60,938 nt of DNA, from NCBI GenBank assembly GCA_035552735.1, contig DASZKX010000008.1:1-60938 (forward strand). Reading direction: 5' to 3'. Position numbers and translations under genes: made by a program. Shown piece after piece: positions 1 through 60,938 of this stretch (its first letter is position 1; every line of letters starts with the position of its first letter). A model generated the notes under the pieces. The model did not search any database, had not been told where the DNA came from, and was given only the letters and a program-made list of their open reading frames with translations. Origin of the DNA: Xanthobacteraceae bacterium. GTDB taxonomy: Bacteria; Pseudomonadota; Alphaproteobacteria; Rhizobiales; Xanthobacteraceae.

Positions 1-1352
1 TCGCGGGCCTTGAGGCCGAGCACGCCGAGCATCGGCAGCATCCAGAACGGATTGATCAGGTTGGGCAGCGCCTCGGCGGCGTTGTAGATCTGCACCGCCC
101 AACCGAGATGCACTTTGAGATCATTGGCGGCCTGCATCACATAGGGGGCTTCGATCAGCCATTTGCCACCGCCCGACGGAATGAAGAAGCCGAGCACCGC
201 CGAGTAGAGGCCCATGACGATCGGGAACGTGCCGGTGCTCGTGAGGCTGACGAAGGCATGCGCCACCTGGTCGGCCACCGACTGGCCACCAAAGCCCTTG
301 GCGGTGGTCATCATGGTGGCGATGCCGCCATAGAGCGGGAACTGGATCAGGACTCCGGTCGTGGCCGGCACCGCCTTGGCGACCGCATTGAGAAAGCTGC
401 GCGGCCGCCAATGCAAGAGCGCGCCAAGCATCAGGAACATGAAGTTGTAGGTATTGAGATTCGAGATCGCCAGGATCGGATCCTTGGTGGCGAATTCCTC
501 CGCCAGCCAACGGCCCGCCAGCGCCACCACGATCAGGGTGAGGAGGGGGCTGTATTCCAGCCATTCGCCAGGACGTTGCGGCGGCGGAAGCCGGGCCGGC
601 GCGGCCTCCACGCTCTCGCCCATCATCTGCGCCGTCACCGCCTTGCCGCCCGAGGGCGACGACAGGAGGGCAAGCGCGATCGAGGCGACAAACAGAACCG
701 CGACGATCGTCAGGGACTGCCACAGGAAGATGGTTTGCGAGAACGGGATCACCCCGGTGATGTCGAGGAGCGGTTTCGGCAGGCTCGCCGGATTGGCTTG
801 CAGCTGCGCGGCCGACGAGCTCAGGCCCAGCGCCCAGGTGGCGCCGAGGCCGAGACAGCCGGCGGCGCCGGCGGCCCGATAATCCATGCGCAGATCGGTG
901 CGCCGCGCCAGGGCGCGCACCAACAGGCCGGAAAAGATCAGGCTCATGCCCCAGTTGAGGAGCGACGTCAGCATGCTGATTGCGGCCACGAATCCGACGG
1001 CGGAACGTCCGCTCCGCGGCACACCGGCGAGCGCATCGATAAGCTTGGCGGCCGGCGGCGAGGTTGCCACCACATAGCCCGAGATGACCACCATGGCCAT
1101 CTGCATGGTGAAGGTGATGAGGCTCCAGAAGCCGTCGCCGAAGGATTTCGCGACGCTGACCGGGGGCGCGCCGTTGAGCAGCGCCGCAGCCGCCACCACG
1201 GCGACCGCCAGCACCACGAACACGTAGGCGTCCGGGAACCAGCGCTCGGCCCAATTGGTGAAAGCGAGCCCAAGCCGCGCCAGAACGGTTTCGCCGGAAT
1301 TGTCGGCAGGACGGCCGCCGCCCGCGGTTGCCGTTTGCTCGATGGTCGTCAT
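1..1352 (-). CDS. atoE: Short-chain fatty acid transporter (AtoE family), C-terminus cut by the window edge
   Basis: Absent from the ORF track because the frame stays open to position 1. Manual reverse translation from ATG 1352..1350 gives MTTIEQTATAGGGRPADNSGETVLARLGLAFTNWAERWFPDAYVFVVLAV...FIPSGGGKWLIEAPYVMQAANDL...LINPFWMLPMLGVLGLKAR, a multi-TM AtoE-like sequence. Listed ORFs 108..1439(+) and 121..1380(-) are Arg/Gly/His-rich off-frame artefacts. Confidence 0.8.
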   Translation of the reverse strand, partial: MTTIEQTATAGGGRPADNSGETVLARLGLAFTNWAERWFPDAYVFVVLAVAVVAAAALLNGAPPVSVAKSFGDGFWSLITFTMQMAMVVISGYVVATSPPAAKLIDALAGVPRSGRSAVGFVAAISMLTSLLNWGMSLIFSGLLVRALARRTDLRMDYRAAGAAGCLGLGATWALGLSSSAAQLQANPASLPKPLLDITGVIPFSQTIFLWQSLTIVAVLFVASIALALLSSPSGGKAVTAQMMGESVEAAPARLPPPQRPGEWLEYSPLLTLIVVALAGRWLAEEFATKDPILAISNLNTYNFMFLMLGALLHWRPRSFLNAVAKAVPATTGVLIQFPLYGGIATMMTTAKGFGGQSVADQVAHAFVSLTSTGTFPIVMGLYSAVLGFFIPSGGGKWLIEAPYVMQAANDLKVHLGWAVQIYNAAEALPNLINPFWMLPMLGVLGLKAR

Positions 1353-1523
1353 GGCCTGCTGCCCCCCTTTGCGTGCCCACAATCCGCGCGTGAGCGGACC
1401 TGGCAACTCCTGGGGTGGGCTCTGCGACCCGTCCGGTGAATTAAAGCGAGAGCGGCGACCCGGCATTCCCCGCGGATGACGGGTGCAAGCTAGCAATTTC
1501 CGGGAGTGCTCGAAAGCCAAGCC

Positions 1524-1565
1524 TAAATAAAAGCGCCCGATCGGACTTTCATCCGATCGGGCGCT
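1524..1565 (-). terminator. Rho-independent terminator downstream of the porin-like gene
   Basis: Perfect 13-bp stem with arms at 1532..1545 and 1553..1565 (agcgcccgatcgg / ccgatcgggcgct). On the minus strand it is followed by TTTTATTT (1524..1531). Confidence 0.7.
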
Positions 1566-1604
1566 GGTAAGCTCGCAAATGCCGCTTCCGGCAGGACGGT
1601 ACGC

Positions 1605-2393
1605 TTACATGCCGAAGAGGCCGAGCCCACCGAGCTTGAAGTTGAGCCTGGCAGTCACTTCCGACGCCGTCATGCTGACCGAGTTGCTCACGGTCTGGGC
1701 GGCTGCGCCCGCGGGTGTGAAGGCGCCGAGATTGTAGGTCTCCTTGCCGAGGTTGAGATAACGGTACTCGATGCCGACGAACACGTTGTTGGTGACCGCA
1801 TAGTCGATGCCGGCGCCCACGTTGAAGCCGAAATGGAGCTTGTTGGCATCGGTGAAGCCGAGCGCGGGCGAGCCGCCGGCGCCGCGCGCCACATAGGCCG
1901 AGGTCACATCAAATTCGCCGGTCTCCAAACCGCCGGCCGCATAGATGAGGGTCCGATCCCAAGCCATGCCGACCTTGGCGCGGGTGGCGGCCAGATAATC
2001 GGTTTTGATCGCCGTGGAATCGCCGGCCAGAAACGCGCCGGCGGGTGCCGCAAATGTTGCGGTCTGCTTGAGCCCGGTGAATTGATAGTCCTGCTCGAGG
2101 CCCAGCACATATTGGCCGATCTGCCAATTGTAGCCGGCCTGGATGCCGCCGATCACGCTGCTGTTCTTGATGTCCATGGCGCCCGGCGCGCCGACCGCTC
2201 CGGTGAGGTTGTTGGTGGTGGTCGGGCTCGTGTTGAAGGTGCCCCAGACCCCTCCGACATTGCCGCCCACATAGGTTCCGGTCCAGGAGAACGCGGGTGC
2301 GTAGCTCGGGGCCTTCAGGGGCATGCCCATATCCGCCGCCAGCGCCGATCCCCCGACAGCCGTCGCAAACACGATTCCCAAAATCATACGCAT
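1605..2393 (-). CDS. Outer-membrane beta-barrel protein (Omp25/RopB-like porin family)
   Basis: Start moved to MRMILGIVFATAVGGSALAADMG, which has GGAGAG 6 nt upstream. Signal peptide, alternating Gly/aromatic beta-strand pattern, and C-terminal ...RLNFKLGGLGLFGM. Confidence 0.85.
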   Translation of the reverse strand: MRMILGIVFATAVGGSALAADMGMPLKAPSYAPAFSWTGTYVGGNVGGVWGTFNTSPTTTNNLTGAVGAPGAMDIKNSSVIGGIQAGYNWQIGQYVLGLEQDYQFTGLKQTATFAAPAGAFLAGDSTAIKTDYLAATRAKVGMAWDRTLIYAAGGLETGEFDVTSAYVARGAGGSPALGFTDANKLHFGFNVGAGIDYAVTNNVFVGIEYRYLNLGKETYNLGAFTPAGAAAQTVSNSVSMTASEVTARLNFKLGGLGLFGM

Positions 2394-2754
2394 CGAGCAC
2401 TCTCCAAATATTGCGGCCAACTTGAGTGCTATTTACGGCCGACCTACCACAGTCCGATAGTGTAAAAGAGCAACACTTAAAATAAAAACGCCATCTTATC
2501 TGTATACTATTCGTTAACCATAATTATTGTTGCGTTTTGATCGGAACTAATATCAGTAAATACAATATTAATCGCTCAATGGACTAAAGTATATTCTGCC
2601 AAGTTGACGCCGGACCACTGTCGCGCCGGACCGTTCCGGTAACACAAGCGAGCAAATGCCGGTGCATTGACGGCATACGAGAATTCATCCTCCCCGAAAT
2701 GCTTTAGGAGTTGCTGCGCACGGCGGCCGTCGCCCGCGTGCCAAGAGGTGAAGG

Positions 2755-3762
2755 ATGGGCCAGAGCCCCCGTTCGAGCAGCGCGCGCAAGAAGCCGGTCG
2801 TGATCGACTTCCATGCCCATTTCATGACCCCGGAAGTCTTCGAGGCGACCTACAAGCTGTCCGTGATCGGCCGGCTGCGCGCGCAGGCGGACGGCAAGGC
2901 GGTGCGGCCGTTTCCGCAAGCCCAGATCGCCCGCATGACCGACCTCAAGCTGCGGCTCGCCGCCATGGACGAGATGGGCGTCGACGTCCAGGTCATCAGT
3001 CCCAACATTCTCCACCAATGCACCTACGGGCTCGAGCCCCAGGACGCCCTGCGGCTCGAGCGGCTCAACAACGATCATGCCGCCGAGCTGGTCGCGCAGA
3101 AGCCGGACCGCCTCATCGGCATCGGGTCGGTGCCGCTGCAAAACGTCGAGATGGCGATCCACGAGATGGAGCGCGCGGTGCTCGACCTCAAGCTCAAGGG
3201 CATCATCATCGCGTCGCGCATCAACGAGACCGATCTCGGCGATCCCGCCTTGCGTCCGTTCTGGAGCCGGGCGCAGGCGCTCGACGTTCCGATCTTCGTG
3301 CATCCGGCCGGCAATGCCGATCCGCGGCTGCAGAAGCACAGCCTGCTGATCTCGCTCGGGCAGCCGCTCGAGGAGGCGTTTGCCCAGACCTCGCTGATCT
3401 ATGACGGCGTCATGGACGAATTCCCGCGGCTCAAGATCGCCTTCGCCCACGGCGGCGGCTTCATTCCGTACTATGCGGGCCGCTTCGATTGGATCTATCA
3501 CCGCGGCTCGACGCCGCAGATGAAGAGCGATTTCAGTACCTATTTGCGGACGTTCCGCTACGACACGGTGCTGTTCAATCCCGACGTGCTCGAGCAGCTG
3601 GCCACCAAGGTGGACGGCAGCCACATCATGCTCGGCTCCGATTTTCCGTTCGGGGAGGCGAAGCCGGTTGAGTTCGTGCAAAGCGCTGCCAAGATTCCCG
3701 CGGCGGTGCGCGACGCGATCATGGGCGCCAACACGGCGCGCTTTCTGGGCGTGGACATTTGA
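2755..3762 (+). CDS. Amidohydrolase-2 family metal-dependent hydrolase/decarboxylase (ACMSD-like)
   Basis: N-terminal VVIDFHAHF metal-binding motif, then ...FVHPAG... and ...FAHGGG...GSDFPF. RBS gaggtgaagg precedes the ATG. Confidence 0.85.
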   Translation: MGQSPRSSSARKKPVVIDFHAHFMTPEVFEATYKLSVIGRLRAQADGKAVRPFPQAQIARMTDLKLRLAAMDEMGVDVQVISPNILHQCTYGLEPQDALRLERLNNDHAAELVAQKPDRLIGIGSVPLQNVEMAIHEMERAVLDLKLKGIIIASRINETDLGDPALRPFWSRAQALDVPIFVHPAGNADPRLQKHSLLISLGQPLEEAFAQTSLIYDGVMDEFPRLKIAFAHGGGFIPYYAGRFDWIYHRGSTPQMKSDFSTYLRTFRYDTVLFNPDVLEQLATKVDGSHIMLGSDFPFGEAKPVEFVQSAAKIPAAVRDAIMGANTARFLGVDI

Positions 3763-3787
3763 TCGGTGGGGCGAAAATCCGAGCCGA

Positions 3788-4324
3788 TCAGCGGACGGGT
3801 TCGCTCTTGAGCACCGTCTCCTGGGCGGAGGCCGGCTGCGCATGCCGCGCCCAGTTCGCCGCCAAGCGGCCGTCGCCGGTCGGCTGATAGAACACGGTAT
3901 GACGCGCGATCTCGCTGGCGAACGCCGCCACGTCGGCATCCTTCTTCACCTCGAAGGCATCGAAGCCGGCGCGCACCAGGAACATGAACTGGTCGCGCAG
4001 CACGTCGCCGGTGGCGCGCAGCTCGCCGCGAAAGCCATGAGTTTCCCGCAACTGTCGGGCCTGGCTGTAGGCGCGGCCGTCGCGGAAGGTCGGGAACACC
4101 AGGGCGACGAGCGCGAGCCGGTCGAGATAAGGCGCGAGCTCGGCGGCCTTGCGGTTGTTGGGCCATAGCACGCCGGTCGGCGCCGCGCGGCCCGCAATGG
4201 CGGCGGCGTCGGCGAGAAAGCGCGCTGCCGGAAGGAGCACCGGCACGTCGGCGGGAATCGGCGCGTCGTCGGCGAGCCGAACATAGGGATCATCGATGAC
4301 GTGGCCTGCTTTAACGAGTCGCAT
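3788..4324 (-). CDS. DUF934 protein (accessory protein of sulfite reduction loci)
   Basis: MRLVKAGHVIDDPYVRLADDAPIP...FPTFRDGRAYSQARQLRE...GFDAFEV. The start overlaps the cysI stop by 14 nt. Confidence 0.8.
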   Translation of the reverse strand: MRLVKAGHVIDDPYVRLADDAPIPADVPVLLPAARFLADAAAIAGRAAPTGVLWPNNRKAAELAPYLDRLALVALVFPTFRDGRAYSQARQLRETHGFRGELRATGDVLRDQFMFLVRAGFDAFEVKKDADVAAFASEIARHTVFYQPTGDGRLAANWARHAQPASAQETVLKSEPVR

Positions 4325-5969
4325 AGACGCGCTCCTTGAACGGCTCGACCCCGACCCGCTCCACGGTTTCGAGAAAAATCTCGTCTGGACGCGCGCGCAG
4401 CTCCAGATAGGCCGAAACGATATCCTCGACCACATCCGCAACCTCGGCATACGGAACCGCGGGACCGATCAGGGTGCCGAGCCGGGCCCCCTCGTCGGCG
4501 CGACCGCCGATCGTCACCTGAAAGAACTCCTCGCCATTCTTCTCGACGCCGAGCAGACCGATATGCCCCACGTGATGGTGGCCGCAGGCATTGATGCAGC
4601 CGGAAATGTTGATGTGCAGGCGCCCGAGTTCGTGAGCGAGATCGAGATCGCGGAAGCGCCGGGTCAGCTCCTGGGCGATCGGAATCGAGCGCGTATTGGC
4701 GAGGCTGCAGTAATCGAGGCCCGGGCAGGAGATAATGTCGGAGACGAGCCCGACATTGGGGGTGGCGACGCCAGTGGCATCGAGCGCGCGCCAGAGCGCC
4801 ACCAGATCGCGCTGCGCCACATGGGGCAGCACAAGGTTCTGCTCGTGCCCGACCCGAATCTCGCCGAACGAATAGCGATCCGCCAGATCCGCGATCGCGT
4901 CCATTTGATCAGAAGTGGCGTCGCCGGGCGTGCCGCCTTCCGGCTTGAGCGAGAGGGTCACGATCGAATAGCCCGGCAGCTTGTGATTGCTGACCGAGTT
5001 GTCGACCCATTGGGAGAAGCGGCGATCGGCGGCGCGCGCCTGCGCCAACTGCGGGGGGCTGTCGTCCAGCGGCGCGTAGTCAGGGTAGCGAAAGCGGGTA
5101 GCGACCTCCGCAATGAGCTCGGGATCGAGCACAAGCGCGCCATCCTTGATGGATTGCCATTCGGTCTCGACCTCCTTGGCAAACGCGTCGGCGCCGAGCT
5201 CATGGACCAGAATCTTGATGCGCGCCTTGTAGATGTTGTCACGCCGTCCGAACTGATTGTAGACGCGCAGGATCGCCTCGACGTAGCTCAAGAGGTCGCG
5301 CTTGGGCAGGAATTGCTTGATGGTCTTGCCGATGAACGGCGTGCGCCCGAGCCCGCCGCCGACGATCACCTCGAAGCCGACCTCGCCGGCCTCGTTGCGA
5401 TGCATGTGCAGGCCGATGTCGTGCACCCGCACCGCCGCGCGGTCATGCGCGGATGCGGTCAGCGCGATCTTGAACTTGCGCGGCAGGAAGGAGAATTCCG
5501 GATGCAGGGTCGAATGCTGGCGCAGAATTTCCGCGCTGATGCGCGGATCCTCGATCTCGCCGGGCGCCACGCCCGCCCACTGATCGGTGGTGATGTTGCG
5601 CACGCAATTGCCGCTGGTCTGCATGCCGTGCAGCCCGGCGCGCGCGAGGTCGGCCATGACGTCAGGCAGATCCTTGAGCTTGATCCAGTGGAACTGGATG
5701 TTCTGCCGGGTGGTGAAATGGCCGTAGCCGCGGTCGTAGGCGCGCCCCACTTGCGCCAGCATGCGCAGCTGGGCGGACGACAGGGTCCCGTACGGAATGG
5801 CGATCCGCAACATATAGGCATGCAGCTGCAGATAGACGCCGTTCATGAGCCGCAGCGGCTTGAACTCCTCCTCGGTCAACTCCCCGGAGATGCGCCGCGC
5901 CACCTGGCCGCGGAACTCAGTCACCCGCTCGGCCACCAGGGTACGGTCGAATTCGTCGTAGACATACAT
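4311..5969 (-). CDS. cysI: Sulfite reductase hemoprotein (nitrite/sulfite reductase 4Fe-4S/siroheme family)
   Basis: 552 aa. Contains TTRQNIQFHWI, MQTSGNCVRNITT, PRKFKIA and SCPGLDYCSLANT...ISGCINACGHHHV cluster/siroheme motifs. Confidence 0.9.
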   Translation of the reverse strand: MYVYDEFDRTLVAERVTEFRGQVARRISGELTEEEFKPLRLMNGVYLQLHAYMLRIAIPYGTLSSAQLRMLAQVGRAYDRGYGHFTTRQNIQFHWIKLKDLPDVMADLARAGLHGMQTSGNCVRNITTDQWAGVAPGEIEDPRISAEILRQHSTLHPEFSFLPRKFKIALTASAHDRAAVRVHDIGLHMHRNEAGEVGFEVIVGGGLGRTPFIGKTIKQFLPKRDLLSYVEAILRVYNQFGRRDNIYKARIKILVHELGADAFAKEVETEWQSIKDGALVLDPELIAEVATRFRYPDYAPLDDSPPQLAQARAADRRFSQWVDNSVSNHKLPGYSIVTLSLKPEGGTPGDATSDQMDAIADLADRYSFGEIRVGHEQNLVLPHVAQRDLVALWRALDATGVATPNVGLVSDIISCPGLDYCSLANTRSIPIAQELTRRFRDLDLAHELGRLHINISGCINACGHHHVGHIGLLGVEKNGEEFFQVTIGGRADEGARLGTLIGPAVPYAEVADVVEDIVSAYLELRARPDEIFLETVERVGVEPFKERVYATR

Positions 5970-5972
5970 CGT

Positions 5973-6311
5973 TTACATTCCGGCGCTGACGGGCACGCCC
6001 GCGGTGGCGGGCAGCTCGATGGTGGGGCCCGCGAGCCTGATGCTTTCGCGCAGGTTTCCGGGTCGCACGCCGCCATCCTTATCAAGCTTCACCGGCGCCA
6101 CATAGGCACCCACCGCCCCGATATCGTCCGCAATCGCGCCCTCCAGTAATTCGGTGGCGGCCGGCGCCGTGGTGACCACCGCGGCGCGCGCAAAATCCGT
6201 GCTCCAGCTATGGTCGGCGGTGCGGTAGATCACCGCGCCGTCGCCCAGCCGGTTGGCGGTGATCAGAACCGGGCCCGTGATCTTGAGCTTCTTTTCCAAC
6301 GGCGAGGTCAT
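5973..6311 (-). CDS. DUF2849 protein (usually upstream of alphaproteobacterial cysI)
   Basis: 112 aa, KITGPVLITANRLGDGAVIYRT... Lies 3 nt upstream of cysI on the same strand. Confidence 0.75.
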   Translation of the reverse strand: MTSPLEKKLKITGPVLITANRLGDGAVIYRTADHSWSTDFARAAVVTTAPAATELLEGAIADDIGAVGAYVAPVKLDKDGGVRPGNLRESIRLAGPTIELPATAGVPVSAGM

Positions 6312-6588
6312 GCGTGACTATCCATCCTCATTGGCGCAACGGCTGGGGCGGATTGCACCCTCCACCGGAACGGAATACATAGCGCGGAAGCCGCCCGTTG
6401 ACTAGAATTATTTTCCGTATACAAAGAGCGCAAGGCCCTGAAATAGAAAAACATACTACTATGGAAGCGAAATCGCTTGAAACAGCGCAACTGCAAATCG
6501 CCCGAAAGCGAGATGGTTCTTTTCCCGATTCCGCGCTCCGACCGTTTCTTGGGGCGCAAGCCGGCCAAGGCGCCGGAGTGAGCCCCAT

Positions 6589-6648
6589 CAATCGTCCTAC
6601 GAATCGTCCTATGAATCGTCCTTTGGATCGCCCTATGGATCGTCTCAG
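6589..6648. repeat. 12-bp tandem repeat x5 overlapping the cysD start region
   Basis: caatcgtcctac / gaatcgtcctat / gaatcgtccttt / ggatcgccctat / ggatcgtctcag. Two units carry in-frame ATGs (6611 and 6635). Confidence 0.9.
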
Positions 6649-7429
6649 CGAGCTCGAAGCCCAGAGCATCTTCATCTTTCGGGAGGGCTTTGCCCGTCTC
6701 AAGCGTCTCGCCTTGCTGTGGTCGCTCGGCAAAGATTCCAACGTCATGATCTGGCTCGCCCGCAAGGCGTTTTTCGGGCGGGTGCCGTTTCCGGCGCTGC
6801 ACGTGGATACCGGCAAGAAGTTTCCGGAAATGTACGCCTTCCGGGATCGCTACGCGGTCGAGTGGAATCTCGATCTCCTGGTCGAGCCCTGTCCGCCGAT
6901 CGAGGCGGTTGATCCGACGCTGCCGCCGGCCGCCCGCTCGGCGGCGCGCAAGACCGAAGGATTGAAGCTCGCCCTGGCCAAATACGGATTCGACGGCCTG
7001 TTCGCCGGCATTCGCCGCGACGAGGAGGCGACCCGCGCCAAGGAACGGGTGTTCTCGCCGCGCGGGGTCGAGGGCGGCTGGGATGTCCGCGATCAGCCGC
7101 CGGAATTCTGGGATCACTTCAACGCCTCGCCGCCGCCGGGCGCGCATTTGCGCATTCACCCGATCCTGCATTGGACCGAGGCCGATATCTGGGCCTACAC
7201 GCGGCGCGAGGGCATCCCGATCATCCCGCTCTATCTGGCGCGCGACGGCAAGCGCTATCGCTCGCTCGGCGATGCCGACATCACCTCGCCGGTGGCGTCG
7301 CAGGCGAGCACCATCGACGAGATCATCACCGAGCTCGACGGCACCAAGGTGCCGGAGCGCTCGGGCCGCGCCATGGACCACGAGTCCGAGGATGCGTTCG
7401 AGCGCCTGCGCGTTTCCGGCTATCTGTAA
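6635..7429 (+). CDS. cysD: Sulfate adenylyltransferase subunit 2
   Basis: MDRLSELEAQSIFIFREGFA...LWSLGKDSNVM...HVDTGKKFPEMY... PAPS-reductase/ATP-PPase fold. I chose the start by analogy with canonical CysD N-termini. Alternatives are 6611, or 6398 as given in the track. Confidence 0.88.
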   Translation: MDRLSELEAQSIFIFREGFARLKRLALLWSLGKDSNVMIWLARKAFFGRVPFPALHVDTGKKFPEMYAFRDRYAVEWNLDLLVEPCPPIEAVDPTLPPAARSAARKTEGLKLALAKYGFDGLFAGIRRDEEATRAKERVFSPRGVEGGWDVRDQPPEFWDHFNASPPPGAHLRIHPILHWTEADIWAYTRREGIPIIPLYLARDGKRYRSLGDADITSPVASQASTIDEIITELDGTKVPERSGRAMDHESEDAFERLRVSGYL

Positions 7430-7435
7430 CCAGGC

Positions 7436-9391
7436 GTGCGTCCCCTGACCACATCGTCCGAGAGCTCCGAGAATTCCATGAACATTTTGGTCACCGAGCA
7501 GTTCGCCTCATCCGAGCCGGCGGCGGCGCCGGCCGGCAAACGCGCGCTGGTGCGCATCGTCATCGTCGGGCATGTGGACCACGGCAAATCGACCCTGATC
7601 GGACGGCTCCTGTACGAGACCGGCAGCCTGCCCGACGGCAAGCTCGAATCGCTCAAGGCCGTCAGCGCCCGCCGCGGCATGCCGTTCGAATGGTCGTTCC
7701 TTCTCGACGCGCTGCAGACCGAACGCGATCAAGGCATCACGCTCGACACCAGCCAGATCCGGTTTCGGACGCCGTCGCGCGATTTCGTGCTCATCGACGC
7801 ACCCGGCCACGCCGAGTTTCTGCGCAACATGATCACTGGCGCCGCCCAGGCCGATGCCGCGCTGCTCATCGTCGATGCGGCCGAAGGCGTGCGCGACCAG
7901 ACCCGCCGGCACGGCTATCTGCTGCACCTGCTCGGCGTGCGGCAGGTGGCGGTCGTCATCAACAAGATGGATCGCGTGAGCTTCGACGAGCAGAGATTCC
8001 GCGATATCGAGACCGAAATCTCCACCCATCTGGTCAATCTCGGGCTCACGCCGGTCGCCGTCATCCCGATCTCGGCGCGGGACGGCGATGGCGTGGCACG
8101 ACGCACCGACTCGATCGCCTGGTACCGCGGGCCGACCGTGGTCGAGACCCTCGACAGCTTCATGCCCGCCCGCCAGCCCGATGAGCTGGCGCTGCGGTTG
8201 CCGGTGCAGGCGGTCTACAAGTTCGATGATCGGCGCATCGTCGCGGGCCGCATCGAGACCGGCAGCATCGCGGTCGGCGACGAGATCGTGATCATGCCCT
8301 CCGGCAAGACCGCCCACGTCCGCTCGATCGAATCCTGGCCGGAGCCGGCGCTTGCGCCGCGCGCGGCCAGCGCCGGGCAATCCGTCGGCATCACGCTCGA
8401 CAGCGAGATCTTTCTCGACCGCGGCGACGTGGTCTCGACCGCCGCGGTTCGGCCCAAGGCCGCCCAGCGCTTGCGCGCGCGGGTGTTCTGGCTGCACGAA
8501 GAGCCGATCGAGGTCGGCACCACCCTCAATGTGAGGATCGGCACCGCCGAGGCCCGCGGCACCATCGCGGCGATCGAGAAAGCGGTCGATCCCGGAGCGC
8601 TGTCGACCACCGAGGCCAAGGCGGTGGCGCAGAACCATGTGGGCGAGATCGATATTGCGTTGTCGCGGCCGCTGGCCGTCGATCCCTACGCGGTGAACGC
8701 GCGCACCGGCCGCATCGTGCTGGACATGAAGGGTCGCATTTCCGGCGGCGGCCTAGTGCTCTCCCTCGATCCGCCCCCTCCCGTTCCCTCCGCCGCAAGC
8801 GGGGGCGGGCGGAGCGGAGGCGCGCGCTCGCCGCAAAGCGCAGCCCTCAAAACCGCCGTGTCGCCGCAAGAGCGCGCGGCGCGCTCGGGTCACGCCGGCG
8901 CGATCCTGTGGCTCACGGGCGCAGGCGGTTCCGGCGCATCGAAGCTGGCACGCGCCGTCGAGCGGCGGCTGTTCGATCGCGGTGGCGCGCCGATCGTGCT
9001 CGAGATCGATGCCTTGCGAAGCGGGCTCAATGCCGATCTCGGCGCCAGGCCGGCGGACCATACCGAGACCGTCCGACGCACCGCCGAGGTCGCGGCCCAT
9101 CTGGCGCGCAACGGATTCATCGTCATCGTGGCCGCCATCTCGCCCACCGCGGCCGGCCGCGCGCAGGCGCGCTCGATCGGCGGCAAGCACTTCTTTGAGG
9201 TTCATGTGGACGCGGCCGCCGCAGCCGCCGCATCCGATGCGGCCTACGAGGCGCCCGTCGCTCCGGATCTCAGGCTCGATACCCTCCGCTACGATCTCGA
9301 TACCAATTCGCTCCAGGTCGAGCAGTTGCTCGAGACCGCCGGCGTGATCGCAAGCGGCGATCGGCCCGCGGGCGGAGAGTTCGCGATTTGA
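7436..9391 (+). CDS. cysN: Sulfate adenylyltransferase subunit 1 (GTPase) fused to a degenerate APS-kinase-like C-terminal domain
   Basis: G-domain motifs [15 protein letters not shown] and NKMD. A Pro/Gly/Ser linker (aa 441-475) precedes a CysC-like domain. Codon 7436 is GTG; an alternative ATG lies at 7478 (MNILVTEQ). Confidence 0.9.
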
Positions 9392-9440
9392 TGCGTCCCA
9401 GACAGCACGGCATGCATTCGCATAACGTCTTGCACGAGTC

Positions 9441-9536
9441 GTCCCTGCGAAGGCAGGAACCCATACGCCGTGCCCCCTCGATAGCATGCCATAGCCCGTC
9501 GAAGACGGGCCTAAACGCCCTGACGGTATGGGTCCC
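9441..9536. repeat. REP-type palindromic intergenic element
   Basis: Hairpin agcccgtcgaagacgggc plus flanking imperfect inverted repeat ggaacccatacgccgt / acggtatgggtcc. Shares the modules atagccc..aagac and gggc.taaacgccct with the elements at 45.9 kb and 50.8 kb. Confidence 0.5.
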
Positions 9537-9667
9537 GGCGCCGAAAGCGCATCTACGCGCATCTTTGACGCGCTCCGGGCCGGGACGACGTAGAGTTGCG
9601 ACTGCCGGTCGGTGCTATACACAATAGCTCGCAACAGTCCTCACCAATCAACTCGCAAGGTCGGACC

Positions 9668-10657
9668 ATGTCCTCAAGCGATGCCATCGCTAAGCCGGCG
9701 CCACAAGCCCGCCGCCCCGGGCGCGGCCGCGTCTTTGATTCCATCACAGAAGCGATCGGCGACACCCCGATCGTGCGGCTGCGGCGGCTGCCCGACCTGC
9801 ACGGGATCAAAGCCGACATTTTCGCCAAGCTCGAATTCTTCAACCCGGCCGCCAGCGTCAAAGATCGCATCGGCGTCGCCATGGTCGAGGCCATGGAGGC
9901 CGCCGGTGTCATCGGGCCGCAGACCGTCCTGATCGAGCCGACCTCCGGCAATACCGGGATCGCGCTCGCATTCGTTTGCGCCTCGCGCGGCTATCGATTG
10001 ATTCTGGTGATGCCGGACTCCATGTCGATCGAGCGTCGCAAGATGCTTCAGCTGCTCGGCGCCGAGCTGCATCTGACGCCGGCCGTCCAGGGCATGCGCG
10101 GCGCCATCGCCAAGGCCGAGGAGCTCGTCCGCCAGGACCACAACGCGGTCATGCCGCAACAGTTCAAGCATCTCGCCAATCCGGAGGTTCACCGGCGCAC
10201 CACCGCCGAGGAGATCTGGAACGACACCGCCGGCGCGATCGACGTGCTGGTGGCGGGCGTCGGCACCGGCGGAACGATCACGGGCGTCGGCCAGGTGTTG
10301 AAGCCGAGAAAGCCATCGCTGCGCGTGATCGCGGTCGAGCCCGAAGACAGCCCGATTCTGTCGGGAGGCCAGGCGGGACCGCACACGATTCAAGGTATCG
10401 GGGCGGGCTTCATCCCGGACATTCTCGACCGCTCGGTGATCGACGAGGTGGTCACGGTCGGGAACCAGACCGCCTTCGACACCGCGCGCGCCCTGGCGCG
10501 CTACGAGGGCATCCCGGGCGGCATCTCCTCGGGCGCCGCGGTCGCCGCCGCGCTCGAGGTCGGCAAGCGCCCCGCCATGGCCGGAAAGAGCATCGTGGTT
10601 ATTGTTCCCTCCTTCGCGGAACGCTATCTCTCGACCGCATTGTTCGACGGCTTGTGA
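9668..10657 (+). CDS. cysK: Cysteine synthase A (O-acetylserine sulfhydrylase, PLP-dependent)
   Basis: MSSSDA...[11 protein letters not shown]...NPAASVKDR...[12 protein letters not shown]...[10 protein letters not shown]. Confidence 0.9.
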
Positions 10658-10735
10658 GCGAGCCGGGAGGACAGTGAGATGGCGCGTCGGCCGCGCCGGT
10701 GAAGGCCGCCGCCCAACCGCGTAGGGGCCGTCAAA

Positions 10736-11275
10736 ATGGCAATCGGTCGTCCGCTGGCGTATTGCCCGACCTGTAAGATCGCCTTTCCGATTGTGCCGCG
10801 ACCCGAGGGGGGCACGCTCGTTTTTCAGAATTCGACGACCACCTGCCCCAACGGGCACTTCGCGCGCATTCTCAACGCGCACTACCAGGCCGTTGAGACC
10901 GAGATCCAAGCCATGCTGGAGTCCAGCGGCCGCGCCGCCCGCCGCGCCGTTCTGGCTCTTTGGAAACGCCTATGCGCCCGCGAGATCACTCCGGAACAGG
11001 CTGAGGCGGAAGCCGAAAGGACGCGGTCCGGCCTGGGCCCGATCTTCAATGCCGCAAGTTTATCCGACCCGGTCAGGACGGCGATTCTGGAAGTGCTCAT
11101 AACCGACTTTGTCGCCCCAACTGAACACGGCGACGACTTGCCCACGAATATTTCTCCGACCCCGGAAGCGGACGCGCTCCGAGACCTGCCGGAAAAAAGG
11201 AAAGGCGGCAACCGCGTGTTCCAACGCAGCTTGCGGCACCGACAACGCCTGCTGATGAATCCGCGCAGTCGATAG
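10736..11275 (+). CDS. Hypothetical protein with an N-terminal zinc-ribbon-like CPTC...CPNGH pair
   Basis: 179 aa with protein-like composition. I recognise no family. Confidence 0.45.
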   Translation: MAIGRPLAYCPTCKIAFPIVPRPEGGTLVFQNSTTTCPNGHFARILNAHYQAVETEIQAMLESSGRAARRAVLALWKRLCAREITPEQAEAEAERTRSGLGPIFNAASLSDPVRTAILEVLITDFVAPTEHGDDLPTNISPTPEADALRDLPEKRKGGNRVFQRSLRHRQRLLMNPRSR

Positions 11276-11325
11276 CGCGGCGTTGCCGAACGCGCGGTCC
11301 CTGCCCTTTCGTACGCTCCCCGGAT

Positions 11326-11550
11326 TCAATGCGCCGGGCGGGTGCGGCCCTGCCGGCTCACGCCCGTCACGTGGCGCAAGGCGGCCTTCCCGGCCTCGCG
11401 CGGGTTCTTGAACAGATGACCTTCGAGCGGATTGAAGGCGTGGGTCGCGGCGAAGAACCGGAAGCCGCGGCCATCGCGCACGACGATACCGGCCTGCACG
11501 GTGATTCCCGCCGCCTTGGGCCGGATCTCGATGATGTAATTGTCGGACAT
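11326..11550 (-). CDS. Small conserved hypothetical protein (74 aa)
   Basis: Start moved to MSDNYIIEIRPKAAGITVQAGIVVRDGRGFRFFAATHAFNPLEG..., with AGGAAG RBS 3 nt upstream (a short spacing). Resembles a small protein family recurrent in alphaproteobacteria (from memory). Confidence 0.6.
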   Translation of the reverse strand: MSDNYIIEIRPKAAGITVQAGIVVRDGRGFRFFAATHAFNPLEGHLFKNPREAGKAALRHVTGVSRQGRTRPAH

Positions 11551-11952
11551 GGTCTTCCTGCCGCCGGGTTCAGCCGGCGTCCCTGATCGATGGTTGAGAG
11601 GATTTGAGTTGAGAGCAGGCGCAATCAGCAATGTCGGGGACACGCGCCGGTCGCCGCCGATCGATGGCGGCAGGAAAAGTACGCAGGCCTTGCGGGAAAC
11701 CAACTGTAAAACGTCATCGGATATTCTCCCTCGATTGAGGAGCCCACGAAGACGCTTCGTGGCGCTTTAGCGATTGGTGACGCGGTGCAAGCTGCTCCAT
11801 CAAATCCCCGCGGCTGGGCCGAACGTGACCCGGCGTATCGAACAGATATTGCTCCACTATCTTATATTAGTCTATTATTTTAATATGTTATTAGAGAGAA
11901 GCTCATTCCGGCGAACGAAGTGTAGGAAGCATTTTTTACGACCGCTTGCCCG

Positions 11953-12624
11953 TCAGGGCTGGTCGCCTTGCTCCGCGCGAAACAGCCATGCCGGCCGCGC
12001 TGGTCGAAATTCCGCAACCGAATCGGGGGCCGCGATGTCAGGCCCGAATACGGCGCGCGGGCCGGATCCCGGATTTAGTCGCGCGTGAAACCTGCATTCG
12101 CCGATGAGCTCATCGAGAATCTTTTCACCCGCGGGCCAGGGGCCGAATCCAGCCGCCACATTGATGTGTCCGCACGGGCCCGCATTGACCAAGCCCGCGC
12201 CCCAGGCCTTCGCAAGGAAGCGAGCGCGATCGATCGTCATGTACGGGTCGTTCGTGCTCGCGACCACGACCGCTCGAAACGGCAACTTGACGCACGGCAT
12301 CGGGGCAAATCCACTCAGCCGCGGCGAGACGCAGTGGGCCCGATCGACGTCCGCGGGCGCGACCAGGAGCGCTCCGCCTATCGGCAGGTCCGGATGTCGC
12401 ACCGCCAGAGCGGCGATCAGGGCGCAACCGAGACTGTGCCCGGCCAGGATGGCGCCCGGCCCGCGCTCGACCGCCACCACGAGCCGCTCCAGCCAGAGCG
12501 GGCGGACCGGCCGGCTCCAATCCGATTGCATCACCCGGGTCGCACCGGGATAGGAACGCTCCCAGTGCGATTGCCAATGATCCGGCCCGGAGCCGCCGAG
12601 GCCCGGAACGATGAGAATCTGCAT
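11953..12624 (-). CDS. RBBP9/YdeN-like serine hydrolase (alpha/beta fold)
   Basis: MQILIVPGLGGSGPDHWQSHWE...LAGHSLGC...HINV. Start moved to the MQIL Met. Confidence 0.75.
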   Translation of the reverse strand: MQILIVPGLGGSGPDHWQSHWERSYPGATRVMQSDWSRPVRPLWLERLVVAVERGPGAILAGHSLGCALIAALAVRHPDLPIGGALLVAPADVDRAHCVSPRLSGFAPMPCVKLPFRAVVVASTNDPYMTIDRARFLAKAWGAGLVNAGPCGHINVAAGFGPWPAGEKILDELIGECRFHARLNPGSGPRAVFGPDIAAPDSVAEFRPARPAWLFRAEQGDQP

Positions 12625-12934
12625 TTGCGCGCCTGTCTGCCGCTCACATCGGTGCAACCTGCGCAGCGGGTCACACGAAATGTCCCAGCTCGCGTGAAAT
12701 TTGTCTATTGATTTAATATATTAATTGTGACGACAGCGGGTCGATCCGGCCTAGCGAAACGGTCGCCGAGCCGCAGTTGCGCCTACACCATGAAACAGGA
12801 GCATCCATTCTTCTGTCGCGGCGTAAGCGCCAAGAATATGCTATGAACTATCGTATCTATAGGCTATGGAATCTCCAGTTCTTGCAATCACTCAGATTTG
12901 AAGTCAGGTTTCCGAGTCAATCAGCGAAGCGAAG

Positions 12935-13450
12935 ATGCTGACAGCCAAGGGAAAATACGGCCTCAAGGCCCTCGTCCACCTCGCGACCCAGCAACCCGGG
13001 ACGACCACCCAGGCTGTCGACATTGCCGACACCAACAATATCCCGAAGAAATTTCTGGACGCGATCCTCGGCGACCTTCGCAACGCCGGCATCGTCTTCA
13101 GCAAGAAGGGCCCGGGTGGCGGCTACCTGCTGGCGCGTGCGCCGAGCGAGATCAACGTGGGTCAGGTGATCCGGACCCTCGATGGGCCCCTGGCGCCGAT
13201 CGCTTGCGCGAGCCGGACCGCCTATCAGCCGTGCCGGGATTGCAGCGACGTCAAGACCTGCACGGTGCGTATCGCCATGAGCAAGGTCCGCGACGCAATC
13301 GCCGATATCCTGGACCAGCTGACGATCGCCGACATGCTGGCCATGAGCGGCGGCCGCAAGGTCGCGCATTCGTATGACATCAAAGGAAAGCCCGAAATCA
13401 AAGGAAAGCGCCGCGCCGTGGTTCGACGGCGCGGGACGCCGTTCGACTGA
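12935..13450 (+). CDS. Rrf2-family transcriptional regulator
   Basis: MLTAKGKYGLKALVHLA...IPKKFLDAILGDLRNAGIV.SKKGPGGGY winged helix, followed by a Cys cluster C-x8-C-x2-C-x5-C. Confidence 0.9.
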   Translation: MLTAKGKYGLKALVHLATQQPGTTTQAVDIADTNNIPKKFLDAILGDLRNAGIVFSKKGPGGGYLLARAPSEINVGQVIRTLDGPLAPIACASRTAYQPCRDCSDVKTCTVRIAMSKVRDAIADILDQLTIADMLAMSGGRKVAHSYDIKGKPEIKGKRRAVVRRRGTPFD

Positions 13451-13481
13451 GAGCTGAGCCCGCATGCACTCAACCAGGCAC

Positions 13482-13985
13482 TCAACGGGTGGCGTGGAAC
13501 GCATCCCACAGAAACATCGCAATCGGCCCGAACACGAGATCGATCACGTTCGCCATCCGGGAGGAAAGCCGGTCGGCGGGATCGAGCTTGCGGCGCACCT
13601 TGATGAATTGCGCGCCCACGCGCCGCGCCAGGAGACCGTCGGTCAGGTCCTTGTCGCCGATGACGATGAGCTCCCTGCCGTTGCGGTCGACGCCCGAGAT
13701 GGCGAGCGTGCTCGGCTTGCGGAACACGACCGGACACACGCCCACTTCCAATTGGGCCGCGATAGCCTCGAGCCGTTCGGCATAATTGCCGCGGCGGCTG
13801 TTGGAGCAGAGGCGGATCTCGTTGCCGCGCGCCTTGAGCTCGAGCACCTTTCCGACCACCACGGGCGATGCGATGCGCCCACAATCGGGCACCAGCGTCC
13901 CATCGACGTCGAGGATCACCAGCGAATTCTCGTAGCTGAACGTGTGTTGCTCGAAATAGAGAAGATCACCCATCGCGGCGGCCAT
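13482..13985 (-). CDS. HAD-superfamily phosphatase (subfamily IIIA/YqeG-like)
   Basis: LVILDVDGTLV motif I; ...LCSNS...; ...VIGDKDLTDG motif IV. Confidence 0.75.
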   Translation of the reverse strand: MAAAMGDLLYFEQHTFSYENSLVILDVDGTLVPDCGRIASPVVVGKVLELKARGNEIRLCSNSRRGNYAERLEAIAAQLEVGVCPVVFRKPSTLAISGVDRNGRELIVIGDKDLTDGLLARRVGAQFIKVRRKLDPADRLSSRMANVIDLVFGPIAMFLWDAFHATR

Positions 13986-14000
13986 TTTTTCTTTTTTCAG

Positions 14001-14112
14001 CCTCGTCCTGAGGAGTATCGCGCAGCGATGCGTCTCGAAGGACAGGCCAACTCCGTGGGCACATCCATCCTTCGAGACGGCCGCGCGAAGAGCGCGGCTT
14101 CCTCAGGATGAA
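14001..14112. repeat. REP-type nested palindromic element
   Basis: Nested perfect inverted repeats: tcctgagga 14006..14014 with tcctcagga 14100..14108; cgtctcgaagga 14031..14042 with tccttcgagacg 14068..14079; hairpin gccgcgc-gaaga-gcgcggc 14080..14098. Confidence 0.65.
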
Positions 14113-14171
14113 GCCTGTCGCCATTTGAGTGACAGCGCCGAACTCGACACATTTGCACCGGACCTCGCCGT

Positions 14172-16517
14172 TCAGCGCGTGCGGCCGCGCGCGGCCTCGC
14201 CGATCAGCGCGACAAGGCGCTCAGGCGTGATCGGCGCCTCCGCGAGGTGGACGCCGAACGGCGCCAGCGCGTTCTCGACCGCCGACAGGAGCGCGGCGAT
14301 CGCCGGGATGGTGCCGCCTTCGCCGGCGCCCTTGAGCCCGAGCGGATTGAGCGGGCTCGGCGTCGTCATGTGCAGCACCTCGACATGGGGTGAATCGGTC
14401 GCAAGCGGCAGCAGATATTCGCCGAAGCTGGTCGAGGCCGGCTGCGCCTGCTCGTCATAGAACATCCGCTCGAAGAACGCATTGCCGACGCCGTGAATGA
14501 CGCCGCCCACGACCTGGCCTTCCACCACCATCGGATTGATGACGTGTCCGCAATCGTGCATCACCACATAGCGCAGGATCTTCACCTTGCCGGTCTCGAT
14601 ATCGACTTCGACCTCGGCCACATGGGTGCCGTTGGAATAGGTCGACTGGTCGGGCGTGAAATGGCTGGTAGCCTCGAGGCCGGGGGCCGGGCCGCCGGCC
14701 ATGGAATAACCCGGCATGCCGACCGCGCGGGCCGCGACCTCGCGGAAGCTGCGCTTGACGTCGGAGCCGGCGATCTTGGCGTGGCCGTCCTCCAGCACGA
14801 TGTCCTCCTCGGCTGCCTCCATCATTTCGGCGGCGAACTGCTTGATCTTATGCGACAGCTCCTGTGCGGCGAGATGAACCGATGAGCCCGCGTTGACCGC
14901 CGTGCGGGCCGCAAACGAGCCGACCCCGAGCGCGGTCGCCGCGGTGTCGCCGGTCACGATGGTGATGTGGTCCGGGGTGACGCCGAGATGATCGGCGGCG
15001 ATCTGGGCGAGCGTGGTCTTGTGTGACTGGCCCTGCGGGGTCGCGCCGGTGTAGACGGTGAGCTTGCCGCTGGTCGATACGCGCGCGGTCGCGCTCTCAT
15101 AGGGGCCGAGCCCGGTCGCTTCCACCGCATTGGCGATGCCGAGACCGATATAGCGTCGCTGCGCCAGCGCCTGCGCCTGGCGGGCCGCGAAGCCCTCATA
15201 GTCGGCCGCCTCCAGCGCCGTGCGCTGGCAGGTCGGATAATCGCCGCTGTCGTAGGTCACCGGCCGGCCGTCGCGAAAGATGATTCCCACCTTGTAGGGC
15301 ATTTGCGCCGGCGTGATGAAATTGCGCCGCCGCACCTCGGCGCGATCGAGCTCGAGCTCATGCGCGACGCGGTCCATCAGGCGCTCCATGACCACACAGG
15401 CTTGCGGGCGCCCGGCGCCGCGCACCGGCGAGGTCGGCACCTTGTTGGTGAAAGCGACCAAGACATCGAGATGAAAGCTCGGAATGACGTAAGGACCCGG
15501 CACCGAGGTCGCCGCGATCCAGGGCAGCACCACGCCCCAGGGCATGTAGGCGCCGGCCTCGTGGGTGAGCGTTCCACGCACGCCCAGGATCCGGGCGTCG
15601 CGGTCGACCGCGATCTCTACGTCCCAATGCTGATCGCGTTCCTGCTGGGTGGAGAGGAAATTCTCCTGCCGGTCCTCGATCCATTTGATCGGCGTCCGCA
15701 GCTTGAGCGCCGCCGCCGCCAGCGCCCCGTATTCGGCATAGAAGCTGCCCTTGGGACCGAAGCCGCCGCCCACATCCGGCGTGACGATGCGCAGCTGATG
15801 ATCAGCCCAATCGAGCAGGTCCAGCAGCACCCGCTTGTGCCGATGCGGACCCTGCGAGGAGACGTAGATCGTGAGCGCCTCCGGCATCGGACCCGTCGCG
15901 GGGTCCGGCACCGCGATCATGCCGCGGCACTCCAGGAAAAAGGGGCCGCCACGATGCTGGAACAGCTGCTCGCGGAAGACATGTGGGGCCTGCGCGAAGG
16001 CAGCCTCGATGTTCCCGACCTTGATCGGGATGACGGCGGCGAGATTCGAGGATGCGTCCCGGTGGGCGAGCGGCGCGCCGGCCACGAGCGCCTCGACGCA
16101 ATCGGACACCGCCGGCAGCGGCTCGTAGTCGACGTCAACCAGCGCGGCCGCATCCTCGGCCAGATAGCGGCTGTCGGCCACCACGATGGCGACCGGCTCG
16201 CCCACGAAGCAGGCTTCGTGTTTGGCGAGACAGTACGGCATGTAGGCTTGCTTGATCGCCGGGCTCGGCACCAGGAGCGGCACGGTCTGCCGCTGCATCG
16301 CGGGCGGCAAATCGGCGAACGTAAAGACGGCGTGCACGCCCGGCAGCGCCAGCGCGGCGCGCTTGTCGATGCCGCGAATGCCGGCATGGGCATGGGGGCT
16401 GCGCAGCACCACCGCATGGAGCATGCCGGGCAGCTTGATGTCGTCCACATAGCGGCCGCGCCCGGTCAAGAGGTCCGGATCCTCCTTGCGCTTGATGCTG
16501 GTGCCGAACCATCCCAT
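14172..16517 (-). CDS. Xanthine dehydrogenase-family molybdopterin-binding large subunit (CoxL-like, not the form-I CO-dehydrogenase signature)
   Basis: 781 aa. MGWFGTSIKRKEDPDLLTGRGRYVDDI... The active-site loop reads TSPVRGAGRPQ, not VAYRCSFR. Confidence 0.9.
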   Translation of the reverse strand: MGWFGTSIKRKEDPDLLTGRGRYVDDIKLPGMLHAVVLRSPHAHAGIRGIDKRAALALPGVHAVFTFADLPPAMQRQTVPLLVPSPAIKQAYMPYCLAKHEACFVGEPVAIVVADSRYLAEDAAALVDVDYEPLPAVSDCVEALVAGAPLAHRDASSNLAAVIPIKVGNIEAAFAQAPHVFREQLFQHRGGPFFLECRGMIAVPDPATGPMPEALTIYVSSQGPHRHKRVLLDLLDWADHQLRIVTPDVGGGFGPKGSFYAEYGALAAAALKLRTPIKWIEDRQENFLSTQQERDQHWDVEIAVDRDARILGVRGTLTHEAGAYMPWGVVLPWIAATSVPGPYVIPSFHLDVLVAFTNKVPTSPVRGAGRPQACVVMERLMDRVAHELELDRAEVRRRNFITPAQMPYKVGIIFRDGRPVTYDSGDYPTCQRTALEAADYEGFAARQAQALAQRRYIGLGIANAVEATGLGPYESATARVSTSGKLTVYTGATPQGQSHKTTLAQIAADHLGVTPDHITIVTGDTAATALGVGSFAARTAVNAGSSVHLAAQELSHKIKQFAAEMMEAAEEDIVLEDGHAKIAGSDVKRSFREVAARAVGMPGYSMAGGPAPGLEATSHFTPDQSTYSNGTHVAEVEVDIETGKVKILRYVVMHDCGHVINPMVVEGQVVGGVIHGVGNAFFERMFYDEQAQPASTSFGEYLLPLATDSPHVEVLHMTTPSPLNPLGLKGAGEGGTIPAIAALLSAVENALAPFGVHLAEAPITPERLVALIGEAARGRTR

Positions 16518-17008
16518 CAGCTTCGTCCCTTTTGCTCGCGCAGCGCCTGCGCCGCCGCCAGCGCCGACGCGACGATCGACTGATAGCCGGTGCAGCGACA
16601 GATGTTGCCGGAGATGGCGTCACGCACCTGCGCTTCGCTGGGGTCCGGATTGCTTTGGAGAAACTCGGTCAAGGTCATGAGCATGCCGGGCGTGCAGAAG
16701 CCGCATTGCAGCCCGTGATTCTCCCAGAAGGCCTGCTGCAGAGGGTTGAGGGCGCCGCCGACCGCGAGCCCTTCCACGGTGGTCACCTCCCGGCCGGCCG
16801 CCTGCACGGCGAGCATCAGGCAGGAGCGCGCGCTCTGCCCGTCCACCACGACGGTGCAAGCGCCGCAGACGCCGTGCTCGCAGCCCAGATGGGTGCCGGT
16901 CAGCTCCATTTCCAGGCGCAGGAAATCGGCCAGCGTCATCCGGGTCTCGACCTCGCGCTCGGCCTCGTGGCCGTTGATGCGAAGCTTGATGCGGCGGCGA
17001 TCGCTCAT
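16517..17008 (-). CDS. (2Fe-2S)-binding small subunit (CoxS-like)
   Basis: CEHGVCGACTV and CGFCTPG...CRCTGY motifs. Its stop overlaps the large-subunit start by 1 nt (TGATG). Confidence 0.9.
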   Translation of the reverse strand: MSDRRRIKLRINGHEAEREVETRMTLADFLRLEMELTGTHLGCEHGVCGACTVVVDGQSARSCLMLAVQAAGREVTTVEGLAVGGALNPLQQAFWENHGLQCGFCTPGMLMTLTEFLQSNPDPSEAQVRDAISGNICRCTGYQSIVASALAAAQALREQKGRS

Positions 17009-17880
17009 GCGGCCCTCCGCTCGCGGCCGCGCTCGACCGCATGCTCGAGCGCCCGATAGGTCAGGATGCGGGCGAGATGCTTGCGATAAGCGCCGCTCAC
17101 ATAGATGTCGGTTGCAGCCTCGAGCGCTTCCGCTTCCACCGCGGCTGCCCGAAACACCTCATGCGACGGTGGTTCGCCCGCCAGCAGGCGCTCCGCCTTC
17201 ACGACCCGCACGGGCGCGGGTCCCAGGCCCGACACGCACAACGCCGCCCGCGCAATCGTGCCGTCGGCCGCGAGATCGATCAGGCAGCCGACCGCCGCGA
17301 TGGCGAAATCACCGTGGCGGCGGGCGAATTCCTCAAACGCATAGCCATGGCCCTGCGGCCAGATTCGCAGGTCGATGCCGGCCAGCATTTCGCCCGGCTT
17401 CATCGAATGGGTCATGATGCCGGTGATCCAATCCGCCATCTCGATGGGGCGGGCGCCGGCGCGGTTGGTGGCCTGCAGCACCCCATCATGCAACGCCACC
17501 AGATTGACCAGCTCTGCCGAGGGGTCGAGATGGCAGAGCGAGCCCCCGAAGGTGCCGCGGTTGCGGGTCTGGCGGTGGCCCACATGCTGGAGCGCCTCCG
17601 GAATGATCGGAAAGTGACGCATCACATCGGCCGAGAACTCGAGATCGCGCTGCCGCGTCATGGCCCCGAAACGGCAAAGCGGGCCGACGATGGAGATGTG
17701 GAACAACGGCGTGATGCGGTTGATGTCGATCAGATGATCGGGCGTCACAACGCGGAAATTGAGCATGGGCATGAGCGATTGCCCGCCCGCGAGCACGACC
17801 GCGTTGTCGAGCCGGCCGATGAGCTCGGTGGCTTCGGCCACGGTGGTGGGATCATGATAGATGAAGGGCGGCGGCTTCAT
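17005..17880 (-). CDS. FAD-binding medium subunit (CoxM-like)
   Basis: ...AGGQSLMPMLNFR...IGHRQTRNRGTFGGSL... Overlaps the small-subunit gene by 4 nt. Confidence 0.9.
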   Translation of the reverse strand: MKPPPFIYHDPTTVAEATELIGRLDNAVVLAGGQSLMPMLNFRVVTPDHLIDINRITPLFHISIVGPLCRFGAMTRQRDLEFSADVMRHFPIIPEALQHVGHRQTRNRGTFGGSLCHLDPSAELVNLVALHDGVLQATNRAGARPIEMADWITGIMTHSMKPGEMLAGIDLRIWPQGHGYAFEEFARRHGDFAIAAVGCLIDLAADGTIARAALCVSGLGPAPVRVVKAERLLAGEPPSHEVFRAAAVEAEALEAATDIYVSGAYRKHLARILTYRALEHAVERGRERRAA

Positions 17881-17931
17881 GCTGATGGGCTCTGCGGTGT
17901 GGATGCTGCGAACTCTGCGGCGGGGCTTACC

Positions 17932-19581
17932 TCAGCCCTCCACCTTGCGCACCGGGGTTTCGGGCTTGAGGCCGCTGCGCTGGCGAGCGAGCGTTTCCTT
18001 GCCGGTCTCCTCCCAGGTACCGGTTACGGCGCGCTCCGCATAGGTGTCCCAGCGCTCGATCCAGTCGCCGAGCGGGTAGCCGTGCCATGGCGCCTTGAGC
18101 GCGATCGGCGGCAGATCGAGCTTCGCCCACAGCACCTGGGCGCGCTCCATGAACTCTTTCTTGGGCAGCGCGAGCGGCGGCATCGGGCCCTTGATGGTGG
18201 CATCGATCAACAGCTTGGAGGCGCGTCCGCCGCTTGAATATTGCGAGCCTTGGTCGCCGCCGTGATAGGGCGCGATCTGCACGTCGTCGATCGGATTGCA
18301 GCGATAGGCGATCGACCACAGCACCGCATCCATGTTGGCCGGATCGATATCCTCGCTGACCGCGATCACCACCTTGCCGAAGATCGCCTGGAAGGCGGCC
18401 GCGCCATTGAGGCCGCGCCACACCTCGCTGCGCACGGTGCCGGGGGCGAACTGGACGAAGATGACCGGACGCAGATTGGTGAGCGGCTCATGCAGAATGA
18501 CGCGGCGCACGCCACGCACCGAGAGCGTATCGCGCAGATGCGCCAGATAGAGCGGCTCGTAGGCCACTTTCTTGACCAGGCTCGACTCGCTTGGCGTCAC
18601 CTGGCTGATGATGGAGGCGAAGACTGGGTGGCGCCGGTGCGTGATGGCGCTCACCTGCATCGGCATGTTGAAGGCTTCGAGCGCCACGTAGCCGTTGCTC
18701 TCGCCGAACGGCGCTTCGGGCTCGAGCTTGTCGGTATCGATGAGCCCCTCGATGACGATCTCGGAATCGGCCGGGACGTCGAGATCGATGCCGGCGCACT
18801 TGGCGATCGGCACGCCCCGGCCGGCGAGTGCTCCCGCCACGCCGATCTCGTCGAGATCGGTGGCGAGCTTCTGGGCGCCAGTGAACATCACGACCGGGGC
18901 GGCCCCGATCACGATGGCGATGGGCATCGGCTCCTTGCGGTCCCTGTATTTCTGCCAGTGCAGAAAGCCGCCGGCCCCGCCGGCACGCGCCACCATGCGG
19001 ACCACGAGGCGGTCGGTGGCCTTGAGGGCGGCCCGGTAGGTGCCGATGTTCTGGATGCCGGAATCCGGATCCTTCGTGATGCAGAGCGTGGCGGTCAGGT
19101 AAGGGGCGGAATCGAAGCCGGGAGTGGAGATCGGCACCGGAAAGAGCTTCAAGCCGCCGTCGCGCGCCAGCAACGCCTCCCCGGTAATCACGACCTCTTG
19201 GCATGGCGGGGCGGTGACCCGCACCGGCGGAATCGGACTAGCGATCGCGGCCAGCCAAGCGGCGCCGATCTCGCCGACCTCGCGCCGCATGCCGAGCGAA
19301 TAGATCTCCGCCGACGCCGCGATGGCCCCGACCACGACCGGAATGTCGTAGCGCCGGCCGCTGCCATCCACCACGTTGGTGAACAGGAAAGCCTTCCGCT
19401 GCGCCTCCGGAATGCCGCCGATGAATTGCAGTCGCACCAGCGGATGCAGCTCGGTATCCTTGTCGACCGGATGATCGATGCGCACCAAAAGGCCCTTGGC
19501 CTCGAGGTCCGCCAGATGCTCCTGCAGGTCGAGCCGCGGCCGCGTGTCCGACGTGCTCTGCCTCGCCACCACGTCATCCAT
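17932..19581 (-). CDS. UbiD-family (prFMN-dependent) reversible decarboxylase, copy 1
   Basis: 549 aa. ...ELHPLVR...NIGTYR...EAPFGESNGY... Typical UbiD core with about 60 extra C-terminal residues. Confidence 0.9.
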   Translation of the reverse strand: MDDVVARQSTSDTRPRLDLQEHLADLEAKGLLVRIDHPVDKDTELHPLVRLQFIGGIPEAQRKAFLFTNVVDGSGRRYDIPVVVGAIAASAEIYSLGMRREVGEIGAAWLAAIASPIPPVRVTAPPCQEVVITGEALLARDGGLKLFPVPISTPGFDSAPYLTATLCITKDPDSGIQNIGTYRAALKATDRLVVRMVARAGGAGGFLHWQKYRDRKEPMPIAIVIGAAPVVMFTGAQKLATDLDEIGVAGALAGRGVPIAKCAGIDLDVPADSEIVIEGLIDTDKLEPEAPFGESNGYVALEAFNMPMQVSAITHRRHPVFASIISQVTPSESSLVKKVAYEPLYLAHLRDTLSVRGVRRVILHEPLTNLRPVIFVQFAPGTVRSEVWRGLNGAAAFQAIFGKVVIAVSEDIDPANMDAVLWSIAYRCNPIDDVQIAPYHGGDQGSQYSSGGRASKLLIDATIKGPMPPLALPKKEFMERAQVLWAKLDLPPIALKAPWHGYPLGDWIERWDTYAERAVTGTWEETGKETLARQRSGLKPETPVRKVEG

Positions 19582-19682
19582 GTTTCATGTCATCCGTCAT
19601 GCGCCGGAAATTCCGCGTGGCCGCCGGCATTCCGGCTCGCAAGCCGAAACGCCGATGGATCGTGTCTCATCCGGACTTCGGA

Positions 19683-20327
19683 TCAGAATTTGATCATGTC
19701 GGAGCGCGTCAGCGTCGACTGGGCGGAAAGCGTCGGCGCGTTGACGAAATGAAACGCCACATATTGCTCCATGTAGGGCGAATCGGCCGACATGCCGTCG
19801 ACCGGAAGGATGACCTTGAAGCCACGCATCGCGGCGGAGGCGCCGGTGCCGATCACGGCGCCGTTGGCGCTGGTGCCGGTCACGATGAGGGTCGTGACGC
19901 CCTTGTCCCTGAGCGTCTTCTCGAGCTCGGAGCCCAGGAACTTGTCGGGACCGCGCGCCGCCACCACCTCGCCCTCGCGCGGAGCGATTCCCGCGTCCGC
20001 GATATCGGCGGGCTTTGCGGTACCGCTGAAGGTGTAGAGCACGGGCACGCCGGCCGCGCGGGCCGCGTCCATCAGCTTCTTGAGATGAGGCAACGTGTCG
20101 ACGCAGCGTGCGCGCCGCTCCGGCACGCAGCCGGGCTTGTTGACATCGAGGATCAGGAGCGCAGTGGTCTTGGGATCGATCGTCACGGGCTTCAGCTCGG
20201 GGGCCGGGGGCGCCTTGATGCTGGCCCATTCGGCGACGGCGTCGGCGGCGCGGGCCGCCGGGGCTGCAAGCATGGCCAGCGCGCCGGCAATCGCGACGGT
20301 GCAGAGATAAAAGCCTCGCGAATTCAT
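19683..20327 (-). CDS. Secreted isochorismatase-like hydrolase
   Basis: Start moved to MNSRGFYLCTVAIAGALAMLAAPAARA (Sec signal; GGGGAG RBS). Isochorismatase fold: ALLILDV...PDKFLGS...TLIVTGTSANGAVIGT. Confidence 0.8.
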   Translation of the reverse strand: MNSRGFYLCTVAIAGALAMLAAPAARAADAVAEWASIKAPPAPELKPVTIDPKTTALLILDVNKPGCVPERRARCVDTLPHLKKLMDAARAAGVPVLYTFSGTAKPADIADAGIAPREGEVVAARGPDKFLGSELEKTLRDKGVTTLIVTGTSANGAVIGTGASAAMRGFKVILPVDGMSADSPYMEQYVAFHFVNAPTLSAQSTLTRSDMIKF

Positions 20328-20509
20328 CGATTTCTCCCCTGTCAGGTCATGGCTCAAGATGGACTTTTCCGCTCCCATCAGCAAGGCAGCACCGGTCTTT
20401 CATACGCCCGTAGTTTGCCCCCTACATCCTCTCGCTGCGGCATTCGGTGCCCTTGCTTCGGCAGGCTGATAGGGTGACGCACACCGGATCGCCTTTAAGG
20501 ACCCGCTTC

Positions 20510-21886
20510 ATGTACAGCGCGACGATCGGCAGCGAGCGTTACGTCTTTCCGGATCTGGTGACGCTGCTCGCCAAGGCCTCGCCGTTGCGCAGCGGCGATG
20601 TGCTCGCCGGGATCGCGGCGCGGTCCGGCGAGGAACGCGTTGCGGCCCAATACGCGCTGGCCGACTTGCCGCTCGCGACCTTCCTCGACGTGCCGACGAT
20701 CCCGTACGAGACCGACGAGGTCACGCGCCTCATCATCGACACCCACGATGCCGCGGCCTTGGCGCCGGTCGCCCATTTGACGGTCGGCGGATTGCGCGAC
20801 TGGCTGTTGTCCGATGCGGCGACGGCGGACGCGCTCGCCGGCTTGGCGGGAGGCCTGACGCCCGAAATGGTCGCCGCGGTCGCCAAGATCAGCCGCTTGC
20901 AGGACCTCATGGTGATGGCCGCGAGGTGCAGGGTGGTGACCTCGTTCCGCAATACGCTGGGGCTGCCAGGCCGCCTGTCGGTGCGCCTGCAGCCCAACCA
21001 TCCGACCGACGACCGGGCCGGCATCGGGGCCAGCATATTGGACGGACTGCTGCTCGGCTCGGGCGATGCGGTGATCGGCATCAATCCCGCGACCGACAGC
21101 CCCGAGCGCACTCACGCGCTCGTCTGCATGCTCGACGACATCCGCACCAAGCTCGACATTCCGACCCAGAGTTGCGTGCTGGCCCATGTGACCACCACCC
21201 TCGATCTCATCCGCAGAGGCTCGCCGGTCGATCTGGTGTTTCAATCGATCGCCGGCACGCAGGCCGCCAATGCGAGCTTCGGGATCGATCTGGCTTTGCT
21301 GCAGGAGGCCCGCGCGGCCGCGCTCTCGCTCGGACGCGGCGCCATCGGGCACAACGTGATGTATTTCGAGACCGGGCAAGGCAGCGCGCTCTCGGCCAAT
21401 GCGCATCACGGCGTCGACCAGCAGACCTTGGAGGCGCGCGCGTATGCGGTAGCGCGCGCATTCTCGCCTTTGCTGGTCAACTCCGTGGTGGGCTTCATCG
21501 GGCCCGAATATCTCTTCGACGGAAAGCAGATCATCCGCGCCGGCCTGGAGGATCATTTCTGCGGCAAGCTCCTGGGGCTGCCGATGGGCGTCGACGTCTG
21601 CTACACCAACCATGCCGAGGCGGACCAGGACGACACGGATGCGCTGCTGACGCTCCTGGTCGCGGCCGGCGTGAATTTCGTCATGGGGGTGCCGGGCGCC
21701 GACGACATCATGCTGGGCTACCAGAGCACGTCGTTTCACGACGCGCTCGCCATGCGCGACCTCCTGGACCGCCGCCCGGCGCCGGAATTCGAAGCTTGGC
21801 TCGGGCGGCAAGGGCTGATGGACGCAGCGAATCGGATTCGCCCGCAGAACCTGCCGAGCCGCTTCCGCGCGCTGCTGCCGTTCTAA
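20510..21886 (+). CDS. eutB: Ethanolamine ammonia-lyase large subunit
   Basis: MYSATIGSERYVFPDLVTLLAKASPLRSGD... is the canonical EutB N-terminus. About 458 aa. Confidence 0.9.
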   Translation: MYSATIGSERYVFPDLVTLLAKASPLRSGDVLAGIAARSGEERVAAQYALADLPLATFLDVPTIPYETDEVTRLIIDTHDAAALAPVAHLTVGGLRDWLLSDAATADALAGLAGGLTPEMVAAVAKISRLQDLMVMAARCRVVTSFRNTLGLPGRLSVRLQPNHPTDDRAGIGASILDGLLLGSGDAVIGINPATDSPERTHALVCMLDDIRTKLDIPTQSCVLAHVTTTLDLIRRGSPVDLVFQSIAGTQAANASFGIDLALLQEARAAALSLGRGAIGHNVMYFETGQGSALSANAHHGVDQQTLEARAYAVARAFSPLLVNSVVGFIGPEYLFDGKQIIRAGLEDHFCGKLLGLPMGVDVCYTNHAEADQDDTDALLTLLVAAGVNFVMGVPGADDIMLGYQSTSFHDALAMRDLLDRRPAPEFEAWLGRQGLMDAANRIRPQNLPSRFRALLPF

Positions 21887-21944
21887 GCGCGGACCAAATT
21901 GACGATTCTCTCCGGCCAGAATTATTGGGGAAGAAACTCCGGAA

Positions 21945-22922
21945 TCATTCCGGCTTGATATTGGCGGTGCGGACCACCTTCCCCCACTTCTCGGTCTCCG
22001 CCACGATCATATTCTCGAACGCGGCGGGCGACATCGGGGCCGGGATGCTACCGAGGTCCGCGAGCCGCGCCTTGATCTGGGGATCGGCGAGGGCGGCGTT
22101 TATCTCCTTGTTGAGCCGGTCGATGATCTCGGCGGGCGTACCGGTGGGGGCACCGATGCCCTGCCAGGTGCTCGCCTCGAAACCCGGAACCGAATCCCCC
22201 ACCGGCGGCACGTCCGGCAGCGCCTCCGAGCGCGTCGCGGTGGTGACCGCGAGCGCCCGCACCTTGCCGGCTTTGACGGTCGCGATCGATTCCGGCAATG
22301 GGCTGAACATCACCTGCACCTGTCCGCCGAGCAGGTCGACGAGCGCGGGCGCGCCGCCGCGATAAGGCACATGCAGCATTTCGACGCCGGTCATGATCTT
22401 GAAGAGCTCGCCCCCGACATGGGACGTGCTGCCGGTGCCGCCCGACGCCATGGTGACCTTGCCGCGGTTTGACTTGGCATAGGTGATGAACTCGGGAACG
22501 GTTTTCGCGGGAACCGATAAGTTCACCTCCATCACCAGCGGCACGCGGCTGATGCTCGCGACCGGGGCGATGTCCCGGATGAAATTGAAGTTGAGCTTCT
22601 CAAACAACGTCGCGTTGACGGTCACGGATGCGGGAATGAGGAGCAGCGTATAGCCGTCCGGGGCGGCGTGCGCGACCGCCTCGATGCCGATATTGGTGCT
22701 TGCGCCCGGCCGGTTCTCGATGATGAAGGACTGCCCGAGCCGCTCCGACAGCCATTGGGCCATCAGGCGCGCGGTGATGTCGAGCGCGCCGCCGGGCGCG
22801 ACCGGCACGATAATGCGCACCGCACGCGCCGGATAGGCTTGCGCCATCGCGACCCGGGGCACGATCGGGAGCGCCGCAACGCCCGTTGCCAGCTGCAGAA
22901 ATCGACGGCGTGCGAGTCTCAT
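21945..22922 (-). CDS. Bug-family (TctC-like) tripartite tricarboxylate transporter substrate-binding protein
   Basis: Twin-Arg-like signal MRLARRRFLQLATG...; YPARAVRIIVPVAPGG; ...AETEKWGKVVRTANIKPE. Confidence 0.9.
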   Translation of the reverse strand: MRLARRRFLQLATGVAALPIVPRVAMAQAYPARAVRIIVPVAPGGALDITARLMAQWLSERLGQSFIIENRPGASTNIGIEAVAHAAPDGYTLLLIPASVTVNATLFEKLNFNFIRDIAPVASISRVPLVMEVNLSVPAKTVPEFITYAKSNRGKVTMASGGTGSTSHVGGELFKIMTGVEMLHVPYRGGAPALVDLLGGQVQVMFSPLPESIATVKAGKVRALAVTTATRSEALPDVPPVGDSVPGFEASTWQGIGAPTGTPAEIIDRLNKEINAALADPQIKARLADLGSIPAPMSPAAFENMIVAETEKWGKVVRTANIKPE

Positions 22923-23129
22923 GATGCCCTCCCATCATCTGCCGAGACAGCCTATCAGCGGGTTGCAGCCATCGCGAGCGGCGTTTCGCCGCTCCTCGGG
23001 CACATGTCGCCTCCCTGGCAGGCGGATCAGGATTATCGCGGTCGACCTTCAATTGGGTAGTGATCGCGCTTGCCGACAAGCTCATCGAGCGACTACTTGT
23101 TGGAAGAGTTGGTTTCTGGAGCAGCCAAC

Positions 23130-23951
23130 ATGGCAGAGCCTCAGCCCACCACAATCGCGGTAGCGCCGCAGACTCCGCCAAGCGCAGCGGACGACGGGGC
23201 CTGGGCCGGCCTGCGCGGGCTCACGGCGGCGCGCATCGGTCTCGCCCGCAGCGGCGCATCGCTCGCCACCGGTCCGATGCTTCAATTGCGGCTGGCCCAC
23301 GCGCGTGCCCGCGATGCCGTGCATGCTCCCCTCGACGAGGAGCGGCTGCGCGCCGATCTCGCGGCGCAGGGCTGGCCGCTGCTCACGATCTCCAGCGCGG
23401 TGCGGGACCGGGCGCAATACCTGATGCGCCCGGATCTCGGCCGGCGATTGGCGCCCGATGCCAGCGCCGTGCTGGCGGATCAAGCGGGCAGCGGCCACGA
23501 TGTAGCGCTCGTCATCACCGACGGCCTGTCGGCGCGCGCGGTCGAGCGCCACGGCCCGCCGCTCCTGGCCGCGCTATTGCCGCGGTTGCGGGCCGATGGC
23601 TGGCGCGTCGCCCCGCTCACGCTGGCGCGCCAGGGCCGGGTCGCCATCGGGGACACGGTGGCGCAGCTGTTGCGGGCCTGCGCGGTCGTGGTCCTGATCG
23701 GCGAGCGGCCGGGCCTCTCCGCTCCCGACAGCATGGGGGCCTACCTGACTTGGCAGCCGGGACCGCACACCACCGATGCGAACCGCAACTGCATCTCCAA
23801 CATCCGCCCCGATGGCATCGATCCGGCTGACGCGGCCTCCAAAGTCTTCCGCCTGCTGGGCGCCATGCGGGCGCGCGAGTTGTCGGGCATTGGGTTGAAG
23901 GATGAAATCGAGCGGTTGCTGATCGGGGCATCGAAACACGTTCGAGGTTAA
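23130..23951 (+). CDS. eutC: Ethanolamine ammonia-lyase small subunit
   Basis: ...TAARIGLARSGASL...DALVITDGLSA...VLIGERPGLS... ATG at 23130 has GGAG upstream. The track start at 23070 is a TTG. Confidence 0.85.
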   Translation: MAEPQPTTIAVAPQTPPSAADDGAWAGLRGLTAARIGLARSGASLATGPMLQLRLAHARARDAVHAPLDEERLRADLAAQGWPLLTISSAVRDRAQYLMRPDLGRRLAPDASAVLADQAGSGHDVALVITDGLSARAVERHGPPLLAALLPRLRADGWRVAPLTLARQGRVAIGDTVAQLLRACAVVVLIGERPGLSAPDSMGAYLTWQPGPHTTDANRNCISNIRPDGIDPADAASKVFRLLGAMRARELSGIGLKDEIERLLIGASKHVRG

Positions 23952-24088
23952 CGCTCGCCCTTTTCGTGCCCGATATGCTGGCCCGCTTGATGACCTGCGG
24001 GACGGATCATGCTATACGCCCGGCGATCAATCAGCTTCGGCCCTCGATCCCAAAAACATTTCACCGTCTAACAGCTCAGGAGACGATA

Positions 24089-25756
24089 ATGCACGTCAAG
24101 AAGCTCGTGACTGCCGCGGGTTTGGCCTGCTCGTTGAGCGGCCTCATTCTGGCCGGCGCGCAAGCGCAAGGCGCCGCGGCGTTGACCGGCCAGGTGACCT
24201 CCGCCGAGGAAGGCCCGATGGAGGGCGTGCTGGTCAGCGCCAAGAAGGACGGCGGCACCATCACGGTCACGGTCGTGAGCGACCAGAAGGGCAACTACAG
24301 CTTCCCGGCCGACCGGCTCGACCCCGGCCATTACACGATCGCCATCCGGGCGGCCGGCTACAATCTGGACGGCCCCAAGGCGGTCGATGTCGTGGGCGCT
24401 GGAACCAAGACCGACATCAAGCTCGCCAAGACGAAGAATCTGGCGAACCAGCTGTCCAATGCCGAATGGCTGCTGAGCGCACCCGGTCCCGACAACGTCA
24501 AGGGCAACCTGATCAATTGCGTCGAGTGCCACACGGTCCAGCGCATCCTCGCCTCGACCCATGATGCCGAGGAGTTCAAGCAAATCTTCCAGCGCATGGG
24601 CGGCTATTCGCCGGGCAGCACCCCCAACCACCCGCAACCCCTGCTGCCCGGCCCGCGCGGCGTGCGTCCTCCGCTTCCGGAATCCCAGTTCGAGGTGACG
24701 GCGGCCTGGCTCGCCAGCGTCAACATGAGCACGACGGATGCCAGATCCTTCGAGCTCAAGACGCTTCCGCGCCCCAAAGGCACCGCCACCAAGGTGATCT
24801 ACACCGAATATGATTTGCCACGCAGAGAGACCCAGCCTCATGACGTGATCGTCGATCAAGACGGGATGGTCTGGTATTCGGACTTCAGCAATCAGTTCGC
24901 CGGCGTGATGGATCCCAAGACCGGCAAGGCCACCGACATTCCGATTCCGGTGCTGAAACCGGAGCAGCCCAAGGGCGGTCTCGATATCGAGTTCGAGCCC
25001 GGACAAAAGAACGTCTGGCTCTCCCTGATGTACCAGGCGGGCGTAGCGCGGATCGATCGCCAGACCCGCGATGTCACCATGTATCCGTTCCCCAAGGAAT
25101 GGCAGTCGCCCTCGACGCAGGCCTCGATGGTGTCGCCGCAGCATGCGGATGTGGACGGCAAGGTCCTGTCCAACAACCAGGAAATGCACGGCGTCTACCG
25201 GCTGGACGTAAAGAGCGGTCAATATGAGGACCTGGGCCAGTCCAAGGATCTCAGCGGCAAGCAGATCTCCGCTTACGGGATGCCGACCGACCGGCAGAAC
25301 AACGTCTATCAGCTAGAATTTGGCGGCACCAGCATCGGCTATCGCGACTTCCAGAACGGCACAACCACGATCTTTCGCACGCCGAGCAACGGATCGCGGC
25401 CGCGGCGCGGCCGGGTCGACGAGCAGAACCGGCTCTGGTTCGCAGAGTACGCCGGCAATGCCATCGCTTTGTTCGATCCCAAGACGGCCGCCATCAAGGA
25501 ATATCCGCTCCCTACGAAGTTCGGCGATCCCTACGACGTGGTTCCGACCAAGGACGCTTCGCAAGTGTGGACCGGCTCGATGGTCAACGACCGCGTCGCG
25601 CGGCTCGACACCAAGAGCGGCCAGATCACCGAATATCTCATGCCGCGGCCGACCAACATCCGCCGCGTCTTCGTGCAGGAGAGCGGACCGCGGCCCGTGC
25701 TCTGGGTCGGCAGCAACCACGGCGCCTCGATCGTGAAGGTAGAGCCGCTGGACTAG
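24089..25756 (+). CDS. Secreted protein: carboxypeptidase-regulatory-like Ig domain, a single CxxCH motif, and a Vgb/streptogramin-lyase-like beta-propeller
   Basis: MHVKKLVTAAGLACSLSGLILAGAQA signal; LTGQVTS..GPMEGVLVSAKK...GNYSF; CVECH at 24518..24532; repeated ...W.SD/...WF.E propeller-like blades. Confidence 0.8.
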   Translation: MHVKKLVTAAGLACSLSGLILAGAQAQGAAALTGQVTSAEEGPMEGVLVSAKKDGGTITVTVVSDQKGNYSFPADRLDPGHYTIAIRAAGYNLDGPKAVDVVGAGTKTDIKLAKTKNLANQLSNAEWLLSAPGPDNVKGNLINCVECHTVQRILASTHDAEEFKQIFQRMGGYSPGSTPNHPQPLLPGPRGVRPPLPESQFEVTAAWLASVNMSTTDARSFELKTLPRPKGTATKVIYTEYDLPRRETQPHDVIVDQDGMVWYSDFSNQFAGVMDPKTGKATDIPIPVLKPEQPKGGLDIEFEPGQKNVWLSLMYQAGVARIDRQTRDVTMYPFPKEWQSPSTQASMVSPQHADVDGKVLSNNQEMHGVYRLDVKSGQYEDLGQSKDLSGKQISAYGMPTDRQNNVYQLEFGGTSIGYRDFQNGTTTIFRTPSNGSRPRRGRVDEQNRLWFAEYAGNAIALFDPKTAAIKEYPLPTKFGDPYDVVPTKDASQVWTGSMVNDRVARLDTKSGQITEYLMPRPTNIRRVFVQESGPRPVLWVGSNHGASIVKVEPLD

Positions 25757-25788
25757 CCGGAGCTGGTTTGATTGATGCGCCATGCATC

Positions 25789-25818
25789 GCCCCCGGAGTT
25801 CGCCCGAGGGCTTTTTTT
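25789..25818 (+). terminator. Candidate rho-independent terminator
   Basis: gcccccgg-agttcgc-ccgagggc (one mismatch) followed by TTTTTTT, 33 nt after the stop codon. Confidence 0.5.
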
Positions 25819-26024
25819 GCTGTTTCGTCGTCGTGGACGAGCGCCGGGTTCGCTATCGGGATTGGCGGGAACGAGCCCGTCAATGACGAAAGCCGACGCC
25901 GCCAGCTATGACAATTCAAAGGCGGAGGTATCGCCCTAGGGAATATGCCCGAGACTCGCGATCGTTTTTTCACCCCAATTTCATCCTTTGCTCTGCGCGA
26001 AATCCCAACGGGCGGAGGACATCC

Positions 26025-26546
26025 ATGAAAGCTGACTACGCTACCTCCGATTTGATCAGCAAGGTGAATTCCGACTGGATCAACGCGGTGCTCGTCAATC
26101 ACGATCTCGACTGCGCCGATCCCGGCGACGACGAGGTCGTGACGGATCTCATGCTGCGGCCACAATTCTCTGGGACGCAATCAAGTCCCCGGTGGCGCGA
26201 GCCCGCGCCGGCACCGGCAAAGTCCGCCGAGGTCGACGACCGCGAGCCCGGCAGCGTGGCGCAGCCGATGGTCCAATCGTCTCGATGTCGATCCGTCGCA
26301 CGCAGAGTCACTGAACGCCTCGCCCTTGCGGTCGCGGCACTGGCTCTCGCCGGGGCGGGGTTCCGGATGTCGCCTGGAGCGCAAGACGTGACGAATCCGG
26401 TGTCCGTGCAGGCTGCAAGCGCGTCGTTCGAGCTCACGGCGCCGATCAACGCCGACGAGCTACAACCCGGTTGGCTCTTGCCCGAAATTCTCTATGGTCC
26501 CACGATGGCGTCTTCGCCCATTTCAGCGCCAAGGTCGAGGCGATAG
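26025..26546 (+). CDS. Hypothetical single-pass membrane protein
   Basis: MKADYATSD... with a GGAGG RBS; one hydrophobic segment LALAVAALALAGAGF. I recognise no family. Confidence 0.4.
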   Translation: MKADYATSDLISKVNSDWINAVLVNHDLDCADPGDDEVVTDLMLRPQFSGTQSSPRWREPAPAPAKSAEVDDREPGSVAQPMVQSSRCRSVARRVTERLALAVAALALAGAGFRMSPGAQDVTNPVSVQAASASFELTAPINADELQPGWLLPEILYGPTMASSPISAPRSRR

Positions 26547-26665
26547 TCCGGGCAGTGCCGCGCGTGTAACCATGGTTCGAGACGCGCGGGCGTTGCCCGC
26601 GTGTCGCCAACCCCTTGGGTTTGCTATAGATACCGGTCGACTTCGTCGGCAGAGCACAGCCCCGT

Positions 26666-27565
26666 ATGACAACCGGAAAGGTGACCGTATCGATCGACCT
26701 CGAGCTCGCTTGGGGGGTCTGGGACACGATCACGGCCGATGAGCTGCGGCTGGCCGAGACGGCGGAGCGCGCAATCTGCACGGCGCTTGTCGAGCTGCTC
26801 GATCGCCATCAGGTGCCGGCGAGCTGGCTCGTCGTCGCCGCTCTGCTCGATGAAGCAAGCGCGCGGTCGCGGCCGGGACCGATGTCTTGCTGGTATGCGC
26901 CCGACGTGATGGAGCGCATCGTGCGGGCCAAGGTGCGCCATGAGATCGGCAGCCACGGCGGACAACACATCTACTTCGATCGGATTTCCGCATCGGAGGC
27001 GCGCGACGACCTCGCATTCGCCGCGGGCGTGCATCGCGCCCATGGCCTCGGATTCAAATCCTTCGTGTTTCCGCGCGGCGCGGTCGGGCACCTGGATGTT
27101 CTGGCCCAGAGCGGGCTTCGCGTCGTGCGCAGCCACGACGTCGGTTTGTTGCGGACCGCCAATCACGGTGGACGCATTGCGGCCCGCACCGCGAACTTCA
27201 TCGACCAGTTCCTTCCCGTGCCACCGCGCCCTTCGTGGCCCCAGGCGCTGGGCCCGCTCATCGACATCCCGGGATGCATGCAGATGCTCGGGCGCAACGG
27301 TTTACGCCGCATGGTCATGCCGCTGATTACGCGCGCCAAGCTCCTGGTCGGGCTGGAACGCGCCCGGCGCGAGGGCGGCACGTTCCATCTCTGGTTCCAC
27401 CCTTCCAACTTCTACTATCGTCGCGATGAGCAACTGGCGACGCTCGGCTGGTTCCTCGCGCGCGCCGCGGACGAGGCCGGCCGCGGGCGCATCGAGTTCC
27501 GGACGATGGGCTCCTATGCGACAGACGCCGACGCCGGTCGCGTTCCGACGCAGGCCGCGATTTGA
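26666..27565 (+). CDS. Polysaccharide deacetylase-like (CE4/NodB-homology-like) protein
   Basis: VSIDLELAWGVWD..., ...EIGSHGGQH..., ...FVFPRG...; Family call from memory of similar EPS-associated deacetylases. Confidence 0.65.
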   Translation: MTTGKVTVSIDLELAWGVWDTITADELRLAETAERAICTALVELLDRHQVPASWLVVAALLDEASARSRPGPMSCWYAPDVMERIVRAKVRHEIGSHGGQHIYFDRISASEARDDLAFAAGVHRAHGLGFKSFVFPRGAVGHLDVLAQSGLRVVRSHDVGLLRTANHGGRIAARTANFIDQFLPVPPRPSWPQALGPLIDIPGCMQMLGRNGLRRMVMPLITRAKLLVGLERARREGGTFHLWFHPSNFYYRRDEQLATLGWFLARAADEAGRGRIEFRTMGSYATDADAGRVPTQAAI

Positions 27566-27617
27566 CCTGTCGCGATCTCGCTCAGGTAAGGTCGTGCCCC
27601 CACGGTCGGATTGATGC

Positions 27618-29207
27618 TCACCCCTTCGGCTTGGCTGCGAATTCCGAGCCGCGCACGCACATGCGGCCGCGGGTGTCCTGCCAGAGCTTCTCCGTCGCAT
27701 GCAGATGACCGAGCGCCCGCGCGACGGTGCGGAAATCAAAGGCGGCGAACCGCTCCGCGATATCGGTGTAGTAGAGCGGCTGCGTGGCGATGGCGTCCAA
27801 TATCTGCTCCGCCAGCGTGACGACCGCCGCTTCGTCGCCGGCCTGGCCGCCCGCGTCGGATTTTCCGTTCACATAGTCGTCGATCTTGGCGCGATCGGCG
27901 TACGCATAGGTGATGCGCTCGTAGTGCTCGCGCGGAATGCCTTCCGGGATGGTGGCGTCGACGCCGACCTTGGCGCCGGTCGGCACCACGCCGAAACCCT
28001 GCGGCAGGCTCGGATCGAGCGGTTTGGCGCGCGCATTGCTCACGATCAAGATGTCGCGGTCACCCTGCACCCTGGTGGCGATCGCCCACTCCACGTCCAT
28101 GGGATCGAACACGTCGATGTCGTCGTCGACCACCACGACGTGCTTCAAGTCCATCACCGACAGCGCCGCCAGGAGCGCATTCTTGGCCTCGCCGGGCTGC
28201 TTCTTGATCGAGATCACGGCATGCCAGAAGGCGCAGCCGCCAAGCGTGACGTTGATGTCCTTGACGATGACGCCCGCGGTCTTGAGCGCCTGGCGGATGG
28301 CGGCATAGCGGGTCGGCGCCGCCAGCCAGGTGTTCTCCCACGGCATGTGCAGATTGTAGTAGATCGCGTCGCGGCGCATGGAGATCGCTTTGACACGCAC
28401 CAGCGGGTTCCAGTGCAAGCCGCCCATCAGCCGCGTGAACTCGCCGAAGCGGCCCTCCGGCCAGGTCCAGCCGGTGGGCAGGATTTCAGCCTCCAGCACG
28501 ATCTCGGCATCCGCGATGTAGGGTAGATCGATGGTCTGGCAGGGCGCGAGCTCGACCGCGGCGCCGCGCAAGCCACCCGCGATCGCCATCTCGTCCATCC
28601 CTAAGGGTGCCCGATAGCCGGAACCGGTGATCTCGATCGGATGGGTCCCGATGCTGATGGAGATCGGCAGCGGACGACCCTGTCGGAAAGCGCGCTGCGC
28701 GAACATGCGCATGTTGTTGGGCGTGACAATGTCGATGCCGGTGAGGTTCCGTTCCTTCACGATGAAGCGGTAGATCCCGCTGTTGATGCCGAATTCGGGA
28801 TCGCGCGTGATGACCACGCCGGCCGTGATCATGGGCCCGCCGTCGTAGATCGACGACATCGGGATCGGCAGCTTATAGAGGTCCACATCGTCATCCAGCA
28901 GGACCACCTCGCGGGTCGGCGAGGTCTTGACGTGTTTGGGCGGGATCGGCCGGTCGATCGCCTGCTGCAGCTTGTCCTCGATCTCGCGGTAGGTCTCGCA
29001 GCCGAGCGCCATGATGGCGCGCTCGCGCGAGCGGATGATGCCGGACACGACCGGCATGTCGTAGCCGATGACCTTGTGGAAAAAGAGCGCGGTCTTGGCC
29101 TGGTCCACCAGGGTGGCGATATGGCGGATGTCCACGGGCTGGTGCAGGTCGACAAGATCTCCGGTCTGCCGCAAGCGGTCGAGGAACTGGCGGAAATTCT
29201 CCTGCAT
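27618..29207 (-). CDS. UbiD-family decarboxylase, copy 2, with a C-terminal extension of about 75 aa
   Basis: 529 aa. MQENFRQFLDRLRQTGDLVDL...SGIYR...EGRFGEFT... GGAG RBS upstream. Confidence 0.9.
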   Translation of the reverse strand: MQENFRQFLDRLRQTGDLVDLHQPVDIRHIATLVDQAKTALFFHKVIGYDMPVVSGIIRSRERAIMALGCETYREIEDKLQQAIDRPIPPKHVKTSPTREVVLLDDDVDLYKLPIPMSSIYDGGPMITAGVVITRDPEFGINSGIYRFIVKERNLTGIDIVTPNNMRMFAQRAFRQGRPLPISISIGTHPIEITGSGYRAPLGMDEMAIAGGLRGAAVELAPCQTIDLPYIADAEIVLEAEILPTGWTWPEGRFGEFTRLMGGLHWNPLVRVKAISMRRDAIYYNLHMPWENTWLAAPTRYAAIRQALKTAGVIVKDINVTLGGCAFWHAVISIKKQPGEAKNALLAALSVMDLKHVVVVDDDIDVFDPMDVEWAIATRVQGDRDILIVSNARAKPLDPSLPQGFGVVPTGAKVGVDATIPEGIPREHYERITYAYADRAKIDDYVNGKSDAGGQAGDEAAVVTLAEQILDAIATQPLYYTDIAERFAAFDFRTVARALGHLHATEKLWQDTRGRMCVRGSEFAAKPKG

Positions 29208-29363
29208 CCGTGATCTCCGAAAGGCGCTTGGGGCAGAGTTGTTGGGGGGCTCGCCTTAAGCTACTGAGATCGGGCCGCAACGGCAATCCGGATCGCCAGG
29301 GAGCCCGCAGTGACAGCCGACACGACCATAACCTTGTCCGCGAGGACCATGTCCGAAAGGACC

Positions 29364-30368
29364 ATGAAGGCGCTGGTTCTGCGCCGGCACGGCAGCCGCG
29401 ACGATCTCGAGCTGGTTGCGGATTACCCGGCGCCCCGGGTCGTGGATGGCCACGTGTTGATCCGGGTACGCGCCTCGTCGTTCAACTATCACGACGTATT
29501 CACGGTCGCCGGCATGCCCGGCATCAAGGTGCCGCTACCGGTGATCATCGGCCTCGACATGGCGGGCGAGATCACCGAGATCGGCGAAGGGGTCACGGGC
29601 TGGAAGCCCGGCGATCGGGTCCTGGTCAATCCGGTCAACAAGAAGAAGGGACTGATGGGCGAGATGCTGGACGGCGGCATGGCGGAATATTGCCTGGTCT
29701 GCGCCGATCAGCTGGTCGCCATGCCGGACGGCGTCAGCTTCGAGGAGGCGGCCTCGCTGCCGGTCGCCTATGGCACGGCGCACCGGATGCTGATCACCCA
29801 CGACACCGTGAAAGCCGGCGAGCGCGTGCTGGTGCTGGGCGCCAGCGGAGGCGTCGGCACCGGCTGCATCATCTTGGCCAAGCTGTTGGGCGCCCATGTC
29901 ATCGCCTGCACCAGCGGGGCCGAAAAGGCGCGGGCGCTGCGTGTGCTCGGCGCGGACGAGGTGATCAACTACCGCGAGGTCGATTTCTCCAAATGGGCTG
30001 TTGAAAAATACGGCAAGCCGCAGCGCCGCAGCTTCGAGGGCGGCGTCGACGTGGTGATCAATTTCACCGGCGGCGACACCTGGGTGCCGTCGCTGCGCTG
30101 CCTCAAGCGCGGCGGCAGGCTCCTGGTCTGCGGGGCGACCGCCGGCTATGACCCGAAAGAGGATCTGCGCTACGTGTGGAGCTTCGAGCTCAAGATCATC
30201 GGCTCCAACAGCTTCTACGACGACGACCTCACCGGCCTGATGCAGCTCATCGCGGAGCGCAAGATCAAGCCGGTGATCGACAAGGTGCTGCCGCTCGAGG
30301 AAGCCAAGGAGGGCTTGCGCCTGATCCAGGACCGCGAGGTGATCGGCAAGGTGGTGGTTACGCCGTGA
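29364..30368 (+). CDS. Zinc-type alcohol dehydrogenase / quinone oxidoreductase (MDR superfamily)
   Basis: MKALVLRRHGS..., ...GLDMAGEI..., GASGGVGT Rossmann motif. Start moved to the Met with AAGGA upstream. Confidence 0.85.
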   Translation: MKALVLRRHGSRDDLELVADYPAPRVVDGHVLIRVRASSFNYHDVFTVAGMPGIKVPLPVIIGLDMAGEITEIGEGVTGWKPGDRVLVNPVNKKKGLMGEMLDGGMAEYCLVCADQLVAMPDGVSFEEAASLPVAYGTAHRMLITHDTVKAGERVLVLGASGGVGTGCIILAKLLGAHVIACTSGAEKARALRVLGADEVINYREVDFSKWAVEKYGKPQRRSFEGGVDVVINFTGGDTWVPSLRCLKRGGRLLVCGATAGYDPKEDLRYVWSFELKIIGSNSFYDDDLTGLMQLIAERKIKPVIDKVLPLEEAKEGLRLIQDREVIGKVVVTP

Positions 30369-30390
30369 TCGAGGTGCGGGAGCAAAGCTG

Positions 30391-30810
30391 ATGACCGAGG
30401 TACTCACCGCGGAACACGTGCAGGAGCTGATCAGCCGCGCGCCCTATCACCAGTGGCTCGGGCTCAAGGTCGTGGCCGTGCACGAGGACGGCATTGAGCT
30501 CACCGCCACGTGGCGCGAGGAATGGGTGGTCAATCCAGAGCGGCGCTATACACATGGCGGCGTGCTGGCGGCCTTGATCGATCTCGCGGCCGATTGGGCG
30601 ATGGTGCGACGGACTGGTCGCGGCGTGCCGACCATCGACCTGCGGATCGACTATCACGCGGCCGCCATGCCGGGCGATCTGACCGCGCGCGGCAAGGTGA
30701 TCCGCTTCGGCGGCCAGTTCTCGACCGCGGAGGCGCAGGTGCTCGATGCCGGCGGCAAGTTGCTTGCGAGCGGCCGCGGCACCTATTTCACGGCACCGCC
30801 GAAAGCCTGA
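30391..30810 (+). CDS. PaaI-family hotdog-fold thioesterase
   Basis: ...YHQWLGLKVV...NPERRYTHGGVLAALIDLA... Confidence 0.85.
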   Translation: MTEVLTAEHVQELISRAPYHQWLGLKVVAVHEDGIELTATWREEWVVNPERRYTHGGVLAALIDLAADWAMVRRTGRGVPTIDLRIDYHAAAMPGDLTARGKVIRFGGQFSTAEAQVLDAGGKLLASGRGTYFTAPPKA

Positions 30811-30819
30811 TCCCACGCG

Positions 30820-32322
30820 ATGGCGAGCTTCAAAAACCTCGGCAACCTGATGGGGCGGGACCGCGACCTCGGCAAGACCGCGATCATCGATCTCGGCGGC
30901 GAGAGTGGGCCGCGCCAGATCAGCTATGCGCGGCTCGACGCGATGGCGAACGGGGTCGCCCGCGCCCTCAAGGCGCGCGGCCGCGAGCGCGGGGAGCGGG
31001 TCGCGATCCTGTCCGCCAATCGTGCCGAATATCTCGCGGCCTATTACGGGATCATGCGGGCCGGCCTGGTGGCGGTGCCGATCAACTTCAAGTTTCCGCG
31101 CCAGACCATCCATTTCATCATCCAGGATTGCGGCGCCAAGCTGGTCTTTTGCGATTCTGCGCGCCGCCCGGACTGTCCGGCCGAGCTCGCCTGCGTGGGC
31201 TTCGGCACGGCGGGCTTCGATGCTTATCTCGATCCCGGGCCGTTCGACGCCATCGTGCCGGCCGCCGACGAGCCGGCGATGCTGCTCTACACCTCTGGCT
31301 CGACCGGAATTCCCAAGGGCGTCGTCCTATCCCATCAAGCCCATATCTGGGTGGTGAAGACACGGCTCGGCGGCGAGGACCTGTCGCGCCACCGCTATCT
31401 GATCGCGGCGCCGCTCTATCACATGAATGCGCTGGCGCTGAGCAAGCTCGCCTGCGCGGCCCATGCCACTATCGTTCTGCTCCCGCGGTTCACGGCGCGC
31501 GGCTATATCGAGGCGACGCAACGCTACGCCTGCACCTGGCTCACCGCGGTGCCACCGATGATCGCCATGATGCTGCGCGAGCAGGAGCTGCTTGAGCAAA
31601 GCGATCTTTCGAGCGTCGCGTTCATCCGCATGGGCTCGGCGCCGGTGAGTGCGAGCCTGATGGCCGCCATCCGTCACGCCTTGCCGCAGGCTTCGGTCAC
31701 CAACGCCTATGGCACCACCGAGGCCGGGCCGGTCGTCTTCGGGCCGCATCCGCAAGGACTACCGCAGCCCGAGCTTTCGGTCGGCTATCCGCATCCCCAG
31801 GTGCAGCTGCGGCTGGTCGACGGCGACAACCGGGATGCCGATCAGGGCATGCTCGAGATGAAATGCCCCGCCGTGATGCTGGGCTACCACAACCGCCCGG
31901 ATGTCCCCTCCCCGATCACCCCGGACGGCTATTACATCACCGGCGACGTGTTCCGGCGCGATGCCCAAGGCTTTCACTATTTCGTCGGCCGCACCGACGA
32001 CATGTTCGTGTCGGGTGGCGAGAACATCTATCCGACCGACATCGAGCGCATGCTGGAGCGCCATCCGGACGTCGCCCAGGCGTGCGTGGTGCCGATCGTG
32101 GACGCCATAAAGGGACAGAAGCCGGTGGCGTTCGTGATGGTGAAGCCCGGCCGGGCGCCGAGCGACGATGACATCAAGCGCTTTGCGCTCAAGAACGCGC
32201 CCGCCTACCAGCACCCGCGCTTCGTCTGGTTCGTGGGCGAATTGCCGCTCGCCTCGACCAACAAGGTCGACCGCCACGCCTTGCAGGCATTGGCCGAAGA
32301 GCGCGTGGGCGGCCGGCCGTGA
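30820..32322 (+). CDS. AMP-dependent acyl-CoA synthetase/ligase
   Basis: LLYTSGSTGIPKGV AMP-binding motif, ...YGTTE..., ...GDV.RRD..GF.YFVGR.DD...SGGENIYP. Confidence 0.9.
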   Translation: MASFKNLGNLMGRDRDLGKTAIIDLGGESGPRQISYARLDAMANGVARALKARGRERGERVAILSANRAEYLAAYYGIMRAGLVAVPINFKFPRQTIHFIIQDCGAKLVFCDSARRPDCPAELACVGFGTAGFDAYLDPGPFDAIVPAADEPAMLLYTSGSTGIPKGVVLSHQAHIWVVKTRLGGEDLSRHRYLIAAPLYHMNALALSKLACAAHATIVLLPRFTARGYIEATQRYACTWLTAVPPMIAMMLREQELLEQSDLSSVAFIRMGSAPVSASLMAAIRHALPQASVTNAYGTTEAGPVVFGPHPQGLPQPELSVGYPHPQVQLRLVDGDNRDADQGMLEMKCPAVMLGYHNRPDVPSPITPDGYYITGDVFRRDAQGFHYFVGRTDDMFVSGGENIYPTDIERMLERHPDVAQACVVPIVDAIKGQKPVAFVMVKPGRAPSDDDIKRFALKNAPAYQHPRFVWFVGELPLASTNKVDRHALQALAEERVGGRP

Positions 32323-32331
32323 GGACTCATC

Positions 32332-33255
32332 GTGGCTGAATTCGTGCAGGCCGACCGCCAGCTCCCCCTGGGCGACGAGATTTTTCTCGATCACGTCGGC
32401 CATTTCGTGCGCGATCCCCAAGCCGCCAGCCGGGCGCTGGCACGGGCCGGCTTTGCGCCCACGCCCATGTCGGTCCAAACCCAACCGGATCAGGCTGGCG
32501 CGCCGCGGCTCACCGGCACCGGCAATGTCACCGCCATGCTCAAGCGCGGCTATGTCGAGATGCTGTTCAAGACCGCGGAAACGCCGCTCGGCGGCGAGCT
32601 CAACGCCGCCATGGCGCGGCACACCGGCGTCCATCTGGTGGCCTTTTCAGTGGTGGACGCGGGGAGCGCGCATCAACGGCTGCAGCAGACGGGTTTTCGA
32701 GTGCGTCCGCTGGTCGACATGCAGCGGCCGGTCGACACGGGAGGGAAGCTCGGAACCGCGGCCTTTACGGTCGCCCGTCTGGAGCCTGGGGAGATGCCGG
32801 AGGGCCGCATCCAGCTTCTGACCCATCGCACCGAGCACATGGTGTGGCAGCCGCGCTGGCTCTCTCATCCCAACGGCGCAACCGGTTTGACTGGCGTCGT
32901 GATTGCAGTCAGCGATCTCGACGAGGCAGGGCAACGTTTCGAACGTCTCACCGGCCGCCCCCCACGCGCATCTTCCCTCGCTCAGTCGTTCGATCTCGAT
33001 CGCGGGAGCGTGGACCTTGTGACGGCCGCGACGTTCGCCTTCATGTGTCCGCAAATCCCGATCCCTTCGTTGCCCTTCATCGGCGCCTACGGAATAGAGG
33101 TCGGATCGCTGGAGGCCGCGGAACGTGCCTTGAGGCAGGGCGGCATAGCGATACAGCGGATCGGCGCAAGCCTGGTCGCCGCCTTTCCGCAGGAGCTCGG
33201 ATGCGGAGCTTGGATTTTTAGTTGCCGCGACCGGGCCAGCGCCGATCCGCGATGA
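32332..33255 (+). CDS. VOC/glyoxalase-like domain protein
   Basis: GTG start. ...IFLDHVGHFVRD... and ...LTGVVIAVSDLDEA... resemble two glyoxalase-like half-domains. The 3' end overlaps the convergent gene by 38 nt. Confidence 0.6.
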   Translation: MAEFVQADRQLPLGDEIFLDHVGHFVRDPQAASRALARAGFAPTPMSVQTQPDQAGAPRLTGTGNVTAMLKRGYVEMLFKTAETPLGGELNAAMARHTGVHLVAFSVVDAGSAHQRLQQTGFRVRPLVDMQRPVDTGGKLGTAAFTVARLEPGEMPEGRIQLLTHRTEHMVWQPRWLSHPNGATGLTGVVIAVSDLDEAGQRFERLTGRPPRASSLAQSFDLDRGSVDLVTAATFAFMCPQIPIPSLPFIGAYGIEVGSLEAAERALRQGGIAIQRIGASLVAAFPQELGCGAWIFSCRDRASADPR

Positions 33256-34843
33256 TGGCGCGCGCCGCGTTGTGGCCGGGCGCGCCGGTGACGCCGCCGC
33301 CCGGATGGGCACCGGCGCCGCAGTGATAAATCCCTTTGAGCGGCCCCCGATAGTCGGCATAGCCGAGCGCCGGCCGCGCCCAGAACAGCTGATCGAGCGA
33401 CAAGGCGCCATGGAAGATGTCGCCGCCGGTCAGGCCGAACACCTGCTCCAGATCCAAAGGGCTCAGCGCCGCGCGGCCGATGACGCTCGCCTTGAAACCC
33501 GGCGCATAGCGCTCGACCGTATCGATCATCAGGTCCGCGACCTCGTCGCGGCGGTCGTTCCAGGAGCGCCCATCGGGCAATTGCGGCGCCACATGCTGGC
33601 AGAACAGGCTCGCCACATGGGCGCCGGACGGCGCCAAGGTGGCATCCAGGGTCGAGGGGATCAGCATCTCGATGATCGGCTCGCGGCTCACCCCCTGCAA
33701 GCGCGCATCGCAATAGGCGCGATCCATATAGGCGAGGCTCGGAGCCAGGATGATCCCGGCGGTGTGATGGTCGGCCGGCGCACCGCCGGGCAGCGCCGTG
33801 AAGCTCGGGAGCCGCGAGAGGGCGACGTTCATGCGGAAGGTCCCGGAGCCGCAGCGCCATTGGCGCATGCGCTGCAGGAAGGCCGGCTCCAGGGCGTCAC
33901 CCGGAACCATCTGGGTGTAGAGGAGCTTCGGATTCACATTGGCGGCGACTGCGCCCGCCCGTATGACGCGTCCGTCCGCCAGCACGACGCCGCACGCTCG
34001 CCCCTTCTCGACCAGGACCTCCCGCACCGACGCATCGGTCTCGATCTCCACCCCGTAGCCGCGGGCAGCCCGCGCCATGGCCTGCGTGATGGCGCCCATT
34101 CCGCCGACCGCGTGTCCCCAGGTCCGCTTCTTGCCGTTCACCTCGCCGAAGGCATGGTGCAACAGCACATAGGCGGTTCCCGGCGTATAGGGGCTGGCAT
34201 AGTTCCCCACCACGGCGTCGAAGCCGAACCAGGCCTTCAAGGGCTCGCTTTCGAACCAGCCTTCGAGATAATCGGCGGCCGACTTGGTGAACAGGTCGAA
34301 GAGAGTGGCTAGATTTTCCGTGGAAAGTCCGCGAAGCCGGTTGCCCAAGCGCCCGGCTTTCAATATTTCACTCAGGGTTTTGAGACTGAAGCCGCGGCTG
34401 AGATTCGGCGGCGCCTGCAGGACGAGCTCGCGCAGCACATCGGCGTTTGCGTCGAGCTCCCGGCAGAAGGCGCCATAGCGTGCAGCATCGGCCGCACTGA
34501 ACTTGGCGATGTTGCGCTCGGTTTGCCCTTCGGCAGCGAGAAGGTAACGGCCATCCGGCGTGGGGAGGAAGTTCTGCGCGCGACGCTCGACAATCTTCAA
34601 TCCATGATCGAACAGGCGAAGATCCGCGATGATCTTGGGATTGAGCAGGCTGACCGTGTAGGCCGCGACCGAGTTGCGGAAGCCCGGAAAGAACTCCTCG
34701 GTGACCGCCGCTCCGCCTACCACGGCTCGGCGCTCGACGACCTTGACGCTGAGCCCGGCCATGCCGAGATAAGCGGCGCAGGTCAGCCCGTTGTGGCCCG
34801 CCCCAATGATGACGACATCGTAGCTCTGCATCGAAGCCGTCAT
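33218..34843 (-). CDS. FAD-dependent oxidoreductase (phytoene-desaturase/COG1233-like)
   Basis: YDVVIIGAGHNGLTCAAYLGMAGLSVKVVERR dinucleotide-binding motif. An alternative start lies at 34831 (MQSYD). Confidence 0.85.
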   Translation of the reverse strand: MTASMQSYDVVIIGAGHNGLTCAAYLGMAGLSVKVVERRAVVGGAAVTEEFFPGFRNSVAAYTVSLLNPKIIADLRLFDHGLKIVERRAQNFLPTPDGRYLLAAEGQTERNIAKFSAADAARYGAFCRELDANADVLRELVLQAPPNLSRGFSLKTLSEILKAGRLGNRLRGLSTENLATLFDLFTKSAADYLEGWFESEPLKAWFGFDAVVGNYASPYTPGTAYVLLHHAFGEVNGKKRTWGHAVGGMGAITQAMARAARGYGVEIETDASVREVLVEKGRACGVVLADGRVIRAGAVAANVNPKLLYTQMVPGDALEPAFLQRMRQWRCGSGTFRMNVALSRLPSFTALPGGAPADHHTAGIILAPSLAYMDRAYCDARLQGVSREPIIEMLIPSTLDATLAPSGAHVASLFCQHVAPQLPDGRSWNDRRDEVADLMIDTVERYAPGFKASVIGRAALSPLDLEQVFGLTGGDIFHGALSLDQLFWARPALGYADYRGPLKGIYHCGAGAHPGGGVTGAPGHNAARAIIADRRWPGRGN

Positions 34844-34880
34844 CCCCTACGCCGGACCCGCGGAGGGCCCGTCAACATGG

Positions 34881-35381
34881 ATGTATCCTAATCTCATGGC
34901 TGCACAATTGTCACGGCCGGCGCGCACGCGCATCGGTCGATCGCCGGCGGGGCTCGGCATGTTCGCCTGCGCTCCGATCAGGAAGGGCCAGTTTATCGCG
35001 CGCTACAGCGGCCGCAAGATCGACACCGAGACGGCCGACGAACTCAACAACAAATACCTGTTCGAGATCAATGCACGTTGGACCATCGACGGCTCCAGCC
35101 GGAGAAACCTCGCGCGCTACATCAACCATTCCTGCCGACCGAATGCGGAGCCCTATTTCGTCAAGCACGTGATCAAGATCCGGGCGATCAAGAACATCAA
35201 GCCGGAAGAGGAGATCACCTACAATTACGGCCGCGGCTACTTCGACTGCTTCATCAAAGCCGTGGGCTGCAAATGCATCGCCTGCCGGAAGAAGAAAGCC
35301 AAGGCCCGGGCCGAGAGACGCAAGGTTTTGGCGCGGAAGCGAGCAGCGGCCCTGAAGGGCTCGGCGAAAAAGCGGAAGTAG
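34881..35381 (+). CDS. SET-domain protein (putative protein-lysine methyltransferase) with a Lys/Arg/Ala-rich C-terminal tail
   Basis: GLGMFA, ARYSGRKI, NHSCRPN, EITYNYG, post-SET-like CKCIAC, then KKKAKARAERRKVLARKRAAALKGSAKKRK. Confidence 0.85.
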   Translation: MYPNLMAAQLSRPARTRIGRSPAGLGMFACAPIRKGQFIARYSGRKIDTETADELNNKYLFEINARWTIDGSSRRNLARYINHSCRPNAEPYFVKHVIKIRAIKNIKPEEEITYNYGRGYFDCFIKAVGCKCIACRKKKAKARAERRKVLARKRAAALKGSAKKRK

Positions 35382-35407
35382 ATTTCTACATCGAGCGCCC
35401 AAGATTT

Positions 35408-35499
35408 GTCATGGCCACGCTTCGTCCCGGCCATCTCGCTTATGTCGGCATGGCAATGCTTCCCTGATCGAGATGGCCGGGACGGAGTCCGGCCATGAC
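35408..35499. repeat. REP-type palindromic element (family A)
   Basis: 30-nt arms gtcatggccacgcttcgtcccggccatctc (35408..35437) and gagatggccgggacggagtccggccatgac (35470..35499). Confidence 0.7.
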
Positions 35500-35549
35500 A
35501 AGGTGCTTACGCGTGCTTCGCTTTCGTCTTCTCGAACGCCCCGAACCCC

Positions 35550-36896
35550 TTAGGCGCCGAGCCATTCCAGGCTGTCTTCCTCCTCGAGGCGTTGCAGGCG
35601 CTCGAGCGTCCGCTCGGCATCGCGCAGCCGGCGGGTCAGCATCAGGAATTTCTCGCGCATGGCCGCCCGATCGAAGGGCCGCGTCGGCGTTCCCATGAAG
35701 GCTTCGACGCAACGGCTGAGCTCGCGGCCGTCGTTCGTGATGATGGTGACGGTGCTCGGCACGTCGCCATGACCCCAATTCCCCGGCGCGGGCCGCACCG
35801 TGACGCGCCGGCACAGGGAGCGGATGGCGGGATCGTTGAGCGCGTTCTCGCCGAACGAGGCGGGATCGCGCGGATCGCGGTAGAGCGCGAGCGCGACGCA
35901 GAACGGGGTCGAGTATTGCGACATCATCACGTCGGTCGGCTCCGGAATGTTGTTCACCTCGGCCATCCGCTTCTCGCCGATCACGGTGACGGCCTTGACG
36001 TCGTCGCCGCCGATGTTGTGCTCGGCGCGCAGCTCCTGAACGGCCTGCACGGCCCGTTGCGCGGTGATGTGACAGGCATAGCGCTTGAGGCAGATATTGA
36101 GCGTCGCGTAGGTGCTGCCGAGACCGCGTGTCAGTTGCGAGAGGTCGTGGTCGCTGCAGAAGACGCGCAGGAACCCGGCCTCGCCTTCCAGCACGCTCGA
36201 GGGACCGGTGAAGCCACCGCGCGCGAGGCTCGCCGCCAGCACGCCGGCCTCGCAGGCGCGCCCGATATGCAGCCGCTTCACCATGGCGCCGGTTCCGGAG
36301 CGCGCGAACTCCATGAGACCGCCGCAGAGCGAGCCCGCAACGCCCAAAGCGTTGGTCATCGCGGGGGCGTCGAGCTTGAGGAAACGGCCGGTCGCAATGG
36401 CGGCTCCGAACGGGCCGGTGGTGCCGGGCGCATGGAATCCGTGCGCCTCGTTGCTGTGCTTGGTGGCCCAGCCGATGCGGATCATCACCTCGGCCCCGGC
36501 CACCACCGCGGCCAAGAGATCGCGGCCGCTGCCGCCCATCTCCTGCCCCATGGCGAGACCGGGCGGGAGCAGGGTCGCGCCACCATGAACGCCGGCGCCC
36601 GGATTGATGACCACGTTGTCGAGCTCGAAGGCGTGGGAGAGCGTGCCGTTGGCGAGCGCCGCCATGGCGGGCTGCACGGCGGGGCCGCCAGCGCCGAGAA
36701 TCCGGCTCTTTCCGCCCGGTCCGGTCCGCTGCGCGTAGCCGACGATGGTCGAGCTCCATGGGATCGTGTTCCCGTAGATGATGGCGGCGGCAGTATCGAT
36801 GATGCAATCCTTGGCGCGCCGAACCACCTCGGCGGGCAAGTCCTCGAAGCGCAGATTGGCGGCGTATTGCGCGAGCTGAATCGTTTCGTGCGACAA
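35550..36896 (-). CDS. MmgE/PrpD-family protein (2-methylcitrate dehydratase-like)
   Basis: 448 aa. ...LRFEDLPAEVVRRAKDCIIDT...LSHAFELDN...GFHAPGTTGPFGAA... Confidence 0.9.
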   Translation of the reverse strand: MSHETIQLAQYAANLRFEDLPAEVVRRAKDCIIDTAAAIIYGNTIPWSSTIVGYAQRTGPGGKSRILGAGGPAVQPAMAALANGTLSHAFELDNVVINPGAGVHGGATLLPPGLAMGQEMGGSGRDLLAAVVAGAEVMIRIGWATKHSNEAHGFHAPGTTGPFGAAIATGRFLKLDAPAMTNALGVAGSLCGGLMEFARSGTGAMVKRLHIGRACEAGVLAASLARGGFTGPSSVLEGEAGFLRVFCSDHDLSQLTRGLGSTYATLNICLKRYACHITAQRAVQAVQELRAEHNIGGDDVKAVTVIGEKRMAEVNNIPEPTDVMMSQYSTPFCVALALYRDPRDPASFGENALNDPAIRSLCRRVTVRPAPGNWGHGDVPSTVTIITNDGRELSRCVEAFMGTPTRPFDRAAMREKFLMLTRRLRDAERTLERLQRLEEEDSLEWLGA

Positions 36897-37063
36897 GGGG
36901 TTTTATCTCCAGGGATCGAGATGGTGGTTGGGTCGGGATTGCCGTGCGGGATTTCCACACCTAGAGCATTTTCAGGAAAAGTGGAGTCCGGTTTTCCGTC
37001 CGAAAATGCGATACCGCTGTAGGGCATATCTTGCAGACTTGGAAGGGGAACGCCATGCTGGCT

Positions 37064-37136
37064 CACCAGCGCGGCTGGAAAGAACCAGCAGGCTGATAAG
37101 AACCAGCAGGTTGATAAGAACCAGCAGGCTGGAAAA
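37064..37136. repeat. 18-bp tandem repeat, about 4 copies, upstream of the Bug-like gene
   Basis: caccagcgcggctggaaa / gaaccagcaggctgataa / gaaccagcaggttgataa / gaaccagcaggctggaaaa. Ends about 20 nt before the TTG start at 37158. Confidence 0.9.
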
Positions 37137-37157
37137 GAAGAAACCGGGAGGAGTCAC

Positions 37158-38156
37158 TTGCCACAAATTGCCCTCAAAGTTTCCGCCGCCATTGCATGCG
37201 TCTGCTCGGCGGCCGCTGTCCTGACGCCGGAGGTTTGGGCGCAGGCCGACTGGAAGCCGGATCGCACCGTCGAGATTATCGTGGGGACGCCGCCGGGCAG
37301 CGGCTACGACAACGTGGCCCGCAAGCTGCAGGAGATCTGGCAGACCGGCAATCTGGTGGAGAAGCCGGTCACCGTCGTCAACAAGCCCGGCGGATTCAAC
37401 GCGGTCGGCAACGCCTATCTGAACCAGCATCCGGGCAACGGCAACTATGTCGCCATTACCGGCACCCTGCTGTTGTCCGACAATCTCTCGGGCAACACCG
37501 CGATGAGCTTCAAGGACTTCACGCCGCTCGCTGTGCTGCTCAACGAGGAGATCGTGTTCGCGGTCAATCCAGCCTCGCCGATCAAGACCGGCAAGGATTT
37601 CATCGATCGACTCAAGCAGGACCCCAGCTCGGTTTCGGTCGCCATTTCCGGGATCGGGGGGCAGAACCATATTGCGCTCGGGCTGGTGGCGCAGGCCGGC
37701 GGCGCCGATGCCTCAAGGCTGAAGGTGGTGGGCTTCCAGGGCGGCGCCGAGGCGGTGACGGCGGCGCTGGGCGGCCATGTGGATGCAACGGTTGGGCCAG
37801 CCTCGATCGTGGCGCCGCAGCTCGAGGCCGGCAAGCTTCGGGTCATCGGGGTGCCGTCCGAGCAGCGGCTCGGCGGCGTCTTTGCCCAGGTTCCGACCTG
37901 GCGCGAGCAGGGCGTTGACGCGGTCTTCTCCCAGTGGCGCGGCCTCCTCGGCCCCAAGGGCCTCACGCCGGCGCAGATCGCCTATTGGGACGGCGTGCTG
38001 GGCAAGACGGTGCAGACCAAGGACTGGAAGGAGCATGTCGAGCGGACCCAACTGACCTACCGCTATCTCGACAGCGGCCAAGCGAGCGATTTCGTCACCA
38101 GCCAGAACGAGACGGTGCGCGGGATTTTGACGAGCCTCGGCCTGATCAAGAAGTAG
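37158..38156 (+). CDS. Bug/TctC-like periplasmic substrate-binding protein
   Basis: TTG start with GGAGGAG RBS; signal peptide ...AAAVLTPEVWAQA; ...RTVEIIVGTPPGSGYDNVAR... Confidence 0.8.
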   Translation: MPQIALKVSAAIACVCSAAAVLTPEVWAQADWKPDRTVEIIVGTPPGSGYDNVARKLQEIWQTGNLVEKPVTVVNKPGGFNAVGNAYLNQHPGNGNYVAITGTLLLSDNLSGNTAMSFKDFTPLAVLLNEEIVFAVNPASPIKTGKDFIDRLKQDPSSVSVAISGIGGQNHIALGLVAQAGGADASRLKVVGFQGGAEAVTAALGGHVDATVGPASIVAPQLEAGKLRVIGVPSEQRLGGVFAQVPTWREQGVDAVFSQWRGLLGPKGLTPAQIAYWDGVLGKTVQTKDWKEHVERTQLTYRYLDSGQASDFVTSQNETVRGILTSLGLIKK

Positions 38157-38538
38157 CTGGATGTTGCGAGCAGCAGAAAAAGACCGCACAGCATTTTGCG
38201 ATGGTAGTCACACGTCCTGCCTCCAAGTCGGCCACGCTCACGATGTCGACGTCCCTGGCGGCGAGACAATCGACCGGAACTCGGCGGCAGTCGAGCTCAT
38301 GGGCGGACCATTCTGTGGCTGCCCCGTTTACTGGAATACCCGACCCCGAGTTGGTTCCGCGTCCGCGGCGGTGGCGGCTCGGAACTCCGGCCTTGGACGA
38401 TGGCGCTCGCCGACCGTCGGCATGATGGTCGAGCCGCTTACCGGCCTCGATCACGACGTGAAGCTCCAATGAGGGAATCGCGGCGCCCTGGCTCGGCGCA
38501 TTGAATATTCCCGGAACTTTCGCACGCCCGTCTCGATT

Positions 38539-39831
38539 ATGCAGACACTGTGTCGGGTCCGGCCGAACCCTGCGCCGGGGAACCGCCGCGTCCACTTGGC
38601 TCGAGCCGTCGAGGTCGCATTGTCGCAAGCTCTGAAGAATCCCCCCGACCAGGCCGATCCTGCCGTGGAGAAAGGCCCGGGCCCGCCGGCTGCGCTTAGC
38701 GATACCGAGAAGGCGCCCGATACCGAGCAGCGCGGAACTCGATCCGAAAGACGCGGAAAGTCGCCTGCGGACGGCGACCGCCTGCGAGACAAGACGCAAG
38801 CCTCCCTGCTTTCGAGTATCCGCCATCATCCTCTGGCCATTGTCATCGTCGCGACGGCGATGCTCATTTGCGCGGCCGTCACCCTGATCTGGTGGCTGAA
38901 CGCTCGCCACTACGAATCCACCGACGATGCCTTTATCGATGCACGCACGGTCTCGATCAGCTCGCAGGTCAACGGCGCGATCGTCGCGGTGCCGGTTACC
39001 GACAATCAAGCCGTGGAGACCAATACCCCGCTCGCGCGCATCGACGACCGCGACTATCGGGCTGCGCTCGATCAAGCCAACGCCCAAGTCGACCAAGCGG
39101 CCGCTGGCATCGCCAATCTGGATGCGCAGGTCGATGCCCAGTTGGCCAGAATCGATCAGGCCGCAAGGCAGGTCACCGAGGCTCAGGCTGCGTTGACCTT
39201 TTCCCAGGAGGAGGATGTGCGCGCCCAGGCCCTGCTCAAACGCGGCGCCGGCACGCAGCAGCAAGCGCAGCAAACCTCTTCCGATCTGCGTCAAAAGCAA
39301 GCCGCCCTGGACGGCGCGCAGGCCAATCTGGTGGCCGCCCAGAAGCAGGTCGACGTCTTAAAGACGCAACGGGAGATTTCCGCCGGCCAGTTGGAGCAGG
39401 CCAAGGCCACCCAAGCACAGGCCGAGGCCAATCTCGCCCGCACCGTCATCGCGGCCCCAGTGCCGGGCCGCGTCACCAAGCTCACCGCCGCGACCGGCGC
39501 TTACGCCCAAATCGGCCAGAGCTTGATGATGTTCGTTCCACGCGAAGTCTGGGTGACGGCGAATTTCAAAGAAACGCAGCTGGCCGACATGCGGCCCGGA
39601 CAGGGCGTCGATATCCACGTGGATGCATATCCGGATCATCCCTTCCGGGGCCATGTCGACAGCATCCAGAGCGGCAGCGGCGCCGCCTTCAGCCTGCTGC
39701 CGCCGGAGAATGCGACCGGCAATTATGTCAAAGTGGTGCAGCGGGTGCCAGTCAAGATCGTCTTTGATCAGCCGCCCGATGTTTATCTCGGCCCCGGCAT
39801 GTCAGTCGTGCCCGACGTCAAGGTGCGGTGA
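38539..39831 (+). CDS. HlyD/EmrA-family membrane fusion protein
   Basis: TM segment then ...YESTDDAFIDAR...SSQVNG.I..V.V.DNQ.V, a coiled-coil region, and ...NFKETQL...GQ.V.I.VDAYP...ATGNYVKVVQRVPV.I. Start uncertain: there is no internal Met before the TM, and a possible TTG lies near 38620. Confidence 0.85.
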   Translation: MQTLCRVRPNPAPGNRRVHLARAVEVALSQALKNPPDQADPAVEKGPGPPAALSDTEKAPDTEQRGTRSERRGKSPADGDRLRDKTQASLLSSIRHHPLAIVIVATAMLICAAVTLIWWLNARHYESTDDAFIDARTVSISSQVNGAIVAVPVTDNQAVETNTPLARIDDRDYRAALDQANAQVDQAAAGIANLDAQVDAQLARIDQAARQVTEAQAALTFSQEEDVRAQALLKRGAGTQQQAQQTSSDLRQKQAALDGAQANLVAAQKQVDVLKTQREISAGQLEQAKATQAQAEANLARTVIAAPVPGRVTKLTAATGAYAQIGQSLMMFVPREVWVTANFKETQLADMRPGQGVDIHVDAYPDHPFRGHVDSIQSGSGAAFSLLPPENATGNYVKVVQRVPVKIVFDQPPDVYLGPGMSVVPDVKVR

Positions 39832-40124
39832 GCGCGGCCGCCGACGACGGCTGAGTGTCGTGTCAGCGCGTTCCCGAAGGCCCTCTCCAAACGAGTTCGA
39901 CCGGCGATCGTTCCTTGCCCCGGGACGAAAATGCGCATCGACCGCGAGTCTCTCCATTTTACGGCACTGCGCGAGAGCGCCCGCGCGTGCGGCGGGACCT
40001 CGGCACGGACTTTCGGCGCGGAACATCACACTGCCTCGGGCGTTTGCATTGATCGTTTCCGCCGCCCGTCGCGACCGGAGCCGGCGGTCGATCCGCGGAC
40101 ATACCACCCGGCAAGGTCCTTCGA

Positions 40125-41759
40125 ATGGCCGGCGATTCAGATAAGGCTCAAACAAATGCCCGGCGCGAGCGCGCAGAGGATCTGCCCCGTTCGGCGGCGG
40201 GCGGTCGCAACCCCTGGCTGATCGCCGTCATCGTATCGCTCGCCACCTTCATGCTGGTGCTGGACACGTCCATCGCCAACGTGGCATTGCGCAACATCGC
40301 CGGCAGCCTGGCGGCCGGGGTCGACGAGAGCACCTGGGTCATCACCACCTATCTGGTCGCCAACTCGATCGTTCTGCCGGTGAGCGGTTGGCTCGCGAAC
40401 GTGATCGGGCGGAAACGCTATTACATGATCTGCGTCGCCACTTTCACGGCGGCATCGCTGCTGTGTGGGCTGGCCACCAACCTGCCGATGCTGATCGTGT
40501 TCCGCATCCTGCAGGGACTCGGCGGCGGCGGCATGGCGCCCAGCGAGCAGGCCATCCTGGCCGACACCTTCCCACCCGCCAAACGGGCCCAGGCCTTCGC
40601 CCTCTATGGCATCGCCGTGCTGGTCGCTCCAACCATCGGTCCGACGCTGGGCGGCTGGCTCACCGACAACTACTCATGGCACTGGATCTTCTTCATCAAC
40701 GTACCGATCGGAATCCTGTCGCTGGTCCTGGTGCAATGGCTCCTGGTCGAGCCGCCGGCGCTCGAAGACGAGCGCAAGGAGCTTCTGCGCGACGGCATCA
40801 GGGTCGATTGGATCGGCTTCGTCCTGGTCGCCTGCGCGCTCGGCTGCCTCGAGATCGTGCTCGACCGGGGCCAGCGGGAGGACTGGTTCCAGTCGAGCTT
40901 CATCGTCACCTTTGCGCTCGTATCGGCGGTCTCCATCGCCCTGTTCGTGCCGTGGGAATGCTTTCGGCCGGATCCGATCGTCGACGTTCGCCTCCTGTTT
41001 CAGCGCCAGTTCGGCCTCTCCTTCCTGGTGATGACCGCCGTCGGCGCCATTTTGTTCAGCTCGCTCCAGCTGCTGCCGCAACTGACGCAGACCAACTTCC
41101 AATATACGGCGGAGCTGTCGGGCTTGGCGTTGATGCCGGGCGGCCTGGCGATGATCGTCGCGATGCCGATCGCGGGCCAGCTCACCAACCTCATGCAGCC
41201 GAGATATTGGCTCGCGCTCGGAATGGCGGTGGTCGCGGTCGCGACCTGGCACATGACATCGCTCGCCCCGACGGCGAATTTCGGATTTTTCGTCTGGACC
41301 CGTGTTTGGCAGATCATCGCGCTGCCCTTCCTGTTCCTCCCTATCAATACCATCGCCTATTCCAACCTGCGGCCGGGCGAAACCGGGCAGGCTTCAGCCC
41401 TCATCAACGTGGCCCGCAATCTCGGCGGCAGCATCGGGGTCTCGCTCACCACCACCGAGCTCGCGCAACGCACGCAGTTTCATCAGTCTCGGCTGGTAGA
41501 GAACATCATTCCGTCAGCGCTCAATTACCAGGAGGGGGTTGCCCGCATCAGCCAATACTTTCTGGCCCAAGGTACCCCTCGCGCCAGTGCTCAGCAGTTG
41601 GCGATCGCTTGGATAGACCAGCTCATCGGCAACCAGGCGATGTTGCTGGCCTATATCGACGTGTTCTGGGCGACGGCCGTTTTTGCGCTATTCATGATTC
41701 CGGTGGCGCTGTTGCTGCGCCGGATCGATCTCAGCGCTCCCAGGCCGGCAATACATTAG
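40125..41759 (+). CDS. DHA2-family MFS efflux transporter (EmrB/QacA-like, 14 TM)
   Basis: ...FMLVLDTSIANVAL..., ...LPVSGWLANVIGRKR..., ...GPTLGGWLTDN.SWHWIFFINVPIG... Confidence 0.9.
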   Translation: MAGDSDKAQTNARRERAEDLPRSAAGGRNPWLIAVIVSLATFMLVLDTSIANVALRNIAGSLAAGVDESTWVITTYLVANSIVLPVSGWLANVIGRKRYYMICVATFTAASLLCGLATNLPMLIVFRILQGLGGGGMAPSEQAILADTFPPAKRAQAFALYGIAVLVAPTIGPTLGGWLTDNYSWHWIFFINVPIGILSLVLVQWLLVEPPALEDERKELLRDGIRVDWIGFVLVACALGCLEIVLDRGQREDWFQSSFIVTFALVSAVSIALFVPWECFRPDPIVDVRLLFQRQFGLSFLVMTAVGAILFSSLQLLPQLTQTNFQYTAELSGLALMPGGLAMIVAMPIAGQLTNLMQPRYWLALGMAVVAVATWHMTSLAPTANFGFFVWTRVWQIIALPFLFLPINTIAYSNLRPGETGQASALINVARNLGGSIGVSLTTTELAQRTQFHQSRLVENIIPSALNYQEGVARISQYFLAQGTPRASAQQLAIAWIDQLIGNQAMLLAYIDVFWATAVFALFMIPVALLLRRIDLSAPRPAIH

Positions 41760-41791
41760 CGGAACCCTCGCGCCGCTCCCTGCAAATCAAG

Positions 41792-42742
41792 TTACCTCGC
41801 ATGCTTGGCCAGGAAACCCAGCAGCGCGCCGTTGAAGATGTCGGGCTGCTCCCAGTAGGTGGAATGTCCGGCCTCGGGAGCGATCAACATTTCGCTGCCC
41901 ACCATGTGTCGCGCCACCATGCGCAGGATCGATGGCGGGTTGACGAGATCGGCATCGCCGGTGATCAAAAGCGTCGGCACCTTCATGGCTTCGACCCTGG
42001 CGGTGGTGATCTTGTTGGCGACCCCTTGCCGGAAATCTCCTCCGGTCACCGCCTTGCGGGCGAGCTCGGTCCAAATCCGGGCGCCTTCGGGATTGGCCGC
42101 CCGGTAGGAGGGTCCGAGCTCGCGAAACTCGACCGGCATGTCGTCAAAGCCCTTGGTCCTGATGCTGACGACGGCTTTGGCGATCTCGCCGTCCCGCACC
42201 CCGGCCGCGTTGTCGGCGAGCGTGAGGCTCAAAAGCCGGTCCGGATGCGAGAGTGCGTAGTCGACCGCGACGGTGCCGCCGGCCGCGGAGCCCAGCAAGT
42301 GAAACTTCGTAAGGCCAAGAAATTCGATCAAGCCGTGCAGGTCGACGGACCCGATTCCAGGCTGGACCTTGGCTATAGGGTCCGAGTTGAAATAGCTGCG
42401 CCGCGAATAGGCGATGACGCGGTAGCCGGCCTTGACCAGGGCCGGCTGTTGATAGCCCCAGATCAATCCGCTGCCGCTCGCCGGATGCAGCAGCACCACC
42501 GGCGTCCCCTCCCCGCCTGTGTCCCAGTACCAGAGATGCGTATCGGCGATCGCGGCGAGCCCTTCGCGGGCTGGAGCTTGTGGCGGCACCACGGCGTTCG
42601 CGGTGCTTTGGCTCATTGCCGGCTGCGCGCTGCCGGCCAAGAGCAACGCACAAACGAACAGAAACGGGAGGCTGGCCGTGACATGCTGGGTGTGGGGCGT
42701 GCTTCGCGTCGCGCAAACGGAACCATGGTCCTGGTCCATCAC
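41792..42742 (-). CDS. Secreted alpha/beta-fold hydrolase-family protein with an atypical nucleophile elbow
   Basis: Signal peptide, ...PVVLLHPASGS..., elbow HLLGSAAGG (42275..42292), ...GDADLV..., ...EAGHSTYWEQP. Confidence 0.85.
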   Translation of the reverse strand: MMDQDHGSVCATRSTPHTQHVTASLPFLFVCALLLAGSAQPAMSQSTANAVVPPQAPAREGLAAIADTHLWYWDTGGEGTPVVLLHPASGSGLIWGYQQPALVKAGYRVIAYSRRSYFNSDPIAKVQPGIGSVDLHGLIEFLGLTKFHLLGSAAGGTVAVDYALSHPDRLLSLTLADNAAGVRDGEIAKAVVSIRTKGFDDMPVEFRELGPSYRAANPEGARIWTELARKAVTGGDFRQGVANKITTARVEAMKVPTLLITGDADLVNPPSILRMVARHMVGSEMLIAPEAGHSTYWEQPDIFNGALLGFLAKHAR

Positions 42743-42879
42743 GTTCCTCCCTCAGGTTGACAGCATCGGAAAATGCAATAGCCTTCCTGATATTCGCAAC
42801 GAATGTGCCCGCTTCGCAAGCGCAAGTCTCCGGCGGCTCGCGCCGAGACGGACGCGGCCGGGCAGCCGGGTTCTGTTCC

Positions 42880-43935
42880 ATGAACTTTCGTGCGGCCCTT
42901 TGGTCTTTTCTTGCGCTCTGCGTAACGGCGCCGGCGCTCGCGGCGCCGAACACGGTGAGCGAGATCGCCAATTATGCGGGCGCCGACCGGCAGCAAATTC
43001 TCGAGGATGGCGCCCGCCGTGAAGGCGCCTTGATGCTGTACGCGACCGGCACGCAAATCCAGCCGCTGCTTGATCGGTTCATGCAGAAATATCCCTTCAT
43101 CAAGGTCGCGATGCCGCGGGCCTCCTCGATCGACGTGACCCGCAAGGTCATCGAGGAATACGGCGCCGGCCTTTATCAGGTCGATGCCTACGAGCTCTCC
43201 TCCTACGGCCTGGTGGTGCCGCGCGAGCAAGGGCTGCTGCAGCCGTTCTCATCGCCCGAGCTGGCGGACTACGAGCAGAGCACGATCGAGCCCGCCCACA
43301 ACTGGGTCAGCGTGCGGGAGAGCTATCTGGGCATCGGCTACAACACCCAGAAAATCAGCGCGCGGGATGCGCCCAAGTCCTACCAGGACCTCCTGGATCC
43401 GAGGTGGAAGGGCAAGATGGCGATCTCCGGATCGCTGTCGACCTCGGCCAACTGGGTCGGCGCCATGGTGATCGCGCTCGGCGTCGATTATGTCAGAAAG
43501 CTCGGGCAGCAGGACATCCGGATCTATGAGCTCACCGGCCGCGCGCTCGCCAACCTGACCATTTCGGGCGAGGTGCCACTCTCCCCCACGATCTACAATT
43601 CGCACGTGGAGGCAAGCCGCGCCCAGGGAGCGCCGATCGCCTGGAACGTGCCGGGCCCCGTGCCGGTGACCGACACCGCGACCGCGCTGGCGCTCAGGGC
43701 CCCGCACCCGCACGCCGCCATGCTGCTCATCGATTTCCTCCTGTCGAAGGAAGGCCAGGCGATCTACCGCGATCTCGGCTACGTGCCGTCGCGCAACGGC
43801 ATGGCCCCGAAGGATCTGCCGGCTCTGCAGAAACTCTATCTCACCAACCGGCCCAATTACGTCCAGGAGTTCGAGCAATGGGCCGCGCTGGTGCGTGAGA
43901 CCATCTTCAAGGGCGGCAAAGTTTCGCACAACTGA
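42880..43935 (+). CDS. ABC-transporter periplasmic substrate-binding protein (PBP2, iron/polyamine-type family), orphan
   Basis: Start moved to MNFRAALWSFLALCVTAPALAA. No cognate permease or ATPase lies adjacent. Confidence 0.8.
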   Translation: MNFRAALWSFLALCVTAPALAAPNTVSEIANYAGADRQQILEDGARREGALMLYATGTQIQPLLDRFMQKYPFIKVAMPRASSIDVTRKVIEEYGAGLYQVDAYELSSYGLVVPREQGLLQPFSSPELADYEQSTIEPAHNWVSVRESYLGIGYNTQKISARDAPKSYQDLLDPRWKGKMAISGSLSTSANWVGAMVIALGVDYVRKLGQQDIRIYELTGRALANLTISGEVPLSPTIYNSHVEASRAQGAPIAWNVPGPVPVTDTATALALRAPHPHAAMLLIDFLLSKEGQAIYRDLGYVPSRNGMAPKDLPALQKLYLTNRPNYVQEFEQWAALVRETIFKGGKVSHN

Positions 43936-43973
43936 TCAGTCCCCGCCTGCGCGGGCTATCATCCGAGGCATTC

Positions 43974-44714
43974 ATGTTCGAAGACTATCTGCCCAAGCAT
44001 AAGATCGGCTGCCTCTCTCCGCTCGCGGTGGTAGAGAACGCGGCCTACGAATTCTACCGGCTGGCGCCGCCCGGCCTGATGCTGGTCCTGGTTTCGGTCG
44101 GCCTGTCGGAATTCTCGCGCGCAGACGTGGAGCGCGTGTTCGCGCCGCTCGATAGCTACCTGGACATGCTGCAAGAACGCGACGTCGACCTGGTGATGCA
44201 GAACGGCGTGCCGCTGCCGCTCCTGATCGGCATCGAGGCGCACGACCGCATGATCGCCCATATGGCGCAATATACCGGCCTGCCCGCCACCTCGACGGTG
44301 CTCGCGGTCGGCCGCGCGGCGCGCCAGCTCGGCCTCAAGAACGTGGCGCTGGTCAACAAGTGGTCCGACGAGATGAACCGCACGCTCGGCGACTTCCTGG
44401 GGCGCGAGGGTGTCGGTGTCTGCGGCGTCGCCAACAAATCGCTGAAACCCGCCGAGTTCGTGAAGATCGGCACGCAGGACCAGATGCAGCTCGCCTATGA
44501 TCTCGGCCGGCGCGCGTTCCTGGAAAATCCGGCTTGTGACGGTGTCTATGTCGGGGGCGGCACCTGGCTTTCGGAACCGGTCGCGGGGGTGCTGGAGCGG
44601 GAGTTCGGCAAGCCGGTCATCTGCAACCAGGCGGCGATGATTCGGGATATCCTGCACATTCTCGGCGATTGGAAGCCGATCCAGGGTCACAGCCGGGTTC
44701 TGGCGGCGGCGTAG
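43974..44714 (+). CDS. Asp/Glu-racemase-superfamily protein (maleate isomerase / arylmalonate decarboxylase-like)
   Basis: HKIGCLSPLAVVEN.., ...NVALVNKWSDE..., ...GVYVGGGTW..., ...PVICNQAAM. Family resemblance is from memory. Confidence 0.7.
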   Translation: MFEDYLPKHKIGCLSPLAVVENAAYEFYRLAPPGLMLVLVSVGLSEFSRADVERVFAPLDSYLDMLQERDVDLVMQNGVPLPLLIGIEAHDRMIAHMAQYTGLPATSTVLAVGRAARQLGLKNVALVNKWSDEMNRTLGDFLGREGVGVCGVANKSLKPAEFVKIGTQDQMQLAYDLGRRAFLENPACDGVYVGGGTWLSEPVAGVLEREFGKPVICNQAAMIRDILHILGDWKPIQGHSRVLAAA

Positions 44715-44750
44715 AAGCCGTATTCTGCGGCCCAGAAGCCGAATTCCCGT

Positions 44751-44843
44751 GTCATCGCCGGGCTTGTCCCGGCGACCCGATAAGGAGCGCACTGCCATCC
44801 TGACCGAGATGGCCGGAACAAGTCGAACAAGTCCGGCCATGAC
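44751..44843. repeat. REP-type element (family A variant, two hairpins)
   Basis: tcgccggg-cttgt-cccggcga hairpin, and atggccgga...tccggccat hairpin ending in ...ggccatgac. Confidence 0.7.
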
Positions 44844-44878
44844 AATGAAAGTCAAGGTGCTCGAGGGAGGAACCAACA

Positions 44879-45715
44879 ATGCGTCTTCGATCCTTGATCG
44901 GCGCGCTCGCGCTCATGGCGGGCGTCAACGTCGTGGTGTCCGACGCGCTCGCGTTCGACGAGACCAAATATCCGCAATGGCGCGGTCAGTGGCGGCGGAT
45001 CGGCGGCATCCAGTGGGACCCGAGCAAGCAGCTCGGCCGTGACGAGCGGCCGCCGCTCAAGCCGCAATACCAGGCGCTGTTCGAGGCGAGCCTCGCCGAC
45101 CAGGCCGCCGGCGGCCAGGGCAACGACCCGACCTTCACCTGCATTCCGCCCGGCATGCCGCGCGCCATGACGGTGGTGTTTCCCATGGAGATCATCATCA
45201 TGCCGGACACCATCTACATGATTATCGAATACGACAATCAGGTTCGCCGCATCTATACGGACGGGCGCGTCTGGCCCAAGGACGTCGAGCCGGCTTTCGC
45301 CGGCTATTCGATCGGCCAATGGACCGATGCGGACGCGCAAGGCCGCTTCAACACCCTCGAGGTCGAGACCCGCGGTTTCAAGGGGCCGCGCTCCTTCGAC
45401 GCCAGCGGCATCCCGCTGCACGAGGACAATCAAACCGTCGTCAAGGAGCGCATCTATCTCGACAAGGCCAACAACGACCTCCTGCACGACGAGGTCACCA
45501 CCATCGACAATGCCCTGACGCATCCCTGGACGGTGCTCAAGACCTATCGGCGCGAGCGCGATCCGGTCTGGTTCGACTACAACTGTCCGGAAGGCAACCA
45601 CCACGTCCGTATCGGCAAGGAGAACTATTACGTCAGCGAGGACGGCGCCTTGTGGCCGGCCAAGAAGGGGCAGGCTCCGCCGCAGCTGAAGTATTTCGAT
45701 CCGAAAAAGGATTGA
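44879..45715 (+). CDS. Secreted conserved hypothetical protein
   Basis: Signal MRLRSLIGALALMAGVNVVVSDALA. 278 aa with protein-like composition. I recognise no family. Confidence 0.7.
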   Translation: MRLRSLIGALALMAGVNVVVSDALAFDETKYPQWRGQWRRIGGIQWDPSKQLGRDERPPLKPQYQALFEASLADQAAGGQGNDPTFTCIPPGMPRAMTVVFPMEIIIMPDTIYMIIEYDNQVRRIYTDGRVWPKDVEPAFAGYSIGQWTDADAQGRFNTLEVETRGFKGPRSFDASGIPLHEDNQTVVKERIYLDKANNDLLHDEVTTIDNALTHPWTVLKTYRRERDPVWFDYNCPEGNHHVRIGKENYYVSEDGALWPAKKGQAPPQLKYFDPKKD

Positions 45716-45748
45716 GGCTGAAGCCGACTCGGTTGCTGCAGCGCGGTC

Positions 45749-45780
45749 CCATTGTAAAGAACAATGGATTTTCGTTGTTG
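45749..45780 (+). terminator. Weak candidate terminator
   Basis: ccattgt-aaaga-acaatgg followed by attttcgttgttgtt. The stem is AT-rich. Confidence 0.35.
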
Positions 45781-45844
45781 TTCGGGTTGGAGGGCGGGCG
45801 CCGGCGGGGCGGCTGTACCGACGGAAAACCACCAGCACGGTGGG

Positions 45845-45974
45845 CGTAGGGCGCAATCGCTTGATTGCGCCATCAGCCTCGCCGAGCGGCGCAATAAAGC
45901 GATTGCGCCCTACGAGCCGACCCGAGACATAAGGGCGTTTACGCCCGTCTTCGCGGGCTATGCCCGACAATGAC
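45845..45974. repeat. Composite REP region (two gcgcaat...attgcgc hairpins plus a family-B module)
   Basis: gcgcaatc-gctt-gattgcgc (45851..45870); ggcgcaat-aaagcg-attgcgcc (45888..45909); gacataagggcgtttacgc + ccgtcttcgcgggctatgcc. Confidence 0.65.
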
Positions 45975-46243
45975 AATCGAGGCGCAATTCTCCAGTTTCA
46001 ATTTCCCGAATAAGCTGAGTTGGGGAGGCCCGTCAAGAGCCGGCTCTCGGCCTTGCACTCCGCCGCAATTGCGGAACATCGTATTTGGCGCGGGTCCCCG
46101 GATGACGCTCTCGCCAGCCCATGTTCGCCGCACACACTGCCCGGCTTGGTCAACCTCGTGCGAAAACCCACGACCTGTGATATTTTACGCCCCTGAAGAA
46201 CCGGTGCCATTCCGGGGAGGCATCCGCTCGATCGAGGCATCCC

Positions 46244-46642
46244 ATGAGACGCGCGCTGACGAGCGTATCAATGATTGCGATGGCTGCCGCGGCCTTGGCG
46301 TTTTCGCCATCGGCCGAAGCCGGCGCGGCGTTCTCGTGCGATCCGACGTTCGAGGCCCGGGCGCAGAGCGGCGGCATCGATCCCGAGCTCAAGACCTGGA
46401 TCGTCGATACCGCCCGGCGCTTCTATCAGGATCGCTCGCGGGATTTCGAGGCCAAGATGCGCGACGCCTGCGCGCAGCTCGGCTGCGTCAGCGATGAGGA
46501 CATCGTCATCAAGGTCGCCAAGCAATGCACCCGAACGCCCTCGCAGACGCTCGAGCTCGCGGTGCAGAGATCGCTGCGCGACATCATCTCGCCCGCGATC
46601 GGTTGCGACGCCCGCTGCGCCATGCGGCTCGGCGCGCAGTAG
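46244..46642 (+). CDS. Small secreted Cys-containing hypothetical protein
   Basis: Signal MRRALTSVSMIAMAAAALAFSPSAEA. The mature part has six Cys residues. Confidence 0.55.
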   Translation: MRRALTSVSMIAMAAAALAFSPSAEAGAAFSCDPTFEARAQSGGIDPELKTWIVDTARRFYQDRSRDFEAKMRDACAQLGCVSDEDIVIKVAKQCTRTPSQTLELAVQRSLRDIISPAIGCDARCAMRLGAQ

Positions 46643-46786
46643 GGGATGTTGCGCATTCGAGACTCACGCAGGGCGGCGACGGCAGCCTGATTGGCACCCG
46701 TATCGATCGCCAAGCCTCTGCCGCCATTAGCGCGGTTGAAGGTATCCGACTTACCTTGGAAATGAGACGGCGTCACCTCACCGACC

Positions 46787-47536
46787 TCACACATCCCTCC
46801 CGCCATCCACCTCCAGCACCACGCCGGTGACGAACGCGGCTTCGTCGGAAGCGAGGTAGAGGCAGGCGTCGGCGATGTCGCGCGGGCGCGACAGGCGGCC
46901 GAGCGGTATGGTGGCGATGAACTTGGCGCGGTTCTGTGGCGTATCCGGCAGTCCCATGAAGGATTCGAGCAGGCCGGTTTCGCCCAGCACCGGCGCCACG
47001 CAATTGACCCTGATCTTGTCGGGCGCGAGCTCGGCCGCCATCGAGCGCGACAGGAGATGCAAGGCGCCCTTCGAGCCGTTGTACCAGGTGAGGCCCGGGC
47101 GTGGCCGGATGGCCGCCGTCGATCCCATATTGATGATGCAGCCACCGCCTTGCCGGCGCATCGGCGGCACCACCGCCTGGGTCATGTGATAGATCGACTT
47201 CACGTTGACGGCGTAGACCTTGTCGAACTCGGCTTCGCTCACCTCGAGCAGAGGCCGGTTGCGGTGGGTCCAGCCGGCATTGTTGACCACGATGTCGAGG
47301 CGGCCGTGGGTCGCGAGCGTGCGCTCGACGGCCGACGTCACGTCATGGGCGCTGGTCACGTCGCCAGCGATCGCCAGCGCGTCCGGGCCGATCGAGGCCG
47401 CGACCGCCTGGGCGCCATCCGGGTTGAGATCGAGCAGCACCACCCTGGCGCCTTCGCGCGCGAACGTGCGGGCGATCTCGGCGCCGAAACCGGAGGCGGC
47501 CCCGGTTACGAGCGCAACCTTGGTCGCGAGTCGCAT
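46787..47536 (-). CDS. Short-chain dehydrogenase/reductase (SDR)
   Basis: TGAASGFG, NNAG, and S...YNGSK catalytic motif. Confidence 0.9.
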   Translation of the reverse strand: MRLATKVALVTGAASGFGAEIARTFAREGARVVLLDLNPDGAQAVAASIGPDALAIAGDVTSAHDVTSAVERTLATHGRLDIVVNNAGWTHRNRPLLEVSEAEFDKVYAVNVKSIYHMTQAVVPPMRRQGGGCIINMGSTAAIRPRPGLTWYNGSKGALHLLSRSMAAELAPDKIRVNCVAPVLGETGLLESFMGLPDTPQNRAKFIATIPLGRLSRPRDIADACLYLASDEAAFVTGVVLEVDGGRDV

Positions 47537-47624
47537 GCGCTCTCCCGGCTCGATCGGCGATGAGGCGAAGCCAGCCGGCGCTCACACATGGCGTGCCCGA
47601 CGCGACGTTCTGCGCTCTTGGGAT

Positions 47625-47888
47625 TTAGACAGAGCTCCGGGCCGAGGTCGGCATCGAGGTCCTGTGGCCGGAAAATCCGACAATGCTTCCGCCAAGGTAA
47701 CCCAGTTGAACGGATGTTGCGACCAGGCTCATAACGATTGCAAGGCGCCCGATGCTCTCCCCGATCGCAAAGCCGTTGACGGCAACTATGCCCAACTCCA
47801 GGGCCATGACCGGAATAAGTATAAACACTCGGAAGTGCAGTCCAAAAGCCGCGCCCAGCAGTGTGCTGACTGTCGAAAGGTTGAGCAT
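47625..47888 (-). CDS. Small hydrophobic membrane protein (87 aa), hypothetical
   Basis: 2-3 predicted TM segments. Local GC is lower than the surroundings. Confidence 0.4.
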   Translation of the reverse strand: MLNLSTVSTLLGAAFGLHFRVFILIPVMALELGIVAVNGFAIGESIGRLAIVMSLVATSVQLGYLGGSIVGFSGHRTSMPTSARSSV

Positions 47889-47952
47889 TGAAGGCCCTCT
47901 TCTGCGGTAGCGCTCTTCAAAGAAGGCGCTTTCGTCCCGCTACGTTCCGACC

Positions 47953-47992
47953 CAAATCACATCTCATTCTTGCAAATCACGTCTCATTCTTG
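47953..47992. repeat. 20-bp tandem direct repeat x2 in an AT-rich intergenic region
   Basis: caaatcacatctcattcttg / caaatcacgtctcattcttg (19/20 identical). Lies 65-104 nt upstream of the 47888 start. Confidence 0.9.
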
Positions 47993-48146
47993 AGATTACT
48001 TATACCTCCGTTTGCGGGACAATTCTCGATGTAAATCAATAGTAGACTGAACAAATTTTCGGCAATTTAGATATCGCATCGCAGCATAGCGGAGTGAAGC
48101 AATTGCCAGACGAAGCGGAAATCAATCTTACTTTCGACGATTCCGG

Positions 48147-48623
48147 CTAGATCATCAGATACGCAATCCAGCGAGCACAGCTGACCACCGCAATCCAGCC
48201 GACCAGCGAAATCGCGCCGGCTAGCCTGGCGCGAAGCGGAATTGCCGCGGTGCGGTCCCACTGCGCGATGCCGGGATAGACGAACCGCCGGAACGCCAGC
48301 ATGTTGAGGGCGATCAGCGCCAGCACCGCGAACTTCATCTGGAACGCGACGTTCACCGAATAGGCGACGGCCTGGCTCATGAACAGGAGGATGCCGGTCG
48401 TCGCCGCCACCACGAACGCCCCCCAGGTCAGTGGGATCACGTCGCGATAGAGGTCGCTGACGGCAGAGCCGCGCGCGATGAGGCCGAGCAGGCGCAGATC
48501 CACGATGGCGATCATGCCGAACACGAAGGTGGTGGCGGTGACGTGAATCATCTCGAGCGCCGGGAACCAGCCGCGTGACTGCGAGATCATCATCGCGACC
48601 TCGCTGGATTCGATAAAGCCCAT
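48147..48623 (-). CDS. 4-TM membrane protein of unknown function (paralog B)
   Basis: ATG at 48623 preceded by AAGGAG; MGFIESSEV... Paralogous to the upstream gene. Confidence 0.7.
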   Translation of the reverse strand: MGFIESSEVAMMISQSRGWFPALEMIHVTATTFVFGMIAIVDLRLLGLIARGSAVSDLYRDVIPLTWGAFVVAATTGILLFMSQAVAYSVNVAFQMKFAVLALIALNMLAFRRFVYPGIAQWDRTAAIPLRARLAGAISLVGWIAVVSCARWIAYLMI

Positions 48624-48663
48624 GAGCTCCTTGATGGACAGCACCTTCGGTTCCCCCCTGCGC

Positions 48664-49188
48664 TCACCGCATCATCAGCAAGGTGATCCAGCGTCCACGC
48701 CCCGCGAGCGTCACCCCGACCCAGAGCACCAGCGTGAGGGCGGCGAGCATGTTGGCGAGCGCGCGCCGGCCCGGACTTGCGACCGTCGCCGAAGAGGCGT
48801 CCGTCGTTTCCCGGCCCGGCCGCAAGGCCAGCTGCAATGCCAGCGTCGCCGCGATGGCAAGCCCCATGACCACCATCTTCACCTGAAAGGTGACGTCGGT
48901 CAGCAGACGCCGCGGCGCATAGAGGATCAGCAGGATCCCGGTCACGGTCAGCAGGACCAGGCCGGCCCAGATCCAGGACTGGAAACGGCGCGTCCCGGCG
49001 ATTGACGCTTGCGATCGGGAGATGCCCCAGATGCGCATGTCGATCATGACCACAGCCGACAGGATGATTCCGTTGGCCAGGATGTGGATGATCTGCAGCC
49101 AGGGCACGAGCCAATTGAGCCGGCGCAGCGCCTGGGCGATGGGCAGGCTTGCCAGCCAGGAAGCGAGCTCAACCATGCCAAATCCCAT
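48664..49188 (-). CDS. 4-TM membrane protein of unknown function (paralog A)
   Basis: MGFGMVELASWLASLPIAQALRRLNWLVPWLQIIHILANG... Same length and topology as paralog B. Alternative start at 49176. Confidence 0.7.
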   Translation of the reverse strand: MGFGMVELASWLASLPIAQALRRLNWLVPWLQIIHILANGIILSAVVMIDMRIWGISRSQASIAGTRRFQSWIWAGLVLLTVTGILLILYAPRRLLTDVTFQVKMVVMGLAIAATLALQLALRPGRETTDASSATVASPGRRALANMLAALTLVLWVGVTLAGRGRWITLLMMR

Positions 49189-49259
49189 ACCTGCGGCGCG
49201 GGGCCTCGAGGCGGCCCGCACCGGCCCGTGACCGATCACGATCTCGACGCCGCGGGGTT

Positions 49260-50309
49260 TCAGGCGAGCGCGGCCTCCTGCGTCGCCGACCGCGGCTTTG
49301 CGTCCGTGGCTGGAGCCGGATCGCGCAATCCGAGGATGCGCCGGGCGTTGCTGTAGAACAGCTTCTCCTGGCTCTCGGTCGACAGGTCGATCTCCGCGAG
49401 CAACTTGAGCGCGGTCGCCGGATCCCAACACGGATAGTCGGTGCCGTACATGACGTTGTCGATGCCGAAATACTCGATCGCGAATTTCATGCCCGGCACG
49501 TGCGGCGAGACGGTGTCGGTGTACATGCGCTTGATGTAGGTGCTCATGGGCTGCGGCAGCAGCGCGGCCTTGGTGTTCTTGTCCATGCGGCCAGACTGGT
49601 AGGGCAGCGCTCCGCCGGTATGCGACATGACGATCTTGAGCTTGGGATGCCGCTCCATGATCCCCGATAGGATCAGCCGGGACGCGGCGGCGCTCACCTC
49701 GATGACGCGGCCGAGGCTCAGATGCAGCGCGCCGTTGTAGCCTTCGAGCAACTCCTCGAACACCGCGTCGGTCGGATGCAGGAACAGCGGCACGCCGAGC
49801 TCCTCGACCCGGTCATAGAACGGCTCGAGCCGCTCGTGATCGATGCGCGGGTCGCTGCCGACGCTGCCCGGCAGGTTGGCGCCCATCAGGCCGAGCTTGT
49901 TGATGGCGTGGTCCAGCACCTCGATGGCGATCCCGGTGTCCACCAACGGCACCGCGGCGCTGGCCCAGAGTCGGCCCGGATGCTTGCGTTGGGCGCCGGC
50001 CATCTCCTCGTTCCACATGAGCGCCACGTCGCGGCCCTCCGGCGGCGCCAGGTCCGAGAAGGCGACCGAGAGCGGCCCGATGGAGCAGACCACGTCCACC
50101 TGATGGCCGAGCCGGTCCATGTGCTCGAGCTGCTTGTCGAGATCGAACCACTCGGCCCAGCTGTTGACCGGTAGGCCACGGCCGGCACCGCGCTGATAGC
50201 TGTAGCCGCCACGGGCGTTGCGCGCCGCGCGCGGAAAGTCCTTGCGCTTGCAGAATTGCTCCAAAACCGACTTGGGCCACCAATGGAAATGGGAATCGAT
50301 AATGTGCAT
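49260..50309 (-). CDS. Amidohydrolase-2 family metal-dependent hydrolase
   Basis: MHIIDSHFHWW..., ...FLHP..., ...MSHTGG..., ...YGTDYP. Confidence 0.85.
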   Translation of the reverse strand: MHIIDSHFHWWPKSVLEQFCKRKDFPRAARNARGGYSYQRGAGRGLPVNSWAEWFDLDKQLEHMDRLGHQVDVVCSIGPLSVAFSDLAPPEGRDVALMWNEEMAGAQRKHPGRLWASAAVPLVDTGIAIEVLDHAINKLGLMGANLPGSVGSDPRIDHERLEPFYDRVEELGVPLFLHPTDAVFEELLEGYNGALHLSLGRVIEVSAAASRLILSGIMERHPKLKIVMSHTGGALPYQSGRMDKNTKAALLPQPMSTYIKRMYTDTVSPHVPGMKFAIEYFGIDNVMYGTDYPCWDPATALKLLAEIDLSTESQEKLFYSNARRILGLRDPAPATDAKPRSATQEAALA

Positions 50310-50495
50310 GATAAGGCTCCCGCCGGACCTGCGCCGGTCCGGGGCTGATCTGCTCTCGCAATTCTAAGGAGCCGTGCCCGCCCGGTCAATGCAACAGCCT
50401 GCCGGCAGGACTATGCTTGCGTGCCAAGAAGCGCGACGGATTGCTGCGGTGCGGCCGACGTTGCGGCTCAAAGAGAACCTCCAGAGGAGAAGTCC

Positions 50496-50744
50496 ATGAA
50501 GCGACCCATCTCGTTCGTCGGCTCATTCGTCATCTTGACGTGCGGCCTCGTGCTTTCGGCCGACGCCGCGAGCCGCAATCGAACGATCATCTTGGCCCAA
50601 GGTGCGCCGCCCGAAATCTGCACCGAGATCTATCAGCCGGTCTGCGGAACCAATCCGGCCGGGATGCGGGTCACCTATTCCAACGCCTGCTTTGCCCGCA
50701 TCGCCCAGGCCACCAAAGTAACTGCGGGCGAATGCGCGAAATGA
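50496..50744 (+). CDS. Secreted Kazal-like domain protein (82 aa)
   Basis: GAGGAG RBS; signal MKRPISFVGSFVILTCGLVLSADA; C-TEIYQ-PVCG-TNPAGMRV-TY-SNAC-...-C matches the Kazal core PVCG...TY.N.C. Confidence 0.75.
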   Translation: MKRPISFVGSFVILTCGLVLSADAASRNRTIILAQGAPPEICTEIYQPVCGTNPAGMRVTYSNACFARIAQATKVTAGECAK

Positions 50745-50798
50745 GGCCAAAAGCGCCCCTGGGCTAAGGCACTTTGGCTTAGCTGACGCAGAACAGGC

Positions 50799-50889
50799 GT
50801 CATCGCCGGGACATAAGGGCGCTTACGCATAGCCCACCAAGACGGGCGTAAACGCCCTCATGTCTTCGCGGGCTATGCCCGGCGATGAC
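50799..50889. repeat. REP element family B with interleaved inverted repeats
   Basis: Outer arms gtcatcgccggg / cccggcgatgac. Inner modules are ordered X-Y-rc(X)-rc(Y), where X = gacataagggcgcttacgc and Y = atagcccaccaagac. Confidence 0.7.
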
Positions 50890-50910
50890 ACGCAACTTGA
50901 TGCGATGCCC

Positions 50911-52008
50911 CTACCGCGCTGGCTCGATGGCGGCCGGGCGCATGGCCGGGGATGCCGGACGGGCGGCGCCCGAACCCGCCGCCGGGGCGGCCGCGGCCGG
51001 TGGACCCCGATCGGATCGTCCGATCTTCGCGTCCGGCCGCTCGACGCGGACCGGACCCACATCGGCCAGCGGATTGCGGCCGGCCTCGACCGCGGCGGGA
51101 TTCACGGCGCAACCGGGGTCGGGCGCCGGCAGAGCCGCGGTTTTCGACGGCAGTTTCGGCGCCGGCTTGGCGGCTTCGACCCGGGATGGCGCCCGGGCGG
51201 ATTGCGCGAAACCGCCCGGCTGACACGGATCCGCGAAGGCCTGCTGGGGTGGCCGTGCCGGCGCCAATTCGGGCATTGGGGCCGGCGTAAGAGCCGGGGC
51301 CGGCGTAAGAGCCGGGGCCGGCAAAAGAGCCGGGGCCGGTGCGAGAGGGAACGCGGGTGCCAGAGTCGGGGCTGGAGTCGGCGAAGGCTCCGTAATGATA
51401 TCGCCCAGCGACGGCGTCTCCTTGGGATACGTCGTCGTGGGTGCGGCGGCGCCCTGCGGGCCTAACTCCGCCGGCCGCCACAGCAGCGACCATGACAGCC
51501 CACCGGCCATGAGCATCACGGCGCAAGCCGCCGCCACTTGCGCGGGCCGCCGGCCGAGCCGACCGCCGGCGATGCGAGACCAGATACGGGGCTTTGATGC
51601 CGCCGACGCGCCGCCGGCGGGCGTCAGAACCTGCTCCAGCAGATGGGCGGGCGCTGCCAGCGGTGCCGGCTCGATGCCCTCGACGAAAGCCAGTGCCGAC
51701 TGCGCCTCGAGCCGCACGGCGCCGGATACCGCGGCCGCGTCCTGGAACGCGTGGCAGGGCGCAGCGCTGGCGGTGCCAGACAAGATCGCTGCCAGCTCGG
51801 CGGTGAGCCGGCCCGGGCTGTCGGCGAGTTCCGATTCGGCTGGTTCCGACGGCGAACCGGATCGCTGCGCCTGGATGTCGGACAGCGCCTGCGCGATGCG
51901 GCTCCCGGTCGCCGGCACGCCGGACGCCCGTCCCTGCGGATCGCCCTCGAACGGGCGCTCGCAGAGGGATTCGAGCAGGGCCGCGATCTCATTCTTATCC
52001 AACGGCAA
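50911..52008 (-). CDS. Single-pass membrane protein, putative anti-sigma factor (non-ZAS) with a Pro/Ala-rich periplasmic region
   Basis: Starts 16 nt after the sigma-like gene on the same strand. TM segment VAAACAVMLMAGGLSWSLLW. Contains an (APALTP)n repeat. Confidence 0.55.
   Translation of the reverse strand: MPLDKNEIAALLESLCERPFEGDPQGRASGVPATGSRIAQALSDIQAQRSGSPSEPAESELADSPGRLTAELAAILSGTASAAPCHAFQDAAAVSGAVRLEAQSALAFVEGIEPAPLAAPAHLLEQVLTPAGGASAASKPRIWSRIAGGRLGRRPAQVAAACAVMLMAGGLSWSLLWRPAELGPQGAAAPTTTYPKETPSLGDIITEPSPTPAPTLAPAFPLAPAPALLPAPALTPAPALTPAPMPELAPARPPQQAFADPCQPGGFAQSARAPSRVEAAKPAPKLPSKTAALPAPDPGCAVNPAAVEAGRNPLADVGPVRVERPDAKIGRSDRGPPAAAAPAAGSGAARPASPAMRPAAIEPAR
51278..51349. repeat. 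18-bp in-frame tandem repeat (about 3.5 copies) inside the anti-sigma-like CDS
   Basis: ggggccggcgtaagagcc x2, then ggggccggcaaaagagcc, then ggggccggtgcgagaggg. Encodes PAPALT/PAPALL units. Confidence 0.9.
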
Positions 52009-52024
52009 TCCTCCTGTCCTTCGA

Positions 52025-53125
52025 TTAGACGGACAGTCTCCACTTTTTCACCACGTCCTCGTCGCCGAGCTCGTCGCGCAGTCGGCGCTTGAGCCTCTGG
52101 GCGAGCTTGTGAACATCTTCGACCGGCAGGCAGAGAAGCCGCGCGATCTCGCGCGCGGGCGCGCCCGCGAGCGCCAATTGCATATATAGTCTTTCTCCGG
52201 CCGGAAGCCCGGGCAGCACCTGCTTGAGCGCCTCCAGCGCCTGCTCGAGGAAATGCGCAGCCTGACCGTCGACCAGATTGTCCTCCGGGGTCGGCACGCG
52301 AAAATCGTCCGAACCGACCGCCGGCGCGAAATCCTCGGCGGCCGAAAGCTCGACCGTATGGCCATCGCCGCGCGGCTCGGCGCAGTAGCCGGCCGGGAGT
52401 GCCTGACGGACCCGGACGATCGCCTGCGCGACCGCCGGCACCGTCGGCGGCGCCTCGCCGACACGCGTCAGATGAGCGAGCAGGAGCGTGGGCTCGGCAG
52501 CGAGCCGATCCCAGTAGATGAGCCGGAACACCGATTGATCGAGCACCGACAGACGCTGGATCGCGGCCGGAAGCCGGCGGCGCGGAATGATGGTGCGCAC
52601 GTAATCGATGACCAGATTCTCGATGGTGTGCAGCACGAAGCCCGACAGGCTGCCGCGTCCCGAATAGGCCCGCAGCCGCTGGAAATCGTTCCGCAGCAGG
52701 GCTTCGCAGACAACCTGATAGGCGTCATCGCGATTTTGGGCGTTGCCGGCGCCGGGCAATGCCCGTTCGATCATGCGCCGCATATCGTGCCCGAAGAACG
52801 CCTCGAACGCCGGCCAGCCGCGACCGGCATCGAGCACCAGCAAATTGATGGCGCGCTCCAACAAGAGATCGCGCACCACGAGCGCTACATAGACCCGCAC
52901 GCGCGCGCGTCCATCGTAATCCTTGAGCCGTGAAAATCCGTTCGCGCGCAGACCCGCCATGACCTCGCGGAAGGCCGTCTCGGCATCGGCTCCGCCGCGC
53001 GTCACGCGCACGCAGGCGGTCCAGGCCAGATCGGCGAGCGCGCGGACCAAATCCTCCGCCGCCCCGGGCGCTCCCCGCAGGGCGGCCGCCAGCAGCGCTT
53101 TGTCCGGATCAAAAGGTGCGGTCAC
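52025..53125 (-). CDS. Atypical sigma-70-family (ECF-like) protein, 366 aa
   Basis: GTG start. Sigma2-like DDAYQVVCEALLRNDFQRLRAYSGRGSLSGFVLHTIENLVIDYVRT. Sigma4-like LPAGERLYMQLALAGAPAREIARLLCLPVEDVHKLAQRLKRRLRDEL. Plus extra sigma2-like and sigma4-like segments. Confidence 0.7.
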   Translation of the reverse strand: MTAPFDPDKALLAAALRGAPGAAEDLVRALADLAWTACVRVTRGGADAETAFREVMAGLRANGFSRLKDYDGRARVRVYVALVVRDLLLERAINLLVLDAGRGWPAFEAFFGHDMRRMIERALPGAGNAQNRDDAYQVVCEALLRNDFQRLRAYSGRGSLSGFVLHTIENLVIDYVRTIIPRRRLPAAIQRLSVLDQSVFRLIYWDRLAAEPTLLLAHLTRVGEAPPTVPAVAQAIVRVRQALPAGYCAEPRGDGHTVELSAAEDFAPAVGSDDFRVPTPEDNLVDGQAAHFLEQALEALKQVLPGLPAGERLYMQLALAGAPAREIARLLCLPVEDVHKLAQRLKRRLRDELGDEDVVKKWRLSV

Positions 53126-53344
53126 GGATAACCTGTACGGGGCCCGATCGCGACAGTAACGGGCAACCGGCCGCAGATTACAAGTCTTTCCTGTTTTTTT
53201 CAGGACACCGCCGCCGAAATTTCCGGGCCTGTCCGTCTAACGGGTCTGCCGAACGACCGCGGACATGCGGCCGGACGACGGCAAGCCGTTACCGAAAGCG
53301 CCGCGGCGCGATGACGCGCGCTCAATCGCAATCAGGAGTGTCCG

Positions 53345-54391
53345 ATGACGACATGGAATCTATTGGCCGCCCTCTCGCTCTGCGTGGCCCAGCTCGCCGG
53401 CAGCGCCGCGAATGCCGAGCCGGGCGACGACTATCGCCTGTCCGGTCCGGCGGTGCACGAAAACCTCGCGATCTATTTCGTGCACGGCAAATCCCGCGGC
53501 GGCCCGGTGCCGCTGACCTTGGCCGAGGCGCTCGCCAAGAAGACCATCGAGGTGCGCGAGATCGGCCAGGTCAACGAGCTGCAGGTCGAGAACATCGGCA
53601 ACGAGGAGATCTTCATTCAAGCCGGCGATATCGTGAAAGGCGGGCAGCAAGACCGCGTGCTCAGCGTGAGCCTGGTGCTCAAGCCGCATTCGGGGCCGCT
53701 TGCGATTTCGTCGTTCTGTGTCGAGCAGGGCCGCTGGTCGGCGCGCGGCGGCGAGGACGTGCGCAAGTTCTCGAGCGCGAATGCGTCGCTGCCCTCGCGC
53801 ACCGCCAAGATCGAGATGGCCGGGGCGGCATTGCCGCAGATCGACGGCGCCGATGCGCAGAGCGTGGGCACGCGTCAGCGCGAGATTTGGAACAGCGTCA
53901 AGGAGATCCAGGGCAAGCTCACGAGCAATCTCGGCGCCCAAGTAGCGGCGGCGCCCTCGCGCACCAGCCTGCAGCTGGCGCTGGAGAACGGCGGGCTCGA
54001 GCGCGCCCAGGCGGACTACGTCAAGGCGCTGCTGCCGATCGGCGAAAAGGACAACGACATCGTCGGCTATATCTTCGCGGTCAACGGCAAGATCAACAGC
54101 GCCGACATCTATCCCTCGAACGGCCTGTTCCGGAAGATGTGGCCCAAGCTGTTGCGCGCGAGCGCGACCGAAGCGCTCACCGAGCGCGATGGCGCGGCTG
54201 CGCCGGCACCGCCGCCTTCGGAAGCGAGCGGCTTCCTGGCGAGCCTGGGCGAGGCGCGCAGCGTCGAGAAGGACGTGGGCTCGGGCGGCAGCGTCCAGGT
54301 GCGCGAGAGCGCCAAGACTTTATTCATGGAAGCAAAGCCGGCCGCGGCGCCGGCCAGCGCCTGGGTGCATCGCAACTATCTGGCCAGGTGA
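53345..54391 (+). CDS. Secreted ARPP-1/DUF6569-like protein
   Basis: Signal MTTWNLLAALSLCVAQLAGSAANA. ...LTLAEALAKKTIEVREIGQVNELQVENIGNEEIFIQAGDIVKGGQQDRVL...SSFCVEQGRW...VGYIFAVNGKINSADIY..NGLFRKMWPKLLRASATEAL matches my memory of that family. Confidence 0.7.
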   Translation: MTTWNLLAALSLCVAQLAGSAANAEPGDDYRLSGPAVHENLAIYFVHGKSRGGPVPLTLAEALAKKTIEVREIGQVNELQVENIGNEEIFIQAGDIVKGGQQDRVLSVSLVLKPHSGPLAISSFCVEQGRWSARGGEDVRKFSSANASLPSRTAKIEMAGAALPQIDGADAQSVGTRQREIWNSVKEIQGKLTSNLGAQVAAAPSRTSLQLALENGGLERAQADYVKALLPIGEKDNDIVGYIFAVNGKINSADIYPSNGLFRKMWPKLLRASATEALTERDGAAAPAPPPSEASGFLASLGEARSVEKDVGSGGSVQVRESAKTLFMEAKPAAAPASAWVHRNYLAR

Positions 54392-54451
54392 CGACGGGCC
54401 AGATGAAGCGGCGCCGCCGCGGGTCCCATCCCCCGCGGCGGCGTCGCGAGC

Positions 54452-54904
54452 TCAGCAGCGGCACATGGCGAACCGGCAGGGATAGAGCTTCATAGACCAG
54501 CTTGCTGAGCCGAAGCGGCTCAAATGGCGCTTCGCCCGCAAGGTCCCCGCGGCCGGCGGGACGATGGCGGATGCCAGAACGACTGCAAGCGCGACGCTGG
54601 CGAAGGTCATATCGAGTGCGTGGCGGAATTGGCCGGTATTGTAGCGGACAAGGTCTGCGACATGCGGGACCGCGACGTCGAGGCACCAACCAACCGCCAG
54701 GTAGCCGAGCCCGAGGAGACACAGAGCGATATGGCGCCGCAATGCGAACCGATATTCCGGCAACAGACCGGCGGTGAGAAACCCCGACGCGAAGGCGCCC
54801 GCCACGAGCAGCGTGCTGCCGCGGCGCCGCCATTCCCACCAACACAGGACCTTGAACTGACCTACTCCGCCTTGATATTGGCGGTGCGGATCACCTTGCC
54901 CCAC
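54452..54904 (-). CDS. Hypothetical 3-TM membrane protein
   Basis: Good GC3 coding pattern and three hydrophobic segments. The only ATG start overlaps the upstream Bug gene by 43 nt. Confidence 0.4.
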   Translation of the reverse strand: MGQGDPHRQYQGGVGQFKVLCWWEWRRRGSTLLVAGAFASGFLTAGLLPEYRFALRRHIALCLLGLGYLAVGWCLDVAVPHVADLVRYNTGQFRHALDMTFASVALAVVLASAIVPPAAGTLRAKRHLSRFGSASWSMKLYPCRFAMCRC

Positions 54905-55839
54905 TTCTCGGTTTCATCGGCGACGAGCTTGCCGAACTCGGCGGGGCTCATCGGCATCGGGACGCCGCCCAGATCGGCGAGCCGCGCCTTCAGCTTGGGA
55001 TCCGCGAGGCCGGCATTGATGTCCCGGTTGAGCCGCTCGACGATCTCGGGGGGCGTGCTCTTCGGTGCCCCGATGCCGTACCACTGGCTTGCCTCGTAGC
55101 CGGGCAGGAACTCGCCCACGGTCGGGATGTCGGGCAGCAGCTCCGAGCGCGTCGCACTGGTCACCGCGAGCGCGCGCAGCGTGCCGGCCCGCACATACGC
55201 GATGGTCGAGATGGTGGGCTCGAACATGACCTGCATCTGCCCGCCGAGCAGATCGATGAGGGCGGGCCCGCCGCCGCGATAGGCCACCGGAACCAGGTCC
55301 ACGCCGGCCATCATCTTGAACAGCTCGCCGCTGATATGCGGCGCGCTGCCGTTACCGGCCGTCGCCATATTGATCTTGCCGGCATTGGCCTTGGCATAGG
55401 CGATGAACTCGGGAACGGTCTTGGCCGGCAGGGACGGATTGACGACCATGACGTTGGGGGCGCGCATGAGGCCGGCGACCGGCGCGATGTCGCGGATGAA
55501 ATTGAAGCTGAGCTTGTCGTAGAGCGAGGCGTTGACCGCGTTCGCGCCGGTGGCCAGGAGGAGCGTGTAGCCGTCCGCCGGGGCGCGCACCACCGCCTCG
55601 GTGCCGATATTGCCGCCCACGCCGGTGCGGTTCTCGATGACGAACGACTGGCCGAGCCGTTCCGACAGAAATTGACCGATGAGGCGCGCCACGGTGTCGT
55701 TCGGGCCACCGGCCGCAAAGCCGACGATCAGATGCACCGGCCGCGCCGGATAGCTCTGCGCCCATGCGGCGCGCGCGAGAGCAGGCGACACGGCAGCGCC
55801 GGCCGCCAGACGAAGAAAACGACGGCGAAGAAGCTTCAT
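54862..55839 (-). CDS. Bug-family (TctC-like) substrate-binding protein
   Basis: MKLLRRRFLRLAAGAAVSPALARAAWAQSYPARPVHLIVGFAAGG... About 60% identical by eye to the Bug gene at 21945..22922. Confidence 0.9.
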   Translation of the reverse strand: MKLLRRRFLRLAAGAAVSPALARAAWAQSYPARPVHLIVGFAAGGPNDTVARLIGQFLSERLGQSFVIENRTGVGGNIGTEAVVRAPADGYTLLLATGANAVNASLYDKLSFNFIRDIAPVAGLMRAPNVMVVNPSLPAKTVPEFIAYAKANAGKINMATAGNGSAPHISGELFKMMAGVDLVPVAYRGGGPALIDLLGGQMQVMFEPTISTIAYVRAGTLRALAVTSATRSELLPDIPTVGEFLPGYEASQWYGIGAPKSTPPEIVERLNRDINAGLADPKLKARLADLGGVPMPMSPAEFGKLVADETEKWGKVIRTANIKAE

Positions 55840-56105
55840 GATGCCCTCCCTCAAATACGAGCGATATTCCTGCTCGAACAGGTAGGCACCTTTGTGGGCA
55901 CCCTTACTGCCGCTGCCCCAAGGCGCACGAAGCACTCTCCGTCGGCAACGAACGGGTAACTTACAACAGCCGCTCGGATATGCGGAAGGGCAGCCGAGGG
56001 CTCAAAAGAGCGATTTCTCTTCAGATTGAACAATAGCGCTAAATCGCTGAGTTGGGGCGTCGGTATCGTACCTATATTCAGGGACCAAGCAACGCGCCGG
56101 CGGGT

Positions 56106-57098
56106 CTATTCCGAGCCGGCGATGCCGGCTTGCTCCACCACCCTGCCCCAGCGCACGATTTCAGACTTGAGGTAGCCTCGCAGCTGCGCGGGCGGCGGCG
56201 AGCTCAAGGGAAGATTGCCGGTATCGATGAACAACTTTTGCACCTCAGATGAAGCCACGATGCTCTTCACCTCCGCGGCAAGCTTGTCGACGATCTCATT
56301 CGGGGTTTTGGCGGGCGCGACCAGCATGGTCCAGGCCACCGCGTCGAAGCCGGGCACGCCGACCTCCGCGAGTGGGGGAATGTCGGGTAAGGCTTGGAAG
56401 CGGGTTGCCGAGGAGATGCCGAGCGCGCGCAGCCTGCCGTCGTGGAGCAGCGAGACCGCCGGCGCGATGTCGGAGAACATGATCGGGATGTGGCCGGCCA
56501 CCACGTCGACGATCGCCTGGGCGGTGCCCTTATAGGGCACATGGGTCATCCGGATGCCAGTCATGGTCTGCAGCAATTCCATGTAGAGATGCGGGGGACC
56601 GCCCACGCCGCTCGATCCGTAAGAGAGCGCGCCGGGCCGTTCCTGGGCGAGGCGGATGAGGTCGGCCAGAGAGCGGACCGGCAGCGCGGGATTGACCACG
56701 AGCACGAACGGAACGCTGGCGATGAGCGCCACCGGAGCAAAGTCGGTCGCCGGATCGTAGGGCAGCGTCTTGTGCAGCGTGACCTGGATGGCGAGCTGCG
56801 TGCTCGTGCCCATGAACAGCGTGTAGCCGTCGGGCACCGCGCGGGCGACCGCGGCAGCCGCGATGACGCCACCCGCGCCCAGGCGATTCTCGACCACGAA
56901 CGATTTGCCGAGCCGATCGGTCAATTTCTGCGCGACCACGCGGGCCAGCAGATCGGCGCCACCGCCGGCCGCGTAGGGCGACACCATGGTGACGAAGCGG
57001 GACGGATAGTCCTGCGCGCGGGCCTGCGCGCACGCCAGGGACGAAACAAACAGGAGGCCCGCGACCGCCGTGGCAGCGCAGAATCGTCCGCGATTCAT
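56106..57098 (-). CDS. Bug-family (TctC-like) substrate-binding protein
   Basis: Start moved to MNRGRFCAATAVAGLLFVSSLACAQARAQDYPSRFVTMVSPYAAGGGAD, with GGAGGGAAGG RBS. Confidence 0.9.
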   Translation of the reverse strand: MNRGRFCAATAVAGLLFVSSLACAQARAQDYPSRFVTMVSPYAAGGGADLLARVVAQKLTDRLGKSFVVENRLGAGGVIAAAAVARAVPDGYTLFMGTSTQLAIQVTLHKTLPYDPATDFAPVALIASVPFVLVVNPALPVRSLADLIRLAQERPGALSYGSSGVGGPPHLYMELLQTMTGIRMTHVPYKGTAQAIVDVVAGHIPIMFSDIAPAVSLLHDGRLRALGISSATRFQALPDIPPLAEVGVPGFDAVAWTMLVAPAKTPNEIVDKLAAEVKSIVASSEVQKLFIDTGNLPLSSPPPAQLRGYLKSEIVRWGRVVEQAGIAGSE

Positions 57099-57337
57099 GG
57101 CCTTCCCTCCCTTGTGGTGTAGCCCGCACGAAGCGGAAGCGTAATGCGGGAACGGCGGTCCCGGATCGCGCCGACCGGTTGGCTCCATCCAGGCTACAAA
57201 CTTCCAGCCGGCGCCAATTGGTCGCAATTCGTCGGTTGCGTCGGCTCCGGTATTGGATAACGTATATTTTGCATAAAATCGGCGCCGCGCCATCTGCAAT
57301 GATGGCGTATTCCGGACAAGGTACAGGGGAAAACGCA

Positions 57338-58279
57338 ATGGGTAAGGAAACGCCGCTGAAATTCGTCCTATTGGCCCTCGCCGCCGCCCCGATCCTCCTG
57401 GCCGGCGGCGCGCACGCGGCCGACAAGGTCACGGTCGGGGTCATCCCGATCACCGACGTGGCGCCGATCTATCTGGGCGTCGCCAAGGGGTTCTTCACCA
57501 AGCAGAACCTCGACGTCACGTTGCAGACCGCGCAGGGCGGCGCCGAATTGGTCACGCCGGTGATGACCGGGCAGCGGGAATTCGGCTTCAGCAATATCAG
57601 CTCGCTTTTGATCGCGCAGACGCGTGGCCTCGATATCGTGGCGATCGCGGCCGGCGCGTCCTCGACCGGGGAGCAGGGCCGCGATTTCGGCGCCATCATC
57701 GCGCCGGGCGGCAGCCCGCTCAAATCCGCCAAGGATCTGGCCGGCAAGACGGTCGCGGTCAACAACCTCAAGAACATCGGCGACACCTCGGTCAAGGCGG
57801 CGGTGCGCAAGGCCGGCGGCGACGATTCAAAGATCAAGTTCGTCGAGCTCGCGTTCCCCGACATGCCGGCCGCATTGAACAACAAGCTGGTCGACGCCGC
57901 CTGGATCGTGGAGCCATTCCTGACGGTCGCCAAGGAGCAAGGCGCCAAGGTGCTGGCCTGGAACCTGGTCGACACCGCGCCCGATCTCATGATCGCGGTG
58001 TATTTCACCTCCGGAAAATATGCGCAGGAGCACCCCGATACGGTAAAGCGTTTCGGCGCGGCCATGAACGCGTCGCTAGCCTATGCGGACAGCCATGCGG
58101 ACGAGGTCCGCGCCATCGTTCCGACCTATACCCGCATCTCCAAGGAGGTGATCGGCAAGCTGACCTTGCCGCGCTGGCCGACCGAGATGAACCGCAAGTC
58201 GACCGAGATTCTGGCTGATCTGTCGGTCAAGGATGGCCTGGTCGGCAAGAGACCGGATCTGGCGGCATTCTTCCGCTAG
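57338..58279 (+). CDS. ABC-transporter substrate-binding protein (NitT/TauT, NMT1/THI5-like)
   Basis: MGKETPLKFVLLALAAAPILLAGGAHAADKVTVGVIPITDVAPIYLGVAKGFF... Confidence 0.85.
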   Translation: MGKETPLKFVLLALAAAPILLAGGAHAADKVTVGVIPITDVAPIYLGVAKGFFTKQNLDVTLQTAQGGAELVTPVMTGQREFGFSNISSLLIAQTRGLDIVAIAAGASSTGEQGRDFGAIIAPGGSPLKSAKDLAGKTVAVNNLKNIGDTSVKAAVRKAGGDDSKIKFVELAFPDMPAALNNKLVDAAWIVEPFLTVAKEQGAKVLAWNLVDTAPDLMIAVYFTSGKYAQEHPDTVKRFGAAMNASLAYADSHADEVRAIVPTYTRISKEVIGKLTLPRWPTEMNRKSTEILADLSVKDGLVGKRPDLAAFFR

Positions 58280-58331
58280 GGTTCCGGTCATCCACGACAT
58301 CAATCCGCGGTGTCATGCCCCGCGCGGGCAG

Positions 58332-58359
58332 GGCACCGGGTAACCCCGGTGCCATTTTT
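58332..58359 (+). terminator. Rho-independent terminator between the binding-protein and permease genes
   Basis: Perfect 9-bp stem ggcaccggg-taac-cccggtgcc followed by ATTTTT. Confidence 0.6.
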
Positions 58360-58567
58360 CAAATGATGCCGAGCTCAAATTGAAAATCAGCGAATACCGG
58401 GTCGCTCGCCGGAGTTGGTTATCGGGCCGGCCTTTGGCCGGACCCGTTGGCGGGCGATGACAGCAACAAGAGCCACGCGCTGGAAACAGGACACCAAGTT
58501 GCCGGCTATAGCGGATTCTCAGGGAGCATCGGAAATCGGGCTGCGCCCCAAAGGCCGCCCGAAGGTT

Positions 58568-59332
58568 ATGGCGTGGGTGCAAGCATCGATCGGGCTCATC
58601 GGGTTCGCGGCGGTGCTGGAATTGGCGCCGCGGCTGGGGCTGGTGTCGCCGCGCTATCTGCCGCCCTTCAGCGTGATCGCGGTCGCGCTCGCCAACGAGA
58701 TCCAGCAGCCGAATTTCTGGGCCGCGCTCGCCTTCACCATGCGCAGCTGGGCCATCGGGCTGACGATCTCGGTCGTGGCCGGCGCCGGCCTCGGCATTCT
58801 GATCGGCAGCTCCACCCTGCTGCAGGCGGTGACGCGCTCCACCATCGAGTTCCTGCGCCCCATCCCCTCGGTGGCGCTCATCCCGGTCGCCATCCTGTTG
58901 TTCGGCACCACGCTGCAATCCAATCTGGTGCTGGTGATCTATGCGTCGTTCTGGCAGGTGCTGATCCAGGTCCTGTCCGGCGTGCAGGATGTCGATCCGG
59001 TGGCGCGCGAGACCGCGCAGTCCTACCGGTTCGGGCACTGGGCGCTCATCCGCCATGTCATCTGGCCGACGACGCTGCCCTATCTGATGACCGGTGTGCG
59101 GCTGGCCGCATCGGTCGCGCTCATCCTCGCCATCACGGCCGAGCTGACGATCGGCACGCCGGGGCTGGGCAAGGAGCTGTCGCTCGCCCAGTCGGGCGGC
59201 GCGGTCGCGGTGATGTATGCCTACCTGATCGTGATGGGATTGATCGGCGTAGCGGTGAACCTCGCGGCGCGCGGGCTCGAGCGCGCCATCTTGCCCTGGC
59301 ATCCGTCGCAGCGGGCGGAGCAGCCGGCATGA
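58568..59332 (+). CDS. ABC-transporter permease (NitT/TauT family)
   Basis: MAWVQASIGLIGFAAVLEL...; EAA-like loop ...VDPVARETAQSYRF... Alternative start at 58457 lies inside a REP-like sequence, so the later ATG is preferred. Confidence 0.85.
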   Translation: MAWVQASIGLIGFAAVLELAPRLGLVSPRYLPPFSVIAVALANEIQQPNFWAALAFTMRSWAIGLTISVVAGAGLGILIGSSTLLQAVTRSTIEFLRPIPSVALIPVAILLFGTTLQSNLVLVIYASFWQVLIQVLSGVQDVDPVARETAQSYRFGHWALIRHVIWPTTLPYLMTGVRLAASVALILAITAELTIGTPGLGKELSLAQSGGAVAVMYAYLIVMGLIGVAVNLAARGLERAILPWHPSQRAEQPA

Positions 59333-60114
59333 GCGGCGGGCAAATCCTGCGCCAGGCAGGCCTCACGCTCGGCCTGCCGGTCGTGCTGCTCGCGGCCTGG
59401 TGGATCGCCAGCGCGGGCAGCGCGAATTTCTATTTCCCGCCGTTGCCGACGATCGCGCAGACATTCGTCGAGGTCTGGATCTCGCCGCGTGTCTTCGATG
59501 ACGTGATCCCGAGCCTGGCGCGGCTCACGGCCGGCTATCTGGCGGCGGTCGCGCTCGGGCTCGTCATCGGCATCCCGATTGGGCTATCGCGGACGCTGCG
59601 CAACGTGCTCGAGCCGGTGCTGGAATTCCTGCGTGCCATTCCGCCGCCCGCGCTGGTGCCGATCCTGATCCTGTTCGCCGGCATCGGCGACACCATGAAG
59701 ACGCTGGTGATCGTGTCGGGATGCATATGGCCGGTGCTGCTCAATACCGTCGAGGGCGTGCGCGGCCGCGACGAGGTGCTCGAGGACGTGGTCCGCGGCT
59801 ATCGCATCGGCGGATTGGCGCGGCTGTGGCACTTCATCATTCCAAGCGCCAGCCCGCAGATGTTCACCGGCATGCGGCAGGCGCTCTCGATCGGGATCAT
59901 CCTGATGGTCATCAGCGAGATGTTCGCCGCCAGCAACGGGTTGGGCTTCGCGATCATTCAATTCGAGCGCGGCTTTGCGGTGCCGGAAATGTGGACCGGC
60001 ATCATCCTGCTGGGCTTGATCGGGATCGGGCTGGCGCAGATCTTCCGGCTGGTCGAGCGCCGCATGCTGGCCTGGTATCACGGCCTGCGGCAATCACAGC
60101 GCGCGGGCGGGTGA
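59329..60114 (+). CDS. ABC-transporter permease (NitT/TauT family), second subunit
   Basis: ATGA start/stop overlap with the previous permease. MSGGQILRQAGLTLGLPVVLLAAWW... In the track it is hidden inside the artefactual 58447..60114 ORF. Confidence 0.85.
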   Translation: MSGGQILRQAGLTLGLPVVLLAAWWIASAGSANFYFPPLPTIAQTFVEVWISPRVFDDVIPSLARLTAGYLAAVALGLVIGIPIGLSRTLRNVLEPVLEFLRAIPPPALVPILILFAGIGDTMKTLVIVSGCIWPVLLNTVEGVRGRDEVLEDVVRGYRIGGLARLWHFIIPSASPQMFTGMRQALSIGIILMVISEMFAASNGLGFAIIQFERGFAVPEMWTGIILLGLIGIGLAQIFRLVERRMLAWYHGLRQSQRAGG

Positions 60115-60116
60115 TC

Positions 60117-60938
60117 ATGAACCGCGACACCGGCGCTTCGCCCCTCACCGCCATGCTGGAGGTCGCCGGCCTCAACAAGGTCTATGCGGGCTCCGGCCGG
60201 ACCGTCGAGGCCATCCGGGACGTGACGTTCCGGGTGAGCGCCGGCGAGCTCGTCTGCATCGTCGGCCCCTCGGGCGCCGGCAAGACCACGCTGCTCAAAT
60301 GCATCGCCGGCCTGCTGCCGCCGAGCCGCGGTCGCGTCATTCTCGAAAGCCAGACGGTCGCCGGTCCGCCGCCCGCCATGGCGGTGGTGTTCCAGGAATA
60401 CGGCCGCAGCCTGTTTCCCTGGATGACGGTGCGCCAGAACATCGAGCTGCCGCTCAAGCAAAAGCGCCTCACCGCCGCGCGCCGGCGCGAGCTGGTGAAC
60501 GACGCGCTGGCGGCGGTCGACCTCGCCGACGCCCACGCCGCCTATCCGTGGCAGCTGTCGGGCGGCATGCAGCAGCGCGTCGCCATCGCGCGAGCGGTCG
60601 CCTACGAGCCGCATGTCCTCTTGATGGATGAGCCATTCGCGGCGGTCGACGCGCAGACCCGCGCCGATCTCGAAGACCTGATCCGGACCTTGTGGCACCG
60701 GCTCAAGGTGACGGTGCTGTTCGTCACCCACGATATCGAGGAGGCGGTTTATCTGGGTGAGCGTGTCCTCATCCTCTCCCATGCACCGACCGTAATCATG
60801 GAGGATGTCAGCATCGACCTGCCGGACGCGCGCAGCCAGCTCGAGACCCGCTCGCTGCCGCGCTTCGGCGAGCTGCGCAAGCACGTCTATGCGCAAATCC
60901 AGCTGGCCAAGCAGGGCTGGCGGCCGCCGGGGGAGCGC
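60117..60938 (+). CDS. ABC-transporter ATP-binding protein, 3' end cut by the window edge
   Basis: Manual translation: ...GPSGAGKTT (Walker A), LSGGMQQRV (signature), LLMDEPF (Walker B). Not in the track because it has no stop codon. Confidence 0.9.
   Translation, partial: MNRDTGASPLTAMLEVAGLNKVYAGSGRTVEAIRDVTFRVSAGELVCIVGPSGAGKTTLLKCIAGLLPPSRGRVILESQTVAGPPPAMAVVFQEYGRSLFPWMTVRQNIELPLKQKRLTAARRRELVNDALAAVDLADAHAAYPWQLSGGMQQRVAIARAVAYEPHVLLMDEPFAAVDAQTRADLEDLIRTLWHRLKVTVLFVTHDIEEAVYLGERVLILSHAPTVIMEDVSIDLPDARSQLETRSLPRFGELRKHVYAQIQLAKQGWRPPGER

Follow-up and report, generated by a model that had tools for sequence, protein, structure and literature searches.

The window analysed here, a stretch of 60,938 nucleotides from a soil alphaproteobacterium of the Xanthobacteraceae, carries a probable sigma/anti-sigma signalling variant that has not been described before. 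It comprises a sigma-70-family protein, a membrane partner encoded directly behind it, a divergently encoded ARPP-1 (DUF6569) protein and a Kazal-like protein. The module is probably a sigma/anti-sigma-type envelope signalling unit around a non-canonical sigma, in which promoters of one motif would drive the ARPP-1 and partner genes. New here are this motif, which lies ahead of ARPP-1 and at the stop codon of the sigma gene, the atypical family of the sigma and its distant relatives beside nSTAND1 NTPases, caspases or trypsin.

Gene content and conservation of the module

The reading frames concerned are as follows.

50496..50744, plus strand: Kazal ORF, 82 aa
50911..52008, minus strand: partner protein, 365 aa, TTG start, 16 nt past the sigma stop
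52025..53125, minus strand: sigma-70-family protein, 366 aa, GTG start
53345..54391, plus strand: ARPP-1, 348 aa, 219-bp gap to the sigma gene
54452..54904, minus strand: 3-TM ORF
53345..53416, plus strand: signal-peptide-like N-terminus of ARPP-1 (residues 1–24, by inspection)
53717..53719, plus strand: Cys125 of ARPP-1, the sole Cys of the mature protein

All five ORFs were found exactly where the first-pass annotation had placed them, and its domain calls (ARPP-1, Kazal and a weak sigma-70 region 2) were borne out by Pfam. The core of sigma, partner, divergent ARPP-1 and Kazal-like gene is kept in about 22 Xanthobacteraceae/Bradyrhizobium genomes with changing flanks. In fact, sigma, partner and ARPP-1 occur together in every locus with room for them (23 species-level genomes plus L030), down to 61% identity of the sigma and 52–59% of ARPP and amid unrelated flanks, so the synteny of this trio reaches well past close relatives. 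Within the close group of ARPP-linked loci the flanks are the same. The 3-TM ORF, earlier taken to flank the group, is not conserved with it and matches part of a relative's 619-aa COX15/CtaA-aldolase gene; it was rejected as a member.

ARPP-1 matches PF20208 over its full length (E=1.8e-58, 198.7 bits; residues 30–343, model positions 2–294 of 297), and its signal-peptide-like N-terminus suggests that it is secreted. Cys125 is invariant in 38 sequences (alignment A2), as are Q92, Q102, Q178 and Q189; for the family, an absolutely conserved Cys and Gln are reported (PMC9503650). As that study proposes, the substrate of the Cys may be a sugar-containing component of the envelope. The AF2 model has a pLDDT of 66, and no fold match for it was found in the PDB (best E=0.18).

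Described ARPP neighbourhoods are ARG-centred systems, ARPP with HIRAN, ARPP with WYL, and secreted ARPP with a PF01522 deacetylase (Iyer, Burroughs, Anantharaman and Aravind 2022, PMC9503650). The last of these pairs a signal-peptide-bearing ARPP with a secreted deacetylase, so secreted ARPPs were known before and the earlier premise of a purely cytoplasmic family was wrong. The window protein resembles the described ARPPs in its full-length PF20208 match and conserved Cys, and the deacetylase-paired form in its signal-peptide-like N-terminus. By contrast, the genes called within roughly 8 kb in L001 and L002 include none of the four described partners (ARG, HIRAN, WYL, PF01522). The conserved neighbours are instead the sigma, its partner and the Kazal-like gene, a context not listed in PMC9503650; the arrangement is indeed unlike the described ones, as had been claimed.

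The first-pass annotation was right about the presence and domain of the Kazal ORF but not in treating it as a mere flank, since it is a conserved member of the group. It matches Kazal_1 (PF00050, 28.1 bits, cut-off 21) and Kazal_2 (PF07648, 25.2 bits, cut-off 22.8), with a four-Cys core CTE.Y.PVCG...YSN.C.A....G.C. Its N-terminus is signal-peptide-like by inspection, and the protein is thus predicted to be secreted. Kazal-type domains have a six-cysteine, three-disulfide pattern. Neither the mature window protein (Cys at 42, 50, 65 and 80) nor its homologues, also with four Cys, show this pattern. The gene accompanies the module in most genomes; its homologues are found no more than 2 kb from the gene for the partner or for ARPP-1 in 15 loci, in three arrangements.

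An atypical sigma and its partner

The domains of the two proteins, all on the minus strand, are listed below.

52832..53104, minus strand: N-terminal sigma-2-like domain of the sigma (residues 8–98)
52586..52828, minus strand: sigma-2 domain (residues 100–180)
52391..52573, minus strand: helical middle domain (residues 185–245)
52259..52390, minus strand: disordered linker (residues 246–289)
52061..52258, minus strand: sigma-4 domain (residues 290–355)
51544..52008, minus strand: conserved cytoplasmic N-domain of the partner (residues 1–155)
51472..51540, minus strand: TM helix of the partner (residues ~157–179, by hydropathy)
50914..51468, minus strand: variable Pro/Ala-rich periplasmic tail of the partner (residues 181–365; 23% Pro, 25% Ala)

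The sigma is a member of a small, separate family of unusual build. Its family profile matches only 939 of 1.84 billion clusters, which sets the family apart from the bulk of ECFs. The two N-terminal domains align with each other (residues 42–88 against 126–172 by hhalign, P=85%, E=6.4e-6), and the AF2 model (pLDDT 74) is all-helical, with pLDDT below 50 at residues 246–289. Like ECF sigmas, the protein exceeds the cut-off of the NCBIfam model TIGR02937 (sigma70-ECF; 55.8 bits, cut-off 42.9), a score used here as a proxy for that of the general ECF model. In Pfam, Sigma70_r2 (PF04542) is marginal at residues 126–177 (25.0 bits, cut-off 24), Sigma70_r4_2 (PF08281) reaches only 14.9 bits at residues 298–349 (cut-off 25.7), and Sigma70_r3 was not found. 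The ECF classification takes in proteins with Sigma70_r2, a sigma-4 match (PF04545 or PF08281) and a spacer of at most 50 aa between them (ECF Hub; Casas-Pastor et al. 2021, PMC7826278). The window sigma has the first, but its sigma-4 lies under the Pfam cut-off and its spacer, from residue 177 to 298, is 120 aa long and includes the folded helical domain. With these two departures it probably lies outside the characterised ECF groups, in support of the first-pass reading.

Such scores could also be read as those of a degenerate sigma-like regulator or decoy that is not a working sigma, with ARPP-1 just a conserved neighbour. The extra sigma-2-like domain and the long spacer would suit this reading, and so would the database record, in which most family members have no precomputed Pfam domain and most homologues lack a precomputed sigma-4 match. 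Foldseek points the same way with weak sigma matches (best E=2e-3). However, besides the TIGR02937 score, conservation covers the DNA-melting region motifs of sigma-2 (N170, D174, R177) as well as the whole helix-turn-helix of sigma-4, and a bipartite motif of promoter geometry, described below, accompanies the family across its diversity. We therefore regard a decoy as highly improbable and treat the protein as a sigma.

The partner gene lies directly 3' of the sigma gene in all loci, with a gap of 6–46 nt. The earlier description of a single-pass, Pro/Ala-rich protein holds, with one hydrophobic segment and the tail composition given above. Conservation is limited to the first ~180 residues, and the N-domain motifs LAAxL(S/D)G and ALAF(V/L)D...AP..LV are common also to the soluble partners of distant sigma relatives. 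The C-terminal part comes in three designs: TM with a Pro-rich tail, TM with TonB_C, or a soluble beta-rich domain. A constant N-domain with a varying C-terminal part is the pattern expected of anti-sigma factors and, with the gene just 3' of the sigma gene, reproduces the class I anti-sigma layout. In this the module resembles the ECF (group 4) pairs RpoE-RseA and SigW-RsiW (PMC7826278), where the sigma gene is followed by that of a single-pass membrane protein with a constant N-domain and a varying extracytoplasmic part. The partner differs from theirs in having neither a ZAS nor another known anti-sigma signature. No class I (ASD/ZAS) signature of zf-HC2/RskA type was found in it and, as had been noted, no HxxxCxxC motif. 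It has no Pfam or NCBIfam match, a profile of 15 partners found nothing in the PDB at E up to 10, and zf-HC2 matched one of these 15, weakly (E=0.0096). On its layout, the partner is a putative anti-sigma factor.

A promoter-like motif ahead of ARPP-1 and at the sigma stop codon

We found a bipartite motif of 25 nt, GAAAWW-N11-CCGTCTAA, in two places of the module, and a second, different motif ahead of the sigma gene.

52024..52052, minus strand: sigma-end motif GGTGAAAAAGTGGAGACTGTCCGTCTAAT, within the end of the sigma gene (final eight codons, V K K W R L S V, plus the stop TAA); PWM 41.3 bits
53213..53241, plus strand: ARPP-1 motif GCCGAAATTTCCGGGCCTGTCCGTCTAAC, about 105 nt 5' of the ARPP-1 start; PWM 32.3 bits
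53154..53185, minus strand: second conserved motif CTTG(T/A)AATC-N13-CCGT(T/C)AC, about 30–60 nt 5' of the sigma start

In the ARPP-1 copy, the -35-like GAAATT is at 53216–53221 and the -10-like CCGTCTAA at 53233–53240. The sigma-end copy is the best PWM match of the window and lies 16 nt 5' of the partner start. Across the 61 kb, no other site reaches 14 bits with the PWM, where shuffled sequence would give 0.05 such matches, and both copies are oriented toward a gene of the module; no match at this level was found 5' of the window Kazal gene.

Of the sigma genes with the exact 8-mer, 21 of 21 have the sigma-end motif, among them relatives linked to nSTAND1 and to trypsin, and 20 of 20 orthologous ARPP-1 intergenic regions carry an unchanged CCGTCTAA in one position and orientation; these counts are not independent, because the loci are phylogenetically related. 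The 3' end of the sigma gene is under strong synonymous-site constraint. CTG TCC GTC and the following TAA are identical in 19 of 19 aligned genes, and only 7 of 144 conserved amino-acid columns use a single codon throughout these genes, three of them being CTG TCC GTC. TCC makes up 22% of Ser codons genome-wide and GTC 45% of those for Val, and TAA accounts for 8 of 33 stops; Lys at the sigma end is encoded by the rare AAA in 94% of cases, compared with 16% genome-wide.

It could be argued that selection acts here on the protein tail KKWRLSV only, that there is no promoter inside the sigma gene, and that the site 5' of ARPP-1 is unrelated, such as an operator bound by a different transcription factor. 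W362, L364 and V366 are indeed invariant at the protein level, and the short leader that a partner promoter would leave (see below) speaks for this reading as well. Protein-level selection nevertheless does not account for the fixation of synonymous sites (TCC, GTC) and of the stop TAA, or for the rare AAA. In addition, the coding and non-coding copies have both half-sites and their spacing in common. Relatives carry further copies, in every case oriented toward the neighbouring gene, at 49–67 nt 5' of genes for small secreted or Kazal proteins and of one for a TPR-trypsin. A tail-only explanation is thus very unlikely, and we take the sigma-end motif as the predicted sigma-dependent promoter of the partner gene. 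The two placements support control of ARPP-1 by the sigma and a feedback acting on the partner, although the motif could be read by a factor other than this sigma. The shared motif is direct sequence evidence in favour of the first-pass proposal that the sigma would control the divergent gene, and the earlier interpretation as a whole is partly supported.

A partner transcript starting at the sigma end would have a leader of only about 8–17 nt, which is unusually short.

The motif also bears comparison with known promoters. As in ECF pairs, neighbouring target genes are preceded by a bipartite, promoter-like motif whose -10 contains CGTC. Unlike in these pairs, the consensus promoter stands before the partner gene and within the coding sequence of the sigma, and not before the sigma gene, and fewer nucleotides separate its A-rich element from CGTC than in textbook ECF promoters. 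FliA (sigma-28) has the promoter consensus TAAA-N15-GCCGATAA. The window motif has the same form, an A-rich -35 with a CCG..TAA -10, the best PDB sequence match of the sigma is FliA sigma-4 (E=0.0016), and the top Foldseek matches are group 1–3 sigmas rather than ECFs. However, the matches are weak, no sigma-3 Pfam match was found, the motif spacing is ~2 nt shorter, and a flagellar context is absent.

The second motif came from an alignment of the 100 nt 5' of 22 sigma genes (regex match at 53181..53156). It gives no PWM match of at least 14 bits, its spacing is ~3 nt wider than that of the sigma motif, and it is likely the sigma gene's own promoter, belonging to another class. Since the sigma's own 5' motif differs, there is no indication that the sigma regulates its own gene.

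Proposed circuit and relation to conflict systems

The circuit that we favour would run as follows. The sigma gene would be transcribed from its own 5' promoter, and the cytoplasmic N-domain of the partner would hold the sigma at the membrane. An extracytoplasmic cue on the disordered Pro/Ala-rich tail, which could be proteolysis, would then free the sigma to direct RNA polymerase to GAAAWW-N11-CCGTCTAA promoters. One copy would drive the divergent gene for secreted ARPP-1; the other, in the sigma gene's end, would drive the partner gene, so that activation would re-make the inhibitor as negative feedback. In many relatives, further copies may drive genes for small secreted proteins that are rich in Pro, rich in Cys or Kazal-like; with copies placed before genes for exported proteins, the output would be a set of such proteins.

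The distant relatives raise the question of biological role. At 37–64% identity to the sigma of L024, they keep the partner and the stop-codon motif. nSTAND1 NTPases adjoin them in five loci (L024, L026, L027, L031, L032), and others adjoin caspases with Sel1 or TPR, or TPR-trypsin; transposases, resolvase or toxin-antitoxin genes are often beside these loci. The unit could then be an envelope-directed member of a conflict-system family, with a constant sigma/partner core and neighbours as exchangeable effectors, here an ARPP-1 enzyme that is secreted and a protease inhibitor of Kazal type, directed at an outside attacker such as a predator, the proteases of a competitor or a phage. This is compatible with the wiring of our favoured circuit and differs on biological role. 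ARPP was defined in ARG-centred conflict systems (PMC9503650), and there is precedent for ECF sigmas coupled to caspase/EACC2 conflict systems (Kaur, Iyer, Burroughs and Aravind 2021, PMC8195603). The distant relatives, likened by neighbourhood, resemble the latter in placing a sigma beside caspase, trypsin or STAND-NTPase modules, whereas the window locus has no NTPase or peptidase and its outputs would be exported proteins. Against a conflict role, none of the four module proteins matched in PADLOC, a toxin-like effector is absent, and the window Kazal gene has no motif. Moreover, in the ARPP-linked clade the module is chromosomal and stably inherited rather than mobile, with no plasmid match found and the same flanks in the close group. 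On this evidence a conflict role is rather unlikely.

Returning to the envelope signalling unit, we tentatively extend it to a wider reading, about which we remain somewhat doubtful. An unclassified sigma family (sigma-2'-sigma-2-[middle domain]-sigma-4), whose promoter in its own last codons and stop would hard-wire the partner feedback, might be the constant core for interchangeable conflict or envelope modules, with nSTAND1 NTPases, caspases, trypsin, or secreted ARPP-1 and Kazal. The window would then hold the first ARPP-1 that is a regulated exported output of a dedicated sigma.

The current ECF classification would not capture this sigma family, which lies outside its filters. The design is compact, as coding sequence and stop codon would double as the promoter of the next gene, and it bears on the study of overlapping codes and on how feedback can be designed into sigma/anti-sigma circuits. 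For the ARPP-1/DUF6569 family, it offers a testable regulatory handle, which would comprise a dedicated sigma, a defined promoter and one culturable host, Bradyrhizobium erythrophlei CGMCC 1.13002. Finally, the links of the sigma family to nSTAND1, caspase and trypsin suggest a testable transcriptional arm of bacterial conflict systems.

Gene content and limits of the module

The five open reading frames (ORFs) that the first-pass annotation had grouped around a sigma-70-family gene were all located exactly where it had placed them:

50496..50744, + strand: Kazal gene
50911..52008, - strand: partner, a 365-aa single-pass membrane protein and putative anti-sigma factor
52025..53125, - strand: sigma, the 366-aa sigma-70-family protein
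53345..54391, + strand: ARPP-1 (DUF6569, PF20208), 348 aa
54452..54904, - strand: 3-TM ORF

A 16-nt gap separates the sigma stop (52025) from the partner start (52008), and 219 bp lie between sigma and the divergent ARPP-1 gene. The first-pass domain calls also held in Pfam: the 53345 protein matches PF20208 over its full length (E=1.8e-58), Kazal_1 and Kazal_2 both exceed their cut-offs in the small ORF, and Sigma70_r2 barely passes in sigma (25.0 bits against a cut-off of 24, residues 126-177). Sigma70_r4_2 is under its cut-off in sigma (14.9 versus 25.7, residues 298-349). The NCBIfam model TIGR02937 (sigma70-ECF) reaches 55.8 bits with a cut-off of 42.9. No family match was obtained for the partner, which has a single hydrophobic helix at about residues 157-179 and a tail of 23% Pro and 25% Ala. 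By inspection, the N-termini of ARPP-1 and the Kazal protein are signal-peptide-like, and ARPP-1 orthologues retain such a start.

A sigma profile run against a single genome for each GTDB species gave 23 loci, nearly all from Xanthobacteraceae or Bradyrhizobium MAGs and one from cultured Bradyrhizobium erythrophlei CGMCC 1.13002 (L018). In tblastn, divergent ARPP-1 and downstream partner are present in all loci whose sequence extends far enough, with identities as low as 61% for sigma and 52-59% for ARPP, and common flanking genes are confined to the closest group. A metagenomic locus, L030 (63% sigma identity), contains the same genes in yet another order, with the Kazal gene directly 3' of ARPP-1. 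When all ORFs were clustered, only four families were kept around sigma, namely ARPP-1, sigma, partner and Kazal-like, joined in some of the loci by a small Pro-rich secreted protein. Partner conservation is limited to the first ~180 residues, and the Pro/Ala-rich tail varies. A search of a plasmid collection with the module gave no match.

The 3-TM ORF, which the first-pass annotation had put at the flank of the group, is kept solely in the closest loci. It is ruled out of the module and matches an internal stretch of a 619-aa COX15/CtaA-aldolase gene in the related locus L001. It has the look of a fragmentary or remnant COX15/CtaA-like membrane protein, with a weak NCBIfam heme A synthase match; its L001 counterpart sits inside the COX15-CtaA plus Aldolase_II gene. 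The 5' end of the ORF and the 3' end of a TctC-family gene (54862-55935) overlap. The module is also flanked by two membrane-protein ORFs and an Amidohydro_2 gene (48147-49431 and 49260-50309, both - strand), kept only in the closest relatives (L001, L003, L004, L006, L007 and L021). These genes are a boundary marker of the conserved module, not members.

Two loci carry additional DNA between ARPP-1 and the sigma gene. In L004, from a close relative (88% sigma identity; 5600-7950), ~2.2 kb of foreign-looking DNA is inserted, with two ORFs (273 and 168 aa) that fall in no obvious family; a copy of the sigma-proximal promoter region stands at each side of the insert (5738, 7947), and the C-terminus of the ARPP-1 gene is frameshifted. 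In L012 (1330-1930) there is an additional small secreted Cys-rich ORF of ~97 aa.

The sigma and ARPP-1 proteins

AF2 models sigma (pLDDT 74) as all-helical apart from disorder at 246-289. The profile-profile method hhalign matches residues 42-88 with the sigma-2 region that Pfam detects, at 126-172 (P=85%, E=6.4e-6), and in NCBIfam residues 8-91 fall on the sigma-2 portion of an ECF model (PRK12524), so that the N-terminal ~100 residues look like a second, degenerate sigma-2. Searched alone against Pfam, this N-domain gave no Sigma70_r2 match. [quoted passage not shown] The sole match of the middle domain is a weak r4_2 half-match (E=0.086), which does not distinguish a sigma-3-like from a sigma-4.1-like domain. 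The best PDB sequence match of sigma is FliA sigma-4 (E=0.0016), and Foldseek against the PDB returned weak whole-chain matches only, led by group 1-3 sigmas (E at least 2e-3).

Entry into the ECF classification depends on Pfam matches to sigma-2 and sigma-4 that lie no more than 50 aa apart (PMC7826278, section 8). Sigma departs from it in both the Pfam sigma-4 match and the spacing, and is therefore unlikely to belong to any characterised ECF group. When 1.84 billion cluster representatives were searched exhaustively with the profile, only 939 matched at E<=1e-3 and 128 at E<=1e-30; most have 350-375 aa, and a variant of ~300 aa lacks the middle region. Judged by these matches, the sigma family is small and well separated from mainstream ECFs.

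The ARPP domain was defined with a conserved Cys and Gln (Iyer et al. 2022, PMC9503650), and its described contexts are ARG-centred systems and pairs with HIRAN, WYL or a secreted PF01522 deacetylase (PMC9503650). Both proteins of the deacetylase pair carry signal peptides (PMC9503650), so ARPP export is not new, and the first-pass premise of DUF6569 as a cytoplasmic family has to be dropped. In contrast, the sigma/partner/Kazal setting found here is not among the contexts listed in that work. None of the papers in the collection searched mentions DUF6569 or PF20208. Cys125 of ARPP-1 is invariant and the sole Cys in the mature protein. The AF2 model (pLDDT 66) has no fold relatives in the PDB (best E=0.18).

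A promoter-like motif upstream of ARPP-1 and at the sigma 3' end

Anchored alignments and a weight matrix (PWM) defined a bipartite promoter-like motif, GAAAWW-N11-CCGTCTAA, whose second part is a -10-like 8-mer. In the intergenic alignment, the 8-mer is invariant upstream of ARPP-1 in 20 of 20 loci, where it follows an A-rich element and points toward the gene. The same 8-mer forms the end of the sigma gene (GTG AAA AAG TGG AGA CTG TCC GTC TAA, translated as V K K W R L S V plus stop), at the same distance from its A-rich element as in the ARPP-1 copy. The PWM (29 nt, 44 sites, threshold 14 bits) has exactly two matches in the 60,938-nt window, against 0.05 in shuffled sequence; the best scores in random 300-nt pieces have a 99th percentile of 3 bits.

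PWM matches in the window
52052..52024, - strand: sigma 3' end, 41.3 bits
53213..53241, + strand: upstream of ARPP-1, 32.3 bits

A third copy of the 8-mer (24064-24071) has a different spacing and scores below 14 bits; ~1.4 such 8-mers are expected by chance.

The copy inside the sigma gene is under DNA-level constraint. An alignment of 19 sigma genes has 144 conserved amino-acid columns. In these the commonest codon accounts for 66% of uses on average, and only 7 columns keep one codon throughout, three of them being the last three sigma codons. The stop is TAA in all 19 genes (8 of 33 stops among the long ORFs of the window), and the 3'-end Lys codon is AAA in 94%, versus 16% genome-wide.

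In relatives, other copies lie 49-67 nt upstream of further genes, every one pointing toward its gene.

Further motif-preceded genes, by locus
L010, L015, L018, L030: small secreted Pro-rich or Kazal operons
L027: divergent small secreted gene
L029: TPR-trypsin gene

No motif precedes the Kazal gene of the window (best score -12 bits, the null level). A small secreted Pro/Gln-rich protein of ~75-85 aa recurs in L018 (4633-4900, +), L027 (5603-5842, -) and L030 (4686-4946, -), two of the three with a PPIIVQTPQ motif; the sigma motif precedes its gene in L018 and L027. Missing from the window, this protein may also belong to the regulon. Around ARPP-1, L030 has several further small secreted ORFs rich in Cys or Pro, some with the motif upstream. 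L024 contains a second sigma-3'-end copy (712-740, -) that matches the L026 copy exactly, which points to a paralogue from the same sigma family ~8 kb away from its first sigma gene.

Upstream of the sigma gene itself, the alignment gave a different conserved motif, CTTG(A/T)AATC-N13-CCGT(C/T)AC, whose wider spacing suggests that another factor reads it. Neither a convincing sigma-70 promoter nor an intrinsic terminator turned up when the module was scanned by simple means. The 5' leader of ARPP-1 folds no better than shuffles (z=0.49), and Rfam gave nothing relevant. A weak Rfam CcsR1 sRNA match (54372-54449, +; 25.5 bits against a gathering threshold of 65.3, E=0.004), which begins inside the final ~20 nt of the ARPP-1 gene and ends just beyond the stop codon, is probably chance or a terminator-like element.

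The arrangement described by the first-pass annotation is confirmed, and its interpretation, that sigma controls the divergent gene and that an extracytoplasmic signal is sensed through the membrane partner, is partly supported and sharpened by the motif evidence. The analysis establishes which genes are present, their synteny, where the motif copies lie and the constraint on codons; we infer sigma as reader of the motif, together with the binding and the signal. The module is most likely a sigma/anti-sigma-type switch. The cytoplasmic N-domain of the partner would sequester sigma, and an envelope cue on its disordered periplasmic tail, with proteolysis as one candidate, would free it. Freed sigma would read the motif-bearing promoters and induce exported ARPP-1, in many genomes also Kazal-like and other small secreted proteins. 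Through the predicted promoter within the 3' end of its own gene it would also switch the partner back on, giving negative feedback without positive autoregulation of sigma.

The wider family and its possible role

Relatives with 37-64% identity to L024, the most distant genome match, still have a partner gene 3' of sigma, and the motif still lies at the sigma stop. Their partners share the N-domain motifs LAAxL(D/S)G and AL.F(V/L)(D/E)...AP..LV. The neighbours vary, and transposases, resolvase or toxin-antitoxin genes often adjoin these loci.

Neighbours of sigma and partner in distant relatives
L024, L026, L027, L031, L032: nSTAND1 NTPases, one fused to a Lon-like protease domain
L029: TPR-trypsin gene, DUF4384, caspase
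L033: caspases with Sel1 repeats
P0282 (a further context): TonB_C-bearing partner adjoining Mla genes

The C-terminal part of the partner is a soluble beta-rich domain in nSTAND1-linked loci and a TM helix with a Pro-rich tail in ARPP-linked and trypsin-linked ones. A profile of the partner gave nothing significant against the PDB and Pfam. A constant sigma/partner regulator beside a variable neighbouring module is a pattern typical of conflict systems, and ECF sigma factors beside caspase conflict modules were noted earlier (PMC8195603). The main alternative concerns the biological role: the module would serve conflict or defence, not a housekeeping response to envelope stress. This reading fits the same wiring; PADLOC gave no match for the module's proteins. 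As a sigma/anti-sigma-type switch, the module would be unusual relative to known signalling of this kind in the build of its sigma, in a promoter within the sigma gene's own stop region, and in ARPP-1 as the exported output.
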